The translations under genes and the position numbers were made by a program. Shown here piece by piece: positions 1 to 64,000 of a stretch of 64,000 nt of DNA. Under the pieces are notes generated by a model. It was not told where the DNA came from. It saw nothing but the letters and a program-made list of their open reading frames with translations, and did no database searches. Numbering within the stretch: the first letter of the stretch is position 1; each line of letters starts with the position of its first letter. The DNA comes from an uncultured Holophaga sp. Its GTDB lineage: Bacteria > Acidobacteriota > Holophagae > Holophagales > Holophagaceae. Location of the stretch: positions 2,464,001-2,528,000 of the forward strand of contig OY761614.1 in assembly GCA_963664825.1 (NCBI GenBank), written 5' to 3'.

Positions 1-1
1 G

Positions 2-319
2 AACGCCGTCTCCGCTTGCGCCCGGGATTCCCGCTTTCCGCCCGTGGGTGAACACGAATTGTCGAACCTGGAGATCGGCGTGGATGTGCTCTCCGAGATG
101 GAACCGACGGAGAGAAGCGGGCTCGATCCCAGGCGCTACGGCGTATTGGTGAGCACCGGGGACGGCCGCCGGGGGGTGCTCCTGCCGGATCTGGAGGGCG
201 TCGATACGGTGGCCCAGCAGATATCGATCGCCTGCCGCAAGGCGGGCATCGATGGGGCCCGGGAGGGCTACACGCTACAGCGCTTCACGGTGGTGAGGCA
301 CAGGCAGATAGTTTTGTGA
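2..319 (+). CDS. AMMECR1 domain protein, C-terminal part (5' end outside window)
   Basis: Frame is open from position 2: NAVSACARDSRFPPV, then VDVLS..E, YGVLV..G.RRGVLLPDLEGVDT, ACRKAGI, typical of AMMECR1 (AmmeMemoRadiSam protein A). Confidence 0.85.
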   Translation, partial: NAVSACARDSRFPPVGEHELSNLEIGVDVLSEMEPTERSGLDPRRYGVLVSTGDGRRGVLLPDLEGVDTVAQQISIACRKAGIDGAREGYTLQRFTVVRHRQIVL

Positions 320-329
320 AAGGCCTGTC

Positions 330-740
330 CTATTGAGGCGCGCCCAGGACATTCTCCAGTTGGGTGCGCACCTCGGCCAGGGTGAAGCCCTTCGCCACGG
401 CCACCATGAGCGTGTCTTCGCCAGCCAGGGTGCCCGCCACGCCGGGCACTCGGGTGCGGTCCACGCGAATGGCCAGGGCCATGCCGAGGCCCGGGCCCGT
501 CTGTAGCACCAGCAGATTCGGCGGGGATTCCAGCAGGGAGTAAGGGGGCAGGGGGTGATCCCGGGGAATGACCCGCGCGTATCGCCCCTCGCGCTTCTGG
601 ACCGAGAGCTTGGCCAGGCGCCGGGAGAGGGTGCCCTGGGTGAGCTTGAAATTCTCCTCGGCCAGTAAGGCGAGCAGCTTGGCCTGATCGGGTACGGCAT
701 GACTGACGATCAGACGCAGGATCGCCTGGTCGAGGGACAT
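330..740 (-). CDS. argR: Arginine repressor (ArgR) family regulator, paralogue 1
   Basis: wHTH motif DQ..LL..L..ENFKLTQGTLSRRL; C-terminal VLQTGPG..MALAIRVD and GTLAGEDT. Start taken at ATG 740. Confidence 0.8.
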   Translation of the reverse strand: MSLDQAILRLIVSHAVPDQAKLLALLAEENFKLTQGTLSRRLAKLSVQKREGRYARVIPRDHPLPPYSLLESPPNLLVLQTGPGLGMALAIRVDRTRVPGVAGTLAGEDTLMVAVAKGFTLAEVRTQLENVLGAPQ

Positions 741-887
741 TCTTCCGGATGGAGCCATGGGGACCTCTGGAAGATCCTATCTCATACCAGCCTGGGATGC
801 GGATGGTGAACCGCAGTCTTGGAGGCGCGAATCGATCCCCTCTAAGGGATGTTCGCTCTCCGCGGCCATCCATGATTGGATGGAAGC

Positions 888-1958
888 ATGGCTCGGAAAA
901 GCACCTGGATCCTGCCCCTCGCGGTCGCGGCCGCCATCGTCTGGCTGAGTCATCAGCCGCAGCTGCCCATGGGCATTTGCCTGCCTCCGCCCTGGGACAA
1001 GCTGGCCCACTTCACGGCCTTCGCCGCCCTGGCGGCCTCCCTGGAGATCACGCTGCGGCGCACCCGCCACGATCTGCCCCTCTACCGGCGCCATCTGCTG
1101 GTCTTCGCGCTGGTGATTTTCTTTGGGGCGACCGATGAGTGGCACCAGCGCTTCGTGCCGGGCCGGGACTGCGATTTCTTCGACTGGGTGGCCGATGCCC
1201 TGGGGGGTGCCTTCGGCCTGGCCCTCACCAGCCTGCCCTTCCTGGGGGGGCGGGACCTGGCGGTCTTCGGCTGGTGGCGCGGGATTCGGGAACGCTCGGA
1301 CCCGGCCCGCCCCCTCATCCTCGTGGCCGATCCCCACTGGGGGGAGGAACTCACGGGACTGCGCGAGGCCACCCTGGTCCACCCCGAGGCCGACTGGCTC
1401 TTCCTGGGGGACGTCTTCGATGTGTGGGTCGGCATCCCCGGCATGGAGACCGAGGCCCAGCGCTCCTTCCGTTGGTGGGTGGCGGAGCGGCGGGACGCAG
1501 GCCGTTGGGTGGGGCTCTGGATGGGCAACCGGGAATTCTTCCTGGATCGTCTCAGCCCGCAGTTCGCCCTGATGGGGGAAGGCATCGGCGGCGCACTGCC
1601 TCGGGAGGGCCTCCGGTGGGAGCACGGGGATTTCGTCAACGCGGGGGATCGTCCCTACCGGATCTGGAACCTGGTCTCCCGCAGCGGGCTTCTGTGGATG
1701 CTGGCCCGCCTCCTGCCGTCTCGGGGCGCCTCATGGCTGGCGGCGCGCTTGGAGAAGGCCATGCGGACCACCAATCGGGATTACAAGATGGTCTTTCCCC
1801 GGGAGGCCTTTGCCCAGGCCGCCGATCAGGAAGGGGGGGTCTTTCTGACGGGTCACTTCCATAGCCATGAGACCGAAGGGCAGGGCATCGCGCTGCCCTG
1901 GGCCCACGAAGGGAAGTTCATGGTCTGGCGGGAGGGCCGCGTTTCGACCCTCGGATAG
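888..1958 (+). CDS. VanZ-like membrane domain fused to a LpxH-like calcineurin-type metallophosphoesterase
   Basis: N-terminal DKLAHF..F, DEWHQRFVPGR..D..DW.AD..G (VanZ); C-terminal ADPH, GDVFD, GNRE, HGD, GHFH (UDP-2,3-diacylglucosamine hydrolase-like). Confidence 0.8.
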   Translation: MARKSTWILPLAVAAAIVWLSHQPQLPMGICLPPPWDKLAHFTAFAALAASLEITLRRTRHDLPLYRRHLLVFALVIFFGATDEWHQRFVPGRDCDFFDWVADALGGAFGLALTSLPFLGGRDLAVFGWWRGIRERSDPARPLILVADPHWGEELTGLREATLVHPEADWLFLGDVFDVWVGIPGMETEAQRSFRWWVAERRDAGRWVGLWMGNREFFLDRLSPQFALMGEGIGGALPREGLRWEHGDFVNAGDRPYRIWNLVSRSGLLWMLARLLPSRGASWLAARLEKAMRTTNRDYKMVFPREAFAQAADQEGGVFLTGHFHSHETEGQGIALPWAHEGKFMVWREGRVSTLG

Positions 1959-1988
1959 GCGCCGACAGGAAGGTAATTTGGAGCTCGA

Positions 1989-2570
1989 ATGGATCGCATC
2001 GATTCAGAGGCCACGTACGAAGCCGTCCATCTTGTCGGAGGGGATTTCTCCGATCAGTGCGCCTCCATGGTGACCCTTGCCCGCAGCCAATGGACCAAGG
2101 TGGGGCTGGCGCGGACCAGCCTCTCACGGTTGGATATCCATCGCACAAAACTGGAGGGATGCGATTTGGCCAACGCGGACTGGGAGCGGGCCCGGTTGGA
2201 AAAGGTCAGCGTGAAGGAATGCCGCATGACGGGCCTCAATCTCTCGAGATCCCTGGTGAGGGAAAGCGTCTTCCAGGCCTGCGAGGCCTCCCTCAGTAAC
2301 TTCCGCGGGGTTTCCTTCAAGAAGTGCCGCTTCGTGGATTGCAATTTACAAGGTGCGGATTTCCAGCAGGCGGATTTGAGATGGGTGGTTTTCGAACACT
2401 GCAATCTGAAGCAAGCACAGATGTCATTTGCGAAGCTGGGGGGGACGGATTTCAGGGGTTCCGTGATCGATGAGCTCCAGGTGGGCATGGAGAACCTGCG
2501 GGGAGCCATCGTGGAACCTGCCCAGGCCGCCTACCTGGCGGGCTTGATGGGACTCAAGGTGATGTACTGA
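1989..2570 (+). CDS. Pentapeptide repeat protein
   Basis: Repeated A/C-D/N-L/F-x-x pentapeptides (CDLAN ADWER, CNLQG ADFQQ ADLRW, CNLKQ). Confidence 0.9.
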   Translation: MDRIDSEATYEAVHLVGGDFSDQCASMVTLARSQWTKVGLARTSLSRLDIHRTKLEGCDLANADWERARLEKVSVKECRMTGLNLSRSLVRESVFQACEASLSNFRGVSFKKCRFVDCNLQGADFQQADLRWVVFEHCNLKQAQMSFAKLGGTDFRGSVIDELQVGMENLRGAIVEPAQAAYLAGLMGLKVMY

Positions 2571-2581
2571 CCCGTGCCCAT

Positions 2582-2950
2582 TTACGAAGCCGCGAGAATC
2601 GCGCTGACGGCGTCCACGAGATCCTGGCCGCTGATGGGCTTGTAGAGGATCTTTCGAACGCCCATGGTCTGAAGGATGGCGTCCCTGGCCACATCCCGAT
2701 TGGCCGTCAGGATGATCACTGGGATCTGCGGATTCGTCCGCCGGACGGTTCGCGCCACATTCGTGCCGTCGAGGTTCGGCATATTAAAGTCGCTGAGCAC
2801 CAAGTCCGGCGGGGCATCCGTGATCCGAGCGATGAGATCGGCCACGGATTCGGGCAGGCAGTCCTCAACATCAAAGCCTGCATTTTCGAGATGATCCCGC
2901 GTGATCTTTCGCATGAGCGAACTATCGTCGATCACCAGGATCTTGAGCAT
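2582..2950 (-). CDS. Single-domain response regulator (CheY-like)
   Basis: ILVIDDS, LSDFNMP (phospho-Asp), ILTA, KP motifs; GGAG RBS upstream. Confidence 0.92.
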   Translation of the reverse strand: MLKILVIDDSSLMRKITRDHLENAGFDVEDCLPESVADLIARITDAPPDLVLSDFNMPNLDGTNVARTVRRTNPQIPVIILTANRDVARDAILQTMGVRKILYKPISGQDLVDAVSAILAAS

Positions 2951-3031
2951 GGATTCTCCATAACGGGGGCCTGGGGATGATTCTACCTGGCCCGAGGGAG
3001 GAAACGAAGCGCTGCTGCGGAGGCAGACGGG

Positions 3032-3211
3032 TCAGTGCAACTGGACGTGAACGCCGGCGAAGGCCGTGGCGGGGCCGCAGAAACGCCATCCGGGACAGGC
3101 GGCACCCGAGCAGCTGCTTCGGCCGCAGCGGGGCGATGGGGTGGTGGGGATCCGGCGCTGGGGGGAACCGAGGGCGGGCACGAGTCTGGGGGTAGTCTTC
3201 GGACCTTTCAC
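3032..3211 (-). CDS. Putative small Cys-rich protein (59 aa)
   Basis: GGAGG 4 nt before a GTG; C-x4-C-x4-C-x5-C cluster; divergent from argR paralogue 2. No homology recognised. Confidence 0.35.
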   Translation of the reverse strand: MKGPKTTPRLVPALGSPQRRIPTTPSPRCGRSSCSGAACPGWRFCGPATAFAGVHVQLH

Positions 3212-3252
3212 GGAGCCTCCATTTGCCGAGGGATGCATCAAGGATGAGGGAA

Positions 3253-3428
3253 TGCAAATTTGCAAAAATATCTGCAAATTGCCGAGAATTCCGTGTTCCT
3301 TGTGCAAATAATGCGATACGGTCCAGCCCTCGTCAAGGGTGATTCTAGGTCCTGCAAAGAATTTCAAGGTTCATGACAATTCGGGATCTTGCAATTTTGT
3401 GCAAATATGTGCAAATTGATGCAATGCA
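3253..3428. promoter_or_regulatory. AT-rich cluster of TGCAA motifs, ARG-box-like operators
   Basis: TGCAA at 3253, 3261, 3273, 3303, 3353, 3390, 3400, 3410, 3420. TGCA-N6-TGCA matches the 14-bp core geometry of ARG boxes; directly upstream of an argR gene. Confidence 0.55.
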
Positions 3429-3429
3429 C

Positions 3430-3834
3430 ATGGATGAGGCCATTCTCCGCCATCTGGGTTCCCGGGAGATCACAGACCAGGGGGCCCTGTTGGCCCTGCT
3501 CCGGGAGGAGGGTTTTGCATTGACCCTTTCCACCCTTTCCCGGCGCATGAAGAAATTGAATATCCGGAAGGAACGAGGCCTCTATCGGCAGGCCCTTGCC
3601 ACGCGCCCGATGGCCCAGCCCGTGAGCATCCGGAAGGTGCAGCCCTGCTTGCTCATCGTCAAGACGCGTATGGGCTCGGCCCAGGCGCTGGCGGTGGCGC
3701 TCGACGCGGCGGGGCTTCCTTCGCTGGCGGGAAGCGTGGCCGGCTACGACACGATCTTCGTGGCCCCCACGGATCCCTCTCGCCTGGATGCGCTGGAAGA
3801 TGAGGTGCAACGCTGCCTGGAGCACGGATTCTAG
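3430..3834 (+). CDS. argR: Arginine repressor (ArgR) family regulator, paralogue 2
   Basis: ITDQGALLALLREEGFALTLSTLSRRMKKL; C-terminal VKTRMGSAQALAVALD and GSVAGYDTIFV. Start uncertain (3424 or 3430). Confidence 0.8.
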   Translation: MDEAILRHLGSREITDQGALLALLREEGFALTLSTLSRRMKKLNIRKERGLYRQALATRPMAQPVSIRKVQPCLLIVKTRMGSAQALAVALDAAGLPSLAGSVAGYDTIFVAPTDPSRLDALEDEVQRCLEHGF

Positions 3835-3857
3835 GAGATCTGGCGGGGCTGGCGCTC

Positions 3858-4352
3858 CTAGGCGTAGTCTCCTGGATTGCGGAGTTTGGCCGCGATGCGA
3901 TCCGCAATGGGCTCCGGCACGAAGCTGCTGATATCCCCGCCCATCATGCCGACCTCGCGCACCAAGCGGCTGGAGAGGACGCTGAATTCCTCTTTCGGCA
4001 TGAGGAAGACCGTTTCCAGATCGGGATGGAGCTTGCGGTTCATGAGCGCCATCTGGAATTCGTATTCGAAATCGCTGAAGGCCCGCACGCCCCGGATGAT
4101 GCACTGGGCCTCCTGCTCCCGGGCGAAATCCACCAGCAGCCCGTGGAAGGTCGTCACCTCCACGTTGTCCCAGGGCGCCACCAGCTCCCGCAGGAAGTCC
4201 ACCCGCTCGGCCACGCTGAAGGCCGGGTGCTTGGCTGGATTGTGGAGCACGGCCACGACGAGGTGATCCACCAGCTTCTCGGCCCGTTGGATGAGATCCC
4301 AGTGGCCCAGGGTCACGGGATCGAAGGAACCGGGATAGATGGCTTTCAGCAC
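3858..4352 (-). CDS. coaD: Phosphopantetheine adenylyltransferase
   Basis: AIYPGSFDPVTLGH, IIRGVRAFSDFEYEFQMALMN, LSSRLVREV. Confidence 0.97.
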   Translation of the reverse strand: MLKAIYPGSFDPVTLGHWDLIQRAEKLVDHLVVAVLHNPAKHPAFSVAERVDFLRELVAPWDNVEVTTFHGLLVDFAREQEAQCIIRGVRAFSDFEYEFQMALMNRKLHPDLETVFLMPKEEFSVLSSRLVREVGMMGGDISSFVPEPIADRIAAKLRNPGDYA

Positions 4353-4415
4353 GGAGACTCCAGCTTGATGCAAATGCAGCCTGCATCATGACGGATCCAG
4401 GCCCCATCGCGAAAG

Positions 4416-5612
4416 GTGTATCCTGGCTTTTCCCAGTGCGAGGTGATCGTGCCGTCCTTTCGAAACGCATTGCTGGCCCTCGGTTTGGTCTTTGGTCTCG
4501 TGGTTCCGCTGAAGGCTGATGTGCGTCCCAAGGGGATCATCACGGCTCTGGAGATCGACGAGAACGGCATGCCCATCGTGAAGGTGCGCCTCTCCTCCAA
4601 GAAACCGGGCGTGCCGGATCGGGAATTCCGTTTCATCTTCGACACCGGGGCCGGGCTGAACGTGATCGATGCCGCACTGCCCGCAGACTACTTCTGGGAG
4701 GAACCCGCAAAACCCAAGGGTGGAAACGACACCGTGGGGGATTCCACCGGCCAGCGTATTGCCACTCGGATTGTTTGCCTCAAACGTATGGAATTTGCGG
4801 GCATGGTGCGGGACGACCTCACCGCCTTCCGAATGGACCTGAAAAATACGATGTTAGGGCGGATCCAGGACGAACCCGTGGATGGCATCCTGGGGATGAA
4901 CTTCCTGCGGGGCCCTCGATTCGTGATTGACCCCATGGCCCAGGAGATTCGCTGGTGGCAGGATATTCCGGGCCATCCCATCCCACTGGCCTTCAGTGGG
5001 AGCGGATTTACGCTGGCGGTGGAAATTGGTGGGACGGATGTTCCCTGTCTCTTGGATACGGGCGTCAACGGCGGAATCCAGGTGTCTGGGAATGTGGGGC
5101 AATCGGATGCTGCGGAGCCCTTTCTCTACGCGGGTGCCTCAGGCGAGATCAGAGTTGGCAAAATGGTGGAGATGACGCGCATGGGATCGGGCGGCAAGGC
5201 CTGGGTGAAGGTTCCATTGGCTGTGGGAGCGCCCGGTGAATGCGGCGCAGCCATCGGTCGGGACATCCTTTGGGCTGCGCCTCTGGGACTGGATTTCATC
5301 GATCATTGGGCCACCTTCACCCTGGATGCCCAAGGGAACCTGCCCTATCGGAAAACACCGTCTCGACCGTCTCTGCTATGGGAACGGCGCCTCGAAGGCA
5401 ATCGGCTTCGCGTGGGCCCCACCAATCTTACCGGTCGTTGGGCCAAGGCGGGGGTCAAGGAAGGCGACGAAGTGCTTGCCATTGGGACCCTGGAAGGCAA
5501 GGCCCTGAACCTGCGCTCGGTCATGGCTCTCTTCAAGGAGGGCGCAGCCCACACCTGGCGAGTCCGTCGCGAGGGTGCGGAGCTGCTGTTGAATATCCCT
5601 GCCGGGGATTAA
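4416..5612 (+). CDS. Secreted aspartyl protease with two retropepsin-like domains and a C-terminal PDZ-like domain
   Basis: Signal peptide; FIFDTGA and LLDTG catalytic motifs; DGILGMNFL; C-terminal AKAGVKEGDEVLAI. Start may be GTG 4449. Confidence 0.8.
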   Translation: MYPGFSQCEVIVPSFRNALLALGLVFGLVVPLKADVRPKGIITALEIDENGMPIVKVRLSSKKPGVPDREFRFIFDTGAGLNVIDAALPADYFWEEPAKPKGGNDTVGDSTGQRIATRIVCLKRMEFAGMVRDDLTAFRMDLKNTMLGRIQDEPVDGILGMNFLRGPRFVIDPMAQEIRWWQDIPGHPIPLAFSGSGFTLAVEIGGTDVPCLLDTGVNGGIQVSGNVGQSDAAEPFLYAGASGEIRVGKMVEMTRMGSGGKAWVKVPLAVGAPGECGAAIGRDILWAAPLGLDFIDHWATFTLDAQGNLPYRKTPSRPSLLWERRLEGNRLRVGPTNLTGRWAKAGVKEGDEVLAIGTLEGKALNLRSVMALFKEGAAHTWRVRREGAELLLNIPAGD

Positions 5613-5621
5613 ACTCAAAGC

Positions 5622-6719
5622 ATGTCCAAATCCATGAACGAAAAACTGAGCGTCGGTCTTCTCTTCGGGGGCGAGAGCCCCGAGCACGAAGTGAGTATCG
5701 TCACGGCCAAGAGCATCGCCAAGCATCTGGACCCCCAACGCTTCGAGGTGCGGCCCATGGGCATCGCCCGCAACGGTGTCTGGGCGATGCTGGGGGATCC
5801 CTTTGCTCGGCTCTCTAGGGAAGAAAAACCCGAACGCAGCGATCACGCCTTCCTGCCCCTTGAAAAAGGCGCGGAGGCCTGCGAACTGCCGGATGTCTTC
5901 TTCAACGCCATCCATGGCGCGGGGGGCGAGGATGGCCAGCTGCAGGGCTACCTCGAGATGCTCCACCGGCCCTACACGGGCGCGGGGCTCTTGGCGATGG
6001 CGGCGGGCATGGACAAGTGGATCACCAAGCGCATCTGGGAATCCGAGGGGCTGCCGGTGGGGGCCTACGTCGGACTCACGGAGGAGCAGTGGCACAGGGC
6101 CCCGGGGGGCGTCCTGGATGCCGTCCGCGCCCTGGGTCTGCCGGTCTTCGTGAAACCCGCCAACACGGGCAGCAGCATCGGCATCCAGAAGGTGAAGGAC
6201 TTCACCAAACTCTCCGAGGCCATCGAGGAGGCCCTGAAGTACGACCGGCGGGTGCTGGTGGAGCGCGGCATCGATGGGCGCGAAATCGAGATCGCCGTAT
6301 TGGGAGGGGACGATCCCTTCGTCAGCGTGCCCGGAGAAGTCCTGGTGGCGGGGGATTTCTACGATTTCAAGGACAAGTATCTGGATGGCAAGAGCACGAC
6401 GTCCGTGCCCGCGGATCTGCCGGGCGCCCTGGCCGACCGGATCCGCAGCCACGCCCGGGCGGCCTTCCGGAGCCTGGACGCCTTCGGCATGGCGCGCATG
6501 GACTTCTTCCTGGAGCGGGGCACGAACCGCATCTTCCTCAACGAGATCAACATGATCCCGGGATTCACCAATATCTCCATGTATCCCAAGCTGATGGAGG
6601 CCTCCGGCCTGCCCTATGGGGAGCAGCTCTCTCGCCTCATCGAGCTGGCCTTCGTGCGCCATGCCCAGATGGAGGGGAAGCAGCGAGGCTTCGAGAGCGG
6701 GAGCCGCTGGTTCGCCTAA
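5622..6719 (+). CDS. ddl: D-alanine--D-alanine ligase
   Basis: GGESPEHEVS, HGAGGEDG.LQG, FVKPANTGSSIG, FYDFKDKY, NEINMIPGFT..SMYP. Confidence 0.97.
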   Translation: MSKSMNEKLSVGLLFGGESPEHEVSIVTAKSIAKHLDPQRFEVRPMGIARNGVWAMLGDPFARLSREEKPERSDHAFLPLEKGAEACELPDVFFNAIHGAGGEDGQLQGYLEMLHRPYTGAGLLAMAAGMDKWITKRIWESEGLPVGAYVGLTEEQWHRAPGGVLDAVRALGLPVFVKPANTGSSIGIQKVKDFTKLSEAIEEALKYDRRVLVERGIDGREIEIAVLGGDDPFVSVPGEVLVAGDFYDFKDKYLDGKSTTSVPADLPGALADRIRSHARAAFRSLDAFGMARMDFFLERGTNRIFLNEINMIPGFTNISMYPKLMEASGLPYGEQLSRLIELAFVRHAQMEGKQRGFESGSRWFA

Positions 6720-6736
6720 AGGTGCACTCCCGGTAG

Positions 6737-6813
6737 CCGCCGACGCGAGTGGCGAAGCGGGTAACGGAGGGCGCATGCGCCCGGAGTTGGGACCCGCCGA
6801 CACGAGTGGCGGG
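6737..6813. repeat. Two near-identical small hairpins (REP-like)
   Basis: CCGCCGACGCGAGTGGCG (6737-6754) and CCGCCGACACGAGTGGCG (6794-6811), 17/18 identical; each is a GC stem with a 9-nt loop. Confidence 0.5.
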
Positions 6814-6875
6814 GATTCCTTGCCCCTTGTGGGATTCCCCCAGGGATCTATGCTGAGTTTCACGGGGGGTTTCCC

Positions 6876-7193
6876 ATGGGTGTGAACGCGATCGGGCTTT
6901 CGGGCATGAATGCTGCGGCGCTGGGTGTTGCCGTCACCGCCAATAACGTGGCCAATGTGAACACCCGTGATTTCAAGGCCCAGCGGCTCGATCAGGAGGA
7001 TCTGGCCCAGGGCGGAACCCGTCCGGCCGCCCTGCGGGAGAGCCAGGAGCCTATGGCGCCGGAAGGCTCCAATGTGGATCTGGCCAGCGAGATGACGAAC
7101 CTCATCAGCCAGGGGGGCGCCTACCAGGCCAATGTCAAAGCCCTCCAGACCCAGGATCAGATGCTGGGCACGGCCATGGATCTGAAGGCCTGA
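6876..7193 (+). CDS. Short flagellar basal-body rod family protein (FlgC/FlgE-like termini only)
   Basis: N-terminal GLSGMNAA...ANNVANVNT; C-terminal SNVDLASEMTNLI...YQANVKALQT.D.MLG. Confidence 0.85.
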   Translation: MGVNAIGLSGMNAAALGVAVTANNVANVNTRDFKAQRLDQEDLAQGGTRPAALRESQEPMAPEGSNVDLASEMTNLISQGGAYQANVKALQTQDQMLGTAMDLKA

Positions 7194-7224
7194 CGATTCC
7201 CCTCTGTCCTGGCAGACTCTGGGG

Positions 7225-8457
7225 ATGGACTCCCCCAATCCTCGACCCCTCGGCCCCCGCGGCTGGACTTCTCTGTTGCTGCTGGGTTTTGCCTCCGGTC
7301 TGCCCCTCATCCTCACCGATTCCACCCTCAAGGTCTGGATCCAGGATGCGGGCGTGCCCATCCAGACCATCGGGTTCTTCTCCCTGGTGCAGCTCCCCTA
7401 TAATCTGAAGTTCCTCTGGGCGCCGCTGCTGGACCGCTTCATGCCTCCCTTCCTCGGTCGACGGCGTGGTTGGCTGATCGTGACCCAGCTCCTCCTGGTG
7501 CTGGCGTTGGGGGCCCTGGCCTTTGCCGATCCCCGAGGGAGGCTCAACCTCATGGCTGCCCTGGCCTTCGGCGTAGCCTTCCTGAGTGCCACCCAGGACA
7601 TCGCCTCCGATGCCTGGCGCACGGAGATCCTGCCGAAAGCGGATCAGGGAACGGGGATCACGACCCATATCGCGGCCTACCGAGTGGCCATCCTGGTGGC
7701 TTCAGCCGGGGCTCTTCTGCTCGCCGATCTTGCGGGCTGGCGTGCTACCTACCTTTCGATGGCGGCTTGCATGGTTCTGGGCCCTCTCGGTGCCCTCCTC
7801 GCCCGGGAGCCTGAGGCCGCGACGCGGCCCCGGACCCTGAAGGCCGCAGTGGTAGAACCCTTCCGGAATTTCCTGGGCCGGAATGGGGCAGGTTTGGCCC
7901 TGCTCTTCATCGTGCTCTACAAGCTGGGGGACCAGCTGGCCACCTCCTTGGCGCCCAATTTCCTGCGGAGCCTGGGATTCACCAAGACGGCCATCGGTAG
8001 TGTCACCAAGGGGGTTGGGCTCCCGGCCCTCATCGTGGGAGGCTACCTCGGCGGATGGCTTATGCGCCGCTGGTCCCTGCGGAAGGCGCTCTTCTGCTTT
8101 GGCCTCTTCCAGATCGCGGCCATCCTGGTGCTGCTCATTCCCGCGGCCCTGGGGCCCCGGATTCCGGCCCTGGTGGTGGCCATCGGCTTCGAGAATCTGG
8201 GCTTCGGCATGGGGGTCGCGGCTTACATGACCCTGATCATGCGGATGTGCGACCTGCGTTTCACGGGCACCCAGTTCAGTCTCTTGACCAGCCTGGCGGC
8301 CCTGCCGCGCACCTTGATCGCAGCTCCCGCCGGGTTTGCCGCGGCTTTCTACGGCTGGCCGGGCTATTTCGTCTTCTGCGCGCTGGCGGCCCTTCCTGGG
8401 CTCCTCATGCTGGCGCTCTACGACCGCTGGGGCCCCCGGGAAGAGACGGCGCTCTGA
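7225..8457 (+). CDS. ampG: AmpG family muropeptide MFS permease
   Basis: GFASGLP, KFLWAPLLDR, GRRRGW, SATQDIA.DAWR, TQFSLLTSL. Confidence 0.92.
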   Translation: MDSPNPRPLGPRGWTSLLLLGFASGLPLILTDSTLKVWIQDAGVPIQTIGFFSLVQLPYNLKFLWAPLLDRFMPPFLGRRRGWLIVTQLLLVLALGALAFADPRGRLNLMAALAFGVAFLSATQDIASDAWRTEILPKADQGTGITTHIAAYRVAILVASAGALLLADLAGWRATYLSMAACMVLGPLGALLAREPEAATRPRTLKAAVVEPFRNFLGRNGAGLALLFIVLYKLGDQLATSLAPNFLRSLGFTKTAIGSVTKGVGLPALIVGGYLGGWLMRRWSLRKALFCFGLFQIAAILVLLIPAALGPRIPALVVAIGFENLGFGMGVAAYMTLIMRMCDLRFTGTQFSLLTSLAALPRTLIAAPAGFAAAFYGWPGYFVFCALAALPGLLMLALYDRWGPREETAL

Positions 8458-8489
8458 GGAAGGGCACGCTTCCGCGCTAAGATCCTCCT

Positions 8490-9632
8490 GTGAAAGCTTC
8501 CCTAGCGAGTTCTCCCTGGCTTGTGTGGGCCATTCCGATGAGCTTCGGGCTCTTCGGGATCCTCACGTTCGCCATCCGCATGCTCCGCCTGCGGAGGAAG
8601 ACGCCCCAGGATCCCGAGCAGATGCTCCTGGGGGCGGTCTCGGCCAGCCTGCAGGAGCGGGGGCAGCTGGCGGCTTCCCTGGGGGAACTGAGAACGGTCC
8701 ACGAGCGGATACTGGACGCGCTGCCCTTCGGTCTGCTGTGGGTGGACCAGCGCCAGCAGATGGCCGCCCTGAACGCCCGGGGCATGGAGCTATTGGGTGT
8801 GAAGCGGGGCGTGGTGGGCCTGGACGCTGCCTTCGTGCTGGAGCCTTTCCCCTGGCTCCTGAAGGGCCTGGCCGAAGCCCCCGGTGAACCCTGGCGGTGC
8901 GAAGGCGGAGCCAGGCGCTGGGAGTTGCATCGGATCGAGGCGCCCAATAAGATCGGCGCCCTGCTGCGCTTCGAGGATGTCACCGAACTGGAGGCAGATG
9001 AGCGGCGCCGGGCCCTCCGTGAGCGTTTCGCGGAACTGGGGGAGATGACCGCCGGCGTGGCCCACCAGCTGAAGAATGGCTTGGCTGTGCTCAAGGGTCA
9101 TGGCCAGCTCCTCTCCCGGGCCGGGCACACCTCGGTGGCCCGGGAGGTGTTGGACGAGACGGAGAATCTGGAGCGGCTGGTCCAGCGATTCCTGCAATGG
9201 GCCAAACCCCTGGACCCTCAGTGCGAGGCCCTGGATCTCTCGGAAGCCCTGGCTCAGGCCATCGGCGAAATCCAGCGCAGGCCCGCCTTTCGGGAGGTGC
9301 GATTCTTCACCGAAGGGCAGGGGATGGCCCTGGCGGACTCCATGCTGCTCCACCAATCCCTGGTGAACCTCCTGGAGAATGCCTGCCAGGCCATGTCGGG
9401 CGCGGGATGTGTCTACGTGAAGGTGCAGGAGGCCCGCATCCTCATCGAGGACGAGGGACCGGGTTTCGGTGAAGAGACCCTGATCCGGATGCTGCGCCCC
9501 TTCGAGAGTGGCCGCCCTGAGGGCACGGGCCTTGGCCTGCCCCTGGCCTTGAAGTGGCTCAACGCCCAAGGGGCCGATCTGCATATCGAAGCCCGGGAAG
9601 GTGGCGGCACGCGCCTTTGCATTAGCTGGTAG
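8490..9632 (+). CDS. Sensor histidine kinase
   Basis: TM helix, PAS-like region, H-box AGVAHQLKN, N-box NLLENA, DEGPG, GTGLGL. Confidence 0.9.
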   Translation: MKASLASSPWLVWAIPMSFGLFGILTFAIRMLRLRRKTPQDPEQMLLGAVSASLQERGQLAASLGELRTVHERILDALPFGLLWVDQRQQMAALNARGMELLGVKRGVVGLDAAFVLEPFPWLLKGLAEAPGEPWRCEGGARRWELHRIEAPNKIGALLRFEDVTELEADERRRALRERFAELGEMTAGVAHQLKNGLAVLKGHGQLLSRAGHTSVAREVLDETENLERLVQRFLQWAKPLDPQCEALDLSEALAQAIGEIQRRPAFREVRFFTEGQGMALADSMLLHQSLVNLLENACQAMSGAGCVYVKVQEARILIEDEGPGFGEETLIRMLRPFESGRPEGTGLGLPLALKWLNAQGADLHIEAREGGGTRLCISW

Positions 9633-9647
9633 ATGTAGAATCGGCCC

Positions 9648-11363
9648 ATGCGCATAGGTATCCTCCAGCTCAATTCCCTTCTCGCCGATCCCGAGGCCAA
9701 TGGTCGGGCCCTCGAAGCCGCCTATGGTCGGGCCATCGCCATGGGCGCCGAACTGGTCCTGACGCCCGAGATGGCCGTACCGGGATACCTGGCTGAGGAC
9801 CGCCTCTGGGAGGTGGGCCTCAGGCGGCGCATTGTAGCGGAGAGCGAACGCCTCGCGGGCATCGCCGGGGAGGTGCCCCTGGTGCTCGGCACATGCAGCC
9901 CCAGCCCCTCGGGCCGCCTGTGGAACGAACTCTGGTGGTGTGAGAAGGGTGCCGTGAAGGTCCAGGCCCGCAAGCGGATCCTGGCGGCCTACGATGTCTT
10001 CGACGAGACGCGGTACTTCGATCCCGGAGGGGAGGTGCCCGGCCTCGTCTCCTTCAAGGGCGAGCGGGTGGGCCTCTCCATCTGCGAGGATCTGTGGGCG
10101 GATCCCGAACTGGCTCCGGGGCCCATCCGCTATGCCTTCGATCCCATCCGGGACCTGGCCACCCAGGGGGCCACCTTGCTCCTCAACGCCAGCGCCAGTC
10201 CCGGCCATCTCGGGACCTGGGCGCCTGCGGGGAAGACACCTGAATGGGGTGTGCCGGGCAAGCTGGAACTCCGCCGTCGGCTCCTGCAGGGCCATGCCCG
10301 GCGCCACGGACTGCCCATCGCCTACGCCTCCCGGGTGGGGAGCGAAAGCTGGCTCACCTTCGATGGAGGCTCGGGCCTGGTCTTTCCCGATGGCACCTGG
10401 CGGGGCGCCCCGCCTTTCCAGGAATCGGTGTTCTTGGTCGATACCCAGGGCGGCGGCCTTCCCTGGGTGGTGGATCCTGGGGAGCCTCTGTGGCTGCGGA
10501 AGGCCCTGGGCCTGGGGCTCCGGGAGAACCTCTCCAAGCAGGGGCTCGAGGCCGTGGTGGTCGGCCTCTCCGGAGGCATCGATAGCGCGGTGGTGGTGGC
10601 CATGGCCGTCGAAAATCTCGGCCGGGAGCGCGTGCTGGGCGCCGCCCTTCCTACCCGCTACACCAGTGAAGAGAGCCTTCGCCTGGCGGAAGCCCAGGCC
10701 CAGCATCTCGGCATCCCCTTCCTGACCCTCAGCGCTGAGGAACCCTTCGTCGGCGCGAAAACCGCCCTGGAGAGCGTCTTCCCGGACCGGGTCTTCGGCA
10801 TCTCGGACGAGAATCTCCAGAGCCGGGCTCGCGGCGCCCTGCTCATGGCCCTGACCACGGAACCCTCGGTGCATCGCCTGCTGGGCACCAGCCGCGTGGC
10901 TGTGCTCAATACGGGCAACAAGAGCGAGGCGGCCACGGGCTACTTCACCCTCTACGGGGATGGCATCGGCGCCTTCGGGATCCTGGGGGACTGCCTCAAA
11001 CAGCGCGTCTTTGCCCTGGCCCGGGAGCTCGGCGAGCTGATCCCGGAGGGCATCCTGCGGCGCAAGCCGACCGCCGAGCTGGCTCCCGGTCAGACAGACG
11101 AGGGTAGCCTCCTGCCATACGCCATCCTGGACCCCATCCTGGCCGCCTACATCGAGACCAGCCGACCCCTGGAATGCCTCTCCGAGGATCTCGCCTCGGT
11201 CTTGGAGGGCGAGAACCTGGAACAGGCTCGCTCGGCCATTCCCCGCATCCTGCGCCTCCTGCGGGGCAGCGAATTCAAGCGCCGCCAGCTGCCCTTCGCC
11301 CTCAAGGTGAGCCCTCGCGCCTTCGGCCGGGGACGCCGGATTCCGCTCACCGCGACGACGTGA
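9648..11363 (+). CDS. nadE: Glutamine-dependent NAD+ synthetase
   Basis: Nitrilase domain (PE, K..L..YDVFDE.RYF, ICEDLW) plus synthetase domain (GLSGGIDS, ENLQSRARG, TGNKSE, PTAEL, EFKRRQ). Confidence 0.96.
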   Translation: MRIGILQLNSLLADPEANGRALEAAYGRAIAMGAELVLTPEMAVPGYLAEDRLWEVGLRRRIVAESERLAGIAGEVPLVLGTCSPSPSGRLWNELWWCEKGAVKVQARKRILAAYDVFDETRYFDPGGEVPGLVSFKGERVGLSICEDLWADPELAPGPIRYAFDPIRDLATQGATLLLNASASPGHLGTWAPAGKTPEWGVPGKLELRRRLLQGHARRHGLPIAYASRVGSESWLTFDGGSGLVFPDGTWRGAPPFQESVFLVDTQGGGLPWVVDPGEPLWLRKALGLGLRENLSKQGLEAVVVGLSGGIDSAVVVAMAVENLGRERVLGAALPTRYTSEESLRLAEAQAQHLGIPFLTLSAEEPFVGAKTALESVFPDRVFGISDENLQSRARGALLMALTTEPSVHRLLGTSRVAVLNTGNKSEAATGYFTLYGDGIGAFGILGDCLKQRVFALARELGELIPEGILRRKPTAELAPGQTDEGSLLPYAILDPILAAYIETSRPLECLSEDLASVLEGENLEQARSAIPRILRLLRGSEFKRRQLPFALKVSPRAFGRGRRIPLTATT

Positions 11364-12069
11364 AGTAGTCCTTTTCGGGCCAACCGCCGATGATGATGCT
11401 CATGCAGGCCTGGGCGATGGTCTCCACGTTCTGACGCTGGTTATTGAATACCGCGTCGTACCAGCGGGAAGACGTGATATCGGTCTGCAGACACTCACTG
11501 ATGAACTTCTCCCGGAGTTTGGACTGGGTGCGCACCAGCTCCTCGGCTTCCGGGAGGGGAATCTCGAGTCGGCGCGCCAGGGTCGAGGCCCGGAAGGCGA
11601 AGCTGCCCTCCAGGCGGAAGTGATAGCAGTTCTTCAGGTCCTGACAGACCACGGCACCCCCCCGGCCCACGATGATCGCGTTGCCAGCCGAGGCGATCTG
11701 GACGAGGTGCTTCACCAGTTTGGCGTAGGCCTCGTCATGGGTGAGATAGCCAAAATAGGTCTTGAGGACATCCACGGCATGGCTCTCGTCCCCCAGGTGG
11801 CTCAGGAGCTGGAGGGAGAGCTGCTCGTCGGTCGCCACCTTCTCGAGGAGAGCCTTATCGAAAATGCCCCAGGGCTCACCCGTGGATTGGACCAGGAGCC
11901 CCTGGAGGCGCTCGGCCAGGGGGTAGCCTTCGCATCCGTATTCCCGGGAGATGGTGATGGCCGGGTGGCGAGTCCCCTTGGGCACCCGAGCCAGCCGTTC
12001 CCGCAGCTGGAGCCATGCGGATTCCCGCTTTTCGATGCTCGGGATAAGGGAATCGTAGGTCTTGGCCAT
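11347..12069 (-). CDS. Cytidylate kinase-like family protein
   Basis: ITISREYGCEG, IIVGRGG, YDAVFN; GGAG RBS before ATG 12069. Confidence 0.85.
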   Translation of the reverse strand: MAKTYDSLIPSIEKRESAWLQLRERLARVPKGTRHPAITISREYGCEGYPLAERLQGLLVQSTGEPWGIFDKALLEKVATDEQLSLQLLSHLGDESHAVDVLKTYFGYLTHDEAYAKLVKHLVQIASAGNAIIVGRGGAVVCQDLKNCYHFRLEGSFAFRASTLARRLEIPLPEAEELVRTQSKLREKFISECLQTDITSSRWYDAVFNNQRQNVETIAQACMSIIIGGWPEKDYFTSSR

Positions 12070-12321
12070 GGATGCTCCGACGTCTTCAGCTTGGGGAGGG
12101 GATACCTTGAACAATAGGGCGGCCCCGGCCCCTGGCAAGGCTTGAGAGAGCCCCGGGGGGGGAGTTCTTCCCCCCGGCGCGTCCCCCTGGAGGCTTCATG
12201 AGGGAAGGCGGATCTGCATCACATGCCTCCGCCATGCACGAGTCGTGGCAGGATTCAAGGGTGCTGGCCAGGCCTCGCCCTTGATAACCTGAGATCTGCA
12301 ACAATCTTCCCCCAGAGGTCT

Positions 12322-13032
12322 ATGACTGCTCCCCAGGTTCCCGCTCGCAATGCAACGTTTCAGGCTCTGGAGGCCGCTCTCGGCACCTGCGGATCGGTCT
12401 TTCCCGCCAAGGGGGAAGGCTCGATCAAGCCGCGTCGGGCCTCCTTCAAGCCTAGCCCCAGACTGGCCGAAGCCCTGCTGTTTGCCCTCGAGAAACATGG
12501 TGACCAGGCCCGGAAGGGTACGGCCATCCCTTACGTGACCCATTTGCTGGCCGTGGCAGCCCTGGTCGGCGAGAGCGGCGGCAGCGAAGATGAAATGGTG
12601 GCGGCCCTCCTGCACGATGTCGTGGAGGATGGCGGGGGAGCACCCGTGCAGGACGAGCTCCGGCAGCGCTTCGGGAATACCGTGGCCGAGATCGTGAACG
12701 CCTGCACCGATGATGATTCAGGGGCCGAAAAGGCACCCTGGCTGGGACGCAAGCGGAACTATCTGGAGCATCTGGCCAAGGCTCCCTTGAATGTCCTGCG
12801 GGTGGCCTGCGCCGACAAACTGCACAATGCCGGAGCCATCGCCCGGGATTTCAGGGACCAGGGACCGGCGGTCTTCCAGCGCTTTCGCGGGGATCGGGAG
12901 GGCACGCTCTGGTACTACCGCTCCTTGGCCCGCATCTTCGGGGCCCTGGTGCTCGATGAACCCGATCTGGATCCGGGTTTCCGGAACCTGATCCGGGAAC
13001 TCCGCGAGACGGTGGCAGGGCTGGAAAACTGA
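12322..13032 (+). CDS. HD-domain hydrolase, small alarmone hydrolase (Mesh1/SpoT-HD-like)
   Basis: H..Q.RKG..IPY..H...VA, ALLHDVVED, ADKLHN. Start uncertain. Confidence 0.85.
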   Translation: MTAPQVPARNATFQALEAALGTCGSVFPAKGEGSIKPRRASFKPSPRLAEALLFALEKHGDQARKGTAIPYVTHLLAVAALVGESGGSEDEMVAALLHDVVEDGGGAPVQDELRQRFGNTVAEIVNACTDDDSGAEKAPWLGRKRNYLEHLAKAPLNVLRVACADKLHNAGAIARDFRDQGPAVFQRFRGDREGTLWYYRSLARIFGALVLDEPDLDPGFRNLIRELRETVAGLEN

Positions 13033-13125
13033 GGCAGAACCCACAGGCAGGATGCCCGTACCGGGTCATTGCGTTTTGAGGGCCTTGGCCTAGCTTGAGG
13101 CAGGAAAGCCTCACCGGGAGGGGAC

Positions 13126-13566
13126 ATGGCCAATGGAACCTGGGTGCTCGTATCTGATGCCTGCCGAGCCAGGATCTTCCTTGATCGGGGGAGGGGGGGC
13201 CTCGAGGAACTCGAAGGCTTCGCATGCCCCATGAGCCGGGAACACATCAGGGACCGGGTCTCGGACCGGGCCGGGCTCAAACCCGCCGGGGGCCACGGCG
13301 TTCGGACGGGGGCCTCCCAGGAAGTGGACCCCAAGGAGGCCGATGCCATGGCCTTCGCCCGGCATCTTGCGGAGGTCCTGCAACGGAAGTGGAATGAGCA
13401 TTCCTTCGGGGAGCTCGTGATCGCGGCGCCTCCCCACTTCCTCGGCCTCTTGAGGGGAGCCCTCAGTGAAACCGTGGCCCGTCGTGTGGTGGCTTCCTTC
13501 GACAGGGACTACACGACGCTGGATCTGGCCGAATTGAGTGCACACATCCACGCACACATCCGCTGA
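13126..13566 (+). CDS. Host attachment protein family (baeRF12/AtsE-like)
   Basis: TWVLVSDA.RARIF, FARHLAE.L, LVIAAPPHFLG.LR, D.DYT; GGAGG RBS. Confidence 0.85.
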   Translation: MANGTWVLVSDACRARIFLDRGRGGLEELEGFACPMSREHIRDRVSDRAGLKPAGGHGVRTGASQEVDPKEADAMAFARHLAEVLQRKWNEHSFGELVIAAPPHFLGLLRGALSETVARRVVASFDRDYTTLDLAELSAHIHAHIR

Positions 13567-13629
13567 ACCCTGAGCTGGAGCTAGGGGTTGCATTAATAGC
13601 GCGGTCCCGAGGGACCGCGCTATTACTTT

Positions 13630-13715
13630 TGGTACCGGTGGTCGGGATCGAACCGACACTCCCTTGCGGGAAGCAGATTTTGAGTCTGCCGCGTCTGCCA
13701 TTTCGCCACACCGGC
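13630..13715 (-). tRNA. tRNA-Leu (CAA)
   Basis: GCCGGTGTGGCGAAATGGCAGACGCGGCAGACTCAAAATCTGC...GGTTCGATCCC...ACCGGTACCA; long variable arm, encoded CCA. Confidence 0.97.
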
Positions 13716-13769
13716 GCGGACACCTAGCATAGCGCAGGCGGACCCGGAGGCGAAGGGCTCTGAAAACGA

Positions 13770-15047
13770 CTACTCCAGGCCGAAGGTGGACGCCTCGAGT
13801 TCCTGTTTGATCAGCGACATGAACTGGTCGGCGGTGGCGCCGTCGACGATGCGGTGATCGAAGGAGAGGCTGGAGAACATCATCTGGCGGATGGCGATGG
13901 CGTCGGAGCCGTCAGGGGCGCTGATGACCACGGGGCGCTTGACGATGGCGCCGATGCCCTGGATGGCCACCTGGGGCTGGTTGATAATGGGCAGGCCGAA
14001 GACATCCCCATAGACCCCTGGGTTGGTGATGGTGAAGGTCCCGCCGGAAAGCTCGTCGGGCTTGAGCTGCTTGGCGCGGGCGCGATCGGCCATATCCCGG
14101 AGCCCCCGGGCGAGGCCACCCAGATTCAGCTGGTCTGCGTTCCGGATGACTGGGACGATCAGGCCCCAGTCCAGGCTCACCGCGATGCCTAGGTTGATGT
14201 CCTGTTTGTAGACGATGGTATCCCCCTCCACGGAGGCATTCACCACGGGGAAGGCCCGGAGGGCCTTGGCCGCGGCGGCCATGATGAAGGGCATGAAGCT
14301 GAGCTTGACTTCATAGGCTTCCAGGAAGGCCTGCTTGTGCCTTTCCCGCAGCCTGGCCACAGGCGTCATATCGATCTCGAAGACCGTATAGACATGGGCG
14401 CTGCTGCGCTTGGAGGCGAGCATGTTCTCGCTGATGAGTTTTCGCATGCGCGACATGGGCTCGATCTTCACCCGTTCCCCCGCGGCGAAGGCCGGCCGGG
14501 CTGGAACCGGTGCGGCAGGGATGTGGACCGCTGCGGAAGGGGGCTGGTGGGAGAGCCCGGCTAGGTGGGCCTCCATGTCTTCCCGGGTGACCCGGCCATG
14601 GAACCCGGTGCCCTTGAGGGTGCGAAGCTCGATGCCGTGGGCCCTGGCCATGGTGCGCACCAGGGGGCTGGACTTGGACGTCAGGCGACCCACGAGGGAG
14701 TTGTCGTCCTCGGCGGCACCGCCCGCCGATGGTGTCCCAGGGGTTGGCAGGGGCATAGGGGCAGGTGGAGTCTTGGTGGCGCTGGCAGGACTCGCCGGGG
14801 CTTTTTCGGAGCCGTCCCCGATGCGAGCCACCACCGAGCCCACAGGCACAGTCTGGTTCTCGGGCACCAGGATCTCCAGGAGCGTGCCGGCGATGGGGGC
14901 GGGAATCTCTGCGTCCACCTTATCGGTGGAGATTTCAAAGAGGGTTTCGTCCTTGCCGATGAGCTCTCCGACCTTGCGATGCCATTTGAGGATGGTGGCC
15001 TCTGCGATGGATTCGCCCATCTGCGGCATGATGACATCGAAGGCCAT
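13770..15047 (-). CDS. 2-oxo-acid dehydrogenase E2 (dihydrolipoamide acyltransferase)
   Basis: Lipoyl domain MPQMGESI...STDKVD, E3-binding SPLVR...GTG..GRVT, catalytic SFDHRIVDG. Confidence 0.95.
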   Translation of the reverse strand: MAFDVIMPQMGESIAEATILKWHRKVGELIGKDETLFEISTDKVDAEIPAPIAGTLLEILVPENQTVPVGSVVARIGDGSEKAPASPASATKTPPAPMPLPTPGTPSAGGAAEDDNSLVGRLTSKSSPLVRTMARAHGIELRTLKGTGFHGRVTREDMEAHLAGLSHQPPSAAVHIPAAPVPARPAFAAGERVKIEPMSRMRKLISENMLASKRSSAHVYTVFEIDMTPVARLRERHKQAFLEAYEVKLSFMPFIMAAAAKALRAFPVVNASVEGDTIVYKQDINLGIAVSLDWGLIVPVIRNADQLNLGGLARGLRDMADRARAKQLKPDELSGGTFTITNPGVYGDVFGLPIINQPQVAIQGIGAIVKRPVVISAPDGSDAIAIRQMMFSSLSFDHRIVDGATADQFMSLIKQELEASTFGLE

Positions 15048-15058
15048 GGGGGCTCCTA

Positions 15059-16510
15059 TCACGTGAGGGGCGGTTTTTGAAGGTGATGGTCCGTGAGTTC
15101 CTGGAAGGTCGCCGCCACTTCAAGGAGGCGGGTATCGGAGAGCGAAGGGCCCACCAGCTGGAGGCCCACGGGCATTCCTTGAGAGAAACCCGCAGGAATG
15201 GCCAGTGCGGGAAGGGCGGCCAGGGCCATGGTCACAGTGAAAATATCAGCCAGGTACATAGACAAGGGGTCTGACGTCTTCTCCCCGAGGGGGAAGGCGA
15301 TGGAGGGGCTCACGGGTGTGGCCAGCAGATCCACATGCTTGAAGGCCTCCTGGAAATCCCGAGTGATGAGGGTCCTGACCTTGAGGGCTCGGAGGTAGAA
15401 ATCTTCGTAGTAACCCTTGGAGAGGCAAAAGGCCCCCAGCAGGATCCGGCGCTTGGCCTCCGGGCCGAAGCCCTGGTCTCGGGTATTGGAAATCATGTCG
15501 TGAAGGCTTTCACCAGGTTCCCGGGTGCCATATCTCACGCCATCGAAGCGGGAGAGGTTACTGGAGACCTCCGAGGTATTGAGGAGGTAATAGGTATCAA
15601 TGGCGAAGCGGGTGTGGGGGAGGGAGACCTCCACCAGTTCCACTCCCTCCGATGCCAGCCGGGCCAGTGCCGTTTCAAGCACGTCTCTGACGCCAGGGGT
15701 GATGCCTTCGGCGAAGTATTCCTTGGGAAGGCCGATCCGCAGCCCCTTGAGGGGGGCTGGCTGGAGGTCCAGGAGCCGCGCCTGGGTGGGCAATGCCTGG
15801 CTGGTGCTATCGAGAGGGTCCGCACCGGCCATGACGGCCAGGCCGAGGGCCAAATCTTTGACACAGGAGGCCACAGGGCCCACCTGGTCGAGAGAAGAGG
15901 CCATGGCCGTCACGCCGAAGCGGCTCAGCACGCCATAGGTGGGGCGCAGGGCGCTGACGCCGCAAAAGCTTGCGGGAAGTCGCACGGAACCGCCGGTGTC
16001 GGTGCCGAGGGCGAAGGGTGCGTAGCCTGCCGCGACGGCCACGATGGGGCCGGAACTGCTGCCGCCGGGCACGCGAGAGAGATCCCAGGGATTTCCCGTG
16101 GCCCCAAAGGCGCTGAACTCGCCGCTGGATCCCATGGCGAATTCGTCCATATTGGCCTTGGCCAGGGGCACGGCCCCTGCGTCCAGCAGCCGCTGGACGA
16201 CCGTGGCGTTGTAGGTGGAGGTGAAACCCTCCAGGATCCTGGAACCATTGCCCAGGGGCATCCCCTTCAGGTTGATGTTGTCCTTGATGACGATGGGGAT
16301 TCCAAGCATCGGCCCCTTCTCGCCCCGATGGAGGCGGAGGTCCGCGGCCTGGGCCGCCGCCAGGGTCTGGCTCCGGTCGCGGTGGGTGAGGGCATGGAGC
16401 CTCGTTTCCAGCGCGTCCATTCGATCCATGCATGTCTGTGCCAGGAAGGTTGAGGAGAGATCCCCTGCATCGAGTCCATTCCGCCATTCGACAAGGGAAG
16501 TGCCGCCCAT
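15059..16510 (-). CDS. gatA: Asp/Glu-tRNA amidotransferase subunit A
   Basis: KDNI, NMDEFAMGSS, PGGSSSG, GTDTGGSVRLPA, SSNLSRFDGVRYG, KRRILLG. Confidence 0.96.
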   Translation of the reverse strand: MGGTSLVEWRNGLDAGDLSSTFLAQTCMDRMDALETRLHALTHRDRSQTLAAAQAADLRLHRGEKGPMLGIPIVIKDNINLKGMPLGNGSRILEGFTSTYNATVVQRLLDAGAVPLAKANMDEFAMGSSGEFSAFGATGNPWDLSRVPGGSSSGPIVAVAAGYAPFALGTDTGGSVRLPASFCGVSALRPTYGVLSRFGVTAMASSLDQVGPVASCVKDLALGLAVMAGADPLDSTSQALPTQARLLDLQPAPLKGLRIGLPKEYFAEGITPGVRDVLETALARLASEGVELVEVSLPHTRFAIDTYYLLNTSEVSSNLSRFDGVRYGTREPGESLHDMISNTRDQGFGPEAKRRILLGAFCLSKGYYEDFYLRALKVRTLITRDFQEAFKHVDLLATPVSPSIAFPLGEKTSDPLSMYLADIFTVTMALAALPALAIPAGFSQGMPVGLQLVGPSLSDTRLLEVAATFQELTDHHLQKPPLT

Positions 16511-16684
16511 CTGTTTGTTCTCCGGAGATCGAGTGTGGCAGTATTCGCGACGGGAGGTGGTTTTGCGGCCTCCGGTATTGAGTTCTCGTGGTGGTATTTC
16601 GATTCCGAGACTAGGCTATCCTCTTGTTCCAGCCGCACCAGAACCCACACGATCGACAATCCCAAGCTCCACGCCGGAAGACTG

Positions 16685-16930
16685 ATGAATCCCTTCGAAG
16701 CTCTCGAGATAGCCCCGGGCGCCTCCTTTGAGGAGGTCAAGACTGCTTACCATCGGCTGGTCCAGCAGTGGCATCCCGTTCGCTTTCCCGGGGTCGAGAA
16801 GGCTGAGGCCGAGAGCCGTTGCAGAGGTTTCAGGAGACTAGGTCCGGGTTCGGCTCTTCCGACCTCGAAGGCCCGGGGACTCATGGACCCGTTTAATGCC
16901 CTGATCGGGCGCCTTTTCAAGAGGGGATGA
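16685..16930 (+). pseudogene. Truncated or degenerate DnaJ J-domain protein
   Basis: MNPFEALEI..GAS.EEVK.AYHRL..QWHPVRF; HPD motif changed to HPV and J-domain similarity lost after EAESR. Confidence 0.6.
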
Positions 16931-16934
16931 GGAC

Positions 16935-17723
16935 ATGCAGGTGGTTGCTGCCGGGCAGACGGACGTGGGGTGCGTCAGAAAGCATAACGAGGACAATTTC
17001 CTCGTCGATAACGAGCTAGGGCTCTTCGTGGTGGCTGACGGACTGGGAGGCCATGCGGCCGGCGAGGTCGCCAGCCAAATCACGGTCGAGCGGATCGGCC
17101 AGTTCATCGCCCAGACCGTGGAGCCGGACCGGACATGGCCCCATGATTACGACGCAAGCCTTCCCCACGATGGAAATCGGCTGAAGGCCGCACTCCTCCT
17201 CTCGGATCAGGCCATCCTGGACGATATTCGGAATCACCCCGAGCGGGAATCCATGGGATCCACTGTTGTGGCCTGTCTGGTCCAGGATGCTCGAATCACC
17301 CTGGTGCACGTGGGCGATAGCCGGGCCTATATATTGGATGGGAAGGGTATCCGCCAGATCACTCGGGATCATTCCTGGGTCGCCGAGCAGGTGGCCAATG
17401 GCATCCTCACCTCCGACGAAGCCCGGAAACACCCCTTCCGGAACGTCATCACCCAGGCCCTGGGTAATGGCGGGGATCTGGACGTTGCGGTCCAGGAAGT
17501 TCAAGCCAAGGAATTGGACCGGATTTTGCTTTGTTCCGATGGACTCTCGGGAATGGTTCAAGACACTGACATCTGGACTATCGTTCAGAATGCTCAAAAC
17601 CTTCAGCAGGCCGCCCGGGATTTGATTGAAAGAGCCAGAGATAACGGGGGAGAAGACAACATAACCGTGGTTATCATCGGTTTTGAACCGGGCGAACCAA
17701 GTCAACTCGGTGAAAAACCTTGA
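16935..17723 (+). CDS. PP2C-type Ser/Thr protein phosphatase (Stp1 family)
   Basis: TDVG.VR..NED, VADGLGGH.AGEVAS, HVGDSRAY, LCSDGL, GGEDNIT. Confidence 0.95.
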   Translation: MQVVAAGQTDVGCVRKHNEDNFLVDNELGLFVVADGLGGHAAGEVASQITVERIGQFIAQTVEPDRTWPHDYDASLPHDGNRLKAALLLSDQAILDDIRNHPERESMGSTVVACLVQDARITLVHVGDSRAYILDGKGIRQITRDHSWVAEQVANGILTSDEARKHPFRNVITQALGNGGDLDVAVQEVQAKELDRILLCSDGLSGMVQDTDIWTIVQNAQNLQQAARDLIERARDNGGEDNITVVIIGFEPGEPSQLGEKP

Positions 17724-17779
17724 CGAGGGCAATCGCGACGTTAGAATTTAATGCCAATAACTCTTAAGCGAGGCTCCCT

Positions 17780-18862
17780 GTGGGTCTTTTCGATAGCAAG
17801 AAAAAACTACTTGTCGGCTTGGATATCGGTTCGAGCTGCATAAAGGTCTGCGAACTGCAGGCCATCGGCAAGGGCAGCGGCCAGCGCTATCGGCTGCAGA
17901 AACTCGGTATTGCGCCCGTTCCCCACGACGCCATCGTCGATGGGGACATCATGGACAGCAACGCCGTTTCCACCGCCATCCGCCAAGTGCTCGCCGAACA
18001 GAAGATCAAGGCCAAGGACGTGGCGGTTTCCGTTTCGGGCCAGCAGGTGATGGTCAAAAAAGTGACCTTCCCCCTCATGAGCCCCGCGGAACTGGCGGAA
18101 TCCGTTCGTTGGGAGGCGGAGAGCTTCTTCCCCGCAGGCCAGGGCCTGGATTCCTATGCCTTGGATTTCGCGGTCATTGAGGAACGCCCGGGGGATGGCA
18201 ACATGGATGTGGTCCTCGTGGCCTGCCGCAAGGACAAGATGGAGGCTTATCTGACCTGCGTGGCCCAGGCTGGGGCCAGGCCTCTGGCCGTGGATGTGGA
18301 TGTCTTCGCCCTTCAGAACGCCTACGAAGCCAGTGCCTCCCCCGGGGCCCGGGACGAGGTGGTGGCTCTGGTGAATATCGGTGCGAATTTCACCAATATG
18401 ACCATGCTTGTCGGCAACCGGTCCGTTTTCTGGCGGGATATCGCTTGGGGAGGGCACCGCTTCACCGACAAACTCATGGAGGATTGGGGGGTCACCCGGG
18501 AAGGGGCTGAACTCCTCAAACAGGGGCAGGCCACGGAAGGGCGCACGCCCGAAGAGGTGGAACCCTCCCTCTCGGCCATCTCGGATTCCTTCGCCGACGA
18601 GCTCGGCCGGACCATCGACTTTTTCCGCTCCAGTTTCAAGGTGGATCGCCTCGACCGGGTGCTCCTCTCTGGAGGCAGCGCCAAGATCGTGGGGCTTACC
18701 GATATCCTCGGGGATCGTCTCCGGGTTTCAGTCGACCGATTCAATCCCTTCCAACTCATCGAGCTGGATGACCGCTCGGTGGATCCCGCCGCTGTTCGTG
18801 AGATTGGGAGTTCCGCTGCCATCGCGGTCGGATTGGCGCTTCGCCAAGTGGGGGACCGATGA
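17780..18862 (+). CDS. pilM: Type IV pilus assembly protein PilM
   Basis: VGLDIGSS.IK, VNIGA, LSGGSA, AVGLALR; first gene of pilMNOPQ. Confidence 0.95.
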   Translation: MGLFDSKKKLLVGLDIGSSCIKVCELQAIGKGSGQRYRLQKLGIAPVPHDAIVDGDIMDSNAVSTAIRQVLAEQKIKAKDVAVSVSGQQVMVKKVTFPLMSPAELAESVRWEAESFFPAGQGLDSYALDFAVIEERPGDGNMDVVLVACRKDKMEAYLTCVAQAGARPLAVDVDVFALQNAYEASASPGARDEVVALVNIGANFTNMTMLVGNRSVFWRDIAWGGHRFTDKLMEDWGVTREGAELLKQGQATEGRTPEEVEPSLSAISDSFADELGRTIDFFRSSFKVDRLDRVLLSGGSAKIVGLTDILGDRLRVSVDRFNPFQLIELDDRSVDPAAVREIGSSAAIAVGLALRQVGDR

Positions 18863-19449
18863 TCAGGATCAATCTTCTTGGCGACACGCTCACTCAGGCG
18901 GTAGGAAAGAAGCCTGATAAGGCCGAGCCGGCCCAGGTTTATGCCCAGGGCGAGGGCTCCGGCCGCTCCAGTTTCCCCATCGCCGGTTTGCTGGTGGGTG
19001 TGGTCTGCGCCTGTATTGGCCTCGTCTATTACCTGACCCTCGAGCGGGACCTGCGCCAGGCCCAGGAGAAGGTCACCAAACTCGAGCAGGAGAAGCGGGA
19101 TCTTGCCAAGTACACGGCCCTGGAGAAGACCTTCCGTGCGCAGAAGGAATCCCTCGAGGCCAAGAAGAAGGTCATGCTCGGGTTGAAGACGGCCCAACAG
19201 TTGCCCGTGCACTTGCTGGAGGAACTGGCCAACGCGCTTCCGGATGACGTCTGGTTCAAGGAAGTCACCCAGAAGGGCATGGCGATCACCATCAAGGGGG
19301 AGAGCGGCAGCTATGAGGCCATCAATCTCTTCCGGAACAAACTCAACGAGCAGAACAAGTGGTTCGGGAATGTGACCTACCCCACGGCCAACAAGAAGGC
19401 TGGCGTGGTGGAATTCACCGTCTCCTTCGATCTCAAGAACCCAGCCTGA
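18859..19449 (+). CDS. pilN: Type IV pilus assembly protein PilN
   Basis: MIRINLL, TM helix, coiled coil, LP.DVW; ATGA overlap with pilM. Confidence 0.92.
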   Translation: MIRINLLGDTLTQAVGKKPDKAEPAQVYAQGEGSGRSSFPIAGLLVGVVCACIGLVYYLTLERDLRQAQEKVTKLEQEKRDLAKYTALEKTFRAQKESLEAKKKVMLGLKTAQQLPVHLLEELANALPDDVWFKEVTQKGMAITIKGESGSYEAINLFRNKLNEQNKWFGNVTYPTANKKAGVVEFTVSFDLKNPA

Positions 19450-19457
19450 GGTAACCC

Positions 19458-20063
19458 ATGAACTCCCAACTACAGAAGCAAATTCTGGTCGGCGGGCTCG
19501 CGGGACTGCTCATCACCGTGCTTACCTGGGTTTTCCTCAGCGGCAAACGGGATGAACGCGCGGCCTTGAACGCGAGCATCGTATCGCTCCAGAAAGAGGT
19601 GAACACTGGCTATCAGCTCAAGGCCAATTACGAGACGCTGAAGGCCGAGGTCGCCAAACAGGAGAAGCTGATCGAGGAGCTGATCAAGCTGATGCCGACC
19701 GATACCGACAGGGGCGAGATCCCCTACCGCATCAAGAAACTGGCTGACCTCGCTGGAATCGAGTTGATTTCCTTCAACGTGGAAGGCGCGATCAAGAAGG
19801 ACTATTACACCGAGTACCCCTCTACCTTCACCTTCAAGGCGGGCTACCACTCCTTCGGACAGTTCGCCTCCCAAATTTCGGGCTACGACAAAATCGTCAA
19901 CGTCAGCGAGATGCAAATGAAGCGCGAACCGGGGAAGACCCTGTGGCCTGTCTCCATTATTTGCAAAATCAGCGCCTTCGTTTACAACCCTGCTCCTCCG
20001 AAGCCCGTTGCGCCTCCACCGGCAGCGGCTCCGGCGGCGAAGACCGCAGCTGCAGGAGACTGA
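19458..20063 (+). CDS. pilO: Type IV pilus assembly protein PilO
   Basis: TM plus coiled coil, LMPT..D, YYTEYP, GYHSFGQF...I...KIVN; operon position. Confidence 0.9.
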   Translation: MNSQLQKQILVGGLAGLLITVLTWVFLSGKRDERAALNASIVSLQKEVNTGYQLKANYETLKAEVAKQEKLIEELIKLMPTDTDRGEIPYRIKKLADLAGIELISFNVEGAIKKDYYTEYPSTFTFKAGYHSFGQFASQISGYDKIVNVSEMQMKREPGKTLWPVSIICKISAFVYNPAPPKPVAPPPAAAPAAKTAAAGD

Positions 20064-20069
20064 TCAGCC

Positions 20070-20549
20070 ATGGCACGCATAATCTCCATCATTCCTCTAT
20101 TGGTCCTCACCCTGGGCCTCGGCGCCCAGGCACCCAAGACTCCGGCCACGGGGAAGGAACAGGGGCCAGCGTCCCCGGTGGCCGCTCCCGTGGAGGCCAC
20201 GCCCTCCCAGGAAGAACTGATCCAGGTCAAACAGATTCCCTATCGGACCTCGCTCATTCGGGATCCCTTCAGCGCCCCCACGGATGTGGAACAGGCCAGC
20301 AAGGGCGATCTCGTGGACGATATCGGTGTCAAAGGCTGGCTCAGGGCGGGCGGAGTCTCGTACGCCGTGGTCTCCGATTCCCGGGGAAATACCAAGCGCC
20401 TGCCTATCGGCTACAAGTTCCGGGATGGCGAGATTGTCGGGATCAACGAGAAATCCGTTACCTTCCATCAGTGGGATGTCAGTTCAACCAACCGGTCCAC
20501 ATACAGGACAGTCGTGAAGACGTTTAAGCGCGAGGAGGGAAAACGATGA
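20070..20549 (+). CDS. pilP: PilP-like pilus assembly protein
   Basis: Signal peptide, RDPF motif, G.IV.I; located between pilO and pilQ. Confidence 0.75.
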   Translation: MARIISIIPLLVLTLGLGAQAPKTPATGKEQGPASPVAAPVEATPSQEELIQVKQIPYRTSLIRDPFSAPTDVEQASKGDLVDDIGVKGWLRAGGVSYAVVSDSRGNTKRLPIGYKFRDGEIVGINEKSVTFHQWDVSSTNRSTYRTVVKTFKREEGKR

Positions 20550-22576
20550 ATGCTCGCCTGAGTTCCATGCTGGTTGCAGGGGGCGTGGTCCTGGCGGCCA
20601 TCCCGTCTGGATCGCTCCTGGCCGCACCCTCTGAACGGGAAGCTTCGATTCCTGCGAGCACCCTCCAGGGAGCCGCCCTCGAGCCCGGTGGCAGCGTTCT
20701 GAACCTGACCATCCCCAATTACACCGGGCAGCCGCGGCTGCAGGTCCTGGGTAACCCCCATCGGGTCGTGCTCGACCTGCCGGGCGTGAACCGGGGCACC
20801 TCGGTGACTCGGAAGGAGATTGCCGCCCTTTCCCAGGGCCTCATTCACAAATCCAGGCTGGCCCAGTTCGCCACGGATCCCCTCCCCATCACCAGGCTCG
20901 TGCTGGAGGTGTCCAAGGGCACCCAGGTGGCCGTCTCCCTCTGCGAGGGTGGCGTGAAGGTATCCCTGGAGGTGGGTTCTGGAAAGGTGGAGGCTCGTCT
21001 GCTCCCTGTTCTCCCTATGCCCGCCAAGGTGGCTCCCCTGGAGACGGAAACCGTGGTGGCCAAGGCCCAGGTCGCTGAAATCCCAGTGGCACCCGAAGCC
21101 GCGCCAGCCAAGGTCGCCACTCCCCTTCTCCCCGTTCCTGCTATCGGAATGCCCTTCCAGTCCTTGCCGAGCCTCGCGGTTTCCGCGCTTCTGCCGACGA
21201 CTCCGGGCATGGCTCAGGAAAAGTCACTGACCCATCAGTCCGCTTCCCGTGAAGATAATCGCGCCGGCAGGACGCTGGGGGATTCCCAGCTGCGCTACAC
21301 CGGGACCCGGATGACCATCGATGCCAAGGGCACCGATATCCAGGATTTCCTGCGCCTCATCGCCGAAGTGGCCAAGCTGAACCTGATCGCCGACCAGGAC
21401 GTGCAGGGCCTCTACACCTTCCGGTTCGTCGAAACCCCCTGGGACCAAGTGCTGGACATGATCCTGAAGCACGCGGGACTCGGCAAGGAAATCAGCAACG
21501 GGGTCATCCGGGTCGCCAAGGTCGAGAAGCTCCAGAAAGAAGAAGAGGATCGCAAGCGTCTCGATGACGCCAAGGCTCTGGCGGGGGATGTTCAGAGCAT
21601 CACGCGTCCCCTTTCCTTCGCCAAGGTCAGTGAGGTCAAGCCCATCCTGGAAAGGGTCATCACGAAGCGGGGCAGCATCATCATCGATGAGCGCACCAAT
21701 ACGCTGATCATCGCGGACCTGCCTCGGAATATCTTCCTGATCGATGACCTCATCGCCCAGTTGGATGTCCAGATTCAGCAGGTGCAAATCGAGGCTCGGG
21801 TGGTGGAGGCCTCCAAGAATTTCGAGCGGGACTTTGGCGTCAAATGGCCCACCTCCAATTCGGGCGATAGCAAGCTGACCGTCAATGGCTCGGACGCGGC
21901 CTGGGGCACCTATGGCGCCGCGCCTTCCTGGAATAGTGCCGGCGGCTTCAATCGATCCTCTTCCGGTCAGTCGGTGGGGGCGGCTTATTCCGGAGGCAAA
22001 TCCGGAGTGACCGATATTGCAGGTGCCGCCGGAGAATTCTGGGTCTCCTTCCTGAGCAACAAGATGAGCGTGAACTTCATCCTTCAGGCCCTGGAAAAGG
22101 AAGGCAAGGTCAAGATCGTCTCCACGCCCAAGGTTGTCACCCAGAACAACAAGAAGGCCAAGATCCTCTCCGGTGAAAAGATCCCCTATCCTTCCCAGCA
22201 GGGGGGCGCCGCCGGAGGCGCGATCACCGTGGCCTTCATCGATGCGAACCTGGAACTCGATGTGACGCCCCAGATCACCAATGACGGCACCATCATCATG
22301 GATATCAAGGTGGAGAAGTCCGAGGCCGATTTCAGCCGCACGGTCCAGGGTTCGCCCACGATCCTGCGGAAAGAGATCGAGACCCAGGTCCTGGTCAAGG
22401 ATGGAGGCACGGCTGTGCTCGGCGGTGTCTACACCAATAACACCACCATCGGAACCACGGGGGTTCCCTTCCTCTCCAAGATCCCCGTCCTGGGCATGCT
22501 CTTCCGGAGCAAGACCAATAGCGATCAGACGGCCGAACTGCTGATCTTCATCACGCCGCGCATCATCAAGTCCTAG
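20546..22576 (+). CDS. pilQ: Type IV pilus secretin PilQ (with AMIN domain)
   Basis: AMIN (NPHRVVLDL), PWDQVLD, DERTNTLII, QVQIEARVVE, LDVTPQIT, VPFLSKIPVLG.LF, ELLIFITPRII. Confidence 0.96.
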   Translation: MNARLSSMLVAGGVVLAAIPSGSLLAAPSEREASIPASTLQGAALEPGGSVLNLTIPNYTGQPRLQVLGNPHRVVLDLPGVNRGTSVTRKEIAALSQGLIHKSRLAQFATDPLPITRLVLEVSKGTQVAVSLCEGGVKVSLEVGSGKVEARLLPVLPMPAKVAPLETETVVAKAQVAEIPVAPEAAPAKVATPLLPVPAIGMPFQSLPSLAVSALLPTTPGMAQEKSLTHQSASREDNRAGRTLGDSQLRYTGTRMTIDAKGTDIQDFLRLIAEVAKLNLIADQDVQGLYTFRFVETPWDQVLDMILKHAGLGKEISNGVIRVAKVEKLQKEEEDRKRLDDAKALAGDVQSITRPLSFAKVSEVKPILERVITKRGSIIIDERTNTLIIADLPRNIFLIDDLIAQLDVQIQQVQIEARVVEASKNFERDFGVKWPTSNSGDSKLTVNGSDAAWGTYGAAPSWNSAGGFNRSSSGQSVGAAYSGGKSGVTDIAGAAGEFWVSFLSNKMSVNFILQALEKEGKVKIVSTPKVVTQNNKKAKILSGEKIPYPSQQGGAAGGAITVAFIDANLELDVTPQITNDGTIIMDIKVEKSEADFSRTVQGSPTILRKEIETQVLVKDGGTAVLGGVYTNNTTIGTTGVPFLSKIPVLGMLFRSKTNSDQTAELLIFITPRIIKS

Positions 22577-22593
22577 CGGGTATCGAGACATAA

Positions 22594-22622
22594 GAGAAAG
22601 GGCCCCGATCGGGGCCCTTCTC
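22594..22622. terminator. Probable bidirectional intrinsic terminator
   Basis: Palindrome AAGGGCCCCGATCGGGGCCCTT between convergent pilQ and the 71-aa gene. Confidence 0.7.
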
Positions 22623-22641
22623 GTGCATGGGGTCCTGGAGG

Positions 22642-22857
22642 CTACTCTTTCGGCAGAGGAAGGGTGCGGACCAGGCGCTTGCAGGCATTGCAGAGGATCG
22701 TGTAGGTGTCGGGGATCTCGCAATGATAGGCGAAGCCGGGCCCCTCCATGGGCTCCTGGGCGACCTTCTCGAGGTGGCCAAAGTGGTATTCGGCGATGCG
22801 GACGCTCTGGGGCGCGGTGAGGTCCGCTCCGCAGTTGGGACAGGTAGTGGCTGCCAT
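22642..22857 (-). CDS. Small zinc-ribbon-like protein (71 aa)
   Basis: CPNC and CNAC pairs; strong AAGGAG RBS; ends at the terminator. Confidence 0.7.
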   Translation of the reverse strand: MAATTCPNCGADLTAPQSVRIAEYHFGHLEKVAQEPMEGPGFAYHCEIPDTYTILCNACKRLVRTLPLPKE

Positions 22858-23058
22858 GCTGGCTCCTTTAAGGGGGGATCTAGCTCAGAACGAAGTGCCA
22901 GAACGCGAAGGCGATCAGTCCCAGGATGAGAAGTCCGATCGTCACGCGCAGAATTACCTTTCCGATTCTATAGGCAAGCCAGAGCGCGAGAAATAGGACT
23001 GCAAGCAGGATCAGGATCTTGAATGTCGTCATTGTCTCTTTCCGTCCGGGGTCCCAGG

Positions 23059-23169
23059 AAAGATCCCTCTTCCACTCTTGCGGCCCCCTTCGCCTTTGGC
23101 CACCTTTTCCTCGAGAATTTCGGGAAGGGAATCAGGAGCTCCTTCGGAAGCGTGAAGGAATGGGGCGAC
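23059..23169 (-). pseudogene. Possible remnant of a 3-hydroxyacyl-CoA dehydrogenase C-terminus
   Basis: PEILEEKVAKGEGGRKSGRGIF resembles the family C-terminal motif P.LL.E.V..G.LG.KSG.GFY; no NAD-binding domain upstream. Confidence 0.4.
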
Positions 23170-23336
23170 TCGAGAGAAGGGCCCGAGAAATGTGGGAATC
23201 GCGTTCACGGGTTGCTGCGGCCTGGGAGACTCCCTGAGGATATGATGAAGGTTCCCACCCGGGCAAGCCAGGGACAGATCGATTTGCCTCGGCCCGCAGC
23301 CCTTCCTTTCGTTCCCCATGCCGAGACGATTTCTTC

Positions 23337-24269
23337 ATGCTGATCGACTACGCCGCCATTACCCACCAGGGTCGGGTCCGCAAGAACAATGAGGATGCCT
23401 ATCTGGTGAGTGCCCTGGATGGCGAAGAACCCCATATCAATTCCCTCAGTCGCACGCCCAAAGTCTGCCAAGTGGGCCTCCTGGCGGCGGTGGCCGATGG
23501 GATGGGGGGGGCCGCCGCCGGGGAGATCGCCAGCCGGGAAGGGCTCGCCTCCATCTCCGTGTGCCTCTTTGGGCATTGGGGACGCTTTCCCGCGGCCACG
23601 GCCACCGAAGCGGGGCTGTGCCGGTCCCTCCTCGGAGCCGCCGAAGAAGCCAGCGCGGCCGTCCTCCGGTATTCCGATGCGGAGCGCAGCGCCCGCGGCA
23701 TGGGCTCCACCCTCACGGCTTCCGTCATCTGGAACGGCCATCTCTATCTCTGCCAAGTGGGCGATAGCCGCGCCTACTTGTATCGGCGACCTCACATGCT
23801 GCAACTGACCCAGGACCAGACCCTCGTCAATGATCTGATCGCCTCGGGCTCCCTGACCCGGGATCAGGCCCGGACCCATCCCCAGCGGAGCATGATCACC
23901 CAGGCTCTGGGCAGTCCCCAGCCCCTCAAGGCGGTGCTGAGCAAGGTGGTCCTGCGGCGAGGGGATCGCCTCCTAATCTGCAGTGATGGTCTCCATGGCG
24001 AGGTGGGAGATGGTGATCTGCAGGGTATCTTCGAACGCGGCTACTCACCTCGGCGCAGTCTCGAGCTTATGCTGGAGGCTGCCCTGGACCATGGCGGCCG
24101 GGACAATATCACGGGTATCCTCCTCAGTCTGGATGATCCAGCCTTCCCGTTGCCCCTTCCGGGCGAGGCCATCCAGATCATCACCCCAGACCCTGAGACC
24201 ATTGGATCCAATGGCCGTGGAAACAACGTTTTCGCTCGCATCGGGCGCATTTTTTCGGGCAGGACATGA
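23337..24269 (+). CDS. PP2C-type Ser/Thr protein phosphatase
   Basis: THQGRVRKNNEDA, VADGMGG...GEIAS, QVGDSRAY, CSDGL, GGRDNIT. Confidence 0.94.
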   Translation: MLIDYAAITHQGRVRKNNEDAYLVSALDGEEPHINSLSRTPKVCQVGLLAAVADGMGGAAAGEIASREGLASISVCLFGHWGRFPAATATEAGLCRSLLGAAEEASAAVLRYSDAERSARGMGSTLTASVIWNGHLYLCQVGDSRAYLYRRPHMLQLTQDQTLVNDLIASGSLTRDQARTHPQRSMITQALGSPQPLKAVLSKVVLRRGDRLLICSDGLHGEVGDGDLQGIFERGYSPRRSLELMLEAALDHGGRDNITGILLSLDDPAFPLPLPGEAIQIITPDPETIGSNGRGNNVFARIGRIFSGRT

Positions 24270-24883
24270 GCCTTCTTCAGGGATCCCTCTCTCTTCGTCG
24301 CTTTCTCGTGCTGGGGCCGGTTCCCGGGGAACAGGATCTGGTGGAAGGCCTCCGGCAGGACCAGTTCCGGCCCTTCCAGGACGGCTTGGAGGAGGAGCGC
24401 CTGGGATGGTGCGACTGGCGCAATCCGCTCATCTGCCCTCCGGATGGGGATTGGGTGGTCCAGGAGCGCTTCGCGATCTTCGGGCTGCGGATCGATACCC
24501 GGCGAGTTCCCCCGAGCCTCCTCAAGGCCCATGTGGATCTGCGCACCCAGCAGTTGATGAAGGAGAAGGATCTGGCCTTCGTCGGCAAGGAGGCCCGCAT
24601 CAGTCTTCAGGACGAAATCAAGGTCGAACTGCTGCTCAAGGTCCTGCCTACTCCCAAGGTGATCGAGGTGGCCTGGGACCTCAAGGGCGGCGTCCTGTGG
24701 ACCACTGCCTCCACGAGCAAGACCCAGGGCGCGCTCGTGGGGCTGTTCATGAAGTCCTTCGGATGCGAACTGCAGCCTCTGGCGCCCTTGCTGCTCGCCG
24801 GGCGGCTCACCCCGCAGATCCCCGTGGAATCCCTGATGGCGCTCGATCCCCTGAATATTGAACTGGAAGAGGCTGGCCGATGA
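24266..24883 (+). CDS. RdgC-like recombination-associated protein
   Basis: MSLLQGSLSLRRF, GW, LRID.RRVP, LL.K.LP.P....VAWD, F.KSFG..L, matching the short RdgC-like family. Confidence 0.7.
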   Translation: MSLLQGSLSLRRFLVLGPVPGEQDLVEGLRQDQFRPFQDGLEEERLGWCDWRNPLICPPDGDWVVQERFAIFGLRIDTRRVPPSLLKAHVDLRTQQLMKEKDLAFVGKEARISLQDEIKVELLLKVLPTPKVIEVAWDLKGGVLWTTASTSKTQGALVGLFMKSFGCELQPLAPLLLAGRLTPQIPVESLMALDPLNIELEEAGR

Positions 24884-25419
24884 CGATGGAGTTGCTTGAA
24901 CAGGGGCGTTTCCTCGGCGAGGAATTCGCGCTTTGGTTGTGGATGCGCGGCCTCACGGAAGGCGGCACCAGCGGCGTGGAGGGCGATCTCAGCGCCTGTT
25001 TCGTGGATGATGCCGTGCAACTCGTGACGGAGCGCGGCGATGTGAAGGAACTCTCCATGCGCAAGGGCAACCCGGCGGAGAGCCGGGAGGCCTTCGAGGC
25101 CCTGTCCCGGGGGATGCGGCCCAGCAAGGCCAAGGTGCGGCTCCTTTCCGGCGACATGGAATGGACCTTCACCCTCAATACCTCCACCCTCGACACCAGC
25201 ACCATGAAACTTCCACCCACCCAGTCCAAGGATTCCGCAGGGCGCGTGGCGGATCGCCTCTTCCTCCTGGAAGAGGGGCTAGGCCACCTGGAACGGCGCT
25301 TTGCGGCCTTCCTGGAACTCCGCACCCAGGATCCGAGCGGCCTGGAAACTTCTCTCTGCGAATGGGTCCGAAGCGGGCTCAGTGGGATTTCGGCAGGCGA
25401 GGTGCCATGGGAGGAGTGA
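24880..25419 (+). CDS. Conserved RdgC-associated protein (second of pair)
   Basis: FLGEEFALWLW, G.P..S.EA..AL..G..P.KA, R..DRLFL.EE; ATGA-coupled to the RdgC-like gene. Confidence 0.6.
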   Translation: MTMELLEQGRFLGEEFALWLWMRGLTEGGTSGVEGDLSACFVDDAVQLVTERGDVKELSMRKGNPAESREAFEALSRGMRPSKAKVRLLSGDMEWTFTLNTSTLDTSTMKLPPTQSKDSAGRVADRLFLLEEGLGHLERRFAAFLELRTQDPSGLETSLCEWVRSGLSGISAGEVPWEE

Positions 25420-27074
25420 GGGGCCTCTCGCTTCTGCTGCTGCCCGCGGTCCTCACAGCCGCAGGCGATCCGCTGCCCGCCGAGGTGCGTGCCAAGGCGC
25501 CGGGGGGAACTTCGGTGGCTTTGCGTCTCGTCTTCCGGAAGGGGATCCAGGTCGATGCCTCGGGCCTGCCCAAGGCCTTTTGCGCCCGAAGCGCGCCCTC
25601 CAAGGGGTGGCTCGGTTTCGAGGAACTCTCCCCCGAGGGCAAGCGCTGGGCGCTCCAGGTGCTCTGGCCCCAGGACGCGTGGCGCAAGGACGAGGTGTGC
25701 CACCGGGTCCACTGGGCGGAGCTGGAGTCCGTGTGGCTGTTGGCCGCGCTCTTCACGGGCCATGGGCAGAACTACGATCAGTTGGAGAGCGCCAACCCGA
25801 AGAATCTGGAAAAGCTCGAGAAGGGCGATCTCTGGCGGGTCCCCAAGACCCTGCTCTCCGTGGAACTGGGAGGGACGGTCAAGGGCATCCTGGACCGCAG
25901 CCAGCCCGAGGATGATCTCGATGACGAGGCCCGTGTGGCGGCCTACCGGAAGCTCCTGAATTTCGGCGAGGACAAGGGGGGCAAGTATGCCGCCTATCGC
26001 CTGCGGAAGGGCGAAGCCCTCTATTCCAGCGTCGTGATGCGCTACACGGATCGCGTGGATCCCAAGGGCGTCAATGAACTCGCCCTGGAGATCGCCCGCC
26101 GCAGTGGCATCAGTGAAGTGCGGGGGATTCCCCCCGGCACCCTCATCAAGATCCCGATTCAGCATCTTTCGGATCCCTTCCAGCCCGAAGGCACCGAGGG
26201 GTTGAGGGAAGAGCGGGAAGTGCGGGAGGAAGTGCGGCGCACGCCCAGGGTCGATGCCGGGGCGAAGCTGAAGGGCCTTCGGATTGTGCTGGACGCCGGA
26301 CACGGGGGCGTCGATATCGGCGCCACGGCCAATGGGGTCTGGGAATCGGACTTCGTCTACGACATCACCATGCGCACCCGGCGGATTCTGGAGCAGGATA
26401 CCGAGGCCATCGTATCGACGACCATCCGCTATCCCGGCCTTGGGTTCAAGGTGCGGGACGAGATCCCCCACCCCACCCGGTCGGCGGAGATCCTCACCAC
26501 GCCCCCCTTCGCCAACGATGGCGAATCGCCCAATGCCGTCAGCGTGCACCTGCGCTGGGTGCTGGCCAATGACATGCTGGCCTCCTTCCTCCGGCAGGGC
26601 GATGTGCGCAAGACCCTCTTCATCAGCCTCCACGCCGATAGCCTCCACCCGAGCGCCCGGGGCACGATGGTCTACGTGGCCGGAGCCGCCAGCGTGCCGC
26701 CCAGTTTCGCGCTAGGCGCCTCCAAGGGGGCCCATGTCGCGGAGATGAAGCGCGGTTCCAAGGTCAGTTTCTCCCCCAAGGAACGCCTGCAAGGCGAAGC
26801 CCGGAGTCGGCTCTTCGCGGAGGCCATCCTCAAATCCCTCAAGCAGGAGAAGGTGCCGGTGCACGCGAATCGTCCCATCCGCAATGTGATCCGCCGCGGG
26901 GGCAAGAGCTTTGTCCCGGCCGTCATCAGCCATTGCAGCGCCAGCACCAAGGTGCTCATCGAGGTGGCCAACCTCACCAACGAAGACGATGCGGAAAACC
27001 TGAAGCACCCAGAATTCCGGGAGCGCTACGCCGAGGCTCTGGTGAAGAGCATCCGGGCCTATTTCGGAAAATGA
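25416..27074 (+). CDS. N-acetylmuramoyl-L-alanine amidase (Amidase_3) with LysM-like N-terminal region
   Basis: Signal peptide; LDAGHGG, ESD, ISLHAD, LIEVAN zinc/catalytic motifs; GTG start after GGAGG. Confidence 0.88.
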   Translation: MRGLSLLLLPAVLTAAGDPLPAEVRAKAPGGTSVALRLVFRKGIQVDASGLPKAFCARSAPSKGWLGFEELSPEGKRWALQVLWPQDAWRKDEVCHRVHWAELESVWLLAALFTGHGQNYDQLESANPKNLEKLEKGDLWRVPKTLLSVELGGTVKGILDRSQPEDDLDDEARVAAYRKLLNFGEDKGGKYAAYRLRKGEALYSSVVMRYTDRVDPKGVNELALEIARRSGISEVRGIPPGTLIKIPIQHLSDPFQPEGTEGLREEREVREEVRRTPRVDAGAKLKGLRIVLDAGHGGVDIGATANGVWESDFVYDITMRTRRILEQDTEAIVSTTIRYPGLGFKVRDEIPHPTRSAEILTTPPFANDGESPNAVSVHLRWVLANDMLASFLRQGDVRKTLFISLHADSLHPSARGTMVYVAGAASVPPSFALGASKGAHVAEMKRGSKVSFSPKERLQGEARSRLFAEAILKSLKQEKVPVHANRPIRNVIRRGGKSFVPAVISHCSASTKVLIEVANLTNEDDAENLKHPEFRERYAEALVKSIRAYFGK

Positions 27075-27140
27075 AAAGCCACCACGGAGTGTGCGCGGGG
27101 CCGCTCCGCGGTGAATCGAACTTTTGCAAGAGCCGCCCTA

Positions 27141-27869
27141 TCAGACGGTGGCTGGGGGTTCTTCCACGGCCCCTTCTACGGTCGTATAGAGGGCCAGGAA
27201 GCTCAGGCTCAAGAGGAGATCGAGGGATCCGCTCAGCAGGCGCCCCGCCCAGATCGCGGGATGGGTCATCCGCTGCCAGGGGGTGGGATCGGGCACCCAT
27301 CTCATCACGCACCAGCCCAGGCCGAAGATGAGGAGCAGGTAGGCTCCCAGGAGCAGGAGGCTCGTCCTCAGCACCGGGAGCCAGGTCTTGGCCGCGATGG
27401 CCAGACTGCTGCGCAGAGCCTGGGCCAGGGATTCCCCTCGCAGGAGCACGCGCAAGGGGGCCCATCCGAACATCAGGGCCAGGACGACTCCCGGGGCGAT
27501 GAACAGAGCCGCCCCCAGGCCCACGGCGAGGTAGATGAGCATGCGGGCGCCGAAGGCCTTCAGCCAGCGCTGTTCGAAGCACTCCTTCCACTGGTCCCTG
27601 GGGTTCTGGGGGTGATCGGTGGTCTCGGCGTCGAGGCGGGCCTGGAAGCGGGGCACGAAGTAGAGTTCGAGGGGGAGGATGGCGGCGAAGCCCAGCGCCG
27701 ATTGGGTGGCCAGTTCATCGGGCAGGCCCAGGCGGATCTGCAGAAGGGGCCCCAGGGCGGCCAGGAGGGTGCCCAGGGCCACGATTCCAAGGGCAATGAC
27801 CGGGTGGCGCTTCAAGAGGCTGAGGCCCGAGGAAAAGGCGCGGAGGGGGCCTGCGGCGGCAAGGGACAT
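27141..27869 (-). CDS. Integral membrane protein of unknown function
   Basis: About 6 hydrophobic helices; fills the gap between the amidase and YqgE genes. Confidence 0.7.
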   Translation of the reverse strand: MSLAAAGPLRAFSSGLSLLKRHPVIALGIVALGTLLAALGPLLQIRLGLPDELATQSALGFAAILPLELYFVPRFQARLDAETTDHPQNPRDQWKECFEQRWLKAFGARMLIYLAVGLGAALFIAPGVVLALMFGWAPLRVLLRGESLAQALRSSLAIAAKTWLPVLRTSLLLLGAYLLLIFGLGWCVMRWVPDPTPWQRMTHPAIWAGRLLSGSLDLLLSLSFLALYTTVEGAVEEPPATV

Positions 27870-27933
27870 CCCTGAAGGATAGAACGGCTCGCCCCCTCGG
27901 GGCCATCCCTGATGAAATTCACCGGGCCGCGCT

Positions 27934-28461
27934 ATGATGGCCGGGATGAATCTCCAGGCCCCCTGCCTTCTGGTGGCAAACCCCTTGCTGCTGGACCCCA
28001 ACTTCCTGCATACGGTCGTGCTCCTCCTCGAACACGACGAACAGGGAGCGATGGGCCTGGTGCTGAACCGTCCCCTGCCGCTGGAACTGGCGCAGATATG
28101 CGCTGAGAGCCATCTCACCTTTGCGGGGGACGGACAATCCACCGCGTTTCGCGGCGGGCCCGTGGAACCTCAGCGGGGCATCATCCTGGTGCGGGGCGGG
28201 CTGCCCGAGGAGGAGGATACGGTCCTGGATTTCACGGATTTCGTGAGCTTCCGCAAGGATCTGCTCGAATCGCTGCTGCTGGATCCAAGCGCCACCTATC
28301 GCCTCTTCCTGGGCTATGCGGGCTGGGGCCCCGGCCAGCTCGAGGCGGAGATGACCCAGAGGGCCTGGACCTCCATGCCCTTGAAGCCCGAGTGGCTGAT
28401 GCATGAGGAACCCCGCACCCTCTGGCCGCTCGCCATCGAAGAGGCCGCTGGCGGCCTTTAG
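27934..28461 (+). CDS. YqgE/AlgH family protein (DUF179)
   Basis: LLVA.P.L.DPNF..TVVLL.EH...GAMGLVLNRP, GGPV, LGYAGWGPGQLE.E...W. Confidence 0.93.
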   Translation: MMAGMNLQAPCLLVANPLLLDPNFLHTVVLLLEHDEQGAMGLVLNRPLPLELAQICAESHLTFAGDGQSTAFRGGPVEPQRGIILVRGGLPEEEDTVLDFTDFVSFRKDLLESLLLDPSATYRLFLGYAGWGPGQLEAEMTQRAWTSMPLKPEWLMHEEPRTLWPLAIEEAAGGL

Positions 28462-28465
28462 GCCT

Positions 28466-29530
28466 CTAGCGATGCAGCAGCAGTCCGTCGTCGTCATCTT
28501 CGACGCAGCGGAGAGGGGCATCGGATTCCAGGAGCACCGCGTCCTCGTAGATGTTGTGGAGCTTGGGCTCGTATTTGTGGGATTCCCCCAGGCGAGGGTC
28601 GTCGGAAAGCATTACGGCCAGGCGGCAGAGCCCCTTGATCTTGGCCGGTTCCACCCCCAGGATGCCGGCCAAGAGCTTGAGGGGGCTTGGGGCTTCACCG
28701 GGGGCGATGCGCGTGGAGAAGAGCAGCGTGTCCTTCTCCCATTCCATGGATGTGACGAAGCCGCGCACCTCGATGCGCTTGACGCCCTTGCGGCCATCCA
28801 CCTTGCCTGTCTTCTCGATCTCGAAGTGGGTGGACCGCCGGAAGGCCTCCAAGAGCTGCTTGGCCGTGCCGAGCAGATCTTCGGGGCAGTCCCAACGCCA
28901 GCGCGCTTCTTGAGCCAGTTCCAAGAGGGTGGAACTGTGATTGGGGACCAGGTGAGCGCTGAGAAATTTCAATCCCGCTGGGGCGTGCGCCGCCAGGCGG
29001 GCAGGCCAATCCTCCACTGGGATGGGACTCGGTTCGCGGAGGATGCAATCGGCCCATTCGCCCATCCCTTCGGCCCCCAGGGGCAGTGGGGGGCCCAGGG
29101 TGACCATGGGGCGTGGGGTCTTCTCCAACCCAAGCGCGATGGGCATGCCGCCCTGAAGGAGAGCCTGCACGAGGGTGTGCAGCAGGGCGGAGGGATTGAG
29201 TTCGCTGGCCGGGCTCCGCACCTCGAAGCAGAAACGGCAGGTGCGGCGGCCGGGATCCAGCTGCCATTGCTGGAGTCTCAGCCCGCGGGCCTTGCCTGCG
29301 GCGGATTCAAGGGCGAGGCGCAGGATCTCCCATTGGGGGGTCTTGCGCAGATTGGAGTGGGGATGGCACTTCCGGAACATGGCCAGGGCTGATTCGATGA
29401 GGCCCTCGGTCTCCAGAGGCTCCAGGATGCCTTGGAGGGCGGTGGCCTGGGGGGCCTCGCCGGCCAGCAAGTCCTGGAATGCCTTGAGGGTAGGGTTCCC
29501 CGGGTCGGGGGTGGGTTCGGCAGCGCGCAT
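28466..29530 (-). CDS. DUF2344 / radical SAM-linked protein family
   Basis: G.PIA......PRP.....PPLPLGAEG.GEWAD, K.G.K.IEVR.FV. Confidence 0.75.
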   Translation of the reverse strand: MRAAEPTPDPGNPTLKAFQDLLAGEAPQATALQGILEPLETEGLIESALAMFRKCHPHSNLRKTPQWEILRLALESAAGKARGLRLQQWQLDPGRRTCRFCFEVRSPASELNPSALLHTLVQALLQGGMPIALGLEKTPRPMVTLGPPLPLGAEGMGEWADCILREPSPIPVEDWPARLAAHAPAGLKFLSAHLVPNHSSTLLELAQEARWRWDCPEDLLGTAKQLLEAFRRSTHFEIEKTGKVDGRKGVKRIEVRGFVTSMEWEKDTLLFSTRIAPGEAPSPLKLLAGILGVEPAKIKGLCRLAVMLSDDPRLGESHKYEPKLHNIYEDAVLLESDAPLRCVEDDDDGLLLHR

Positions 29531-29699
29531 GGATCCAGCATACGATGGGGCCGGGGGGGTTTTCCGCAGCCTCTGAGGAGATCCGGGTGGGAAATGCGAA
29601 GGTCCCCTTGAGAATCAGGGCTTCATCCGAATGCTGAAAAATTTGTGCAACCCCTCCGGAGCCGGGAATGGTATTTAGAGCCCCGGAATGGGAAGCCGA

Positions 29700-30782
29700 T
29701 CAGCCCTTGCCATCCCGCTTGCTCTCGACGTGGCGCTTGGCTTCCCGGCGCAGGATCTCGGCCACGTTTCGGTCCTTGACCATCAGCTTCATGTCGAAGT
29801 CATTGATGCGCTTGAGGAGATTGACCGCGATGGCGATGGGCGTGCGGGGATTTTGAACGAGATTTCGCACGATGGGGTATTTTTTCATCCATTCTCTGTT
29901 CATGGAAATAATGCGCAGCACCTCCTCCTGCACCTGTCGCATCTGGGCGATGTAGGTCACTTCACCTTCGGTGATGCGCCCGTTCCGGATGACGGAGACC
30001 TGGATCAGGCGGTTGGATTCGCGGATGAGGAGGGTGCGCTCCTCCTTGCCCCCCTTCTGGGCCAGCATGATTTTCTGGTTGGTGCGGAGTTTCATGACGC
30101 GCTGGGTGAGGGACAGGGAGATCTCCTGGCCCTCCTCGTCCAGGATGGGCTTCAGCAGCCGCGCCGACCGGGCCACTTCGGATTCGGGTTCCTCTTCCTG
30201 GTTCTGGCCCGGGATGGGCAGGGCCGCCCAGGCGTGGTCCAGCTTCCCGGCCTCCACGTCGTCGATGATCTCCAGGCGCTCCTTGGCGATCTCGTCGGTG
30301 ATCTGCCGCAGCACATCCCGGCGGAATTCCTGGATTCTCCGTTTGACGTCGTAGACGGCCTCGGGGTGCTCTTCGATGAGATCGAGGATGACTGGCCGCT
30401 CGATCCAGAAGACCTGGTTATTGAGGGGGATCTCCAGCACCGAGCCCGGGAGGAAGGGGATGGCCCGTTCCATCCAGTCGGCTTGGAGATCCTCATGCAG
30501 GAGGGCCGTCTCCAGGAGAGCCGGGTCCTTCCGGTGCATGAGGATCAGGCCCAGGGGATCCGGCGGTTCCACCGGCCCGATGATCGCGTTGGAGAGAAGG
30601 CTCTCCGGCATTCCGTTCAGGGTTTCCTTGGCTCTTTCGGCAAAGGGCGTCTCATGGAAGATGGCGTGGCTCAGGGCCTGCAGCAGATCCAGGGGCGGGA
30701 TGGGGAGCCCTCCGCCGGTCAGGGCCAGTGCCATCGGCTCTGGAAGTTGACCGGCGATGAACTGCGCGACCAATGGATGCAT
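29700..30782 (-). CDS. Conserved helical-repeat hypothetical protein
   Basis: C-terminal QKIMLA.KGGKEER.LLIR..NR.....VIRN.RIT..EV, W.K.Y.....LV.NPRTP; GGAG RBS. Confidence 0.8.
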   Translation of the reverse strand: MHPLVAQFIAGQLPEPMALALTGGGLPIPPLDLLQALSHAIFHETPFAERAKETLNGMPESLLSNAIIGPVEPPDPLGLILMHRKDPALLETALLHEDLQADWMERAIPFLPGSVLEIPLNNQVFWIERPVILDLIEEHPEAVYDVKRRIQEFRRDVLRQITDEIAKERLEIIDDVEAGKLDHAWAALPIPGQNQEEEPESEVARSARLLKPILDEEGQEISLSLTQRVMKLRTNQKIMLAQKGGKEERTLLIRESNRLIQVSVIRNGRITEGEVTYIAQMRQVQEEVLRIISMNREWMKKYPIVRNLVQNPRTPIAIAVNLLKRINDFDMKLMVKDRNVAEILRREAKRHVESKRDGKG

Positions 30783-30783
30783 A

Positions 30784-31614
30784 TCACTCCTCGACGGGCG
30801 TTTCAGGATCGGTCTGGGGCACATGGAGGGGGCGTTCGGGAGGGACCTCCACGGGGAGGATCCAGCGGCCCTCCGCGTCGAAGTTGCCCGACCATGGCTC
30901 TCCCACGGCGCCTCCGTGATTGATGCGTCGACCGGCGACCTCGACGGTGACGACTCCGGCATTGTCCAGGGAGAGGGTGAAGGGGCCCTTGACCCGCAGG
31001 GTCCAGGGCTCGGAAACGCGCATGGGGTGGGGCAGATCCACGCCTTCGCCCTGGATTCGGCCATTGCAGGCATCCATGGCGCGCAGGCTGACCAGGATGC
31101 CCTCGGCGTTCACCGGGGCCTCCGGGAACACTTCTCCGAGCACGGGATAGGGCGTCGCAGGGGTCTTCGGCACCCACACAGCCGCGGGCGTGAATCCCCG
31201 GTGGGTCTCCCGGGGCAGCGCGCCTCCCTTGATATCCCGGCCCGGCACCACCAGCCAGAGGAGCAGCGCCACGCTGCCCAGGGTGAGGCCGCCCATGAGC
31301 ATCTGCTCGACGCGTTCTCGGGCCGGATCCGGGGCGTCCATGGTCGGACCGCCGGGCACCTGGGCCCAGGCCTCGGCATAGAGCGCGAGATCGATGCCCA
31401 GGTGGGAAGCGATCCTGCGGGCCAGGGGGCGCTCCCGCCCAGGGGGAACCTGGGGCCAGTCCTCGGTCTCGATGGCGGCCAGCAGGGCTACCGGCATCCG
31501 CAGTTCCCGGGCCAGCGTCTGCTGATTCAGGCCTTTGGCGACGCGCGCGGCCCGGAGCACCTCGCCGATGCCGAAGGCTTCCGTGTCCTGTTGGCTACTG
31601 TCTGTCCCCATCAT
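30784..31614 (-). CDS. RodZ-like HTH membrane protein
   Basis: GEVLRAAR.AKGL....LA.ELRM....LAAIE (HTH_25), TM helix, C-terminal beta domain. Confidence 0.75.
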   Translation of the reverse strand: MMGTDSSQQDTEAFGIGEVLRAARVAKGLNQQTLARELRMPVALLAAIETEDWPQVPPGRERPLARRIASHLGIDLALYAEAWAQVPGGPTMDAPDPARERVEQMLMGGLTLGSVALLLWLVVPGRDIKGGALPRETHRGFTPAAVWVPKTPATPYPVLGEVFPEAPVNAEGILVSLRAMDACNGRIQGEGVDLPHPMRVSEPWTLRVKGPFTLSLDNAGVVTVEVAGRRINHGGAVGEPWSGNFDAEGRWILPVEVPPERPLHVPQTDPETPVEE

Positions 31615-31658
31615 GGTTACCAGTCTAATGGAAGCATCCTCCGCAGGGAGGCATCCGG

Positions 31659-32612
31659 TCAGGGTTTCCAACCCACGGGGATCTCCCGCAGCATCCTGGC
31701 GAGCTGTTCCCGGCGCTCGTCCCGGTTGAGGCGGCGCTCATCCATGGTGCCTCGGTGGGCCATGGCATCGCCCATGGTCTGCTGGAGATGGTCCGGGGTG
31801 AGGAAACTCTGACCGGCCAGCCAGGCCTCGGCCTTGGCCAGTGCCAGCCAGTGGTGGACGGCGCGGGTCGAGCAGAAGCCCCCATCCTTGCGGATCCGAC
31901 CGATGACCCGTTCCACATAGTCCAGGACGGCGCCGGAGACCTGGATGGCCTTGACCGAGGCCTGGGCGGCCTGCCAGGCCGGGAGTTCCATGGCCGGACC
32001 GAGCCCTCCGAGGCATTCCGCTCCCGCCTGGCCCGTGAGGACCAGGCGCTCGGCGCTCGCCTCCGGATATCCGAGATGCACCACGCAGGCGAAGCGGTCC
32101 AGCTGGCTCTCGGGCAGGGGGAAGGTGCCGGCATGATCCATGGGATTTTGGGTGGCGATGACGAAGAAGGGCTCGGGCAGGCGATAGGTGCTGCGGTCCA
32201 GGGTCAGCTGCCCCTCGACCATGACCTCCAGCAGGGAACTCTGGGTCTTGGGTCCGATGCGATTGAGCTCGTCCAGCAGCAGCACGTTGGTGAAGACCGG
32301 TCCCGGGTGGAAGCGGAAGGCCTGGGAGGGCCCATCCCAGATATGGACTCCCAGCAGATCGGAGGGCAGGAGATCATTGGTGCCCTGGATGCGCTGGTAG
32401 CTCCCGCCCATGAGGCGGCTGAGACCCTTGGCCAGGGTGGTCTTGCCCACGCCGGGCAGATCCTCCAGGAGCAGGTGGCCCCCGGAGAGCAGGACGGCCA
32501 CGGCCCTCCGGACCTGGGAATCCTTGCCCACGATGACCCGAGAGAGGGCCTCGATGCCTGCGAGGGCACCCCCTCGCAGGGTTTCCAGAGATGGGGGTGG
32601 GGCCTGGGGCAT
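31659..32612 (-). CDS. MoxR family AAA+ ATPase
   Basis: GHLLLEDLPGVGKT, RIQ.T.DLLPSD, LLDELNR..PKTQS.LLE.M.E, ATQNP, LPESQLDRF. Confidence 0.94.
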   Translation of the reverse strand: MPQAPPPSLETLRGGALAGIEALSRVIVGKDSQVRRAVAVLLSGGHLLLEDLPGVGKTTLAKGLSRLMGGSYQRIQGTNDLLPSDLLGVHIWDGPSQAFRFHPGPVFTNVLLLDELNRIGPKTQSSLLEVMVEGQLTLDRSTYRLPEPFFVIATQNPMDHAGTFPLPESQLDRFACVVHLGYPEASAERLVLTGQAGAECLGGLGPAMELPAWQAAQASVKAIQVSGAVLDYVERVIGRIRKDGGFCSTRAVHHWLALAKAEAWLAGQSFLTPDHLQQTMGDAMAHRGTMDERRLNRDERREQLARMLREIPVGWKP

Positions 32613-32624
32613 GGTGCCTGATTC

Positions 32625-33857
32625 CTAGTGGTCTTCGATGGGGATCTGGTGCTCCCGCAGGCGCTGGGCGAGGGTGCGGGGCGTGATGCCCAGTTCCGTT
32701 GCGGCGGGCGTGATCTGGTTTCCATGGGCCTGGAGGGCCCGCAGCAGGAGCTGGGCTTCCGTGGCCTTGGAGGCTGCGGCCTGCATCGATTCAAGGGTGC
32801 CGGGCGGGGGCCAGGGGATGCAGAGCGAGGCTTCGAGCCCACCGGCGGGCAGGCGGGGCAGGATTCCGAGGAGGTTGCCCTCCTGGGTGCGCAGGGCCTG
32901 GGAGACGCACCAGGCCAGTTCTCGCACGTTCCCCTGCCATTCCCGGGTGAGGAGCTCCCGCTCCGCGCCCCGCTCGATCTGGGGGGCGGGGCGGCCTTCA
33001 CTCCGCGCCTGGGCCTCCAGGAACATGCGGAACAGGGGCAGGATATCCTCCCTCCGTTCCCGCAGGGGGGGCAGGGGGAAGCAGAGGACGCCCAGGCGGT
33101 CCCTCAGGGTGGGGGCCAGGGAGGCCAGATCCCGGGCCCCAGCCATCCAGTGGAGCCTCCGGCCGGCCTCGCTCTCCAGGGCCCGCAGGAGGCCTGGGAT
33201 GGCGGAGGCCGCGAGGGTTTCCAGGTCGGCCAGGAAGAGACTGCCGCCCTTGAGCAGGGCCAGCCGCGCCGGGTCGGGTCCCTCCGGGCCCAGGTTCTCG
33301 GAGGCGAGGGCGAAAAAGGGGGCGGCCCCGTGGCGGAGGCTGTGGAGTCGGCGGGCCGCGCGCTGCTTGCCGACGCCCCGCTCCCCCAGGAACAGGGCAT
33401 TCGCCCCGCTCTCGGCGGCCCTGGAAAGGCCTTCATCCATCGCCCGCATGGCCGGGCTCAGGGTGATCCAGGGCTCTCTGGGGTCCGGCGGCGGGGCGCC
33501 CACCAGGGCCCGCAGGCGCTCCAGCACATCGTTGAAGAGATCCAGATCGAAGGGCTTGCCCAGGAAATCATCGGCGCCGAGGCGGATGGCCTCGACGATA
33601 TCCTTGGGCTCCCCGAAGGCGCTCATGAGGACCACCCGCAGTCCCGGCTGAATGCGCTTGGCGCGTTTCAGAAGCTCCAGGCCGCTGAATTCCGGCAGGC
33701 GCAGATCGGTCACCATGGCCTCGAAGGGCTCGCGCCGCAGGGTTTCGAAGGCCTCCAATGGATTGCCCACCGCCACCACGTCCCAGGCCGAGCCCTCCAG
33801 GGCCTGGACGAGGAGACGCCGGAAGCTATCCTTGTCTTCCACGATGAGGAGGCGCAT
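32625..33857 (-). CDS. NtrC-like response regulator with degenerate sigma54-interaction domain
   Basis: Receiver (TDLRLP, KPF), Walker A GERGVGK, PPLRER.EDI, W.GNVREL, Fis-type HTH; GAFTGA absent. Confidence 0.88.
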   Translation of the reverse strand: MRLLIVEDKDSFRRLLVQALEGSAWDVVAVGNPLEAFETLRREPFEAMVTDLRLPEFSGLELLKRAKRIQPGLRVVLMSAFGEPKDIVEAIRLGADDFLGKPFDLDLFNDVLERLRALVGAPPPDPREPWITLSPAMRAMDEGLSRAAESGANALFLGERGVGKQRAARRLHSLRHGAAPFFALASENLGPEGPDPARLALLKGGSLFLADLETLAASAIPGLLRALESEAGRRLHWMAGARDLASLAPTLRDRLGVLCFPLPPLRERREDILPLFRMFLEAQARSEGRPAPQIERGAERELLTREWQGNVRELAWCVSQALRTQEGNLLGILPRLPAGGLEASLCIPWPPPGTLESMQAAASKATEAQLLLRALQAHGNQITPAATELGITPRTLAQRLREHQIPIEDH

Positions 33858-33891
33858 GCCCCCAGGCTATCAGTCTTCGCCGCGGGTATCC

Positions 33892-35247
33892 CTATCCGCA
33901 TTCCGCGATGAAATGACGGGACTGGATTGCGGCCTGAGCCTCGAAGAGTTCCGTCCCTTCGATCAGGGGCAGATCCTGCTCCCGCGCCCATCGCGCGAAG
34001 GCCGTGTCCGTCGTGTAGACCCATTCCGCGGCCCAGCGTAGCGAGGGCAGAGCCGCCTCCAGCAGCTCGGGGAAGGGGCAAGGGTCCGTTTCTTCCATGC
34101 CCAGGCTCGTGGCCTGGACAAGTCCCACGGGTTTGGCGATGGCCACCCTGGCGGGTCCCAGGGGGCTGCGGCGGGAGGCCTGGAGGCATTCGAAGCCGAG
34201 GCGCTCCAGGACCTCCCGGGAGCTTGCCGCCACGCCTCCATCCCCCAGGAGGAGCACGGGGCCCTTCGGCATTTTGGACACCCGCTGTGCAAAGGCCTCG
34301 GCATCCGTGTTGGCGCCCTGCCAGGGCTCGCCTGGGGCCCTGCGCCAGAGGGTATTGAGGGGGCCCTGCATGCCCATCCGCCCGGGCAGCGTCTCCTTGA
34401 GGGGGGCCGTCAGGCTGGCCCCGAGGATGCCCAACTCCTCCAGGGCCTCCATGGCCTCCCCGGGATCTCCCGTCTGTAGGGGCAGGTAGAGCAGATCCTT
34501 GAAGTTCCTCTGGAACCTCGCATTGTGGAAGGCCGGGCCCCGGGAGTGGAGCACCGGGTCCCCCAAGACGCCGCAGAGGGATAAACCCCCATGGAGGCGG
34601 TGGAGGCGCCAGCTCCGCATCCTCGAAAAGGGCAGCTGGCCCGAAGCCGCGGGGGGGCCGTCATCGGGCGCGCAGAAGGTGAAGGCCCCGCCCCAGGCGG
34701 CCTGGAGGCAGCGGCTGGGCAGGCCCTTGGGGCCCATGAGGAAGGCCGAGAGAGCTAGGCCATGGTTCTTGGCGTGGGCCAGGGCGGGCTTCAGGCGGGC
34801 ATTATCCGAGAGGCGCGAGGCGAGGCCCACCCACTTGAAGGCGTCCCCCGGGGGCAGCGCCTCCAGGCGGGCCTCCAGATCAAAGACCCCCTCGGGCACA
34901 TGCACGCTCCGCAGCAGGCGCGTGTGGGCCCGGTGGAGGCGGAGTTCTTCGGGAAGATCCACGTCCCATTCCAGATCCAGCCAGGCTGGGCGCGCTTCCA
35001 GGGCCGAGTAGAGCCTTGCCAGGCGCTCGGTCTCCGTGCCCTGCCACTGCCCCCCTTCGCGGCTCCGCCGACAGCTCACGAGGCAGCGCCGGGCCAAGGC
35101 GGTCACCAGATCCGCGGTCTGGAATTCCGGGAAGAGATCGAGCCGCAGTTCGGGCAAGGCCTCTGGAGGAAGGCTCTTGGCGCAGGCCCAGGCCTCCTCC
35201 CAGGAGGGGTGGGTGAGGGAAACGATATAGAAGGGGGGTGCGTTCAA
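33892..35247 (-). CDS. aroE: Type I 3-dehydroquinate dehydratase / shikimate dehydrogenase fusion (AroD-AroE)
   Basis: ELRLD, R...EGG, DLE, S.H, MG..G..SR, A.GQ (AroD); G.PV.HS..P.FHN, TAPLK, NT, NTD, G.GG (AroE). Confidence 0.85.
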   Translation of the reverse strand: MNAPPFYIVSLTHPSWEEAWACAKSLPPEALPELRLDLFPEFQTADLVTALARRCLVSCRRSREGGQWQGTETERLARLYSALEARPAWLDLEWDVDLPEELRLHRAHTRLLRSVHVPEGVFDLEARLEALPPGDAFKWVGLASRLSDNARLKPALAHAKNHGLALSAFLMGPKGLPSRCLQAAWGGAFTFCAPDDGPPAASGQLPFSRMRSWRLHRLHGGLSLCGVLGDPVLHSRGPAFHNARFQRNFKDLLYLPLQTGDPGEAMEALEELGILGASLTAPLKETLPGRMGMQGPLNTLWRRAPGEPWQGANTDAEAFAQRVSKMPKGPVLLLGDGGVAASSREVLERLGFECLQASRRSPLGPARVAIAKPVGLVQATSLGMEETDPCPFPELLEAALPSLRWAAEWVYTTDTAFARWAREQDLPLIEGTELFEAQAAIQSRHFIAECG

Positions 35248-35452
35248 GGTGGGCTCGACGGGAGACAGGTGAAGTCCCTCCTAGGTTCGCAGAAGCGCCT
35301 CCGGAGGGGCAGGCGGAAGCGCGATGAAATCGGGAAGCCGGAGCCTGGAAAATTTGCTATGGCCAGAAAGGGTGTTGGATTAACCTTCTGCCTAACTCAA
35401 GACCGCTAGTGAATTTCACAGTCCTGTTCCACCGACTCCGGCGGAGGTCGTC

Positions 35453-36778
35453 ATGCTCATGTTCTGGATCCAGTTCGCCCTGGTGCTCAGTGCCATCCTG
35501 CTGGGCATCCGCCGGGGAGGCGTCGCCCTCGGGCTCATTGGCGGCATGGGGGTGGCCCTGCTCGTGCTCGGATTCCGGGTGGCGCCCTCGGAGCCTCCCA
35601 TCGCGGTGATGCTCATCATCCTGGCGGTGGTGACGGCTTCGGCCACGCTACAGGTGGCCGGGGGCCTCGATTATCTCGTGCAGCTCACCGAGCGGATGCT
35701 GCGAGCCAATCCCAAGTACGTCACGATCCTGGCGCCCCTTTCGACCTTCTTCCTCACCGTCTGCGTGGGCACGGGACATGCGGTCTACGCCCTTCTCCCG
35801 GTCATCGCCGATGTGGCCCTGAAGACCAAGATCCGTCCGGAGCGGCCCATGGCCATCTCCAGCGTGGCCTCCCAGATGGGCATCACCGCAAGCCCCGTGG
35901 CCGCGGCGGTGACGACCTTCCTGGCCATTGCCGCCAAGAGCGGGCATCCCGTGGGCCTCTTCGACATCATCAAGGTGACCCTGCCCGCCGGCGTCATCGG
36001 CGTGCTGGCGGCGGCGGCCTGGAGCTTCAATCGCGGCAAGGATCTGGACAAGGATCCCGAGTACCAGAAGCGCCTGGAGGATCCTGCATTCCGGAAGGAC
36101 CTGGAACTTTCGGTGACCACCCTGGATAAGCGGATCAGCACGAGCGCCAAGCTCTCCGTGGTCCTCTTCTTCGGCGGCGTGCTCACCATCATCCTGTTCG
36201 CCCTGTTCCCCGGCCTGCTGCCCCTGGTGGGCGGTAAGCCCGTGCCCATGACGACAGCTGTCCAATTCGTGATGCTCTCCTTCGGGGCCTTCATTCTCTT
36301 TGCCACCAACGTCAAGGCCACCGACATCGCCCATTCCAGCGTCTTCATCGCCGGGATGATCGCGGTGGTCTCTATATTTGGCATCGCGTGGATGAGCGAT
36401 ACCTTCGTGAGCGCCAACAAAAACTTCCTGGTGAGCAAGATCAGCGTGATGGTCAAATTCGCGCCCTGGACCTTCGCCCTGGCCATGTTCGCGGTCTCGG
36501 CCTTCGTGAAGAGCCAAGCCGCCACCCTCACCATCATGCTGCCCTTCGGCCTGGCCCTGGGGCTTCCCATTCCCCTGCTGCTGGGGCTCATGCCGGCCAG
36601 CTACGCCTACTTCTTCTTCGCCTTCTACCCCAGCGATCTGGCGGCCATCAACATGGATCGCTCGGGCACCACCCGGATCGGGAAGTACCTGCTCAACCAC
36701 AGTTTCATGATCCCCGGCTTCATCGGCGTCTCCGTTTCCACGGTGGTGGCCTACTTGATCTCCAGGGCCCTCTTCTGA
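35453..36778 (+). CDS. Anaerobic C4-dicarboxylate transporter (DcuA/DcuB family)
   Basis: GGVALGLIGG, GTGH..Y.LLPVI, RPERP, ITASPVAAA, D.SGTTRIGK...NHSF..PG. Confidence 0.94.
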   Translation: MLMFWIQFALVLSAILLGIRRGGVALGLIGGMGVALLVLGFRVAPSEPPIAVMLIILAVVTASATLQVAGGLDYLVQLTERMLRANPKYVTILAPLSTFFLTVCVGTGHAVYALLPVIADVALKTKIRPERPMAISSVASQMGITASPVAAAVTTFLAIAAKSGHPVGLFDIIKVTLPAGVIGVLAAAAWSFNRGKDLDKDPEYQKRLEDPAFRKDLELSVTTLDKRISTSAKLSVVLFFGGVLTIILFALFPGLLPLVGGKPVPMTTAVQFVMLSFGAFILFATNVKATDIAHSSVFIAGMIAVVSIFGIAWMSDTFVSANKNFLVSKISVMVKFAPWTFALAMFAVSAFVKSQAATLTIMLPFGLALGLPIPLLLGLMPASYAYFFFAFYPSDLAAINMDRSGTTRIGKYLLNHSFMIPGFIGVSVSTVVAYLISRALF

Positions 36779-37575
36779 TTGGATGCTGCCTGGCGCCTCT
36801 TGGCCTCCTGCCAGGCCCCCTCCAGGCGCTCCAGGTTCTGCTCCTCCCATCCGCCATTCCGCAGGGCGAAGTCCTCCACCTCTTGGAAGCGGCCCTTGAA
36901 GCGCCGCATCTGGCGCCGCAGGGCGCGATCGGGATCCACGCCCATCTTCCGGGCCCACTGGACCAGAGAGAAGAGCACATCGCCGAATTCCTCTTCCACC
37001 CGCTCGGCGCCGCTTTCGGCCTGGAGTTCGCCGATCTCCTCCTTCACCTTGTCCAGGACCCCTTCCATATCGGGCCATTCGAAGCCGACCTTGGCGCAGC
37101 GCTTCCCCATCTCCATGGCCTCTTCCAGGGGCGATAGGGACTTGGCGATGCCCTCCATGAGGCGTGGCGACGTGTCCTGGCCCCGTTCGGCCTTTTCCTC
37201 CCGCTTGATGGCCTTCCAGTTGACGAGGACCTCCTCGGCATCTTCCACATCGCATTCCCCGAAGACGTGGGGATGGCGCCGGATGAGCTTCTCCACGATC
37301 ATCCGCTCCACGTCGTGGATATCCCAGGCCCCGCGCTCCTGGGCGAGCTGGGCGTGGAAGACCACCTGGAGCCAGAGATCCCCCAGTTCCTCGCAGAGGT
37401 GGCGCTCGGTCTCCGGGTCCCCGGGCTCGTGGGCGGCCAGGGCATCCAGGACCTCGGCGGCCTCCTCCCGCAGATACTTGGCCAGGGTCTGGTGATCCTG
37501 CTTCAGATCCCAGGGACATCCCGTCTTCGGATCTCGGAGCATGAACATGAGGGCGGGGAGCGTGGTGGGAGTCAT
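36751..37575 (-). CDS. mazG: Nucleoside triphosphate pyrophosphohydrolase
   Basis: LR....GCPWD..Q, EE..EV, EELGDL.LQVVFH, KLIRRHPHVF, GFEW, EEFGD.LF. Confidence 0.95.
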   Translation of the reverse strand: MTPTTLPALMFMLRDPKTGCPWDLKQDHQTLAKYLREEAAEVLDALAAHEPGDPETERHLCEELGDLWLQVVFHAQLAQERGAWDIHDVERMIVEKLIRRHPHVFGECDVEDAEEVLVNWKAIKREEKAERGQDTSPRLMEGIAKSLSPLEEAMEMGKRCAKVGFEWPDMEGVLDKVKEEIGELQAESGAERVEEEFGDVLFSLVQWARKMGVDPDRALRRQMRRFKGRFQEVEDFALRNGGWEEQNLERLEGAWQEAKRRQAASNQKRALEIK

Positions 37576-37584
37576 GCTCCCAGT

Positions 37585-39540
37585 CTAACCCTTCAGTTCT
37601 TCGAAGCCGCAGAGGCGCCCCGCGAAGGCGCTGGCGGCGACCGTGGCGGGGCTGGCGAGCCAGACCTGACCGGGGCCGCTGCGGCCGGGGAAGTTGCGGT
37701 TCACGGCAGAGACTGTCACCTGATCGGCTCGGGTGCTGACCCCGGGGCCCGCATGGATGCAGGCCCCGCAGCTGGGGCCCAGGAGGCGGGCCCCCGCCTC
37801 CTCCAGGGCACTGATCCAGCCCATCTGGAGGGCATGGCGCCGCACGTCCTCGCTGCCGAATTGGATGAAGAACTGGACATGGAGGGGGACCGTGAGTCCA
37901 TGATCGAGGGCCCAGCGGACGACTTCGTAGACGCGCTCCAAGTCCTCGCGCTTGCCTCCGGTGCAGCTCCCCGCATAGGCGAGATCGATGTGGACCGGTG
38001 CGGCCAGATCCCGCAGGGCGATTCCGTTCCCGGGGTCCCCCGGCCGGGCGACCATGGCGAAGATTGCCTGGCAGTCGACCTCCAGGGTGTGGGCGAATTC
38101 CGCATCCGGGTCGCTCTGCATCCAGTCTTCGAGGGGGATATCCGAGTGGCGTCGTTCCCAGAGGAAACGCACCGTCTGGGCGTCCGGGGCCACGATGCCC
38201 GTGAATCCGCCGATCTCCGCGGCCATATTGGTGAGGGTCGCCCGTTCATCCGTATTGAGCCATTCCAGGGCCTCTCCCTGGTATTCCACCACATGGCCCA
38301 GGGCTCCGCCCTCCTGGATGAAGGGCAGGCGCAGCAGATGCAGGACGAGATCCTTGGCCGAAACGCCGGGTCGCAGGCGGTGGTTCAGCTTCACTCGCAG
38401 CGTGGGTGGCACCGTCACACGGACGTCTCCCGTAACGAAGGCGTTGGCGATATCTGTCGTGCCCACGCCGAAGGCGAGGCTTCCCAGGGCGCCACAGTGG
38501 GGCGTATGGGAATCCGTGCCGACGATCACCTGGCCTGGCATGGCGTAGCGCTCGGCCATGAGGATGTGGGAGATGCCCTCCGCGCTGCCGTCGGACTGCT
38601 CTCCATGGAGCCTGATATCGTGGCGGGCACAGAAGGCCTCCTGGGAATGCCTGAGGCGCTCGGCCACTTCCAGGAGTCCCTGGGCCTGGCGTTCCTCGTT
38701 CATCACCCGGTCCAGGAAATTGAGATGATCCCGGAAGGCCAGGATCCGCTGGGGATCCTTCAGCTTCACATGCTCGCCGAAGGCCTCCTGCAGGAAGCTG
38801 GCGGCCATGGGCGTCACGTACTCGTGGGAGAAACGCCAATGGGTGTTGACGAAGATGCCGTCCCCGGGCCTCACCGCTTCCACGCCGAGGGCCCCCGAGA
38901 CGGGATCTACAACGGTGTTGCGCGCCAGGATCTTCTCCACCAGCGTCATGGGGCGCTTCCCGTGCTGGGGCAGGGGCACCTGCAGCTCGCCCTTCATGCG
39001 GGCGCGATTGAAGGCGAAGAGGCCTCCCTGCTCCAGGATGGCGCGCGTGATGGGGTCGAGGCCGGCGGTGAGTTCCTCTATGGGGATGGATTCTCCCGCC
39101 CGGATGCGCGCGATCAGGCCGAAGTCTGTGCTGGTGAAGAGGCCCAGGTTCTGGCAGTTCTGCTGATAGGGGTGTTCGAAACTCTCGGCCAGGACGAGTC
39201 GGATACCCGCGCACCATTCGGCGTAGGGGCTGGCCTCCCGGCTGGAGCCCTTGCCGCGCCGCTTGCCGGCCACGCTCACCTGGAAGTGGCCCCGCTTCAC
39301 CGCGCCCTCGCTGATGGGGAACTGGTCCTCACACCTCAGGCCGATGTAGGGGAAGTCGCCCAGCCGCTCCTCGAAGAAGTAGCAGACCCAGTTCGGCGCG
39401 ATCTCGTCGGCCCCGATCTGGTCCCTCAGGGGCAGGGCCTCTTCCAGCGAGAGATCCTCTCCCGCCAGCTGCCGCTGGAGCTTATCGGGATCCCCGCACA
39501 GGAAGAGAACCCGCCCCTGGATTTTCACCGCAATGGACAT
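37585..39540 (-). CDS. Aconitase-family [4Fe-4S] hydro-lyase; swivel (LeuD-like) domain fused N-terminal to LeuC-like domain
   Basis: N-terminal G.GSSRE..P, AESF, GGL; then MTLVEKIL, DH, GISH, GTDSHT, GSCTGG, CGAC, NRNFPGR.G, LASPATVAASA. Confidence 0.9.
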   Translation of the reverse strand: MSIAVKIQGRVLFLCGDPDKLQRQLAGEDLSLEEALPLRDQIGADEIAPNWVCYFFEERLGDFPYIGLRCEDQFPISEGAVKRGHFQVSVAGKRRGKGSSREASPYAEWCAGIRLVLAESFEHPYQQNCQNLGLFTSTDFGLIARIRAGESIPIEELTAGLDPITRAILEQGGLFAFNRARMKGELQVPLPQHGKRPMTLVEKILARNTVVDPVSGALGVEAVRPGDGIFVNTHWRFSHEYVTPMAASFLQEAFGEHVKLKDPQRILAFRDHLNFLDRVMNEERQAQGLLEVAERLRHSQEAFCARHDIRLHGEQSDGSAEGISHILMAERYAMPGQVIVGTDSHTPHCGALGSLAFGVGTTDIANAFVTGDVRVTVPPTLRVKLNHRLRPGVSAKDLVLHLLRLPFIQEGGALGHVVEYQGEALEWLNTDERATLTNMAAEIGGFTGIVAPDAQTVRFLWERRHSDIPLEDWMQSDPDAEFAHTLEVDCQAIFAMVARPGDPGNGIALRDLAAPVHIDLAYAGSCTGGKREDLERVYEVVRWALDHGLTVPLHVQFFIQFGSEDVRRHALQMGWISALEEAGARLLGPSCGACIHAGPGVSTRADQVTVSAVNRNFPGRSGPGQVWLASPATVAASAFAGRLCGFEELKG

Positions 39541-39620
39541 GGTGCCAGGATCGCACAAACACCCCCTGGTACGCACGAAGGCCTCCGGTTTCGGAGGCCT
39601 TCTGGGAAAAGAAAGAGGGG

Positions 39621-39968
39621 CTACTCCCCTTCGCTTTCGAGTTTGTCGGAGAGTTCATCGAGGTGGGCCAGGAGGCGCTTGGCCATGTCCTCATCTTCCA
39701 GGATGGAGAAGTCGTCGTCCTTCACCTCGAAGATCTCGATATTGAGATTGGGATCCTCCGGGGCATTCTCGTCTTCGGTATAGGCCTGGACCTCGGCGAG
39801 GGGGGCCATGATGCAGAAGTGGCGACCCTCGAAGTCGAGTTCGTCGAGGACGGCAAACTCTTCCTTTTCTCCATTCTCGTCCTCGAGTTCGACGACCTCG
39901 ATTTCCTGCTCTTCGTGGTCGTGATCGTGGTCGCAGTCAGGTCCGTGGACGTGCTTCTCTTGGGCCAT
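39621..39968 (-). CDS. DUF1292 family acidic protein
   Basis: His-rich N-terminus HVHGPDCDHDHDHE; L.DENGE..EF.VLD...FEG. Confidence 0.8.
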   Translation of the reverse strand: MAQEKHVHGPDCDHDHDHEEQEIEVVELEDENGEKEEFAVLDELDFEGRHFCIMAPLAEVQAYTEDENAPEDPNLNIEIFEVKDDDFSILEDEDMAKRLLAHLDELSDKLESEGE

Positions 39969-40038
39969 TCCGGGCTCCTTGCAAGAGTCCTAGATTAAGC
40001 CATGGCCCCCTCGCCTTCCAGGGGAAATTCCTGGGTTC

Positions 40039-40737
40039 CTAGGAACCCCAATCCACCCGGGCCTCGCCTGAACCCGTCACCACGGCCTGGACCCATTTCC
40101 GCGTGGGCAGTTCCACCCGGATCTTGTCGCCCATGGCTCCGGGCCCCCTGGCTGTGGCATCCGCCGAGATGATCAGGGAACCCGATTTGACGGAGAGCCG
40201 CACGCGCTCCCCGGCGTTGACCAGGGGGATGGGCTCCAGATCCGCCTGAGTCAGGGTGTGGCCCGTGGCGACGGCATTGCGCAGGCGGTAGCCTGCGGGA
40301 AAGCTCGTGAGGGCGCCCGTGGGCGGGTTTCCTTCGAAATTGATCTCCTCCAGCTGATCCTCGGTGGGCACGGTTTTGCGCCTCAGGGGTTCGGTCACCT
40401 TCAGGAGCTTGCCCGTCCAGCGCCCTTCGAGTTCAATGCGGGTGCTGCCGGCCAGGCGTCCATCGACCCGGACCCTGAAGACGGCGAAGAAGGCGCCCGT
40501 GGGTTCCCGCTTGCTCAGATAGGAAGGCTCGAACTGGACCTCTGTGCCCTTCATCCGGGGCAGGAGGGGGGGCTTGGTGGCGCGGATCACGTATTGACCC
40601 GCGCTGCCCTTGGCCTGGGCCTGGGCATATTCGACGGCCTCCCGGGCCAGGCGCTCGGGAAGGGGCAGGGCCTTCTCGTCGTCCCCGGCCGAAAGGACCA
40701 GGCAGGCGAAAAGGAGGAGGGCGGTCGGGAGTCTCAT
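40039..40737 (-). CDS. flgA: Flagellar basal-body P-ring formation chaperone
   Basis: Signal peptide; C-terminal LV..GE.V......G.L.I...A.A...G..GD.I.V; follows flgG. Confidence 0.85.
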   Translation of the reverse strand: MRLPTALLLFACLVLSAGDDEKALPLPERLAREAVEYAQAQAKGSAGQYVIRATKPPLLPRMKGTEVQFEPSYLSKREPTGAFFAVFRVRVDGRLAGSTRIELEGRWTGKLLKVTEPLRRKTVPTEDQLEEINFEGNPPTGALTSFPAGYRLRNAVATGHTLTQADLEPIPLVNAGERVRLSVKSGSLIISADATARGPGAMGDKIRVELPTRKWVQAVVTGSGEARVDWGS

Positions 40738-40742
40738 GACGG

Positions 40743-41531
40743 TTAGCGCTTGAGGTTGGTCACGGTCTGCAGCATCGAATCGACGGTCTGGATGGTCTTG
40801 GAATTGGCTTCGTAGGCCCGCTGGCCGATGATCATGTTCACCATCTCCTCGGCCACGTCCACGTTGGACATCTCCAGGAAACCCTGCTGGATCGTTCCCA
40901 GCCCGTCCAGGCCCGGCGTGCCTTCGATGGCGTCTCCGCTGGCCAGTGTGGGCTGGACGAGGTTGTGCCCCAGTTGATTGAGTCCGGTGGGATTGATGAA
41001 CTTCACTAGGGTGATCTGGCCCACCTGCTGGGGCTGGGTCTGGCCGGGCTGGGTCACGCTCACGGTGCCATCGGCGGCGATGGTGACGCTGGTGGCGTCC
41101 TGGGGGACGGTGATCTGAGGATCCATGGCGTAGCCACTGGCGGTGACCAGGGCGCCATTCTGATCGACGGAAAAGGCACCATCCCGGGTGTAGGCCTGGG
41201 TGCCATCGGGCATGGTGACCCGGAAGAACCCGTCGCCCTCGATGGCCATATCGAAGCGGCCCCCGGTGGTGCGGAAGTTCCCGGTGGTGTACTGGTGCAC
41301 CACGCTCTGGAGCCTGGCCCCGTGGCCCAATTGGATGCCCGCGGGCAGCGTGGTGCTATTGGAGCTGCTGGTGCCCGCCAGATTGATGGTCTGGTAGAGC
41401 AGATCCTGGAACTCGGCCCGGGCCTTCTTGAAACCCGTGGTGTTGGTGTTGGCCAGGTTGTTGGAGATGGTGTCCATATTGGATTGCTGGACGGACATTC
41501 CGGCGGCTGCAGACCACATTGCTCTCATCAT
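40743..41531 (-). CDS. flgG: Flagellar distal rod protein
   Basis: ISNNLAN.NTTGFKK.RAEFQDLLYQ, YTRDGAF, QGFLEMSNVDVAEEMVNMI..QRAYE.NSK. Confidence 0.97.
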   Translation of the reverse strand: MMRAMWSAAAGMSVQQSNMDTISNNLANTNTTGFKKARAEFQDLLYQTINLAGTSSSNSTTLPAGIQLGHGARLQSVVHQYTTGNFRTTGGRFDMAIEGDGFFRVTMPDGTQAYTRDGAFSVDQNGALVTASGYAMDPQITVPQDATSVTIAADGTVSVTQPGQTQPQQVGQITLVKFINPTGLNQLGHNLVQPTLASGDAIEGTPGLDGLGTIQQGFLEMSNVDVAEEMVNMIIGQRAYEANSKTIQTVDSMLQTVTNLKR

Positions 41532-41559
41532 GGCTATGGCTCCTTGGTGGAAATTGAAC

Positions 41560-42303
41560 TTACTGCCCTCTGGCGACGTCGTTGATGCTGCGGGAGTCCA
41601 GATCATTGGTGATCGTGGAAGCCACCTTGAGGCTCATCTCGAAGAGACGGTTCAGGCGGATCATGTCGACCATCGTGCTGGCCATGTCCACAGAGCTCTG
41701 TTCCAGCTGACCCTGGGTCACGGTGGCCGTGGCGGGCGCTTCCTCCATGCCTGTGGGATCGTAGCGGCCCGAGCCCACCCGGGGCAGGGCCGCCGGCGTC
41801 TTGTAGGCCTTCAGATCCAGCTGGCCCAGCACGGTCTGCCCCTGCTGAAGGGTGCCATCGGATCCGATGGTGAAGGCTCCGCCCTGGGGGTTGATTTGAA
41901 GCGCTTGGCCCTTTTTGCCTAGCACGGCCAGGCCATCCAGGGTCTGGAGTTCGCCCTTGGGGCCCAGTTTGAAGCGCCCATCGCGGGTGGCCTGGGGGCC
42001 CTGGGCGGTCTGGACCATGAAGAAGGCGTTGCCCTCGATGGCCAGATCCAGGCTGCGGCCCGTGGCCTTGAAGGCGCCCTGGGAGAAGTCCATCCCCCGC
42101 TGGGCCAGGACCGTGCCGTCATTGACCGACTGGGTGAGGGGCAGGTTACGACCGCTGCTCTGGGCCTTGTTGAACACGGAGAAGAAGCTCCGCTCCGTCT
42201 TGTAGCCCACGGTGCTGGTGTTGGCCAGATTATTGGACAGGGTCTCCAGCTGGAAGGACCTAGCCTTCAGGCTGCCAGCGGCGACGTAGTATGCAGGATC
42301 CAT
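41560..42303 (-). CDS. flgF: Flagellar basal-body rod protein
   Basis: SNNLAN.ST.GYK, DFSQG....TGR.LDLAI.G..FF, TRDGRF, LEQS.V....MVDMI...R.FE. Confidence 0.88.
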   Translation of the reverse strand: MDPAYYVAAGSLKARSFQLETLSNNLANTSTVGYKTERSFFSVFNKAQSSGRNLPLTQSVNDGTVLAQRGMDFSQGAFKATGRSLDLAIEGNAFFMVQTAQGPQATRDGRFKLGPKGELQTLDGLAVLGKKGQALQINPQGGAFTIGSDGTLQQGQTVLGQLDLKAYKTPAALPRVGSGRYDPTGMEEAPATATVTQGQLEQSSVDMASTMVDMIRLNRLFEMSLKVASTITNDLDSRSINDVARGQ

Positions 42304-42326
42304 CTGGGCACCTCTCGCCCATATAG

Positions 42327-42342
42327 AGCCAAAGCCGTGCCA
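42327..42342 (-). promoter_or_regulatory. Sigma54 (-24/-12) promoter of flgFGA
   Basis: TGGCACGGCTTTGGCT versus consensus TGGCACG-N4-TTGCW; GG and GC correctly spaced, 23 nt before the flgF ATG. Confidence 0.7.
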
Positions 42343-42356
42343 AGCCTAACTGGCCT

Positions 42357-42794
42357 TTAGGTCTTGGACCTCCGGCCTTCGCCCTCCACCCAGGCTTCCC
42401 GCCCCTCGGCATAGCGTTCCCGCTTCCAGATGGGCACGCACGCTTTGATTCGGTCCATGATCCAGAGGGCGGCTTCGAAGGCCTCCTTGCGATGGACTGA
42501 AGCGGTGACCACGACCACGGCGGCTTCGGTGAGGGGTACCGGGCCGATGCGGTGATGGATCAGGCAGCGCAGCAGGCTGAAGCGCTCCAGGGCCTCGGCC
42601 CGGAGCCTTTCGAGTTCGGCCACGGCCATGGGGACATAGGCCTCATAGGCGAGGCCCTCGACATCAAGCCCTGCGTGATGATCCCGGGCGCAGCCTTCGA
42701 AGACTACGATGGCGCCTGCGCCAGGATCCGTGGCCTCGGCCCGGAGCCTGGGCGGGTCCAGGGGTGCCTCAATCACGGCCACGGGTGCCATCAT
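42357..42794 (-). CDS. moaE: Molybdopterin synthase catalytic subunit
   Basis: [33 protein letters not shown]. Confidence 0.93.
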
Positions 42795-42921
42795 TCCCTC
42801 AGAACCTCCCCCGGGTAGCGTGCCACAATTCCGCCCCTCTGGGCCGTCCAGGCTCCTGATCGACTCCTCCGAGGGATTTGACGGGGCGATCCTTTTTCGG
42901 GATGGTGGGACTGGAGCTTCC

Positions 42922-43383
42922 ATGTCCCTGCATCCGAAGGTCGAACTCTACTGCGATGGCGCCTGCCTGGGAAACCCCGGCCCCGGGGGCTGGGCCTACC
43001 TGCTCCGGTTCCGCACGGCCACCGGCGCCAAGGAGAAGGAAGGATCGGGGGGGGATCTGGAGACCACCAACAACCGCATGGAACTCCTGGCCGCCATCCG
43101 GGGTCTGGAATCCCTGGCCAAGCCCTGCGAGGTCGAGCTCTTCTCCGATAGCCAGTACGTGGTCAAGGGCATCACCAGCTGGCTGGCGGGTTGGAAGCGT
43201 GCGGGGTGGCGGAAGGCCGACAAACAGCCGGTCCTGAATGCCGAAATCTGGCAGGTCCTGGATGCTCAGCTTCAGCGGCATCGCGTGAAGGCCGCCTGGG
43301 TGCGGGGCCATGCCGGGCATGCGGAGAACGAGCGGGTGGATACCCTGGCCCGGGAAGCCGCCGAAAAAATGGCCCGGGGTTGA
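42922..43383 (+). CDS. rnhA: Ribonuclease HI
   Basis: [43 protein letters not shown]. Confidence 0.97.
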
Positions 43384-43413
43384 CCCGGGCCATTCCAGGA
43401 AAGGGATTGTCGA

Positions 43414-45243
43414 CTACCTCGGCTTGCCGAAGTTGTAATCCACGGTGAGCCAGGCGTTGACGGCCTTGCCGCCCCGGGTGGCGGGGGCGTAGGCACTCTC
43501 GTAGGCGGCCTGCTTGGCCGCGTCGTTGTAGCCGACGGCGCTATCGACGCCCTTATCGATGACGACCTTCACGGGCCTTCCGCTGGCGTCCACGTAGACC
43601 TTCACGGAAACGTGGATATCGCTGCCCCGGAGGGAAGGGGGCAGGAAATTCTTGTTGAGGAGGCGGGGTTGGTTGGGCGCGGCGCGCCGGGTCATGAAGG
43701 CCGAGGTCTCTGGAACCGCGGCAGCGGCCTGGGGCTGAGGCGCGGGTTGGGCTTGGGGCTGAGGAGCGGCTTGGACGGCCTGCTGGGGTGCCGGAATGGC
43801 GCTGGGCTGGTTCTTGGGAAGACTCCGCGGGAGCTGGCCGGGATTGAGTTGGGCGGGCAGGTTAGAGGGGGGCAGGGCGGTGGGGGGTGGGGCCATGGGG
43901 CGAGCCTGGGCCTGGGCCTGGCGCGCCGTCGCCTGTTGGGCCTGTTGCTGGGTCTCCACCTTCTTCCGCTGCAGATCAGCCTGCTGTTTGTTGGCTTCGT
44001 CCAGTTTGGCCTGGGCCTTTTTCTTTTCCTCGGTGGTCTTGGCTTCCTTCAGCTCCTTACCGGCCTCCTCTTTCTTGCTCTGGGCCAGTTGTTCCTGACG
44101 GTTGATATCGGCCAGCTTGGCGGTGAATTCCGCATTCTCCCGCTGGGCCATGGCCAGTTCTTCGGTCCTCTTGTTCAAGGCCTTGGAATCGGAGCAGGAT
44201 TTAAAGCCGAGGATGCCCACCAGCGCGGCCACGCCCACGCCGCCCCAGACGACGAACTTGGTGTAGCTCTTCCCGCCGACCGTCTCGAAGAGCTTACCTT
44301 GGCTGGGTTCGCTCTCCAGGAAGGGGGAGAAATCCGCGGTCTGGTCGGCCTTCATGGCCTGGGTATCGAACTCATTTTCCTCACGAAAGAGGGTGTGCAT
44401 GAAGAAGGCCATATTGAAGGTCGTCGGGCTGTAGTCGCCGTCGTAGAGCACCCGCTCCAGTTCTGAACTCAGTGCGCTGGGGCTCTCGAAGACCTTGTCC
44501 ACTCCCAGCAGGCGCTTCAGGAGGGCCAGGATCTCCTGGGGGACGGGCTCATCCTCCTGGGCGGCCTTGAGCGTGGTCTTGGCCAATGTCGGGGAGAGCA
44601 GTTCGGGGCTGGGGAGCTTGTCCAGGGTCAGGAGCTCGTAGAACACCGCCCCCAAGGCGAAGAGATCATTCTGGAGGGGGGTCGTTCCGGCCGCGCTGCG
44701 ATAGCGGGAAAGGGTCGCCGAGGCGATGGGGCACTTGGGAAGCAGCGCCTGGAGGCTGGCGGCGATGGGGGCGTCCAGGAGTTCCGTGGCACCCTCGAAG
44801 CTGACCCACACGCTATGGGGCGACAAGGTGCCGTGGCTCACACCCTTGGCGTGGAGCTGAATCAACGACTGGGCCACGCCCTGGAGTACGGAGAGCGCGT
44901 GATCGACGCCCAGGGGAATCTGCTCATGCTTGGCCTTTTCCAGCATCTGGGCCAGGCTGCGGCCCTGAATGTAATCGCAGACCACATGCGGCGTGCGGCC
45001 GCCCTCGACCTTGTAGCCGTGGCCGAAGCCGCGCTGGCCGGCAAGCAGAGAGACCACCCGATGGACCTCCTCGGTGCGGGCGCCGATGCCGGCTTCGATG
45101 ACTTCCTCGGTGAAGGTCCGGATGAGCACGTGGTGCTCGAAGCTGCTGCCGGAGAGACTGAGGCCCCGATGGATCTTCCCGAAGGGATCCGCGGCGAGTT
45201 CATTGGCCAGCAGATAGTTACCGAGTCGGGTGTAGGAGGCCAT
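43414..45243 (-). CDS. Membrane pseudokinase fused to a TonB C-terminal-like domain
   Basis: Degenerate Hanks kinase (HGTLSPHSV, DLFALG.VFYELLT), TM helix, coiled coil, Pro/Gln linker, TonB_C-like V.VYVD.SG....V...AA..A......PA...G..V. Confidence 0.75.
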   Translation of the reverse strand: MASYTRLGNYLLANELAADPFGKIHRGLSLSGSSFEHHVLIRTFTEEVIEAGIGARTEEVHRVVSLLAGQRGFGHGYKVEGGRTPHVVCDYIQGRSLAQMLEKAKHEQIPLGVDHALSVLQGVAQSLIQLHAKGVSHGTLSPHSVWVSFEGATELLDAPIAASLQALLPKCPIASATLSRYRSAAGTTPLQNDLFALGAVFYELLTLDKLPSPELLSPTLAKTTLKAAQEDEPVPQEILALLKRLLGVDKVFESPSALSSELERVLYDGDYSPTTFNMAFFMHTLFREENEFDTQAMKADQTADFSPFLESEPSQGKLFETVGGKSYTKFVVWGGVGVAALVGILGFKSCSDSKALNKRTEELAMAQRENAEFTAKLADINRQEQLAQSKKEEAGKELKEAKTTEEKKKAQAKLDEANKQQADLQRKKVETQQQAQQATARQAQAQARPMAPPPTALPPSNLPAQLNPGQLPRSLPKNQPSAIPAPQQAVQAAPQPQAQPAPQPQAAAAVPETSAFMTRRAAPNQPRLLNKNFLPPSLRGSDIHVSVKVYVDASGRPVKVVIDKGVDSAVGYNDAAKQAAYESAYAPATRGGKAVNAWLTVDYNFGKPR

Positions 45244-45302
45244 CGAGTGCTCCAATAAAGAGATGCTTGGAAGATAACTCTGATTAGGAAGAATTCCTAG
45301 AT

Positions 45303-45980
45303 CTAGGAGGGCGTTTCCCAAAGGTCACCCACGGCACGCCAGGTCTGGATCCAGATATTGGCTGTGGCGTTGACGCCGTTGGAAAAGGAGAGCTGAAGCT
45401 GGGCGAAGGGGACCGAAAGGGTGTCCCAGGGGCCCTTGGGCCTTCCCGAAGTCTCGTCGAAGCATTCCAGCAGCATCCGGTGGCGCTCCCACTTGGTCTT
45501 CGACCAGTCCAGCAGGGCGGGCCTCGGATCCAGGGGGGCCGTGACGGCCCAGAAGGCTTCCCGGCTCACCACCAGGCGCCGCAGATGCTCGTCGCCATAA
45601 GCCTGGAACCGTTCCCGGAGGGGCGTCATGCCTCGGTTGGCCGAAGGGTCGGTGAGGAGCTGGACCATGTGAGCCAGGGTTCCCAGCTCCCGGACCAGTT
45701 GGGCGGGCCTGCGATGCTCCTCGCTCATGCGGACGACGCGTCGGAACTGTTCTTCCACCTCCTCGACCGTGGGAGCCTGGTCGCTGGAGATACCCCGGGC
45801 CCCCTGGGCGAGCTCAAGGGGGTGGGCCCGCAGATACACCGCCATGCCGCCGGGGAGGAGACCCGTGGCGAATTCCGTCTGGGCTTCATGGAAGCGGGGG
45901 CTCCAGGCCTGAAGGGCGCAGGGCACGGCCAGGGCTGCCGAGAGGAGGGCGGGGAGCAGGCGGCGGGGCATTGAAATCAC
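45303..45980 (-). CDS. Secreted hypothetical protein, possible phospholipase C / P1 nuclease-like fold
   Basis: Signal peptide followed by W...H (AWSPRFH) and LG.LAH.V..L.DP. Confidence 0.6.
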   Translation of the reverse strand: MISMPRRLLPALLSAALAVPCALQAWSPRFHEAQTEFATGLLPGGMAVYLRAHPLELAQGARGISSDQAPTVEEVEEQFRRVVRMSEEHRRPAQLVRELGTLAHMVQLLTDPSANRGMTPLRERFQAYGDEHLRRLVVSREAFWAVTAPLDPRPALLDWSKTKWERHRMLLECFDETSGRPKGPWDTLSVPFAQLQLSFSNGVNATANIWIQTWRAVGDLWETPS

Positions 45981-46043
45981 GGGACCTCGCAGGTGGGAAG
46001 CTTATAGGTTAACCCCTCGGACCACCTTGGCTACACTTCCCGG

Positions 46044-48359
46044 GTGCTCACCCGTCAACGACTCTGGCAGCGCCTCAGCGGGGCTCCCCTTTGGAGCCTC
46101 CCCTGGGCCCTGGCCTTGGCCTGCGCGCTGCCCTGGCTGCTGCCCGAATCCTGGGGGGGGCTTCTGCCGGGATGGCTGTTGCCCCTGGGTTGTCTCCTGA
46201 CGCTAGCCTCCTTGCCGCTGTTGGTTTTTCGCCGGGCCTCGGTGCTGCCCTTGGCCCTGGGCCTTGGAATGTTGACGCTGCTGGGCTTGCGGGGGATGGC
46301 TCGGGCAGAACAGGCCCTTCCCACCGGCTTCCTGGCCCTGGAGGGACAGATCTCGGCGCCTTGGAATCTGCAGGCGGAGCGCCGCATGAGCCGGATCCGG
46401 CTCCAGCAGCCCCGGGCCATGGCCGGGCTGGAACTGCCCCTCAGCCTCCCGGGGGAAGGGAACCCGGCCCCGGAACCTGGGACGCCGGTGCGGTTTCGGG
46501 CCGAACTGCTTCGTGTGGAGGCGGGCCCGAGCTTTCTCGGGGAGCGCCCCCTTTGGCGGGCCCGGGGGGACGGCACGCCTCGGCGGATCCACCTCCGTTC
46601 CGCCGACCTCATGGAGGTCCTGGGCCCCCCCAGGCCCTCCCCGCTGCTCCGGCTCCAGACCTTCATCCATGGGCGCTTCCTGGCCCTTCCCCTGGGGGAG
46701 GGACCGGCCCGGGATCTCTGGGGCGCACTCACCCTGGGCTATCCCCCCGCCCGGCCGGACGTATTCAGCGCCTTCGCCGAAAGCGGTACCATCCATACGC
46801 TGGTGGTATCGGGGCTCCAGGTGACGCTGGTGATGGCCTTCCTGGAGGTCCTCTGGAGACGGCTCTTCCGGCGGGGTTCCACCGCGGCTTCCATCCTGGT
46901 GGGGCTCCTCTATTGCGCGGTGGTGGGCTTTTCCGCACCGGTCTGGCGAGGGCTCCTCATGGGCTTCGCTTGGGCTCTGGGGCGGCGCAGTGGGTGGGAA
47001 CTCCCGCCCGTGCTCACCCTGCACGGCGCCCTCCTCCTGTGGCTGCTGTTGCACCCCTCGGCGGGGGCCGATCCGGGATTCCTGCTGGCCTGGTTCGCCC
47101 TGCTGGGGCTGCTCTGGTGTGCAGAACCCCTGGCGGGCCTCCTGGGACCCTTCCTGGGCCGCAGATCCCTCCTCGCGGCGCGCTTCATCGCCCCTTGGCT
47201 GACCACGCTGCCCCTGTTGGCCCTCCTCCATGGCGGGGCCCCGATCTGGGGCGCCCTGGCCAATGTGCTGGTGTTGCCCCTGGTGGCCCTGATCACGCCC
47301 CTCTGCCTGGTGCTCACGGTGCTGCCTGTGCCCGGCCTGGTCCAGATTCTCGGGAGCCTGCTGGCCTGGACCGGCAGCGTGCTGGTGCCCTTTTTCGCCC
47401 GGATTCAGCCGCTGGCCACGGGGATCCTCTGGCCCTGGATTGCCCTCTGCCTGGGTTGGATCGCCCTCGCCCAGCTCCACGCCCGCTTTCGGCGAAGTCG
47501 GGCACTGACGTTGGCCCTGGTGGCGACATCTCTTTTGCTGCTGGCCTTTCGGGGTACGGGGCGTAGAACGCAATCCTTCAGTCTAGAGGCCCCGGATATC
47601 GGCCAGGGGGATGCGCTCTTGCTGCGGGTGCCGGGAGGCGACGCGACCCTGGTGGACACGGGGCCCACTCCATGGGCGGCCCGGCGCCTGGTGCGGGTGC
47701 TCAGTGGGCGGGGCGTGCGGGAACCGCTCCACCTCGTGCTGACCCATCCCCACAGCGATCATGCCGGTGGATGGGCCACTCTGGCCAGGCTCTGGCCCAT
47801 CGTTTCCCTGACCCTTCCCGATACGGCCAATCCCCTGGAACTCTGGGCCCCCGTGGCCCCGCGGGGAGGGTTGGAGGAAGCTCGGCGCGTCCTCCGGGGC
47901 GAGGGCTGGTTCCGGGGCGCGGCCCATTTTGAAGTGCGCTGGCCCCCGAAGCCCTTCGATTTGCCCGATGCCAATATGATTTCCCAGGTGCTCCGCGTGA
48001 GCTGGCAGGACCGGGAACTGTGGCTGATGGGGGACGCCATGGCCATCCAGGAGCGAGATCTGATGGATCTGGGGGACCCCGGGCCCGGAGGGGCCCATCG
48101 GCTCCTGAAGGCCGGGCACCACGGCAGCGCATCGGCTTCGGATGCCGCCTGGATCGCCGCCCTCTCGCCCGAACTCGTGCTCTTCACCGTGGGGCGGCGC
48201 AATCCCTTCGAGTTCCCCTCCCCCCGGACGCTGGAGACCCTCGGACAGACGCCGCACTTCAGCACAGGCCCCAGTGGCGGTGTGCGCGTGGTGGTCGTGC
48301 CCGGAGGGTGGCGCGTGGAGACGGGGGCAGGTGCCACCCATGTGCCGTTGAGGCCCTGA
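46044..48359 (+). CDS. comEC: Competence protein ComEC/Rec2
   Basis: F..SG..H.LVVSGLQV, competence TM domain, metallo-beta-lactamase DIGQGDA, THPHSDHAGG, KAGHHGS. Confidence 0.92.
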   Translation: MLTRQRLWQRLSGAPLWSLPWALALACALPWLLPESWGGLLPGWLLPLGCLLTLASLPLLVFRRASVLPLALGLGMLTLLGLRGMARAEQALPTGFLALEGQISAPWNLQAERRMSRIRLQQPRAMAGLELPLSLPGEGNPAPEPGTPVRFRAELLRVEAGPSFLGERPLWRARGDGTPRRIHLRSADLMEVLGPPRPSPLLRLQTFIHGRFLALPLGEGPARDLWGALTLGYPPARPDVFSAFAESGTIHTLVVSGLQVTLVMAFLEVLWRRLFRRGSTAASILVGLLYCAVVGFSAPVWRGLLMGFAWALGRRSGWELPPVLTLHGALLLWLLLHPSAGADPGFLLAWFALLGLLWCAEPLAGLLGPFLGRRSLLAARFIAPWLTTLPLLALLHGGAPIWGALANVLVLPLVALITPLCLVLTVLPVPGLVQILGSLLAWTGSVLVPFFARIQPLATGILWPWIALCLGWIALAQLHARFRRSRALTLALVATSLLLLAFRGTGRRTQSFSLEAPDIGQGDALLLRVPGGDATLVDTGPTPWAARRLVRVLSGRGVREPLHLVLTHPHSDHAGGWATLARLWPIVSLTLPDTANPLELWAPVAPRGGLEEARRVLRGEGWFRGAAHFEVRWPPKPFDLPDANMISQVLRVSWQDRELWLMGDAMAIQERDLMDLGDPGPGGAHRLLKAGHHGSASASDAAWIAALSPELVLFTVGRRNPFEFPSPRTLETLGQTPHFSTGPSGGVRVVVVPGGWRVETGAGATHVPLRP

Positions 48360-48363
48360 GGAA

Positions 48364-48957
48364 TCAGAAGACTCCGCGGGTCCTTAACGCCTCGACGAGT
48401 TCGCGGCTCACCCGGGCATGCTGGGCTTCCCATTCCTCGTGGGCGTGGGGGCCCACGCGGTTGGCCACGGCCAGGGCCGCGGCGACGGGCACATCGGCGG
48501 CGTGGCAGGCGGCAAAAATCCCGCTGAGCTCCAGGTGCTCGGCGGCGGCGATCTGGGAGAACGCTCGGGCGCCTTCCGCGGTCTTCGTGATGGCAGGGGG
48601 GACGGCGACACAGTGGCCAGGGAGGGGCAGGGGCCAGTTGGAGGCCCAGCGTGTGCGTTCACGCTCAGGGCGGTAGGCGCGGCCCTCCAGTTCTTCCAGG
48701 GAAATGGAGACGGCTTCGGTGGCGCTGATCCGGTCGCCGATTCCGAGACGCGCATCGTAGGCCCCGCAGGTGCCCAGGAAGAGCACCCGCTCCGGTCGGA
48801 GCTCCGCAATCATGCGGGTGACCGTTACGGCCGACGTCAGTGCCCCTAGACCCGTGCAGGCCACCCGCCATCCCGCAGGAGGGGCCGCGTCCAGGCCCGC
48901 CAGTTCCGGCGGGAAGGCCGCCAGGAGCAGGGAAATGCGGATCGGCGAATCGGCCAT
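48364..48957 (-). CDS. Nucleoside phosphorylase family protein (MTA/SAH nucleosidase or futalosine hydrolase-like)
   Basis: AAFPPEL, TGLG...SA, FLGTCGAY, EHLE..G...AC, VAN.VG. Confidence 0.75.
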   Translation of the reverse strand: MADSPIRISLLLAAFPPELAGLDAAPPAGWRVACTGLGALTSAVTVTRMIAELRPERVLFLGTCGAYDARLGIGDRISATEAVSISLEELEGRAYRPERERTRWASNWPLPLPGHCVAVPPAITKTAEGARAFSQIAAAEHLELSGIFAACHAADVPVAAALAVANRVGPHAHEEWEAQHARVSRELVEALRTRGVF

Positions 48958-48985
48958 GGCCAGGAAGGGTCTCCTCTTGGGGGAG

Positions 48986-49315
48986 CTATTTCTTGAGGGG
49001 GATGAAAAAGGAATCCGGGAGCCCCATGCGCATCACGAACTGGTCCCAGGTGAGCCTATTCTTCACCTTCTCGCCTTCATCCAGGACGATGCGGCAGGTG
49101 TGGTTCTCCGCGGCGCATTCGATGGCGGCGTGCTTCTCGAAGCGGACGATTTTGAGGGCCTTGCCCTCCTTGAACACCGTGATGCCCTTCAGAAATTTCT
49201 TCTGGAATTTGGGCATCAGCAGGTCCTTGTAGGTCCTGAGGGCGCCGTAGGGCGATTGGAAGGAGGCGAGTTCTTCTCCTGTATCGCGCGTGAACAGCTT
49301 GAAGGTGATCTTCAT
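48986..49315 (-). CDS. Hypothetical basic protein (109 aa)
   Basis: Host-like codon usage; ATGA overlap with the ettA stop. Confidence 0.75.
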   Translation of the reverse strand: MKITFKLFTRDTGEELASFQSPYGALRTYKDLLMPKFQKKFLKGITVFKEGKALKIVRFEKHAAIECAAENHTCRIVLDEGEKVKNRLTWDQFVMRMGLPDSFFIPLKK

Positions 49316-50997
49316 CGCGTGAGCTTCCGGTATTTAATGCGGTGGGGTTCGAAGGGCTTCAGGCCCAGGATATCCTTCCGGTATTCCTCGTACTGGGTGT
49401 AGTTGCCATCGAAGTATTCCACGCGGCTATCGCCCTCGAAGGCCAGGATGTGGGTGGCCAGGCGATCCAGGAACCAGCGGTCATGGCTGATGATGACGGC
49501 GCTGCCGGCGAAATTCTCGATGGCTTCTTCCAGCGCGCGCATGGTGTTCACGTCGAGATCATTGGTGGGCTCGTCGAAGAGCAGCACGTTGCCGCCGCTC
49601 TTGAGCAGGAGGGCCAGGTTGAGGCGGTTCTGCTGGCCGCCGGAGAGCTCCTTCACCTTCTTCTGCTGGGCCTCCCCGGTGAAGCCGAAGCGGCTCAGCC
49701 AGGCCCGGGCGTTCACCAGCTTGCCCCCCAGCTCAATCTGCTCCCGGCCGTCTGAGATGGCTTCAAACACGCTCTTCTCCAGGTTCAGGTTGGAGCGCAG
49801 CTGATCGACGTAGGTGAGCTTCACCGTGTCGCCCAGGGAGATCTCTCCGGCATCGGTGGATTCCTGTCCCGTGAGCATGCGGAAAAGGGTGGTCTTGCCC
49901 GCGCCGTTGGCGCCGATGACCCCCAGGATGCCGCCCCGGGGTATCTCGAAGTCCAGATTGTCGAAGAGCACCTTGTCGCCATAGGCCTTGGAGACGCCCT
50001 TGAATTCGGCCACCACGTCCCCCAGGCGGGGGCCCGCCGGGATGTAGATCTCCAGTTCCTGTTCCCTCTCGGCCCCTTCGGCTCCGGCGAGTTTCTCGAA
50101 GTTGGCGATGCGGGCCTTGCTCTTGGTGTGCTGACCCTTGGGGGACATGCGGATCCACTCCAGTTCGCGCTCCAGTGTCTTCTCCCGCCGCTGGTCGGAT
50201 CGCTCTTCCCGGGCCAGGCGCGCCGATTTCTGCTCGAGCCAGGAGGAATAATTGCCCTTCCAGGGGATGCCCTCGCCCCGGTCCAGCTCCAGGATCCACT
50301 GGGCCACGTGGTCCAGGAAGTAGCGGTCATGGGTCACGGCGATGACCGTGCCCTCGTAGCGCTGGAGATGCTGCTCCAGCCAGGCCACAGTCTCGGCGTC
50401 CAGGTGGTTCGTCGGTTCGTCCAGCAGGAGGATATCGGGCTTCTGGAGCAGCAGGCGGCAGAGGGCCACCCGGCGCCGCTCGCCGCCCGATAGCACGCTG
50501 ATCTTGGTATCGGGATCCGGGCAGCGCAGGGCGTCCATGGCCTGTTCCAGCTGGGCGTCCAGATCCCAGCAATCCAGGGCGTCGATCTTCTCCTGCAGCT
50601 CTCCCTGGCGGGCCAGGAGCTTGTCGTAGTCGGCATCGGGATCGGCGAAGGCCTCCCCGATGGCGTTGTACTCCCGCAGGAGGGCAGCCTTCTCCCCCGC
50701 GCCTTCTTCTACGACTTCGCGCACGGTCTTGGTCTCGTCGAGCCGGGGCTCCTGCTCCAGCATCCCCGTTGTGTAGCCCTTGGAGAGCACGGCCTCGCCG
50801 TTGAAGTCCGGGTCCACGCCGGCCATGATGCGCAGCACCGTGGACTTGCCCGAGCCGTTGAGGCCCAGCACGCCGATCTTGGCCCCGTAGAAATAGGACA
50901 GCGAGATGTCCTTGATGACGGGCTTGCTGTTGTAGATCTTGCTGACCCGCATCATCGAATAGATGATTTCGGGCTGGTCGCTCACGGGTTTGGCCAT
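49312..50997 (-). CDS. ettA: Energy-dependent translational throttle protein (ABC-F)
   Basis: GAKIGVLGLNGSGKST, LSGGERRRVALCRLLL.KPD.LLLDEPTNHLD, PWKGNYSSWL, second ABC domain, RIKYRKL. Confidence 0.96.
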   Translation of the reverse strand: MAKPVSDQPEIIYSMMRVSKIYNSKPVIKDISLSYFYGAKIGVLGLNGSGKSTVLRIMAGVDPDFNGEAVLSKGYTTGMLEQEPRLDETKTVREVVEEGAGEKAALLREYNAIGEAFADPDADYDKLLARQGELQEKIDALDCWDLDAQLEQAMDALRCPDPDTKISVLSGGERRRVALCRLLLQKPDILLLDEPTNHLDAETVAWLEQHLQRYEGTVIAVTHDRYFLDHVAQWILELDRGEGIPWKGNYSSWLEQKSARLAREERSDQRREKTLERELEWIRMSPKGQHTKSKARIANFEKLAGAEGAEREQELEIYIPAGPRLGDVVAEFKGVSKAYGDKVLFDNLDFEIPRGGILGVIGANGAGKTTLFRMLTGQESTDAGEISLGDTVKLTYVDQLRSNLNLEKSVFEAISDGREQIELGGKLVNARAWLSRFGFTGEAQQKKVKELSGGQQNRLNLALLLKSGGNVLLFDEPTNDLDVNTMRALEEAIENFAGSAVIISHDRWFLDRLATHILAFEGDSRVEYFDGNYTQYEEYRKDILGLKPFEPHRIKYRKLTR

Positions 50998-51058
50998 GGG
51001 GAATCCTTGGAAAATGAGTGCGAATTTTCAGTCTATCGTTGGGCGGCGGTGTCCCGGG

Positions 51059-51925
51059 TCAATCCTTCAGTTGCCGGATGACCCACCTCGCCACCGGGAT
51101 GCTCAGTCCATTGCCCAGGAGCTTGTAGCGCTTCTCCAGTGAAAGGTCTTCCGGGAAACGGAAAGTCTCCGGCAGACCCAGGATCCGGGCCACTTCCGAG
51201 GGCGAGAAGCGCCGGATGCCGCTTCCCGTGACCAGGAACGAACCGCTGCCCACGAAGCGCGCGCCGTAGCCGCCGATGAAGCAGGCCGTGCGGTGATCCT
51301 CGGCCCGCACGAGATCGAGGCCGGGCTTGTGCCGGATGGTCTCGGTATCGAGGTAGAGGGAGGCATCCTCCACGCCATCCAGGAAGGGCGCGAGGGGCCT
51401 TGGCTCCTGCGAGGGCGGCCTGTGGCGGGAGAGCTTTGCTTTGGACGCGAGGACGAAGCTGCGCGGCCGCCGGTTGGGGATGCCGAATTGGGTGGGGCAG
51501 AGCCTGTATTCCTGGGTGTGAAAGCCGTGGCGCTGCAGCTTTGCCTTCAGCAGATCGTGGGCATCGGAGCCCAGGAAACCTTCGACGTTTTCCAGTGCGA
51601 GGCGCTCCGGGGGCGCCGCCTCGAAGATCTCCAGGAGTCTCAGGAAGGCCCTGGAACGCGGGTCCTGGAGCCCCTGGCGGTTTCCCATGCGGCAGAAGGG
51701 CTGGCAGGGCGGGCTCAGGATCCAGGTGTCGGCCCCGAAGGCCAGGAGGGCGTCTCCTGGCAGTGTGGCCAGTTCCCGGGCCTGGGGCCTGTCCCCGTGG
51801 TTCAAGGCATAGGTGGCATTGGCCGCTGGGCTGATATCGAAGGCGGCGACCACGCTGCCCGCCTCTCCCAGGGCATAGCGCCAGCCACCGAGGCCGCTGA
51901 AGAGTTCGAGGGCCTTGAGTGTCAC
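51059..51925 (-). CDS. C5-cytosine methyltransferase, Dnmt2/TRDMT1-like
   Basis: LELFSGLGG, SPPCQPF, D.R, ENV, P.QFGIPN.R.R, CFIGGYG (Dnmt2 CFTxxY motif), R.FSP.E, LLGN.L. Confidence 0.85.
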   Translation of the reverse strand: MTLKALELFSGLGGWRYALGEAGSVVAAFDISPAANATYALNHGDRPQARELATLPGDALLAFGADTWILSPPCQPFCRMGNRQGLQDPRSRAFLRLLEIFEAAPPERLALENVEGFLGSDAHDLLKAKLQRHGFHTQEYRLCPTQFGIPNRRPRSFVLASKAKLSRHRPPSQEPRPLAPFLDGVEDASLYLDTETIRHKPGLDLVRAEDHRTACFIGGYGARFVGSGSFLVTGSGIRRFSPSEVARILGLPETFRFPEDLSLEKRYKLLGNGLSIPVARWVIRQLKD

Positions 51926-51978
51926 GGCGTGGGTTCTCCCGCGGGCGACGAAGGCTTCCCGCTTCTGGAACGGTGGGA

Positions 51979-52956
51979 CTACAGAGCCAGGATCGGCACC
52001 AGATCGGTGAGGATCTGGGGCGGTGTGGGCTTGGTGTCGTGGACGTGGGCCAGGGGGATGGAAACCAGTTCTCCGGCCTGGGTGCCCAAGTAAAAGGCGC
52101 TCTCGCCTGCGGTGAGGCGCTTGACGGCTTCAGAGCCCCAGAGGCTGCCCCAGATGCGATCGATGGCGGTGGGACTGCCTCCGCGCTGGATATGGCCCAG
52201 GACGACCACGCGCAGATCCAGGCTGTAGTCCTTGCGAAGCCGCTCACCAATGGCGTAGGGATTGCCCAATTGATCGCCTTCGGCCATCACAACGATGCTG
52301 GAGCGCTTGCCCCGCTCCCAGCCCGCCTTGAGCTGGGTCACCAGGGTTTCGTAGGTGTCCTTTTCGGATTCGGGATAGAGCACGGCCTCGGCGCCGCAGG
52401 CGATGGCTGTGTGGACGGCGATCATGCCTGAACTCCGCCCCATGACTTCCACCAGGAAGATGCGCTCGTGGGAACTGGCCGTATCGCGGATCTTGTCGAT
52501 GGCTTCGATGGCGGTATTGAGGGCCGTGTCGAAGCCCAGGGTCCGTTCCGTGCCGGGCAGATCGTTGTCGATGGTGCCTGGGATCCCTGCGCAGGGGATT
52601 CCAAATTCCTCGCTGAGGAGATGGGCGCCGGTGAAGCTGCCGTCCCCGCCGATGACCACCAGGGCGTCGATGCCCGCCGACTTCATGTCCCGGGCGACCT
52701 GGGCCCGGACGGACTTGACCTTGAAGGCCTGACAGCGGGCCGTATTGAGGATGGTGCCTCCCCGCTGCAGGATATTCGAACAGTTGCGGCTGGTGAGGGG
52801 GCGCCAATCCTGGTCCACCAGACCCTGGAAGCCCCGGTAGATGCCGTAGACATCCACGCCGAGATCGAGGGATTGCCGGACCACGGCCCGGATCGCGGCG
52901 TTCATTCCGGGGGCATCCCCTCCGGAGGTCAAAACTCCAATGCGATTGGGCTTCAT
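51979..52956 (-). CDS. pfkA: ATP-dependent 6-phosphofructokinase
   Basis: TSGGDAPGMNAAIR, GGTIL, IGGDGSF, PGTIDND, EVMGR, LGHIQRGG. Confidence 0.97.
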   Translation of the reverse strand: MKPNRIGVLTSGGDAPGMNAAIRAVVRQSLDLGVDVYGIYRGFQGLVDQDWRPLTSRNCSNILQRGGTILNTARCQAFKVKSVRAQVARDMKSAGIDALVVIGGDGSFTGAHLLSEEFGIPCAGIPGTIDNDLPGTERTLGFDTALNTAIEAIDKIRDTASSHERIFLVEVMGRSSGMIAVHTAIACGAEAVLYPESEKDTYETLVTQLKAGWERGKRSSIVVMAEGDQLGNPYAIGERLRKDYSLDLRVVVLGHIQRGGSPTAIDRIWGSLWGSEAVKRLTAGESAFYLGTQAGELVSIPLAHVHDTKPTPPQILTDLVPILAL

Positions 52957-52974
52957 GGTGACACCTTGCTTATC

Positions 52975-53005
52975 AGAACGCCCCGCAAAGGCGGGGCGTC
53001 TTTCT
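52975..53005 (-). terminator. Hairpin terminator after tRNA-Asn
   Basis: ACGCCCCGC-AAAG-GCGGGGCGT stem-loop immediately downstream of the tRNA. Confidence 0.6.
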
Positions 53006-53007
53006 AG

Positions 53008-53082
53008 TGGCTCCGGAGGAGGGATTTGAACCCCCGACCCATCGGTTAACAGCCGATTGCTCTACCACTGAGCTACTCCGGA
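53008..53082 (-). tRNA. tRNA-Asn (GTT)
   Basis: TCCGGAGTAGCTCAGTGGTAGAGCAATCGGCTGTTAACCGAT...GGTTCAAATCC...TCCGGAGCCA. Confidence 0.97.
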
Positions 53083-53134
53083 AAGGAGGAATTCCTATTG
53101 TAGCGCGGAGCGGCCAGGGATCAAGCCCCGGGTT

Positions 53135-53719
53135 TCAGACCTTCTGCAGATCCATGAGGATCTGGCGGGCGCAGGCCTTGAGGGTGGCAATGACACCGGT
53201 GCCGATATTGGCGACGGCCTCGATCACGGGTTCGTTTCGGAAGCGGAGCAGGCGCTCCATCTCCTCTACGGGGGCGGCAGTGGGCATATCGCGCTTGTTG
53301 AGCTGGAGGACATACGGGATGCTGCGGATATCAAACCCGTTTTCCTTCAAGTTCGTGGCCAGGTTGGCGATGGATTCGATATTGGCCTCCATGCGCTGGT
53401 GCTGGCTATCGGCCACGAAGATCATGCCGTCGCAGCCCCGGAGGATCAGCTTGCGGCTGGCATCGTAGAAGACCTGGCCGGGCACCGTATAGAGGTGGAA
53501 GCGGACCTTGAAGCCCTTCACGGTGCCCATGTCCAGGGGCAGGAAGTCGAAGAAGAGGGTGCGATCGGTCTCGGTGGCCAGGCTCACCAGCTTGCCCCGC
53601 TTCTCGGGGTTGGCCTGTTCGAAGATCCATTGGATATTCGTCGTCTTCCCGCACAAGCCGGGGCCGTAGTAGACAATCTTGCAGTTGATCTCGCGAGAGG
53701 CGTAGTTGATGAACGTCAT
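53135..53719 (-). CDS. mglA: Small GTPase MglA
   Basis: FINYASREINCKIVYYGPGLCGKTTN, DRTLFFDFLP, YTVPGQVFYDASRKLIL, NKRD. Confidence 0.96.
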   Translation of the reverse strand: MTFINYASREINCKIVYYGPGLCGKTTNIQWIFEQANPEKRGKLVSLATETDRTLFFDFLPLDMGTVKGFKVRFHLYTVPGQVFYDASRKLILRGCDGMIFVADSQHQRMEANIESIANLATNLKENGFDIRSIPYVLQLNKRDMPTAAPVEEMERLLRFRNEPVIEAVANIGTGVIATLKACARQILMDLQKV

Positions 53720-53731
53720 GGCCGCTCCCGG

Positions 53732-54226
53732 TCAATCGCCGAAGAGCTTATCGATATCTTCATCGGTGATTTCCGAGAAGGGGCTCTCGAAATTGGATTC
53801 ACCCGCCACGTTCTGGGCCCGCTGTTCCACCTTTTCGAAGATCTCCTGGAGGTCCCGGCTGGCCTTCTTGACCCGCAGCCGCACCAGGGCCAGGCTGCTG
53901 TTCATATCGAAGATCACCACCAGGATCCCGCGCTTGCCCACGATGGAGATGTGCAGGTTGTCCTTTTCTCCCTCGTGGAAGAGCAGGGTGAATTCCTTTT
54001 CCCCGATGAGCTTGGCGAGGCCATCGGTGGCGGCCACATTGCCGGCGGTGAGGGAGGCGAGGCTGGTGGCATCAATGCTGCGCACATCGCCCGAAGCGGC
54101 GATCTGCTGGCCGTTCTTGTCCACAAGGAACACGACCTTGCTCGAGGAATCCACCTGCAGGCGAGAGATGATCTCCTGCAGCAGCTTGTATTCCTCCTCG
54201 AACATGACCAGATCGAGTTTGGCCAC
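53732..54226 (-). CDS. mglB: Roadblock/LC7 protein MglB (MglA GAP)
   Basis: LVMFEEE, VFLVDKNGQ.IA, SLASLTAGNVAAT.GLAKLIGE.EF, EITDEDID.LF; GGGAGG RBS before GTG. Confidence 0.95.
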   Translation of the reverse strand: MAKLDLVMFEEEYKLLQEIISRLQVDSSSKVVFLVDKNGQQIAASGDVRSIDATSLASLTAGNVAATDGLAKLIGEKEFTLLFHEGEKDNLHISIVGKRGILVVIFDMNSSLALVRLRVKKASRDLQEIFEKVEQRAQNVAGESNFESPFSEITDEDIDKLFGD

Positions 54227-54297
54227 ACGGACCTCCCAGTATTGCGTTCCAAGGAGCATACCGCACTTGACTCGGCATGGCTCCGGGCGGGTTGGCC

Positions 54298-55140
54298 TCA
54301 GTAGCCGCTGCTCTGTGCGTTGGTCTGCGCGCTTCCACCCTTGATGACGGTCAGGGAACTGGAAAGCCCCAGTCGCGTCGCGCCGGCCAGGACCATGCGG
54401 AGCGCGTCCTCGTAGTTGCGCACGGCACCGGAGGCCTTCACGCCTGCCCGGACACCCACTGTTTCTCGCATGATCCGGACATCGGCTTCGGTGGCCCCGC
54501 CGGTGGAGAAACCCGTGGAGGTCTTCACGAAATCCAAGCCTTCTTCGGCGGCGATGCGCGAAGCCTGGACCTTCTCTTCATCGTTCAGCAGGCAGTTTTC
54601 CAGGATGACTTTCAGGACGGCAGTAGGCACGGCCTCGCGCAGGGTGCGGTATTCCCGGCGGATGGATTCCCAGTCCCCGGCCTTGGCCAGCCCCACGGCC
54701 AGGACCATATCGACTTCGCGAGCGCCGTTGGCGACGGCTTCCCGGGCCTCTTCGACCTTGGTGCGAGTGGTGTTGGCTCCCAAGGGGAAGCCGATCACCG
54801 TGCAGACCCGCACGACGCTGCCCTCGAGACGCCGGGCGCAGCGCGTCACCCAGTAGGGGTTCACGCAGACCGAAGCGAACTCGTGCTTCAGCGCCTCGTC
54901 ACAGAGCTGATCGATCTCGGCGACCCAGGCGGCGGGCTTCAGGAGGGTGTGGTCGATGAGGGGCCCCAGATCCACATGGGCGGGCAGCTGTGCGGCGGGG
55001 ATTTCCTTCAGGCCCTCCCGGGTGCGGAGGAGGCAGAGGCCATCCCGGCAGCCCAGCAGCTGGGGACGCTCCTTGGGCGGGCGATTCCCCGAGAGGCGGG
55101 AGAGGACTTCGGCGGCGAGAGCGTGGAGTTGTGTTTGCAT
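54298..55140 (-). CDS. deoC: Deoxyribose-phosphate aldolase with N-terminal extension
   Basis: IDHTLLK, SVCVNP, TVIGFPLG, EVDMV, LKVILE, FVKTSTGF, VKASG.VR, AGATRLG.S. Confidence 0.94.
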   Translation of the reverse strand: MQTQLHALAAEVLSRLSGNRPPKERPQLLGCRDGLCLLRTREGLKEIPAAQLPAHVDLGPLIDHTLLKPAAWVAEIDQLCDEALKHEFASVCVNPYWVTRCARRLEGSVVRVCTVIGFPLGANTTRTKVEEAREAVANGAREVDMVLAVGLAKAGDWESIRREYRTLREAVPTAVLKVILENCLLNDEEKVQASRIAAEEGLDFVKTSTGFSTGGATEADVRIMRETVGVRAGVKASGAVRNYEDALRMVLAGATRLGLSSSLTVIKGGSAQTNAQSSGY

Positions 55141-55264
55141 GCTCTTATTATCGCTCGTATGAGCCCGGGCCTGCAAATCGACAACTCTCCCTGGAGTCCA
55201 GTCTTGGCTCGAGGCCTGCCCCATGCTAAGCTTGTCATTCCCTGTCCACAGGGAAGCCGTTCCT

Positions 55265-55354
55265 GGAGAGTTGTCCGAGTGGCTGAAGGAGCACGATTGG
55301 AAATCGTGTAACGGGGTGACCCGTTCAAGAGTTCGAATCTCTTACTCTCCGCCA
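55265..55354 (+). tRNA. tRNA-Ser (GGA); probable integration site
   Basis: GGAGAGTTGTCCGAGTGGCTGAAGGAGCACGATTGGAAATCGTG...GTTCGAATC...CTCTCCGCCA; long variable arm. Confidence 0.97.
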
Positions 55355-55364
55355 GACTTACGAA

Positions 55365-55396
55365 GAAAAAGCCCCCTCGAATCAGGGGGCTTTTTC
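55365..55396. terminator. Bidirectional intrinsic terminator between tRNA-Ser and alpA
   Basis: GAAAAAGCCCCCT-CGAATC-AGGGGGCTTTTTC, perfect 13-bp stem with A/T tails. Confidence 0.85.
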
Positions 55397-55402
55397 CTGC
55401 AC

Positions 55403-55424
55403 GTCCTACAAGTGTCCTACAAGT
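55403..55424. repeat. Tandem 11-bp direct repeat, candidate integrase arm-type sites
   Basis: GTCCTACAAGT GTCCTACAAGT, about 50 bp from the tRNA 3' end. Confidence 0.6.
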
Positions 55425-55469
55425 CAGCAAGGGGCTGCATTGAGCGCAGTCCCTCAGATATGTGTCCCC

Positions 55470-55736
55470 CTACCGATCCGAGTCTTGTGTCACTTCCTGC
55501 TTGCGAGCGGCTTCCAGGTTGGCAACCAGGGCCTTGATCTCCTCCACGGTCTTCCCGGCGATTCGGGCCGCGTTGATCGCCTGGACCTCATGCTCTGGCC
55601 AGCCAACGGAACGGCTCCCGATCAGGACAGGGTGCGTGAAGAGACCTTTGGCGATGTCCTCTTGGTGGGACGTTCGGGAACGCCCGCGCCGTCGCAACAC
55701 TTCGGGAAGACGCAGGATGATGTAATCGTCTGACAT
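55470..55736 (-). CDS. alpA: AlpA family phage regulator / recombination directionality factor
   Basis: ILRLPEV....GRSR......IAKGLF..PV.IG.RSVGWPE.EV; GGAGG RBS. Confidence 0.9.
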   Translation of the reverse strand: MSDDYIILRLPEVLRRRGRSRTSHQEDIAKGLFTHPVLIGSRSVGWPEHEVQAINAARIAGKTVEEIKALVANLEAARKQEVTQDSDR

Positions 55737-55874
55737 GATTTCTGCCTCCTTTGTTGTGGAATGGGCCTGTGTAGCCCATGCGCTACAAGCGAGAAGGTAA
55801 GGGGAAGCAGGCGCGGGGGGCAACTCCGTTCCGACCCACTCTGGAATCCAAGAGATGAGGCATCACCCAGCCAC

Positions 55875-55901
55875 AAAAAAAGCCCCTCAAGAAGAGGGGC
55901 C
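55875..55901 (-). terminator. Intrinsic terminator of the candidate sRNA and toxin transcript
   Basis: Minus strand GCCCCTC-TTCTT-GAGGGGC followed by T7. Confidence 0.88.
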
Positions 55902-55988
55902 TAACTAGCACTGTGAAGGATTGCGTTCTCCGATCACAGTGGCCTCCCTGCGGAGGACTTAAGCCCGATGCCGAAGCAGAGCGGAGAC
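55875..55988 (-). ncRNA. Candidate ~114-nt pseudoknotted small RNA downstream of the PemK-like toxin
   Basis: Own promoter (55995-56023) and terminator; interleaved stems UCUCCG/CGGAGA and CACUGUGA/UCACAGUG, a cUUCGg hairpin and a CCUCC-GCAG-GGAGG hairpin. Confidence 0.7.
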
Positions 55989-55994
55989 AATTCA

Positions 55995-56023
55995 ACTGTA
56001 GGTTCCTAACGCGCACCAGTCAA
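55995..56023 (-). promoter_or_regulatory. Sigma70-type promoter embedded in the 3' end of the toxin gene
   Basis: -35 TTGACT (56018-56023), exactly 17 bp spacer containing the toxin TAG, -10 TACAGT (55995-56000); G at 55988 lies 7 nt downstream. Confidence 0.65.
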
Positions 56024-56428
56024 GGGTTGAACAAGGATTCCCATCGCGCATGCAACACAACTTCGAATGTTTGCAAGCTCTTCCTTTGAAAAAATAAACG
56101 TGTGGTAGGTCCGACTACCGGTGCGGTCCTTCGAACACGGCAGATCCATCCGATCATATGACAGGGTGTAGACCATGTCTCCCTTAAGCCAACAGGTTGG
56201 AGAGGCGAATCGAGGGAGTGGAGGGTCGATTGTCAGCAATCGGTGATAGGGCTTCACCTCATAGGGCACGGTTGTGCTGAGCGGAACAACCGTACACAAC
56301 TTAACCCCGTCCCTGCGCCTTGGTGAGATGACTACACACAGTCTCGGTTTCACCATCTCTGGCTCAACGAAACCTCGGAAATCGCAGATGACCACTGTTC
56401 CAGGCTTTGGATCAAATGGAAGTGACAT
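56006..56428 (-). CDS. PemK/MazF-fold toxin (YifN-like subfamily), probable endoribonuclease
   Basis: P.PGTVVICDF.GF.EPEMVK.R.CVVISPR....LCTVVPLSTT, W.K.DM.YT.S.DR; visibly lower GC than flanks. Confidence 0.88.
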   Translation of the reverse strand: MSLPFDPKPGTVVICDFRGFVEPEMVKPRLCVVISPRRRDGVKLCTVVPLSTTVPYEVKPYHRLLTIDPPLPRFASPTCWLKGDMVYTLSYDRMDLPCSKDRTGSRTYHTFIFSKEELANIRSCVACAMGILVQPLTGAR

Positions 56429-56603
56429 CTGGAAAGTCTACAACTAATCGATCATCTACCCAACCCGCTTCCATGACAATCTCCACGTCTCCAGGGTGTT
56501 CCGTGCGGTTTGTGGATACCTGCTCACCCTCATAGAGCACGAAGAGCTTCCCGCCTTTGGGAAGACTTCTCCGAAGTTTCTTCAGTTGTTCCTTGATTCC
56601 CAT
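56412..56603 (-). CDS. Hypothetical protein (63 aa) overlapping the toxin start
   Basis: AGAGGA RBS; basic N-terminus, acidic C-terminus; no AbrB/MazE or RHH signature. Confidence 0.65.
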   Translation of the reverse strand: MGIKEQLKKLRRSLPKGGKLFVLYEGEQVSTNRTEHPGDVEIVMEAGWVDDRLVVDFPDVTSI

Positions 56604-56647
56604 GGATTCCTCTTTTCGTGGCTATCGATGCGCCCATCCAAGCTTCC

Positions 56648-57481
56648 CTATGCCCGGACAGGAGCACCTGGCTTGAACCCAGCTCCTGTCTGGCGGTTGG
56701 GAAGGTTGACGGTCATTTCGGGAAGGGCTTCCAGCATCGCCAGAACCTCATCTTCCTGGTCCTCGGCTTTCGTAGTGGAAGCCTGCTCTCGTTCGTCGGC
56801 GTTCAACTTGATCCGGGACATGCGGGCCTTGACCTTCTCTTCATGCTGCTGAAGCATCAGGCCCAGGGCGATTCGTGCCGTGGCATCGCGGTTTCCAGCC
56901 AGTTCGTTAGCGGCGATCTCACCAGTTCGGAGCGCGACATCCCCCCGGTAAAAGGCCTCCTCGGCTTCCACAAGCGGCCCGATAGGCAGCGAGTCCAGGA
57001 AGAACGGAAGTTTTTTCAGGACCAGTGAGGCACAGTAAACCCGGCCCCATTGGCGATTCAGCGCGGCCTCCGTGGCCCAAAGGTTAGCCACTCCGAGAGG
57101 CATCGCGGCAAGCTCGGCTCGGAGGTTCGCCCGTACCGTGGCCTCCTGGGATTCCCAAAGGGCGCGGCCCGAGGTCGTGGTGTCTGGGGGGGCGGGCAGC
57201 ACACTCTGTTTACTCAGCACATTGATAGGGGAGGTCCAGATAGGCCGGGTTTCCTGAAATTCGGCATAGCGCGTCTTGAGTTCAGCCAGCAGGGCAGGCA
57301 CACGGGTTCCCCTGCGGATCTGGGCGATCTGTTCGGCCTTCCACTGTCCAGAGCGGGAAGCATCGTTCTGGGCAGCGTCTACGGCCTTCTGTTCGGCCGC
57401 TCTGGCGGCTTCGATCTCACCAGTGAGATTTGCCAGGGCGGTGCTGGCAGCTTGCAGTCCACTAAGCTCTGTAATGACCAT
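56648..57481 (-). CDS. Ala-rich alpha-helical phage hypothetical protein (277 aa)
   Basis: GGAG RBS before ATG 57481 (alternative start 57565 coupled to the Mor-like gene); predicted coiled-coil character. Confidence 0.75.
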   Translation of the reverse strand: MVITELSGLQAASTALANLTGEIEAARAAEQKAVDAAQNDASRSGQWKAEQIAQIRRGTRVPALLAELKTRYAEFQETRPIWTSPINVLSKQSVLPAPPDTTTSGRALWESQEATVRANLRAELAAMPLGVANLWATEAALNRQWGRVYCASLVLKKLPFFLDSLPIGPLVEAEEAFYRGDVALRTGEIAANELAGNRDATARIALGLMLQQHEEKVKARMSRIKLNADEREQASTTKAEDQEDEVLAMLEALPEMTVNLPNRQTGAGFKPGAPVRA

Positions 57482-57561
57482 TGCGTTCTCCGTGCGGGGA
57501 AGTCCCGTATAACCAAGGTCGCCCATCCGAATGCCTGATGTTGCCAAGAACTGTCCAAACG

Positions 57562-57861
57562 TCATGCAGCGGTAGACACGCGGCGGCGCTTGAGTTCCCG
57601 AGAATAGAGCCGGTCAACCTTCCAACGTGGAATGTCCATGGCGCAAGCAATGGCAAGGGCAGACTCACCCTTGCATCGGCGCTCATAGACCACGCGGGCG
57701 AGTAAATCCGTCTCGATGCGATGGGGGAAGTTCACCCGCTGGCCAAGGAAGCGCCGTATCAGGGCAAGGTAAACCCTTTGGCCTAGGTCATCCCCAAGCA
57801 TCCCAACCAAGAGCGGCAAGGCGTCCTCAGCCCGTGGGGTGTCAGGATCGCGGGGCTTCAT
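57562..57861 (-). CDS. Mor/C-family transcription activator
   Basis: L.RRFLGQRVNFP (Mor FGG..Y.P motif) and C-terminal HTH G.S..AIA...DIPRWKV.RL. Confidence 0.65.
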   Translation of the reverse strand: MKPRDPDTPRAEDALPLLVGMLGDDLGQRVYLALIRRFLGQRVNFPHRIETDLLARVVYERRCKGESALAIACAMDIPRWKVDRLYSRELKRRRVSTAA

Positions 57862-57865
57862 GGTG

Positions 57866-59098
57866 TCAGATCCCCAGGATCTTGATGGTTCCGGCGAAGC
57901 ACGGATTCAGCGGGAACTCGGAATGGACTAGGTAGCCAAGGGCATCGGGCAAATGGTCCAGGCCTAGGCGCTTGTCCGGCTCCATCGTGTCCTCTCGATA
58001 GGTGAGCCCTTCCAGGCAGTGAATCAGCTTCTCGCAGCGCTTGGCGATGAAGAGGCGGTGCTGCTCTTTCGCATTCAGGAAGAGGGCGTTCACTTCATTG
58101 ATGCGATCCGAGACGCTGGGAGCCTTGGGCGGGGCAATGACGCGGAATCCAGCCTGCCGAAGGATGGCAAAGTCTGTCTGCCCAACGTCTGCCGAGGTCT
58201 TCCGGGCGTTCCCGCTGGGGTCGGGATACACGTTGATGGATCGGCCCGGATAGCGCTTCTTGAGTTCATCGGCCATGCGCTGGGTGTTCGAGTTCGAGAG
58301 GCTGATTTCGTCCAGGATGTGGAGCTGATCCCCGGCCTTCACTCCCACCACTGCCGATAGGGGCGTGATGTTGAAGTCCATGCCCACCAGGAGCGCCCCG
58401 CCCGTGTCTTTCAGGTCTTCTCGGATATGAATGGCCCGGTCGAAGTTCTGATAGACCAGGCCGGTCATGCTCTCAAAGCTGGCCTCGTATTCCTGTTTGA
58501 AGCTCCTGGGGTCCAGTTCGGCGCGGGCGGCTTCGATCTCTTCCGGGGGCACCCGTCCGCCCTGGAGCGTGGTGAACTGGAAGGCTTCCCAGCCGTCCAT
58601 GATGAAAGCCCGCGTCCAGAGGGTGTGGAAATGGTTGAAGCCCTTCGGCGTCCCGATGAACAAGGCCCATCCTTGCCGGTCACTGAGGGCGGGCCTCAGC
58701 ACCTCGAACCACGCATCGGGGCTCATGTCTGCGAATTCGTCCAGGACAAGGCCATCCAAGCCCACGCCACGCAAGGAATCGTAATTGTCGGCACCTCGCA
58801 GGGCGATGACGCTTCCGTTCCGCAGTTCGATGGATAGGTCTGTCTCGTTGATCTTCCCGGCGTTGTTCTTCGGGATGAGCCCCTTGAGGATTTTCCAGCC
58901 GATTTGAGCGGCTTGGCGGTAGGAGGGGGCCACGAACCAAACGACGCGGCCTGGAGCCTCCAGGGCGGTCTTGAGGGCCGTTGCAATGGCAAGGTGAGTC
59001 TTCCCGAATCTGCGACCGGCGCACACAACCCGGAACCGGGCGGGGGATCGGAAGACCTGGGCTTGGGCTTCGGATAATCGGATGGGGTCTGAATTCAT
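57866..59098 (-). CDS. Phage terminase large subunit (Terminase_6 type)
   Basis: GRRFGKT Walker A, VAPSYRQA, LRG..LD.LVLDEFA, GTPKG.NHF, GMDFN, DPSG, DHLPDALGY; no frameshift seen. Confidence 0.95.
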   Translation of the reverse strand: MNSDPIRLSEAQAQVFRSPARFRVVCAGRRFGKTHLAIATALKTALEAPGRVVWFVAPSYRQAAQIGWKILKGLIPKNNAGKINETDLSIELRNGSVIALRGADNYDSLRGVGLDGLVLDEFADMSPDAWFEVLRPALSDRQGWALFIGTPKGFNHFHTLWTRAFIMDGWEAFQFTTLQGGRVPPEEIEAARAELDPRSFKQEYEASFESMTGLVYQNFDRAIHIREDLKDTGGALLVGMDFNITPLSAVVGVKAGDQLHILDEISLSNSNTQRMADELKKRYPGRSINVYPDPSGNARKTSADVGQTDFAILRQAGFRVIAPPKAPSVSDRINEVNALFLNAKEQHRLFIAKRCEKLIHCLEGLTYREDTMEPDKRLGLDHLPDALGYLVHSEFPLNPCFAGTIKILGI

Positions 59099-59117
59099 CG
59101 TGTCCTCTTGACGGAAG

Positions 59118-59315
59118 TTGAGACAGGAGCGAACATTGGTTGAGAATCTGACGGCTTGTAAGTGCCCTGTTTGGATTCAATTGAGAATGATGAATAGCGG
59201 ATTTTCGATAACAATGATTACGTAACCCTGTTCATCATCGAAAACCCGCGTCAATGCTCACTTTCATCATTGGTTGAGATTGAGAATCAACGGATTCGTG
59301 TTATCTTCGTTGAGC
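59118..59315. repeat. AT-rich intergenic region with TTGAGA(AT) repeats between terS and terL
   Basis: TTGAGA at 59118, 59140, 59181, 59274, 59280; CATTGGTTGAGA at 59134 and 59268. Confidence 0.55.
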
Positions 59316-59404
59316 CATTCCTAAAAACTGGCTGAAATCTGAGTGATTCGGACTCATGGGAAGTAAGCCAGAGGGAGGTTCATGGTTCCCCCTGGCTCAC
59401 TCAT

Positions 59405-59836
59405 TCAGGAAGCCTTGTTTCCGAGTGTCGGCGTGGGTTCCGCCGTCACATCGATACAGGGCACCTCGATAATCAGAGGCGCGGGAAGGCTGTTCTCAAG
59501 CTCGATATCGACCTTGTCCTTCCACCCGGCCCGGTTCTTCAGGAAGAACTGGATCGCCTGCACATTGCCACTCACAGCGGCTTCGAAGAGGCTGTTGACC
59601 ACTTCCGCAATGCCCTGAGCCGTTCCCCGCTTGATTGCTTCCATCAATTCTATGTTTGATTTCTTACGATTGATGAGGGTTTGAACGCAAATACCAAGAG
59701 CGTCACATATTTGCTGTTGAGTAAGGCCCCTTGATGCCAGTGTCTCCACTTTCTTGATGTCGATTGGGATCATGGGGTATCCACGCTTCCCCCCTTTGGG
59801 TTTCGGTGGAGCCTTCTTCCTGGGTTTCGGCGTCAT
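59405..59836 (-). CDS. Terminase small subunit-like HTH protein
   Basis: VETLASRGLTQQQICDALGI...TL (HTH), EAIKRG, L.EAA..GNVQA..FFLKNR.GW.DK; upstream of terL. Confidence 0.8.
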   Translation of the reverse strand: MTPKPRKKAPPKPKGGKRGYPMIPIDIKKVETLASRGLTQQQICDALGICVQTLINRKKSNIELMEAIKRGTAQGIAEVVNSLFEAAVSGNVQAIQFFLKNRAGWKDKVDIELENSLPAPLIIEVPCIDVTAEPTPTLGNKAS

Positions 59837-60561
59837 GATGCTTTCCTGTGTGAGTTCTGGAGCCTGAGATCCGGCATCTTGGTGAGCTGGACTATCGGGG
59901 CGAGGTCTTGGAGTCTGGAGAAGGTGCGGGGCCCGTAGCGATCCACAAGCCCCTTCGCGTCCAGGTTGCTTGTCCAGCAGGTTGCCCCCTGGTGACGGTG
60001 CCGCTCATCAATGACCCGTGCCAGGAGCTGGCCTACCCAATCCTGGGCGGTGACGGCTTCGGCTCCGATGTCATCGAGAATCAGGAGGCGCCCAGGGTCC
60101 AAGAGGGTATCCAGGATCCACGTTTCCACTTCCCCGGCGGTGTAGCGGTTGAAGAGCTGGGCCCTTGCCTTGGCTGTGGATTCTGGCCAGTTGATCCAGG
60201 ATGGCCATGGACGAAGGTAGATCCCCTGTTCTTCAACCGCCCGTCGGATGGGTTGGGCGTTCCCGGCTTCTATCAAGCGGGTCATGTGCTCCTCGGTGGC
60301 CCTTTCGGCGATACGGCGGACCATGGCAGAGACGGCGAAGGTTTTCCCGATGCCGAAGCCTCCGCACAGGCCGAAGCTCCATTGCTTGGGAAGAGACTTC
60401 TTGATGAGGTCGGGAACGTGGTCCCATCGTGCCGTGCGTTCATGGGGGGCTATGCCCACGGCCCTGAGATATGCCTCTACGAAGGCGGGACGCTGGTCCT
60501 GGAAGGCTTTCAGGAGTTCCTCGGGAATGGGTTCAAGCGCTCTTTCCATCACCCTCTCCAA
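59833..60561 (-). CDS. DnaC/IstB-like AAA+ ATPase (helicase loader)
   Basis: G.FGIGKT, LLILDDIGAE, VIDERH, TSNL, R.FSRL. Confidence 0.88.
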   Translation of the reverse strand: MERVMERALEPIPEELLKAFQDQRPAFVEAYLRAVGIAPHERTARWDHVPDLIKKSLPKQWSFGLCGGFGIGKTFAVSAMVRRIAERATEEHMTRLIEAGNAQPIRRAVEEQGIYLRPWPSWINWPESTAKARAQLFNRYTAGEVETWILDTLLDPGRLLILDDIGAEAVTAQDWVGQLLARVIDERHRHQGATCWTSNLDAKGLVDRYGPRTFSRLQDLAPIVQLTKMPDLRLQNSHRKAS

Positions 60562-61420
60562 AGAATGCAGCGTTCTGTTTCACGTAGTCCTCACCCGCTT
60601 GGCCTTTGAGGGATGGGGCCCCTGCCTTCTGGGTGGTGCCCTTGTCCTTCGCCCTGGCCAGCCAAGAGGAGATGAACTTCCCCATCCCGGCATAGGTCTT
60701 TTGCCGTGTGGGGTTCTGTTCGAGCCAGAACTTCATGCCGCGGGCCTCTGAGAGCGGGTTCAGTTCCGGGAAGGCTTCCTTCCAGTCGTCCAGCTTCGAC
60801 TGGGTGAGGTGATAGTGCTTCCCCTTCTGGCAAGGCAGAGCCAGGAGCACGGGATCGGGGTTCGACCCATGATTTTCCCCTCCCTGGCTGGGGGCAGAAT
60901 CCGAGCGAAGCAAAGGATTAAAAGATGAAGATGAAGATGAAGAGCCGTCTCCAAAGGGGGGCATTGGTGGGGGCATTGGTGACGGGTTGGGTGAGTCATC
61001 GGGGGGTTGTCCACCTTCACTGATAAACCGGCTGGCCTTCCCTCGGTTCTGCCTCACGTATTCGTCTCGAACCATGCGACTGGAATACCAGAGTGGCCCC
61101 GGCTGCTCTGGTATCAGCTCCACAGGGAACCCACGCTGCCCCGCATGGCAAGGGGTGAACACGAAGACATCACACATCGTCCCTTCGTCGGCTCCCTTGA
61201 TGACGTTCTTGTTCACGAGAGCGACAAGGATTGATGCCTTGCAGCCGATGGCCTGGGCCAGTTCCTTCAAGGGCCAGCGCACAATCCCGTATTCGTCGCT
61301 GTCATGTGCGAGGCAAAGGAAGTCCATGTTGACCCCCTTCTCCTCATGGGTGCAGCGGCGCAAGTTGGTATTGGCCGCGTAATCGCCAGGGTAAAACTGG
61401 AAGCTAGGTCGTCTCGCCAT
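60533..61420 (-). CDS. Phage replication initiator protein
   Basis: MARRPSFQFYPGDY N-terminus, SSRMVRDE, Pro-rich repeat and poly-Ser linker, C-terminal W.E.FP...W...NP.R.K......FI..WL.RA; upstream of the DnaC-like gene. Confidence 0.8.
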   Translation of the reverse strand: MARRPSFQFYPGDYAANTNLRRCTHEEKGVNMDFLCLAHDSDEYGIVRWPLKELAQAIGCKASILVALVNKNVIKGADEGTMCDVFVFTPCHAGQRGFPVELIPEQPGPLWYSSRMVRDEYVRQNRGKASRFISEGGQPPDDSPNPSPMPPPMPPFGDGSSSSSSSFNPLLRSDSAPSQGGENHGSNPDPVLLALPCQKGKHYHLTQSKLDDWKEAFPELNPLSEARGMKFWLEQNPTRQKTYAGMGKFISSWLARAKDKGTTQKAGAPSLKGQAGEDYVKQNAAFFGEGDGKSA

Positions 61421-61632
61421 CACCGCCTCCGCTGAAAGTAGTGGCCACCTCCCGAGCGGCGAACGGGTTGCGGCTTCGGGAGGTGACAGGGGGCGGGTTC
61501 GGGCTCCATGTGCAGGATCTCCTGATACCAGCGTTCGATGGAATCCGGGTCCATGGAGGTGCCGAAGGGCTCGGGATTGAGCGCGAGGTGTGGCCAGACG
61601 GCGGGCTGAAGAAGAAGTCTGGATCCGCTCAT
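61420..61632 (-). CDS. Hypothetical phage protein (70 aa)
   Basis: Translationally coupled at both ends (ATGA and TGATG overlaps). Confidence 0.6.
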   Translation of the reverse strand: MSGSRLLLQPAVWPHLALNPEPFGTSMDPDSIERWYQEILHMEPEPAPCHLPKPQPVRRSGGGHYFQRRR

Positions 61633-62573
61633 TCCGGCGCTCCTGAAAGCGTTCGAGCCTTGATTGCGTCCAGATAGGCCGGGTCGTCATGGGGTAGCGT
61701 CCACCAACGCTCTTGATCCATCCAATCCCGATGGGTTTCAAAAACCAGGTGAGGCCATGACCAGCGCTTCTCGAAGGTCAATTCCTCACCATCGGGTTCG
61801 TCGGACACGGGGAATTGATCCCATGCAGCCTCCGCGAGGGGGAAGGACTCTTCTTTAAGCCCTCGAGTGACGAAGTTCCTATGGATCGGCCTCTTCGTGC
61901 CCATGACTTCACCTGCTCCGCTGGGGGCAATCTTCGTCACCACGACATACAGGTAGTCGTTTCCATCCACATTCCTACGGGACGATGACTCGAAAGATTC
62001 TGAGGGCATGATGAAGGCGTCCCATCGCACCCCATCCACCGCGCACTTTCCATGCGCCCCAAAGTTGGGGGCAGGGATCCAGGCTTCAACCGTGGCCACC
62101 TCGGGAGTGTCATTGGATGACACCCTCGGGGTGTTAACGGTTGACACCCGCTCGGATCGCATGTTTGAGACAAATTGATTGGAGACTCCGCATCGGCGGG
62201 CAATCTCCCGGTCTGACCATTGGCTCCACTCGGGGTCATCGAGGAGGGCGGAGGCGGCGCGGCGCTTGTCGGCATTGGTCCGGCGCAAGCCATGGGTCTG
62301 ATTGGCCCCCACGGCGAAGAGACGGGCATCGCGCTGGGTTCCCTGCCGGATCTCGGCGGGGATGTCCTGGAGCCCTGCAAGGCGGGCCCCTTCCACACGA
62401 TGGAAGCCGTCGGCAAGCCAGTAATCGGTGCCGTCATGGAACACGGTGACGGGCGGGAAGATGGCCCCGGCCTTCATCGCATCGGCGTATTCAGCACAGG
62501 TCGTTGAATCCAAGGCGGCGCGGGTTTGAGTGCCTCCATCCATGCGGATTGAACTGATTGGAAGGTCCCTCAT
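61629..62573 (-). CDS. ParB-like N-terminal domain plus HTH protein
   Basis: I..DGGTQ.R, FPPV.VF.DG..YWLADGFHR, N..HGLRRTNADKRRA, WSDREIARRCGVS..FV. Confidence 0.85.
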   Translation of the reverse strand: MRDLPISSIRMDGGTQTRAALDSTTCAEYADAMKAGAIFPPVTVFHDGTDYWLADGFHRVEGARLAGLQDIPAEIRQGTQRDARLFAVGANQTHGLRRTNADKRRAASALLDDPEWSQWSDREIARRCGVSNQFVSNMRSERVSTVNTPRVSSNDTPEVATVEAWIPAPNFGAHGKCAVDGVRWDAFIMPSESFESSSRRNVDGNDYLYVVVTKIAPSGAGEVMGTKRPIHRNFVTRGLKEESFPLAEAAWDQFPVSDEPDGEELTFEKRWSWPHLVFETHRDWMDQERWWTLPHDDPAYLDAIKARTLSGAPE

Positions 62574-62866
62574 TCCGCGACCTCATCCACTCGCAGCTTC
62601 CAGGACGGGCAAAGCGTGGTGAGGCACTTTCCGGGCTTCTTGGCCTGGCAGAAGTATTCCAGCGTCGTCGCGCCCGGGTATTCCTTTTGGAATGCGGCCG
62701 GGGCACCGACATCACGCTGTGCCTTAAACCGGCAGGTAGCGCAGGAGTGGGAGGCCGGGTTGTCATGACACCGGGCCTCATGGGCCTTGCAGGAGCTTGC
62801 GGAGGCATAGGGCCTGCCGTGTCCAGGGGCACAGTGTTCGCAGCGGTAAGCGGTGATGGTCTTCAT
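62570..62866 (-). CDS. Cys/His-rich zinc-finger-like phage protein (98 aa)
   Basis: YRCEHC...C..HE..C..NP....C..C; GGAGA RBS; ATGA overlap with the next gene. Confidence 0.7.
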   Translation of the reverse strand: MKTITAYRCEHCAPGHGRPYASASSCKAHEARCHDNPASHSCATCRFKAQRDVGAPAAFQKEYPGATTLEYFCQAKKPGKCLTTLCPSWKLRVDEVAE

Positions 62867-62915
62867 TGGTATCTCTCCGATTGGATGATTGATTTCGATT
62901 GAATGCGTGTGCTTC

Positions 62916-63332
62916 TCAGCCCGGGTCAACTTCAACGCCGAGCAGTTCCGCTTTCTGGCGTCTTCGCTCCATGAGGTTCTGAGCGTGGTAGAAATCTCGG
63001 ATCGCAAAGAGGGCTTCACGCTGGGTTGCTCGGGTCGCTCGGCGCGGGAGTAGAAGCACGGCGGGAGAGCCGTCAAGCAGCGTGTCACCAGGGACGAAGA
63101 GCCACCCTGGAAGGGAACCGCGGTCGCCTGCCAAGATCACCGAGTGTTCCTCTCCGGCTTCCCAGAGTTCGGGAATGATGCAGGTCTGAGGCGCTGGAAC
63201 CTTCCTATGGATTCGGCTGAAGGTATTGATCCCGATCCCATCCCAAGGACGGGAGAGGGGCAGTCCCTTTCTGGCCCCTTGGGTGATGGTGTTCAATTTC
63301 GAACAGGTCGAAGGCGTGGTGGTGGTCTTCAT
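62916..63332 (-). CDS. Hypothetical phage protein (138 aa)
   Basis: ATGA-coupled to the upstream gene; no motif recognised. Confidence 0.55.
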   Translation of the reverse strand: MKTTTTPSTCSKLNTITQGARKGLPLSRPWDGIGINTFSRIHRKVPAPQTCIIPELWEAGEEHSVILAGDRGSLPGWLFVPGDTLLDGSPAVLLLPRRATRATQREALFAIRDFYHAQNLMERRRQKAELLGVEVDPG

Positions 63333-63685
63333 GCCGTCACCTTCCCAAGCAGCGCCGATCCCTCATAGATCAGCGACAGGGTGCGAAGCATGGTTTCAGC
63401 GACTGGCAGAACATCGGAGTCGCATATATCGACGCCCACCATGTGCGCCATCTCTTCCATGCGCTCCTTGTGGGCTTCGAATCGAGCGTAATGAAGATCC
63501 TGCTGAAGTTCCTCCTCAGTTGCTGTGTGGAGAAAGTCATCCACTGATAGGGTGCGGATTAGATCGAAGGCCAGCTCTCTCGGAATCTCCACCATCGAGA
63601 CATGGAGATCACGGTCACTGGATCTCCAGAGGATGTCGGGAGCGGGGCAGGCCTTCGGCGTGGTGGTGCTATTCGTGGTCGTCAT
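63329..63685 (-). CDS. Hypothetical phage protein (118 aa)
   Basis: AGAGGA RBS before ATG 63685; acidic, helical. Confidence 0.6.
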   Translation of the reverse strand: MTTTNSTTTPKACPAPDILWRSSDRDLHVSMVEIPRELAFDLIRTLSVDDFLHTATEEELQQDLHYARFEAHKERMEEMAHMVGVDICDSDVLPVAETMLRTLSLIYEGSALLGKVTA

Positions 63686-63699
63686 TGTCGTGATCCTCT

Positions 63700-63942
63700 T
63701 CAGCAGGCTTCGGGAAGGTTGTGGCCGGGTTTGCGGAGCAACCAAGCCGAGACTTCGGGAATGTTGAAGAGGAGACGGCCACCCAGGCGCCGATGGGGAA
63801 GACCATCCTGCATGACGATCATGCGGTTGATGTTCGCCGTGCTGCCGAGGGCGGGAAGGGCCACTTGCAGGGCCTTGACGGTTGCCACCCACTCAGGGGG
63901 CACTACAGCCTTTTCAGGCTGGGGATTGAAGGGAAGGGACAT
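63700..63942 (-). CDS. Excisionase-like (MerR-type winged HTH) DNA-binding protein
   Basis: GLPHRRLGGRLLFN..EV..WL motif; GGAG RBS before ATG 63942. Confidence 0.7.
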   Translation of the reverse strand: MSLPFNPQPEKAVVPPEWVATVKALQVALPALGSTANINRMIVMQDGLPHRRLGGRLLFNIPEVSAWLLRKPGHNLPEAC

Positions 63943-64000
63943 TGATTTCTCCAACAAGTTTGGGCCTGTTGCGCCGGTTCCCCTTGGCCCATACTTGTTG

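Follow-up and report, generated by a model that had tools for sequence, protein, structure and literature searches.

The window, by which we mean the whole 64,000-nt stretch of DNA analysed, carries on its minus strand the gene of a 140-aa protein with a PemK/MazF fold, and directly downstream of it a predicted small RNA gene with its own promoter and terminator (Table 1). A preliminary description had placed a PemK toxin paired with a pseudoknotted RNA antitoxin here. All of its coordinates proved correct, and its assignment of the protein was borne out by the match to PF02452. The same ORF also matches phrog_15698. An AlphaFold2 model of the protein (pLDDT 86.5) has MazF as its best structural match (Z 14.1, rmsd 2.4, 114 residues aligned), followed by CptN (Z 10.1, rmsd 4.2) and ToxN/AbiQ (Z 5.8-6.7). 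Residues E24, R29 and S51 are invariant in an alignment of 31 homologues, and E24, R29 and T52 line up with E. coli MazF, where R29 and T52 presumably occupy the catalytic positions. The Arg position was found in 129 of 144 homologues, the other 15 being unmatched by the search pattern, and Ser-Thr in 114 of 144. Members of this YifN-type subfamily are about 135-140 aa, longer than type II MazEF/PemIK toxins, and share the motifs PEMVK and WxKxD. The family comprises 781 protein clusters (E<=1e-10) and at least 560 loci in species-representative genomes; the nearest named homologue is from Mesoterricola, and PemK proteins of any kind occur in 55 of 133 genomes of the host family. None of the PADLOC-DB 2.0 profiles (library of 2023) matched the 31 homologues at E<=0.01, and a viral scan with the single protein gave no match.

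Table 1. Features at the toxin-RNA locus of the window and the related units of the E. coli yifN clade (L331, L332).
Feature	Position	Strand	Remarks
tRNA-Ser	55265-55354	+	adjoins element end
End of prophage or satellite-like element (terminase subunits, AlpA)	55265..59836	-	Terminase_6N/6C and Phage_AlpA matches
Small RNA of ~114 nt including terminator, predicted; candidate RNA antitoxin	55875..55988	-	model R1
Intrinsic terminator, 9-bp stem and U7	55875..55902	-	stem 55902-55880
P3 helix (P2 of the preliminary description)	55909..55941	-	apical GA-NNN-CAA loop at 55928-55921
P2 hairpin, bulged U55957, variable loop	55942..55958	-	95.1% paired
Single-stranded linker CUUAA, conserved, before G55958	55959..55963	-	
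P1 hairpin: 4 bp, 3x1 internal loop (CUC/U), 3 bp, UUCG loop	55964..55985	-	
Sigma-70-type RNA promoter TTGACT-17-TACAGT	55995..56023	-	overlaps last toxin codons
YifN-subfamily PemK/MazF-fold endoribonuclease, 140 aa, putative toxin	56006..56428	-	PF02452, E 2.3e-9
63-aa ORF overlapping toxin start by 17 nt	56412..56603	-	not conserved in system
Weak promoter-like site TTGTCA-17-GATGAT	56451..56479	-	just 5′ of toxin start, within 63-aa ORF
305-aa ORF between terminase and toxin	56648-57565	-	no Pfam, NCBIfam or PHROG match
99-aa ORF between terminase and toxin	57562-57861	-	no Pfam, NCBIfam or PHROG match
yifN-clade RNA unit	L332:1402-1482	-	E. coli K-12, between yifN and ppiC
yifN-clade RNA unit	L331:3016-3087	+	plasmid homologue

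A prophage or satellite-like element, in which no capsid or portal gene was recognised, has the pair at its end; no att repeat or duplication was found in the genome. Beyond the window (G000:C1, offset 64900-75900), the element is bounded by ORFs that resemble IS transposases, a cassette-like run of genes and an integron integrase, labels that were given by eye from the sequence starts. Among 138 proteins scanned from the flanks of toxin loci (144 picked), 8 were defence-like and 16 phage or mobile, counts that stand without a control set.

The RNA sequence of about 114 nt, from its predicted start at G55988, is as first described. A covariance model of the RNA (R1) matches the window at 55902-55997 with 81.4 bits, the locus being a seed member of the model, and finds a single copy in the genome. 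We confirmed both the sigma-70-type promoter, one of three promoter-like sites against 0.4 expected, and the terminator. These signals recur elsewhere: a promoter stands 5′ of the RNA at 63 of 139 homologous loci compared to 14 of 1089 control positions, and a terminator-like hairpin stands 3′ of 91 of 138 homologous RNAs compared to 26 of 796 controls. By a second promoter rule, a consensus promoter precedes 77 of 139 RNAs and only 5 of 138 toxin starts; because consensus promoters are this rare before homologous toxins, the weak site upstream of the window gene is only a putative toxin promoter. Searches of Rfam 15 returned no family for the window RNA (to E 10) and no match at gathering score for the RNA of 40 homologous loci; the pemK motif (RF02913), the abiF motif (RF03085), and the DUF3800, ToxI and all other families were covered. 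By blastn, there was only one short weak match among phages and three among plasmids. Two runs labelled RNA-seq, probably DNA, held only short P1-like contigs from other organisms, and expression of the window RNA is predicted from its sequence.

To the preliminary description, the toxin had no recognisable protein antitoxin, and profile searches and the neighbours of the homologues agreed with this. An ordinary type II system, with the 63-aa product or a small HTH/RHH protein of some homologues as the antitoxin, appears very improbable. The 63-aa ORF does overlap the toxin start by 17 nt, as would suit such a system, but none of the 149 other distinct toxin loci has a homologue of it nearby. 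It matched nothing in Pfam, NCBIfam or PHROG, an Atlas search returned only unnamed clusters (0.90-0.91, low recognition), and the predicted complex of its product with the toxin dimer scored 0.14, a value that points neither way. Small XRE, Arc or RHH genes lie directly upstream of the toxin in 8 of 150 distinct loci, but the RNA is present in all 8 as well, and no small upstream ORF is conserved across the 150. Antisense control of the toxin mRNA, as in type I systems, seems more improbable still: four loci have the RNA converging on the toxin gene from the opposite strand, which would suit such control, but pairing with the cognate mRNA was not in excess. Duplexes with the cognate mRNA had an energy of -45.3 kcal/mol compared to -43.3 kcal/mol for non-cognate ones (60 loci; p = 0.17), and the longest RNA-mRNA complement was 7.6 nt compared to 7.3 nt (139 loci).

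To examine the fold, we used a plain MAFFT alignment of 54 hand-picked regions downstream of toxin homologues. The RNA was conserved and covarying, as three nested stems: P1 with a 3x1 internal loop, a UAAG linker, P2, and P3 capped by a GA-NNN-CAA loop. Across the 54 sequences, pairing in this fold was 96.4%, compared to 77.0% in shuffles and 32-48% in slid controls. Compensatory changes were found in 18 of 23 pairs, and in 21 of 22 in a model-fitted alignment of 77 matches, although kinship of the sequences inflates these counts, as it does the co-occurrence counts given below. Several pairs show four or five pair types, and the RNAalifold consensus is nearly the same fold. The two helices of P1 are 97.7% and 97.5% paired in the 54 sequences, with compensatory changes in 5 of 7 pairs; its 3x1 internal loop is one that we take to be C-loop-like. 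In the linker region, A55959 is invariant and A55960 and G55958 are at least 90% conserved. The P2 bulge is U or A across homologues, and the closing pair of this hairpin is G-C in 72 of 77 and A-U in 4 of 77. In P3, the helices are 97.1% and 94.4% paired, and 9 of 10 pairs show compensatory changes.

Several elements of the structure first proposed reappear in this fold. The helix 55941-55934/55916-55909 equals P3, and the cUUCGg and CCUCC-GCAG-GGAGG hairpins are both present. The long-range helix (UCUCCG/CGGAGA) that would have crossed P3 to form a pseudoknot did not hold up. Its strands are complementary in the window copy, but across the 54 homologues they are only 63.7% paired, with column pair 24-93 broken in 37 and 23-94 in 26, and both strands pair locally instead, with compensatory changes. 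In a nested-only model of the window copy its pair probability was 0.0, which weighs little because such a model cannot form this helix alongside the other. Mutual-information scans of three alignments gave no long-range covarying pairs. We therefore rejected the pseudoknot, since the crossing helix lacks covariation and the nested stems covary, and with it the proposed likeness to ToxI and CptI; invariant tertiary contacts could remain. In the window copy, the comparative fold has -46.7 kcal/mol, 1.3 kcal/mol higher than an alternative 5′ fold (-48.0 kcal/mol).

Linkage of the RNA to the toxin gene is tight. We took the best 80 of 123 viral loci, the best 80 of at least 560 genomic loci and 5 full-length host-family homologues, and kept 148 distinct toxin loci; duplicates, six RNA-first loci and the locus of the window itself were left out. 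The RNA adjoins the toxin gene in 139 of the 148, 124 of them at E<=0.01 with model R1, and these RNA-linked loci span about nine phyla. It lies directly downstream at E<=0.01 in 118 loci (53 of them seed members) and more weakly in 13, downstream on the opposite strand in 4, and upstream in 4 (5 with L140, recognised by eye); the upstream layout forms one 5-member clade on a quick toxin tree of few columns. Two further loci end at contig edges, and seven lack an assigned RNA. Among these seven, L141 has a 78-bit R1 match beneath a read-through frame, L041 and L042 have an R1 match once filters are off (L045 is nearly identical to L042), L140 has the motif upstream by eye only, and L113 and L126 are doubtful (E about 1). 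The toxin frames of L113, L126, L138 and L141 run into or through the RNA, possibly as decaying or read-through alleles. At L040, two separate RNA copies (1417-1511 and 2437-2531) flank one toxin gene. Since the upstream and opposite-strand copies keep the structure and the terminator, the RNA would be a product that acts in trans.

Whole families of genomes gave a similar picture. Of 133 host-family genomes, 6 have a full-length toxin of the subfamily, and precisely these 6 yielded the RNA, with only about 31 RNA candidates scored per genome; they include chromosomal as well as phage loci. In a second, independent family (around G504), the toxin occurs in 8 of 151 genomes: five copies have an adjacent RNA, one lies at a contig edge, and the two without RNA are both frameshifted, while two further genomes have the RNA without the toxin. 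This asymmetry, in which RNA-less toxins are broken and the RNA persists alone, is as expected of a toxin-antitoxin pair. The proposed system, in which a downstream RNA in single copy, equipped with a promoter and a terminator of its own, is the candidate antitoxin, has strong comparative support; its pseudoknot was the part that failed.

RNA-first scans revealed copies away from any toxin gene. In two sets selected by P1-UAAG, less 3 chance matches, duplicates and short flanks, 43 copies were toxin-linked and 44 toxin-free (n = 87). The GA-NNN-CAA loop was present in 40 of the 43 toxin-linked copies compared to 17 of the 44 toxin-free ones, and a promoter in 33 of 43 compared to 4 of 44. A tRNA on the same strand lay within 450 nt of none of the 43 toxin-linked copies and of 7 of the 44 toxin-free ones. 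Loop-less copies retain more than P1: 17 of 24 keep a P3 base stem of at least 6 bp (0.30 in shuffles), and P2 is kept too. Integrases, terminases, a holin, tail fibres, an RNA ligase and a permuted tmRNA are among the neighbours of toxin-free copies. Several of these copies follow unrelated genes in the moron slots of prophages, and some of the full copies in such slots are probably relics. Loop-less copies were also seen between phage tRNAs (L234, L308, L312, L248, L273, L274, L328), directly after an RNA ligase-like gene in L234 and L308, and near tmRNA in L312/L372.

A scan with P1 alone matched at least 120 viral loci. Of 100 distinct loci among the matches listed, 7 were toxin-linked, 89 toxin-free and 4 too short. 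Among the 89 toxin-free loci so listed, the AAG linker follows P1 in only 17, a tRNA lies within 500 nt in 19, GTT, which is outside the search pattern, precedes P1 in 74, and a -10 box precedes it in 49 (19 of 445 in controls); 49 different sequences follow P1. The invariance of P1 in phages is not evidence by itself, because exact-match patterns select conserved P1. As a general host element P1 found no support: it matched 3 of 401 host-phylum genomes, as many as its reversed pattern did as a control, and each of the three appears fortuitous. With a second pattern, for a P1 variant, there were 49 matches in viral contigs, mostly chance, among which by eye 1 toxin-linked and 2 toxin-free matches were real. 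The many toxin-free copies from both kinds of scan indicate that part of the RNA lives independently of the toxin gene. In viral contigs L333-L452 (e.g. L414, L384, L393, L420, L344, L359, L433), P1 heads modular small-RNA cassettes built of recurring units, some of them tRNA-like, and Rfam gave no match for the cassettes of 38 phage loci. P1 could be either a toxin-binding piece that phages use as a decoy, or a generic 5′ module of phages that is shared by the antitoxin, and the P1-headed toxin-free phage RNAs are candidate decoys.

Other loci place the pair or its RNA beside further genes. In a Vibrio phage (L329:12713-13354; PQ189299.1, Vinavirales), a toxin homologue stands right after a repressor gene and is followed by a weak RNA match (E 0.018), and there are 11 such phage records. 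In L212 and L222, where the toxin is missing and P1 is altered, the RNA converges on a DUF3800 gene with a DUF3800-I RNA of its own, and in L089 an Abi_2 gene lies upstream of the toxin. RNA-partnered systems may cluster.

The toxin-free copies bear on whether the RNA is a cis element or a passenger, that is, a 3′ stabiliser or terminator of the toxin mRNA, or a generic phage 5′ leader (P1) and terminator that share moron slots with the toxin. The variety of sequences headed by P1, its frequent position right after a -10 box among the matches listed and the toxin-free copies behind unrelated moron-slot genes fit this explanation. We nevertheless consider it quite improbable, given that the RNA has its own promoter, that opposite-strand and upstream copies exist, that all six host-family toxins, chromosomal and phage, are linked to it, and that UAAG, P2, P3 and the loop are kept in nearly all toxin-linked copies. 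An explanation that is still unlikely, though less so, is a ribonucleoprotein in which the RNA, instead of being a labile antidote, would serve as cofactor, sensor, guide or dedicated substrate. The elaborate conserved fold would suit it, as would the retention of P2 and the P3 base stem in toxin-free copies, and the occurrence of a terminated RNA on either side and either strand is also the pattern of the unexplained DUF3800, drum and skipping-rope pairs, as far as the accessible part of PMC5737381 describes them. Against it, the protein retains MazF catalytic-site residues, both RNA-less genes of the G504 family are broken while the RNA persists alone, and the 54-sequence alignment has no variable guide or spacer segment and no repeat array.

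We next considered the yifN clade of E. coli, whose homologues are distant from the window toxin (31% identity). Model R1 matches the locus of one plasmid homologue weakly, on the opposite strand (E 0.068), and matches neither that of another plasmid copy nor that of the yifN pseudogene of K-12. Directly downstream of these two lies instead a different, shared unit of promoter, RNA and terminator, about 70 nt long (Table 1), for which there is no Rfam match. We take the E. coli assembly versions to differ here by an offset of +1,977. A 79-nt sRNA, ecr3777(d+), lies downstream of yifN on the same strand, between ppiC and yifO, and was detected by RNA-seq and northern blot; the accessible part of the report never ties it to yifN function (PMC4681348). 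With the offset, the sRNA begins no more than 1 nt from the predicted start of the unit. The yifN region is present in 3983 of 5426 E. coli genomes, and an E. coli-type 16-mer gave 8 matches in viral contigs, none with the toxin nearby. Together, these results show that the promoter-RNA-terminator layout is expressed in one clade; because the E. coli RNA is unlike the window RNA, with no R1 match, they support the architecture and not the window RNA itself.

On comparative grounds, we think it quite likely that the module is a single-copy RNA antitoxin that binds and inhibits a MazF-fold RNase, which is freed when transcription stops. The YifN-subfamily endoribonuclease would be produced at a low level, and the RNA of about 100 nt, separately promoted, self-terminated and single-copy, in excess. 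Folded into its three nested stems, the RNA would bind the toxin, most likely by offering its unpaired conserved parts (the UAAG linker, the GA-NNN-CAA loop and the P1 internal loop) to the RNA-binding grooves of a MazF-type dimer. A stop in host transcription or loss of the element would let the RNA decay and set the RNase free, as in ToxIN. Toxicity, direct binding and this mode of release are what we infer. The role would be anti-phage defence or element stabilisation; defence is plausible, and given the module we would put it slightly ahead of even. It is possible, but rather doubtful, that the wider set forms a widespread anti-phage system, with a MazF RNase held by a three-stem RNA, countered by phage decoys, and with yifN as a divergent member. 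Its decoys would be the toxin-binding P1 alone or P1-UAAG-P2-P3 without the GA-NNN-CAA loop, placed as the 5′ part of small-RNA cassettes and within tRNA clusters of many unrelated phages; such a reading would also suggest a function for some unexplained small RNAs in phage tRNA clusters. If our interpretation is true, a large family of RNA-antitoxin systems is now labelled "type II PemK/MazF" in databases. The family would bring a novel RNA fold and a layout that is inverted and has two promoters, would stand as a living intermediate between MazF neutralised by protein and ToxN/CptN neutralised by RNA, and would give E. coli yifN and its orphan sRNA a testable role.

Known toxin-binding RNA antitoxins come from few families, in which repeats or abiF hairpins lie 5′ of the toxin. 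As far as literature and Rfam show, the pairing of a single-copy downstream RNA with a YifN-type PemK/MazF protein is new. It is undescribed in the literature searched, which does not extend to the supplement of PMC5737381 or to the AbiF/Cas13 paper in Cell (2025), either of which could mention it, and is absent from the accessible parts of 10.64898/2026.09.22.753630, 10.1101/2021.11.03.467129, PMC12475003, PMC11676413, 10.1101/2020.02.04.933952 and PMC7583486.

Among known systems, type II MazEF/PemIK share with the window protein the PF02452 domain, the fold and the E24/R29/T52 positions, including the Arg and Thr/Ser of PemK, but no MazE/AbrB/RHH partner is conserved here at 150 distinct loci. 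Type I systems have an RNA complementary to the toxin mRNA, a trait missing here. AbiF is neutralised through direct RNA binding, and direct binding to a dimeric RNase is what we would expect of the window system. As described in the accessible part of PMC12373285, the AbiF ncRNA (RCd22, abiF motif RF03085) is likewise a non-pseudoknot hairpin RNA, found at prophage positions near lysis genes. In contrast, AbiF belongs to a Cas13-related family and not to the MazF fold, and its RNA is unrelated (no Rfam match). The DUF3800-I to XI, drum and skipping-rope RNAs similarly combine a structured RNA and a 3′ terminator with one protein family on either side or strand, though their proteins and RNAs differ from those of the window, again with no Rfam match (PMC5737381, accessible part). 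Phage PhiTE carries a pseudo-ToxI as a decoy (PMC3475682, accessible part), like here a phage-borne, toxin-free copy of an antitoxin-like RNA; the phage copies described above, which are candidate decoys, are in contrast widespread modules that lack repeats and occur at promoters and within tRNA clusters. E. coli yifN with ecr3777(d+) has the same protein subfamily and the same downstream layout, but its RNA of about 70-79 nt differs in sequence and fold, and K-12 yifN is a pseudogene. The type III systems ToxIN/AbiQ, CptIN and TenpIN, whose toxins have the MazF fold (PMC5086642, accessible part), have in common with the window a MazF/Kid-fold endoribonuclease, an adjacent non-coding RNA, no protein antitoxin and carriage on mobile elements. 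Their antitoxins are arrays of tandem short repeats, whereas the RNA here is a single unit, with one match per locus in homologues except L040. Their order of antitoxin, terminator and toxin in one operon occurs here only in the 5-member clade, the RNA being downstream in the window and in 135 of 148 loci. In place of an H-type pseudoknot, there is a nested three-stem RNA of about 100 nt, usually with its own promoter, and the window protein is structurally nearer type II MazF than CptN or ToxN/AbiQ. Together, these comparisons suggest that the module most likely works like a type III system, yet is no member of ToxIN, CptIN or TenpIN.
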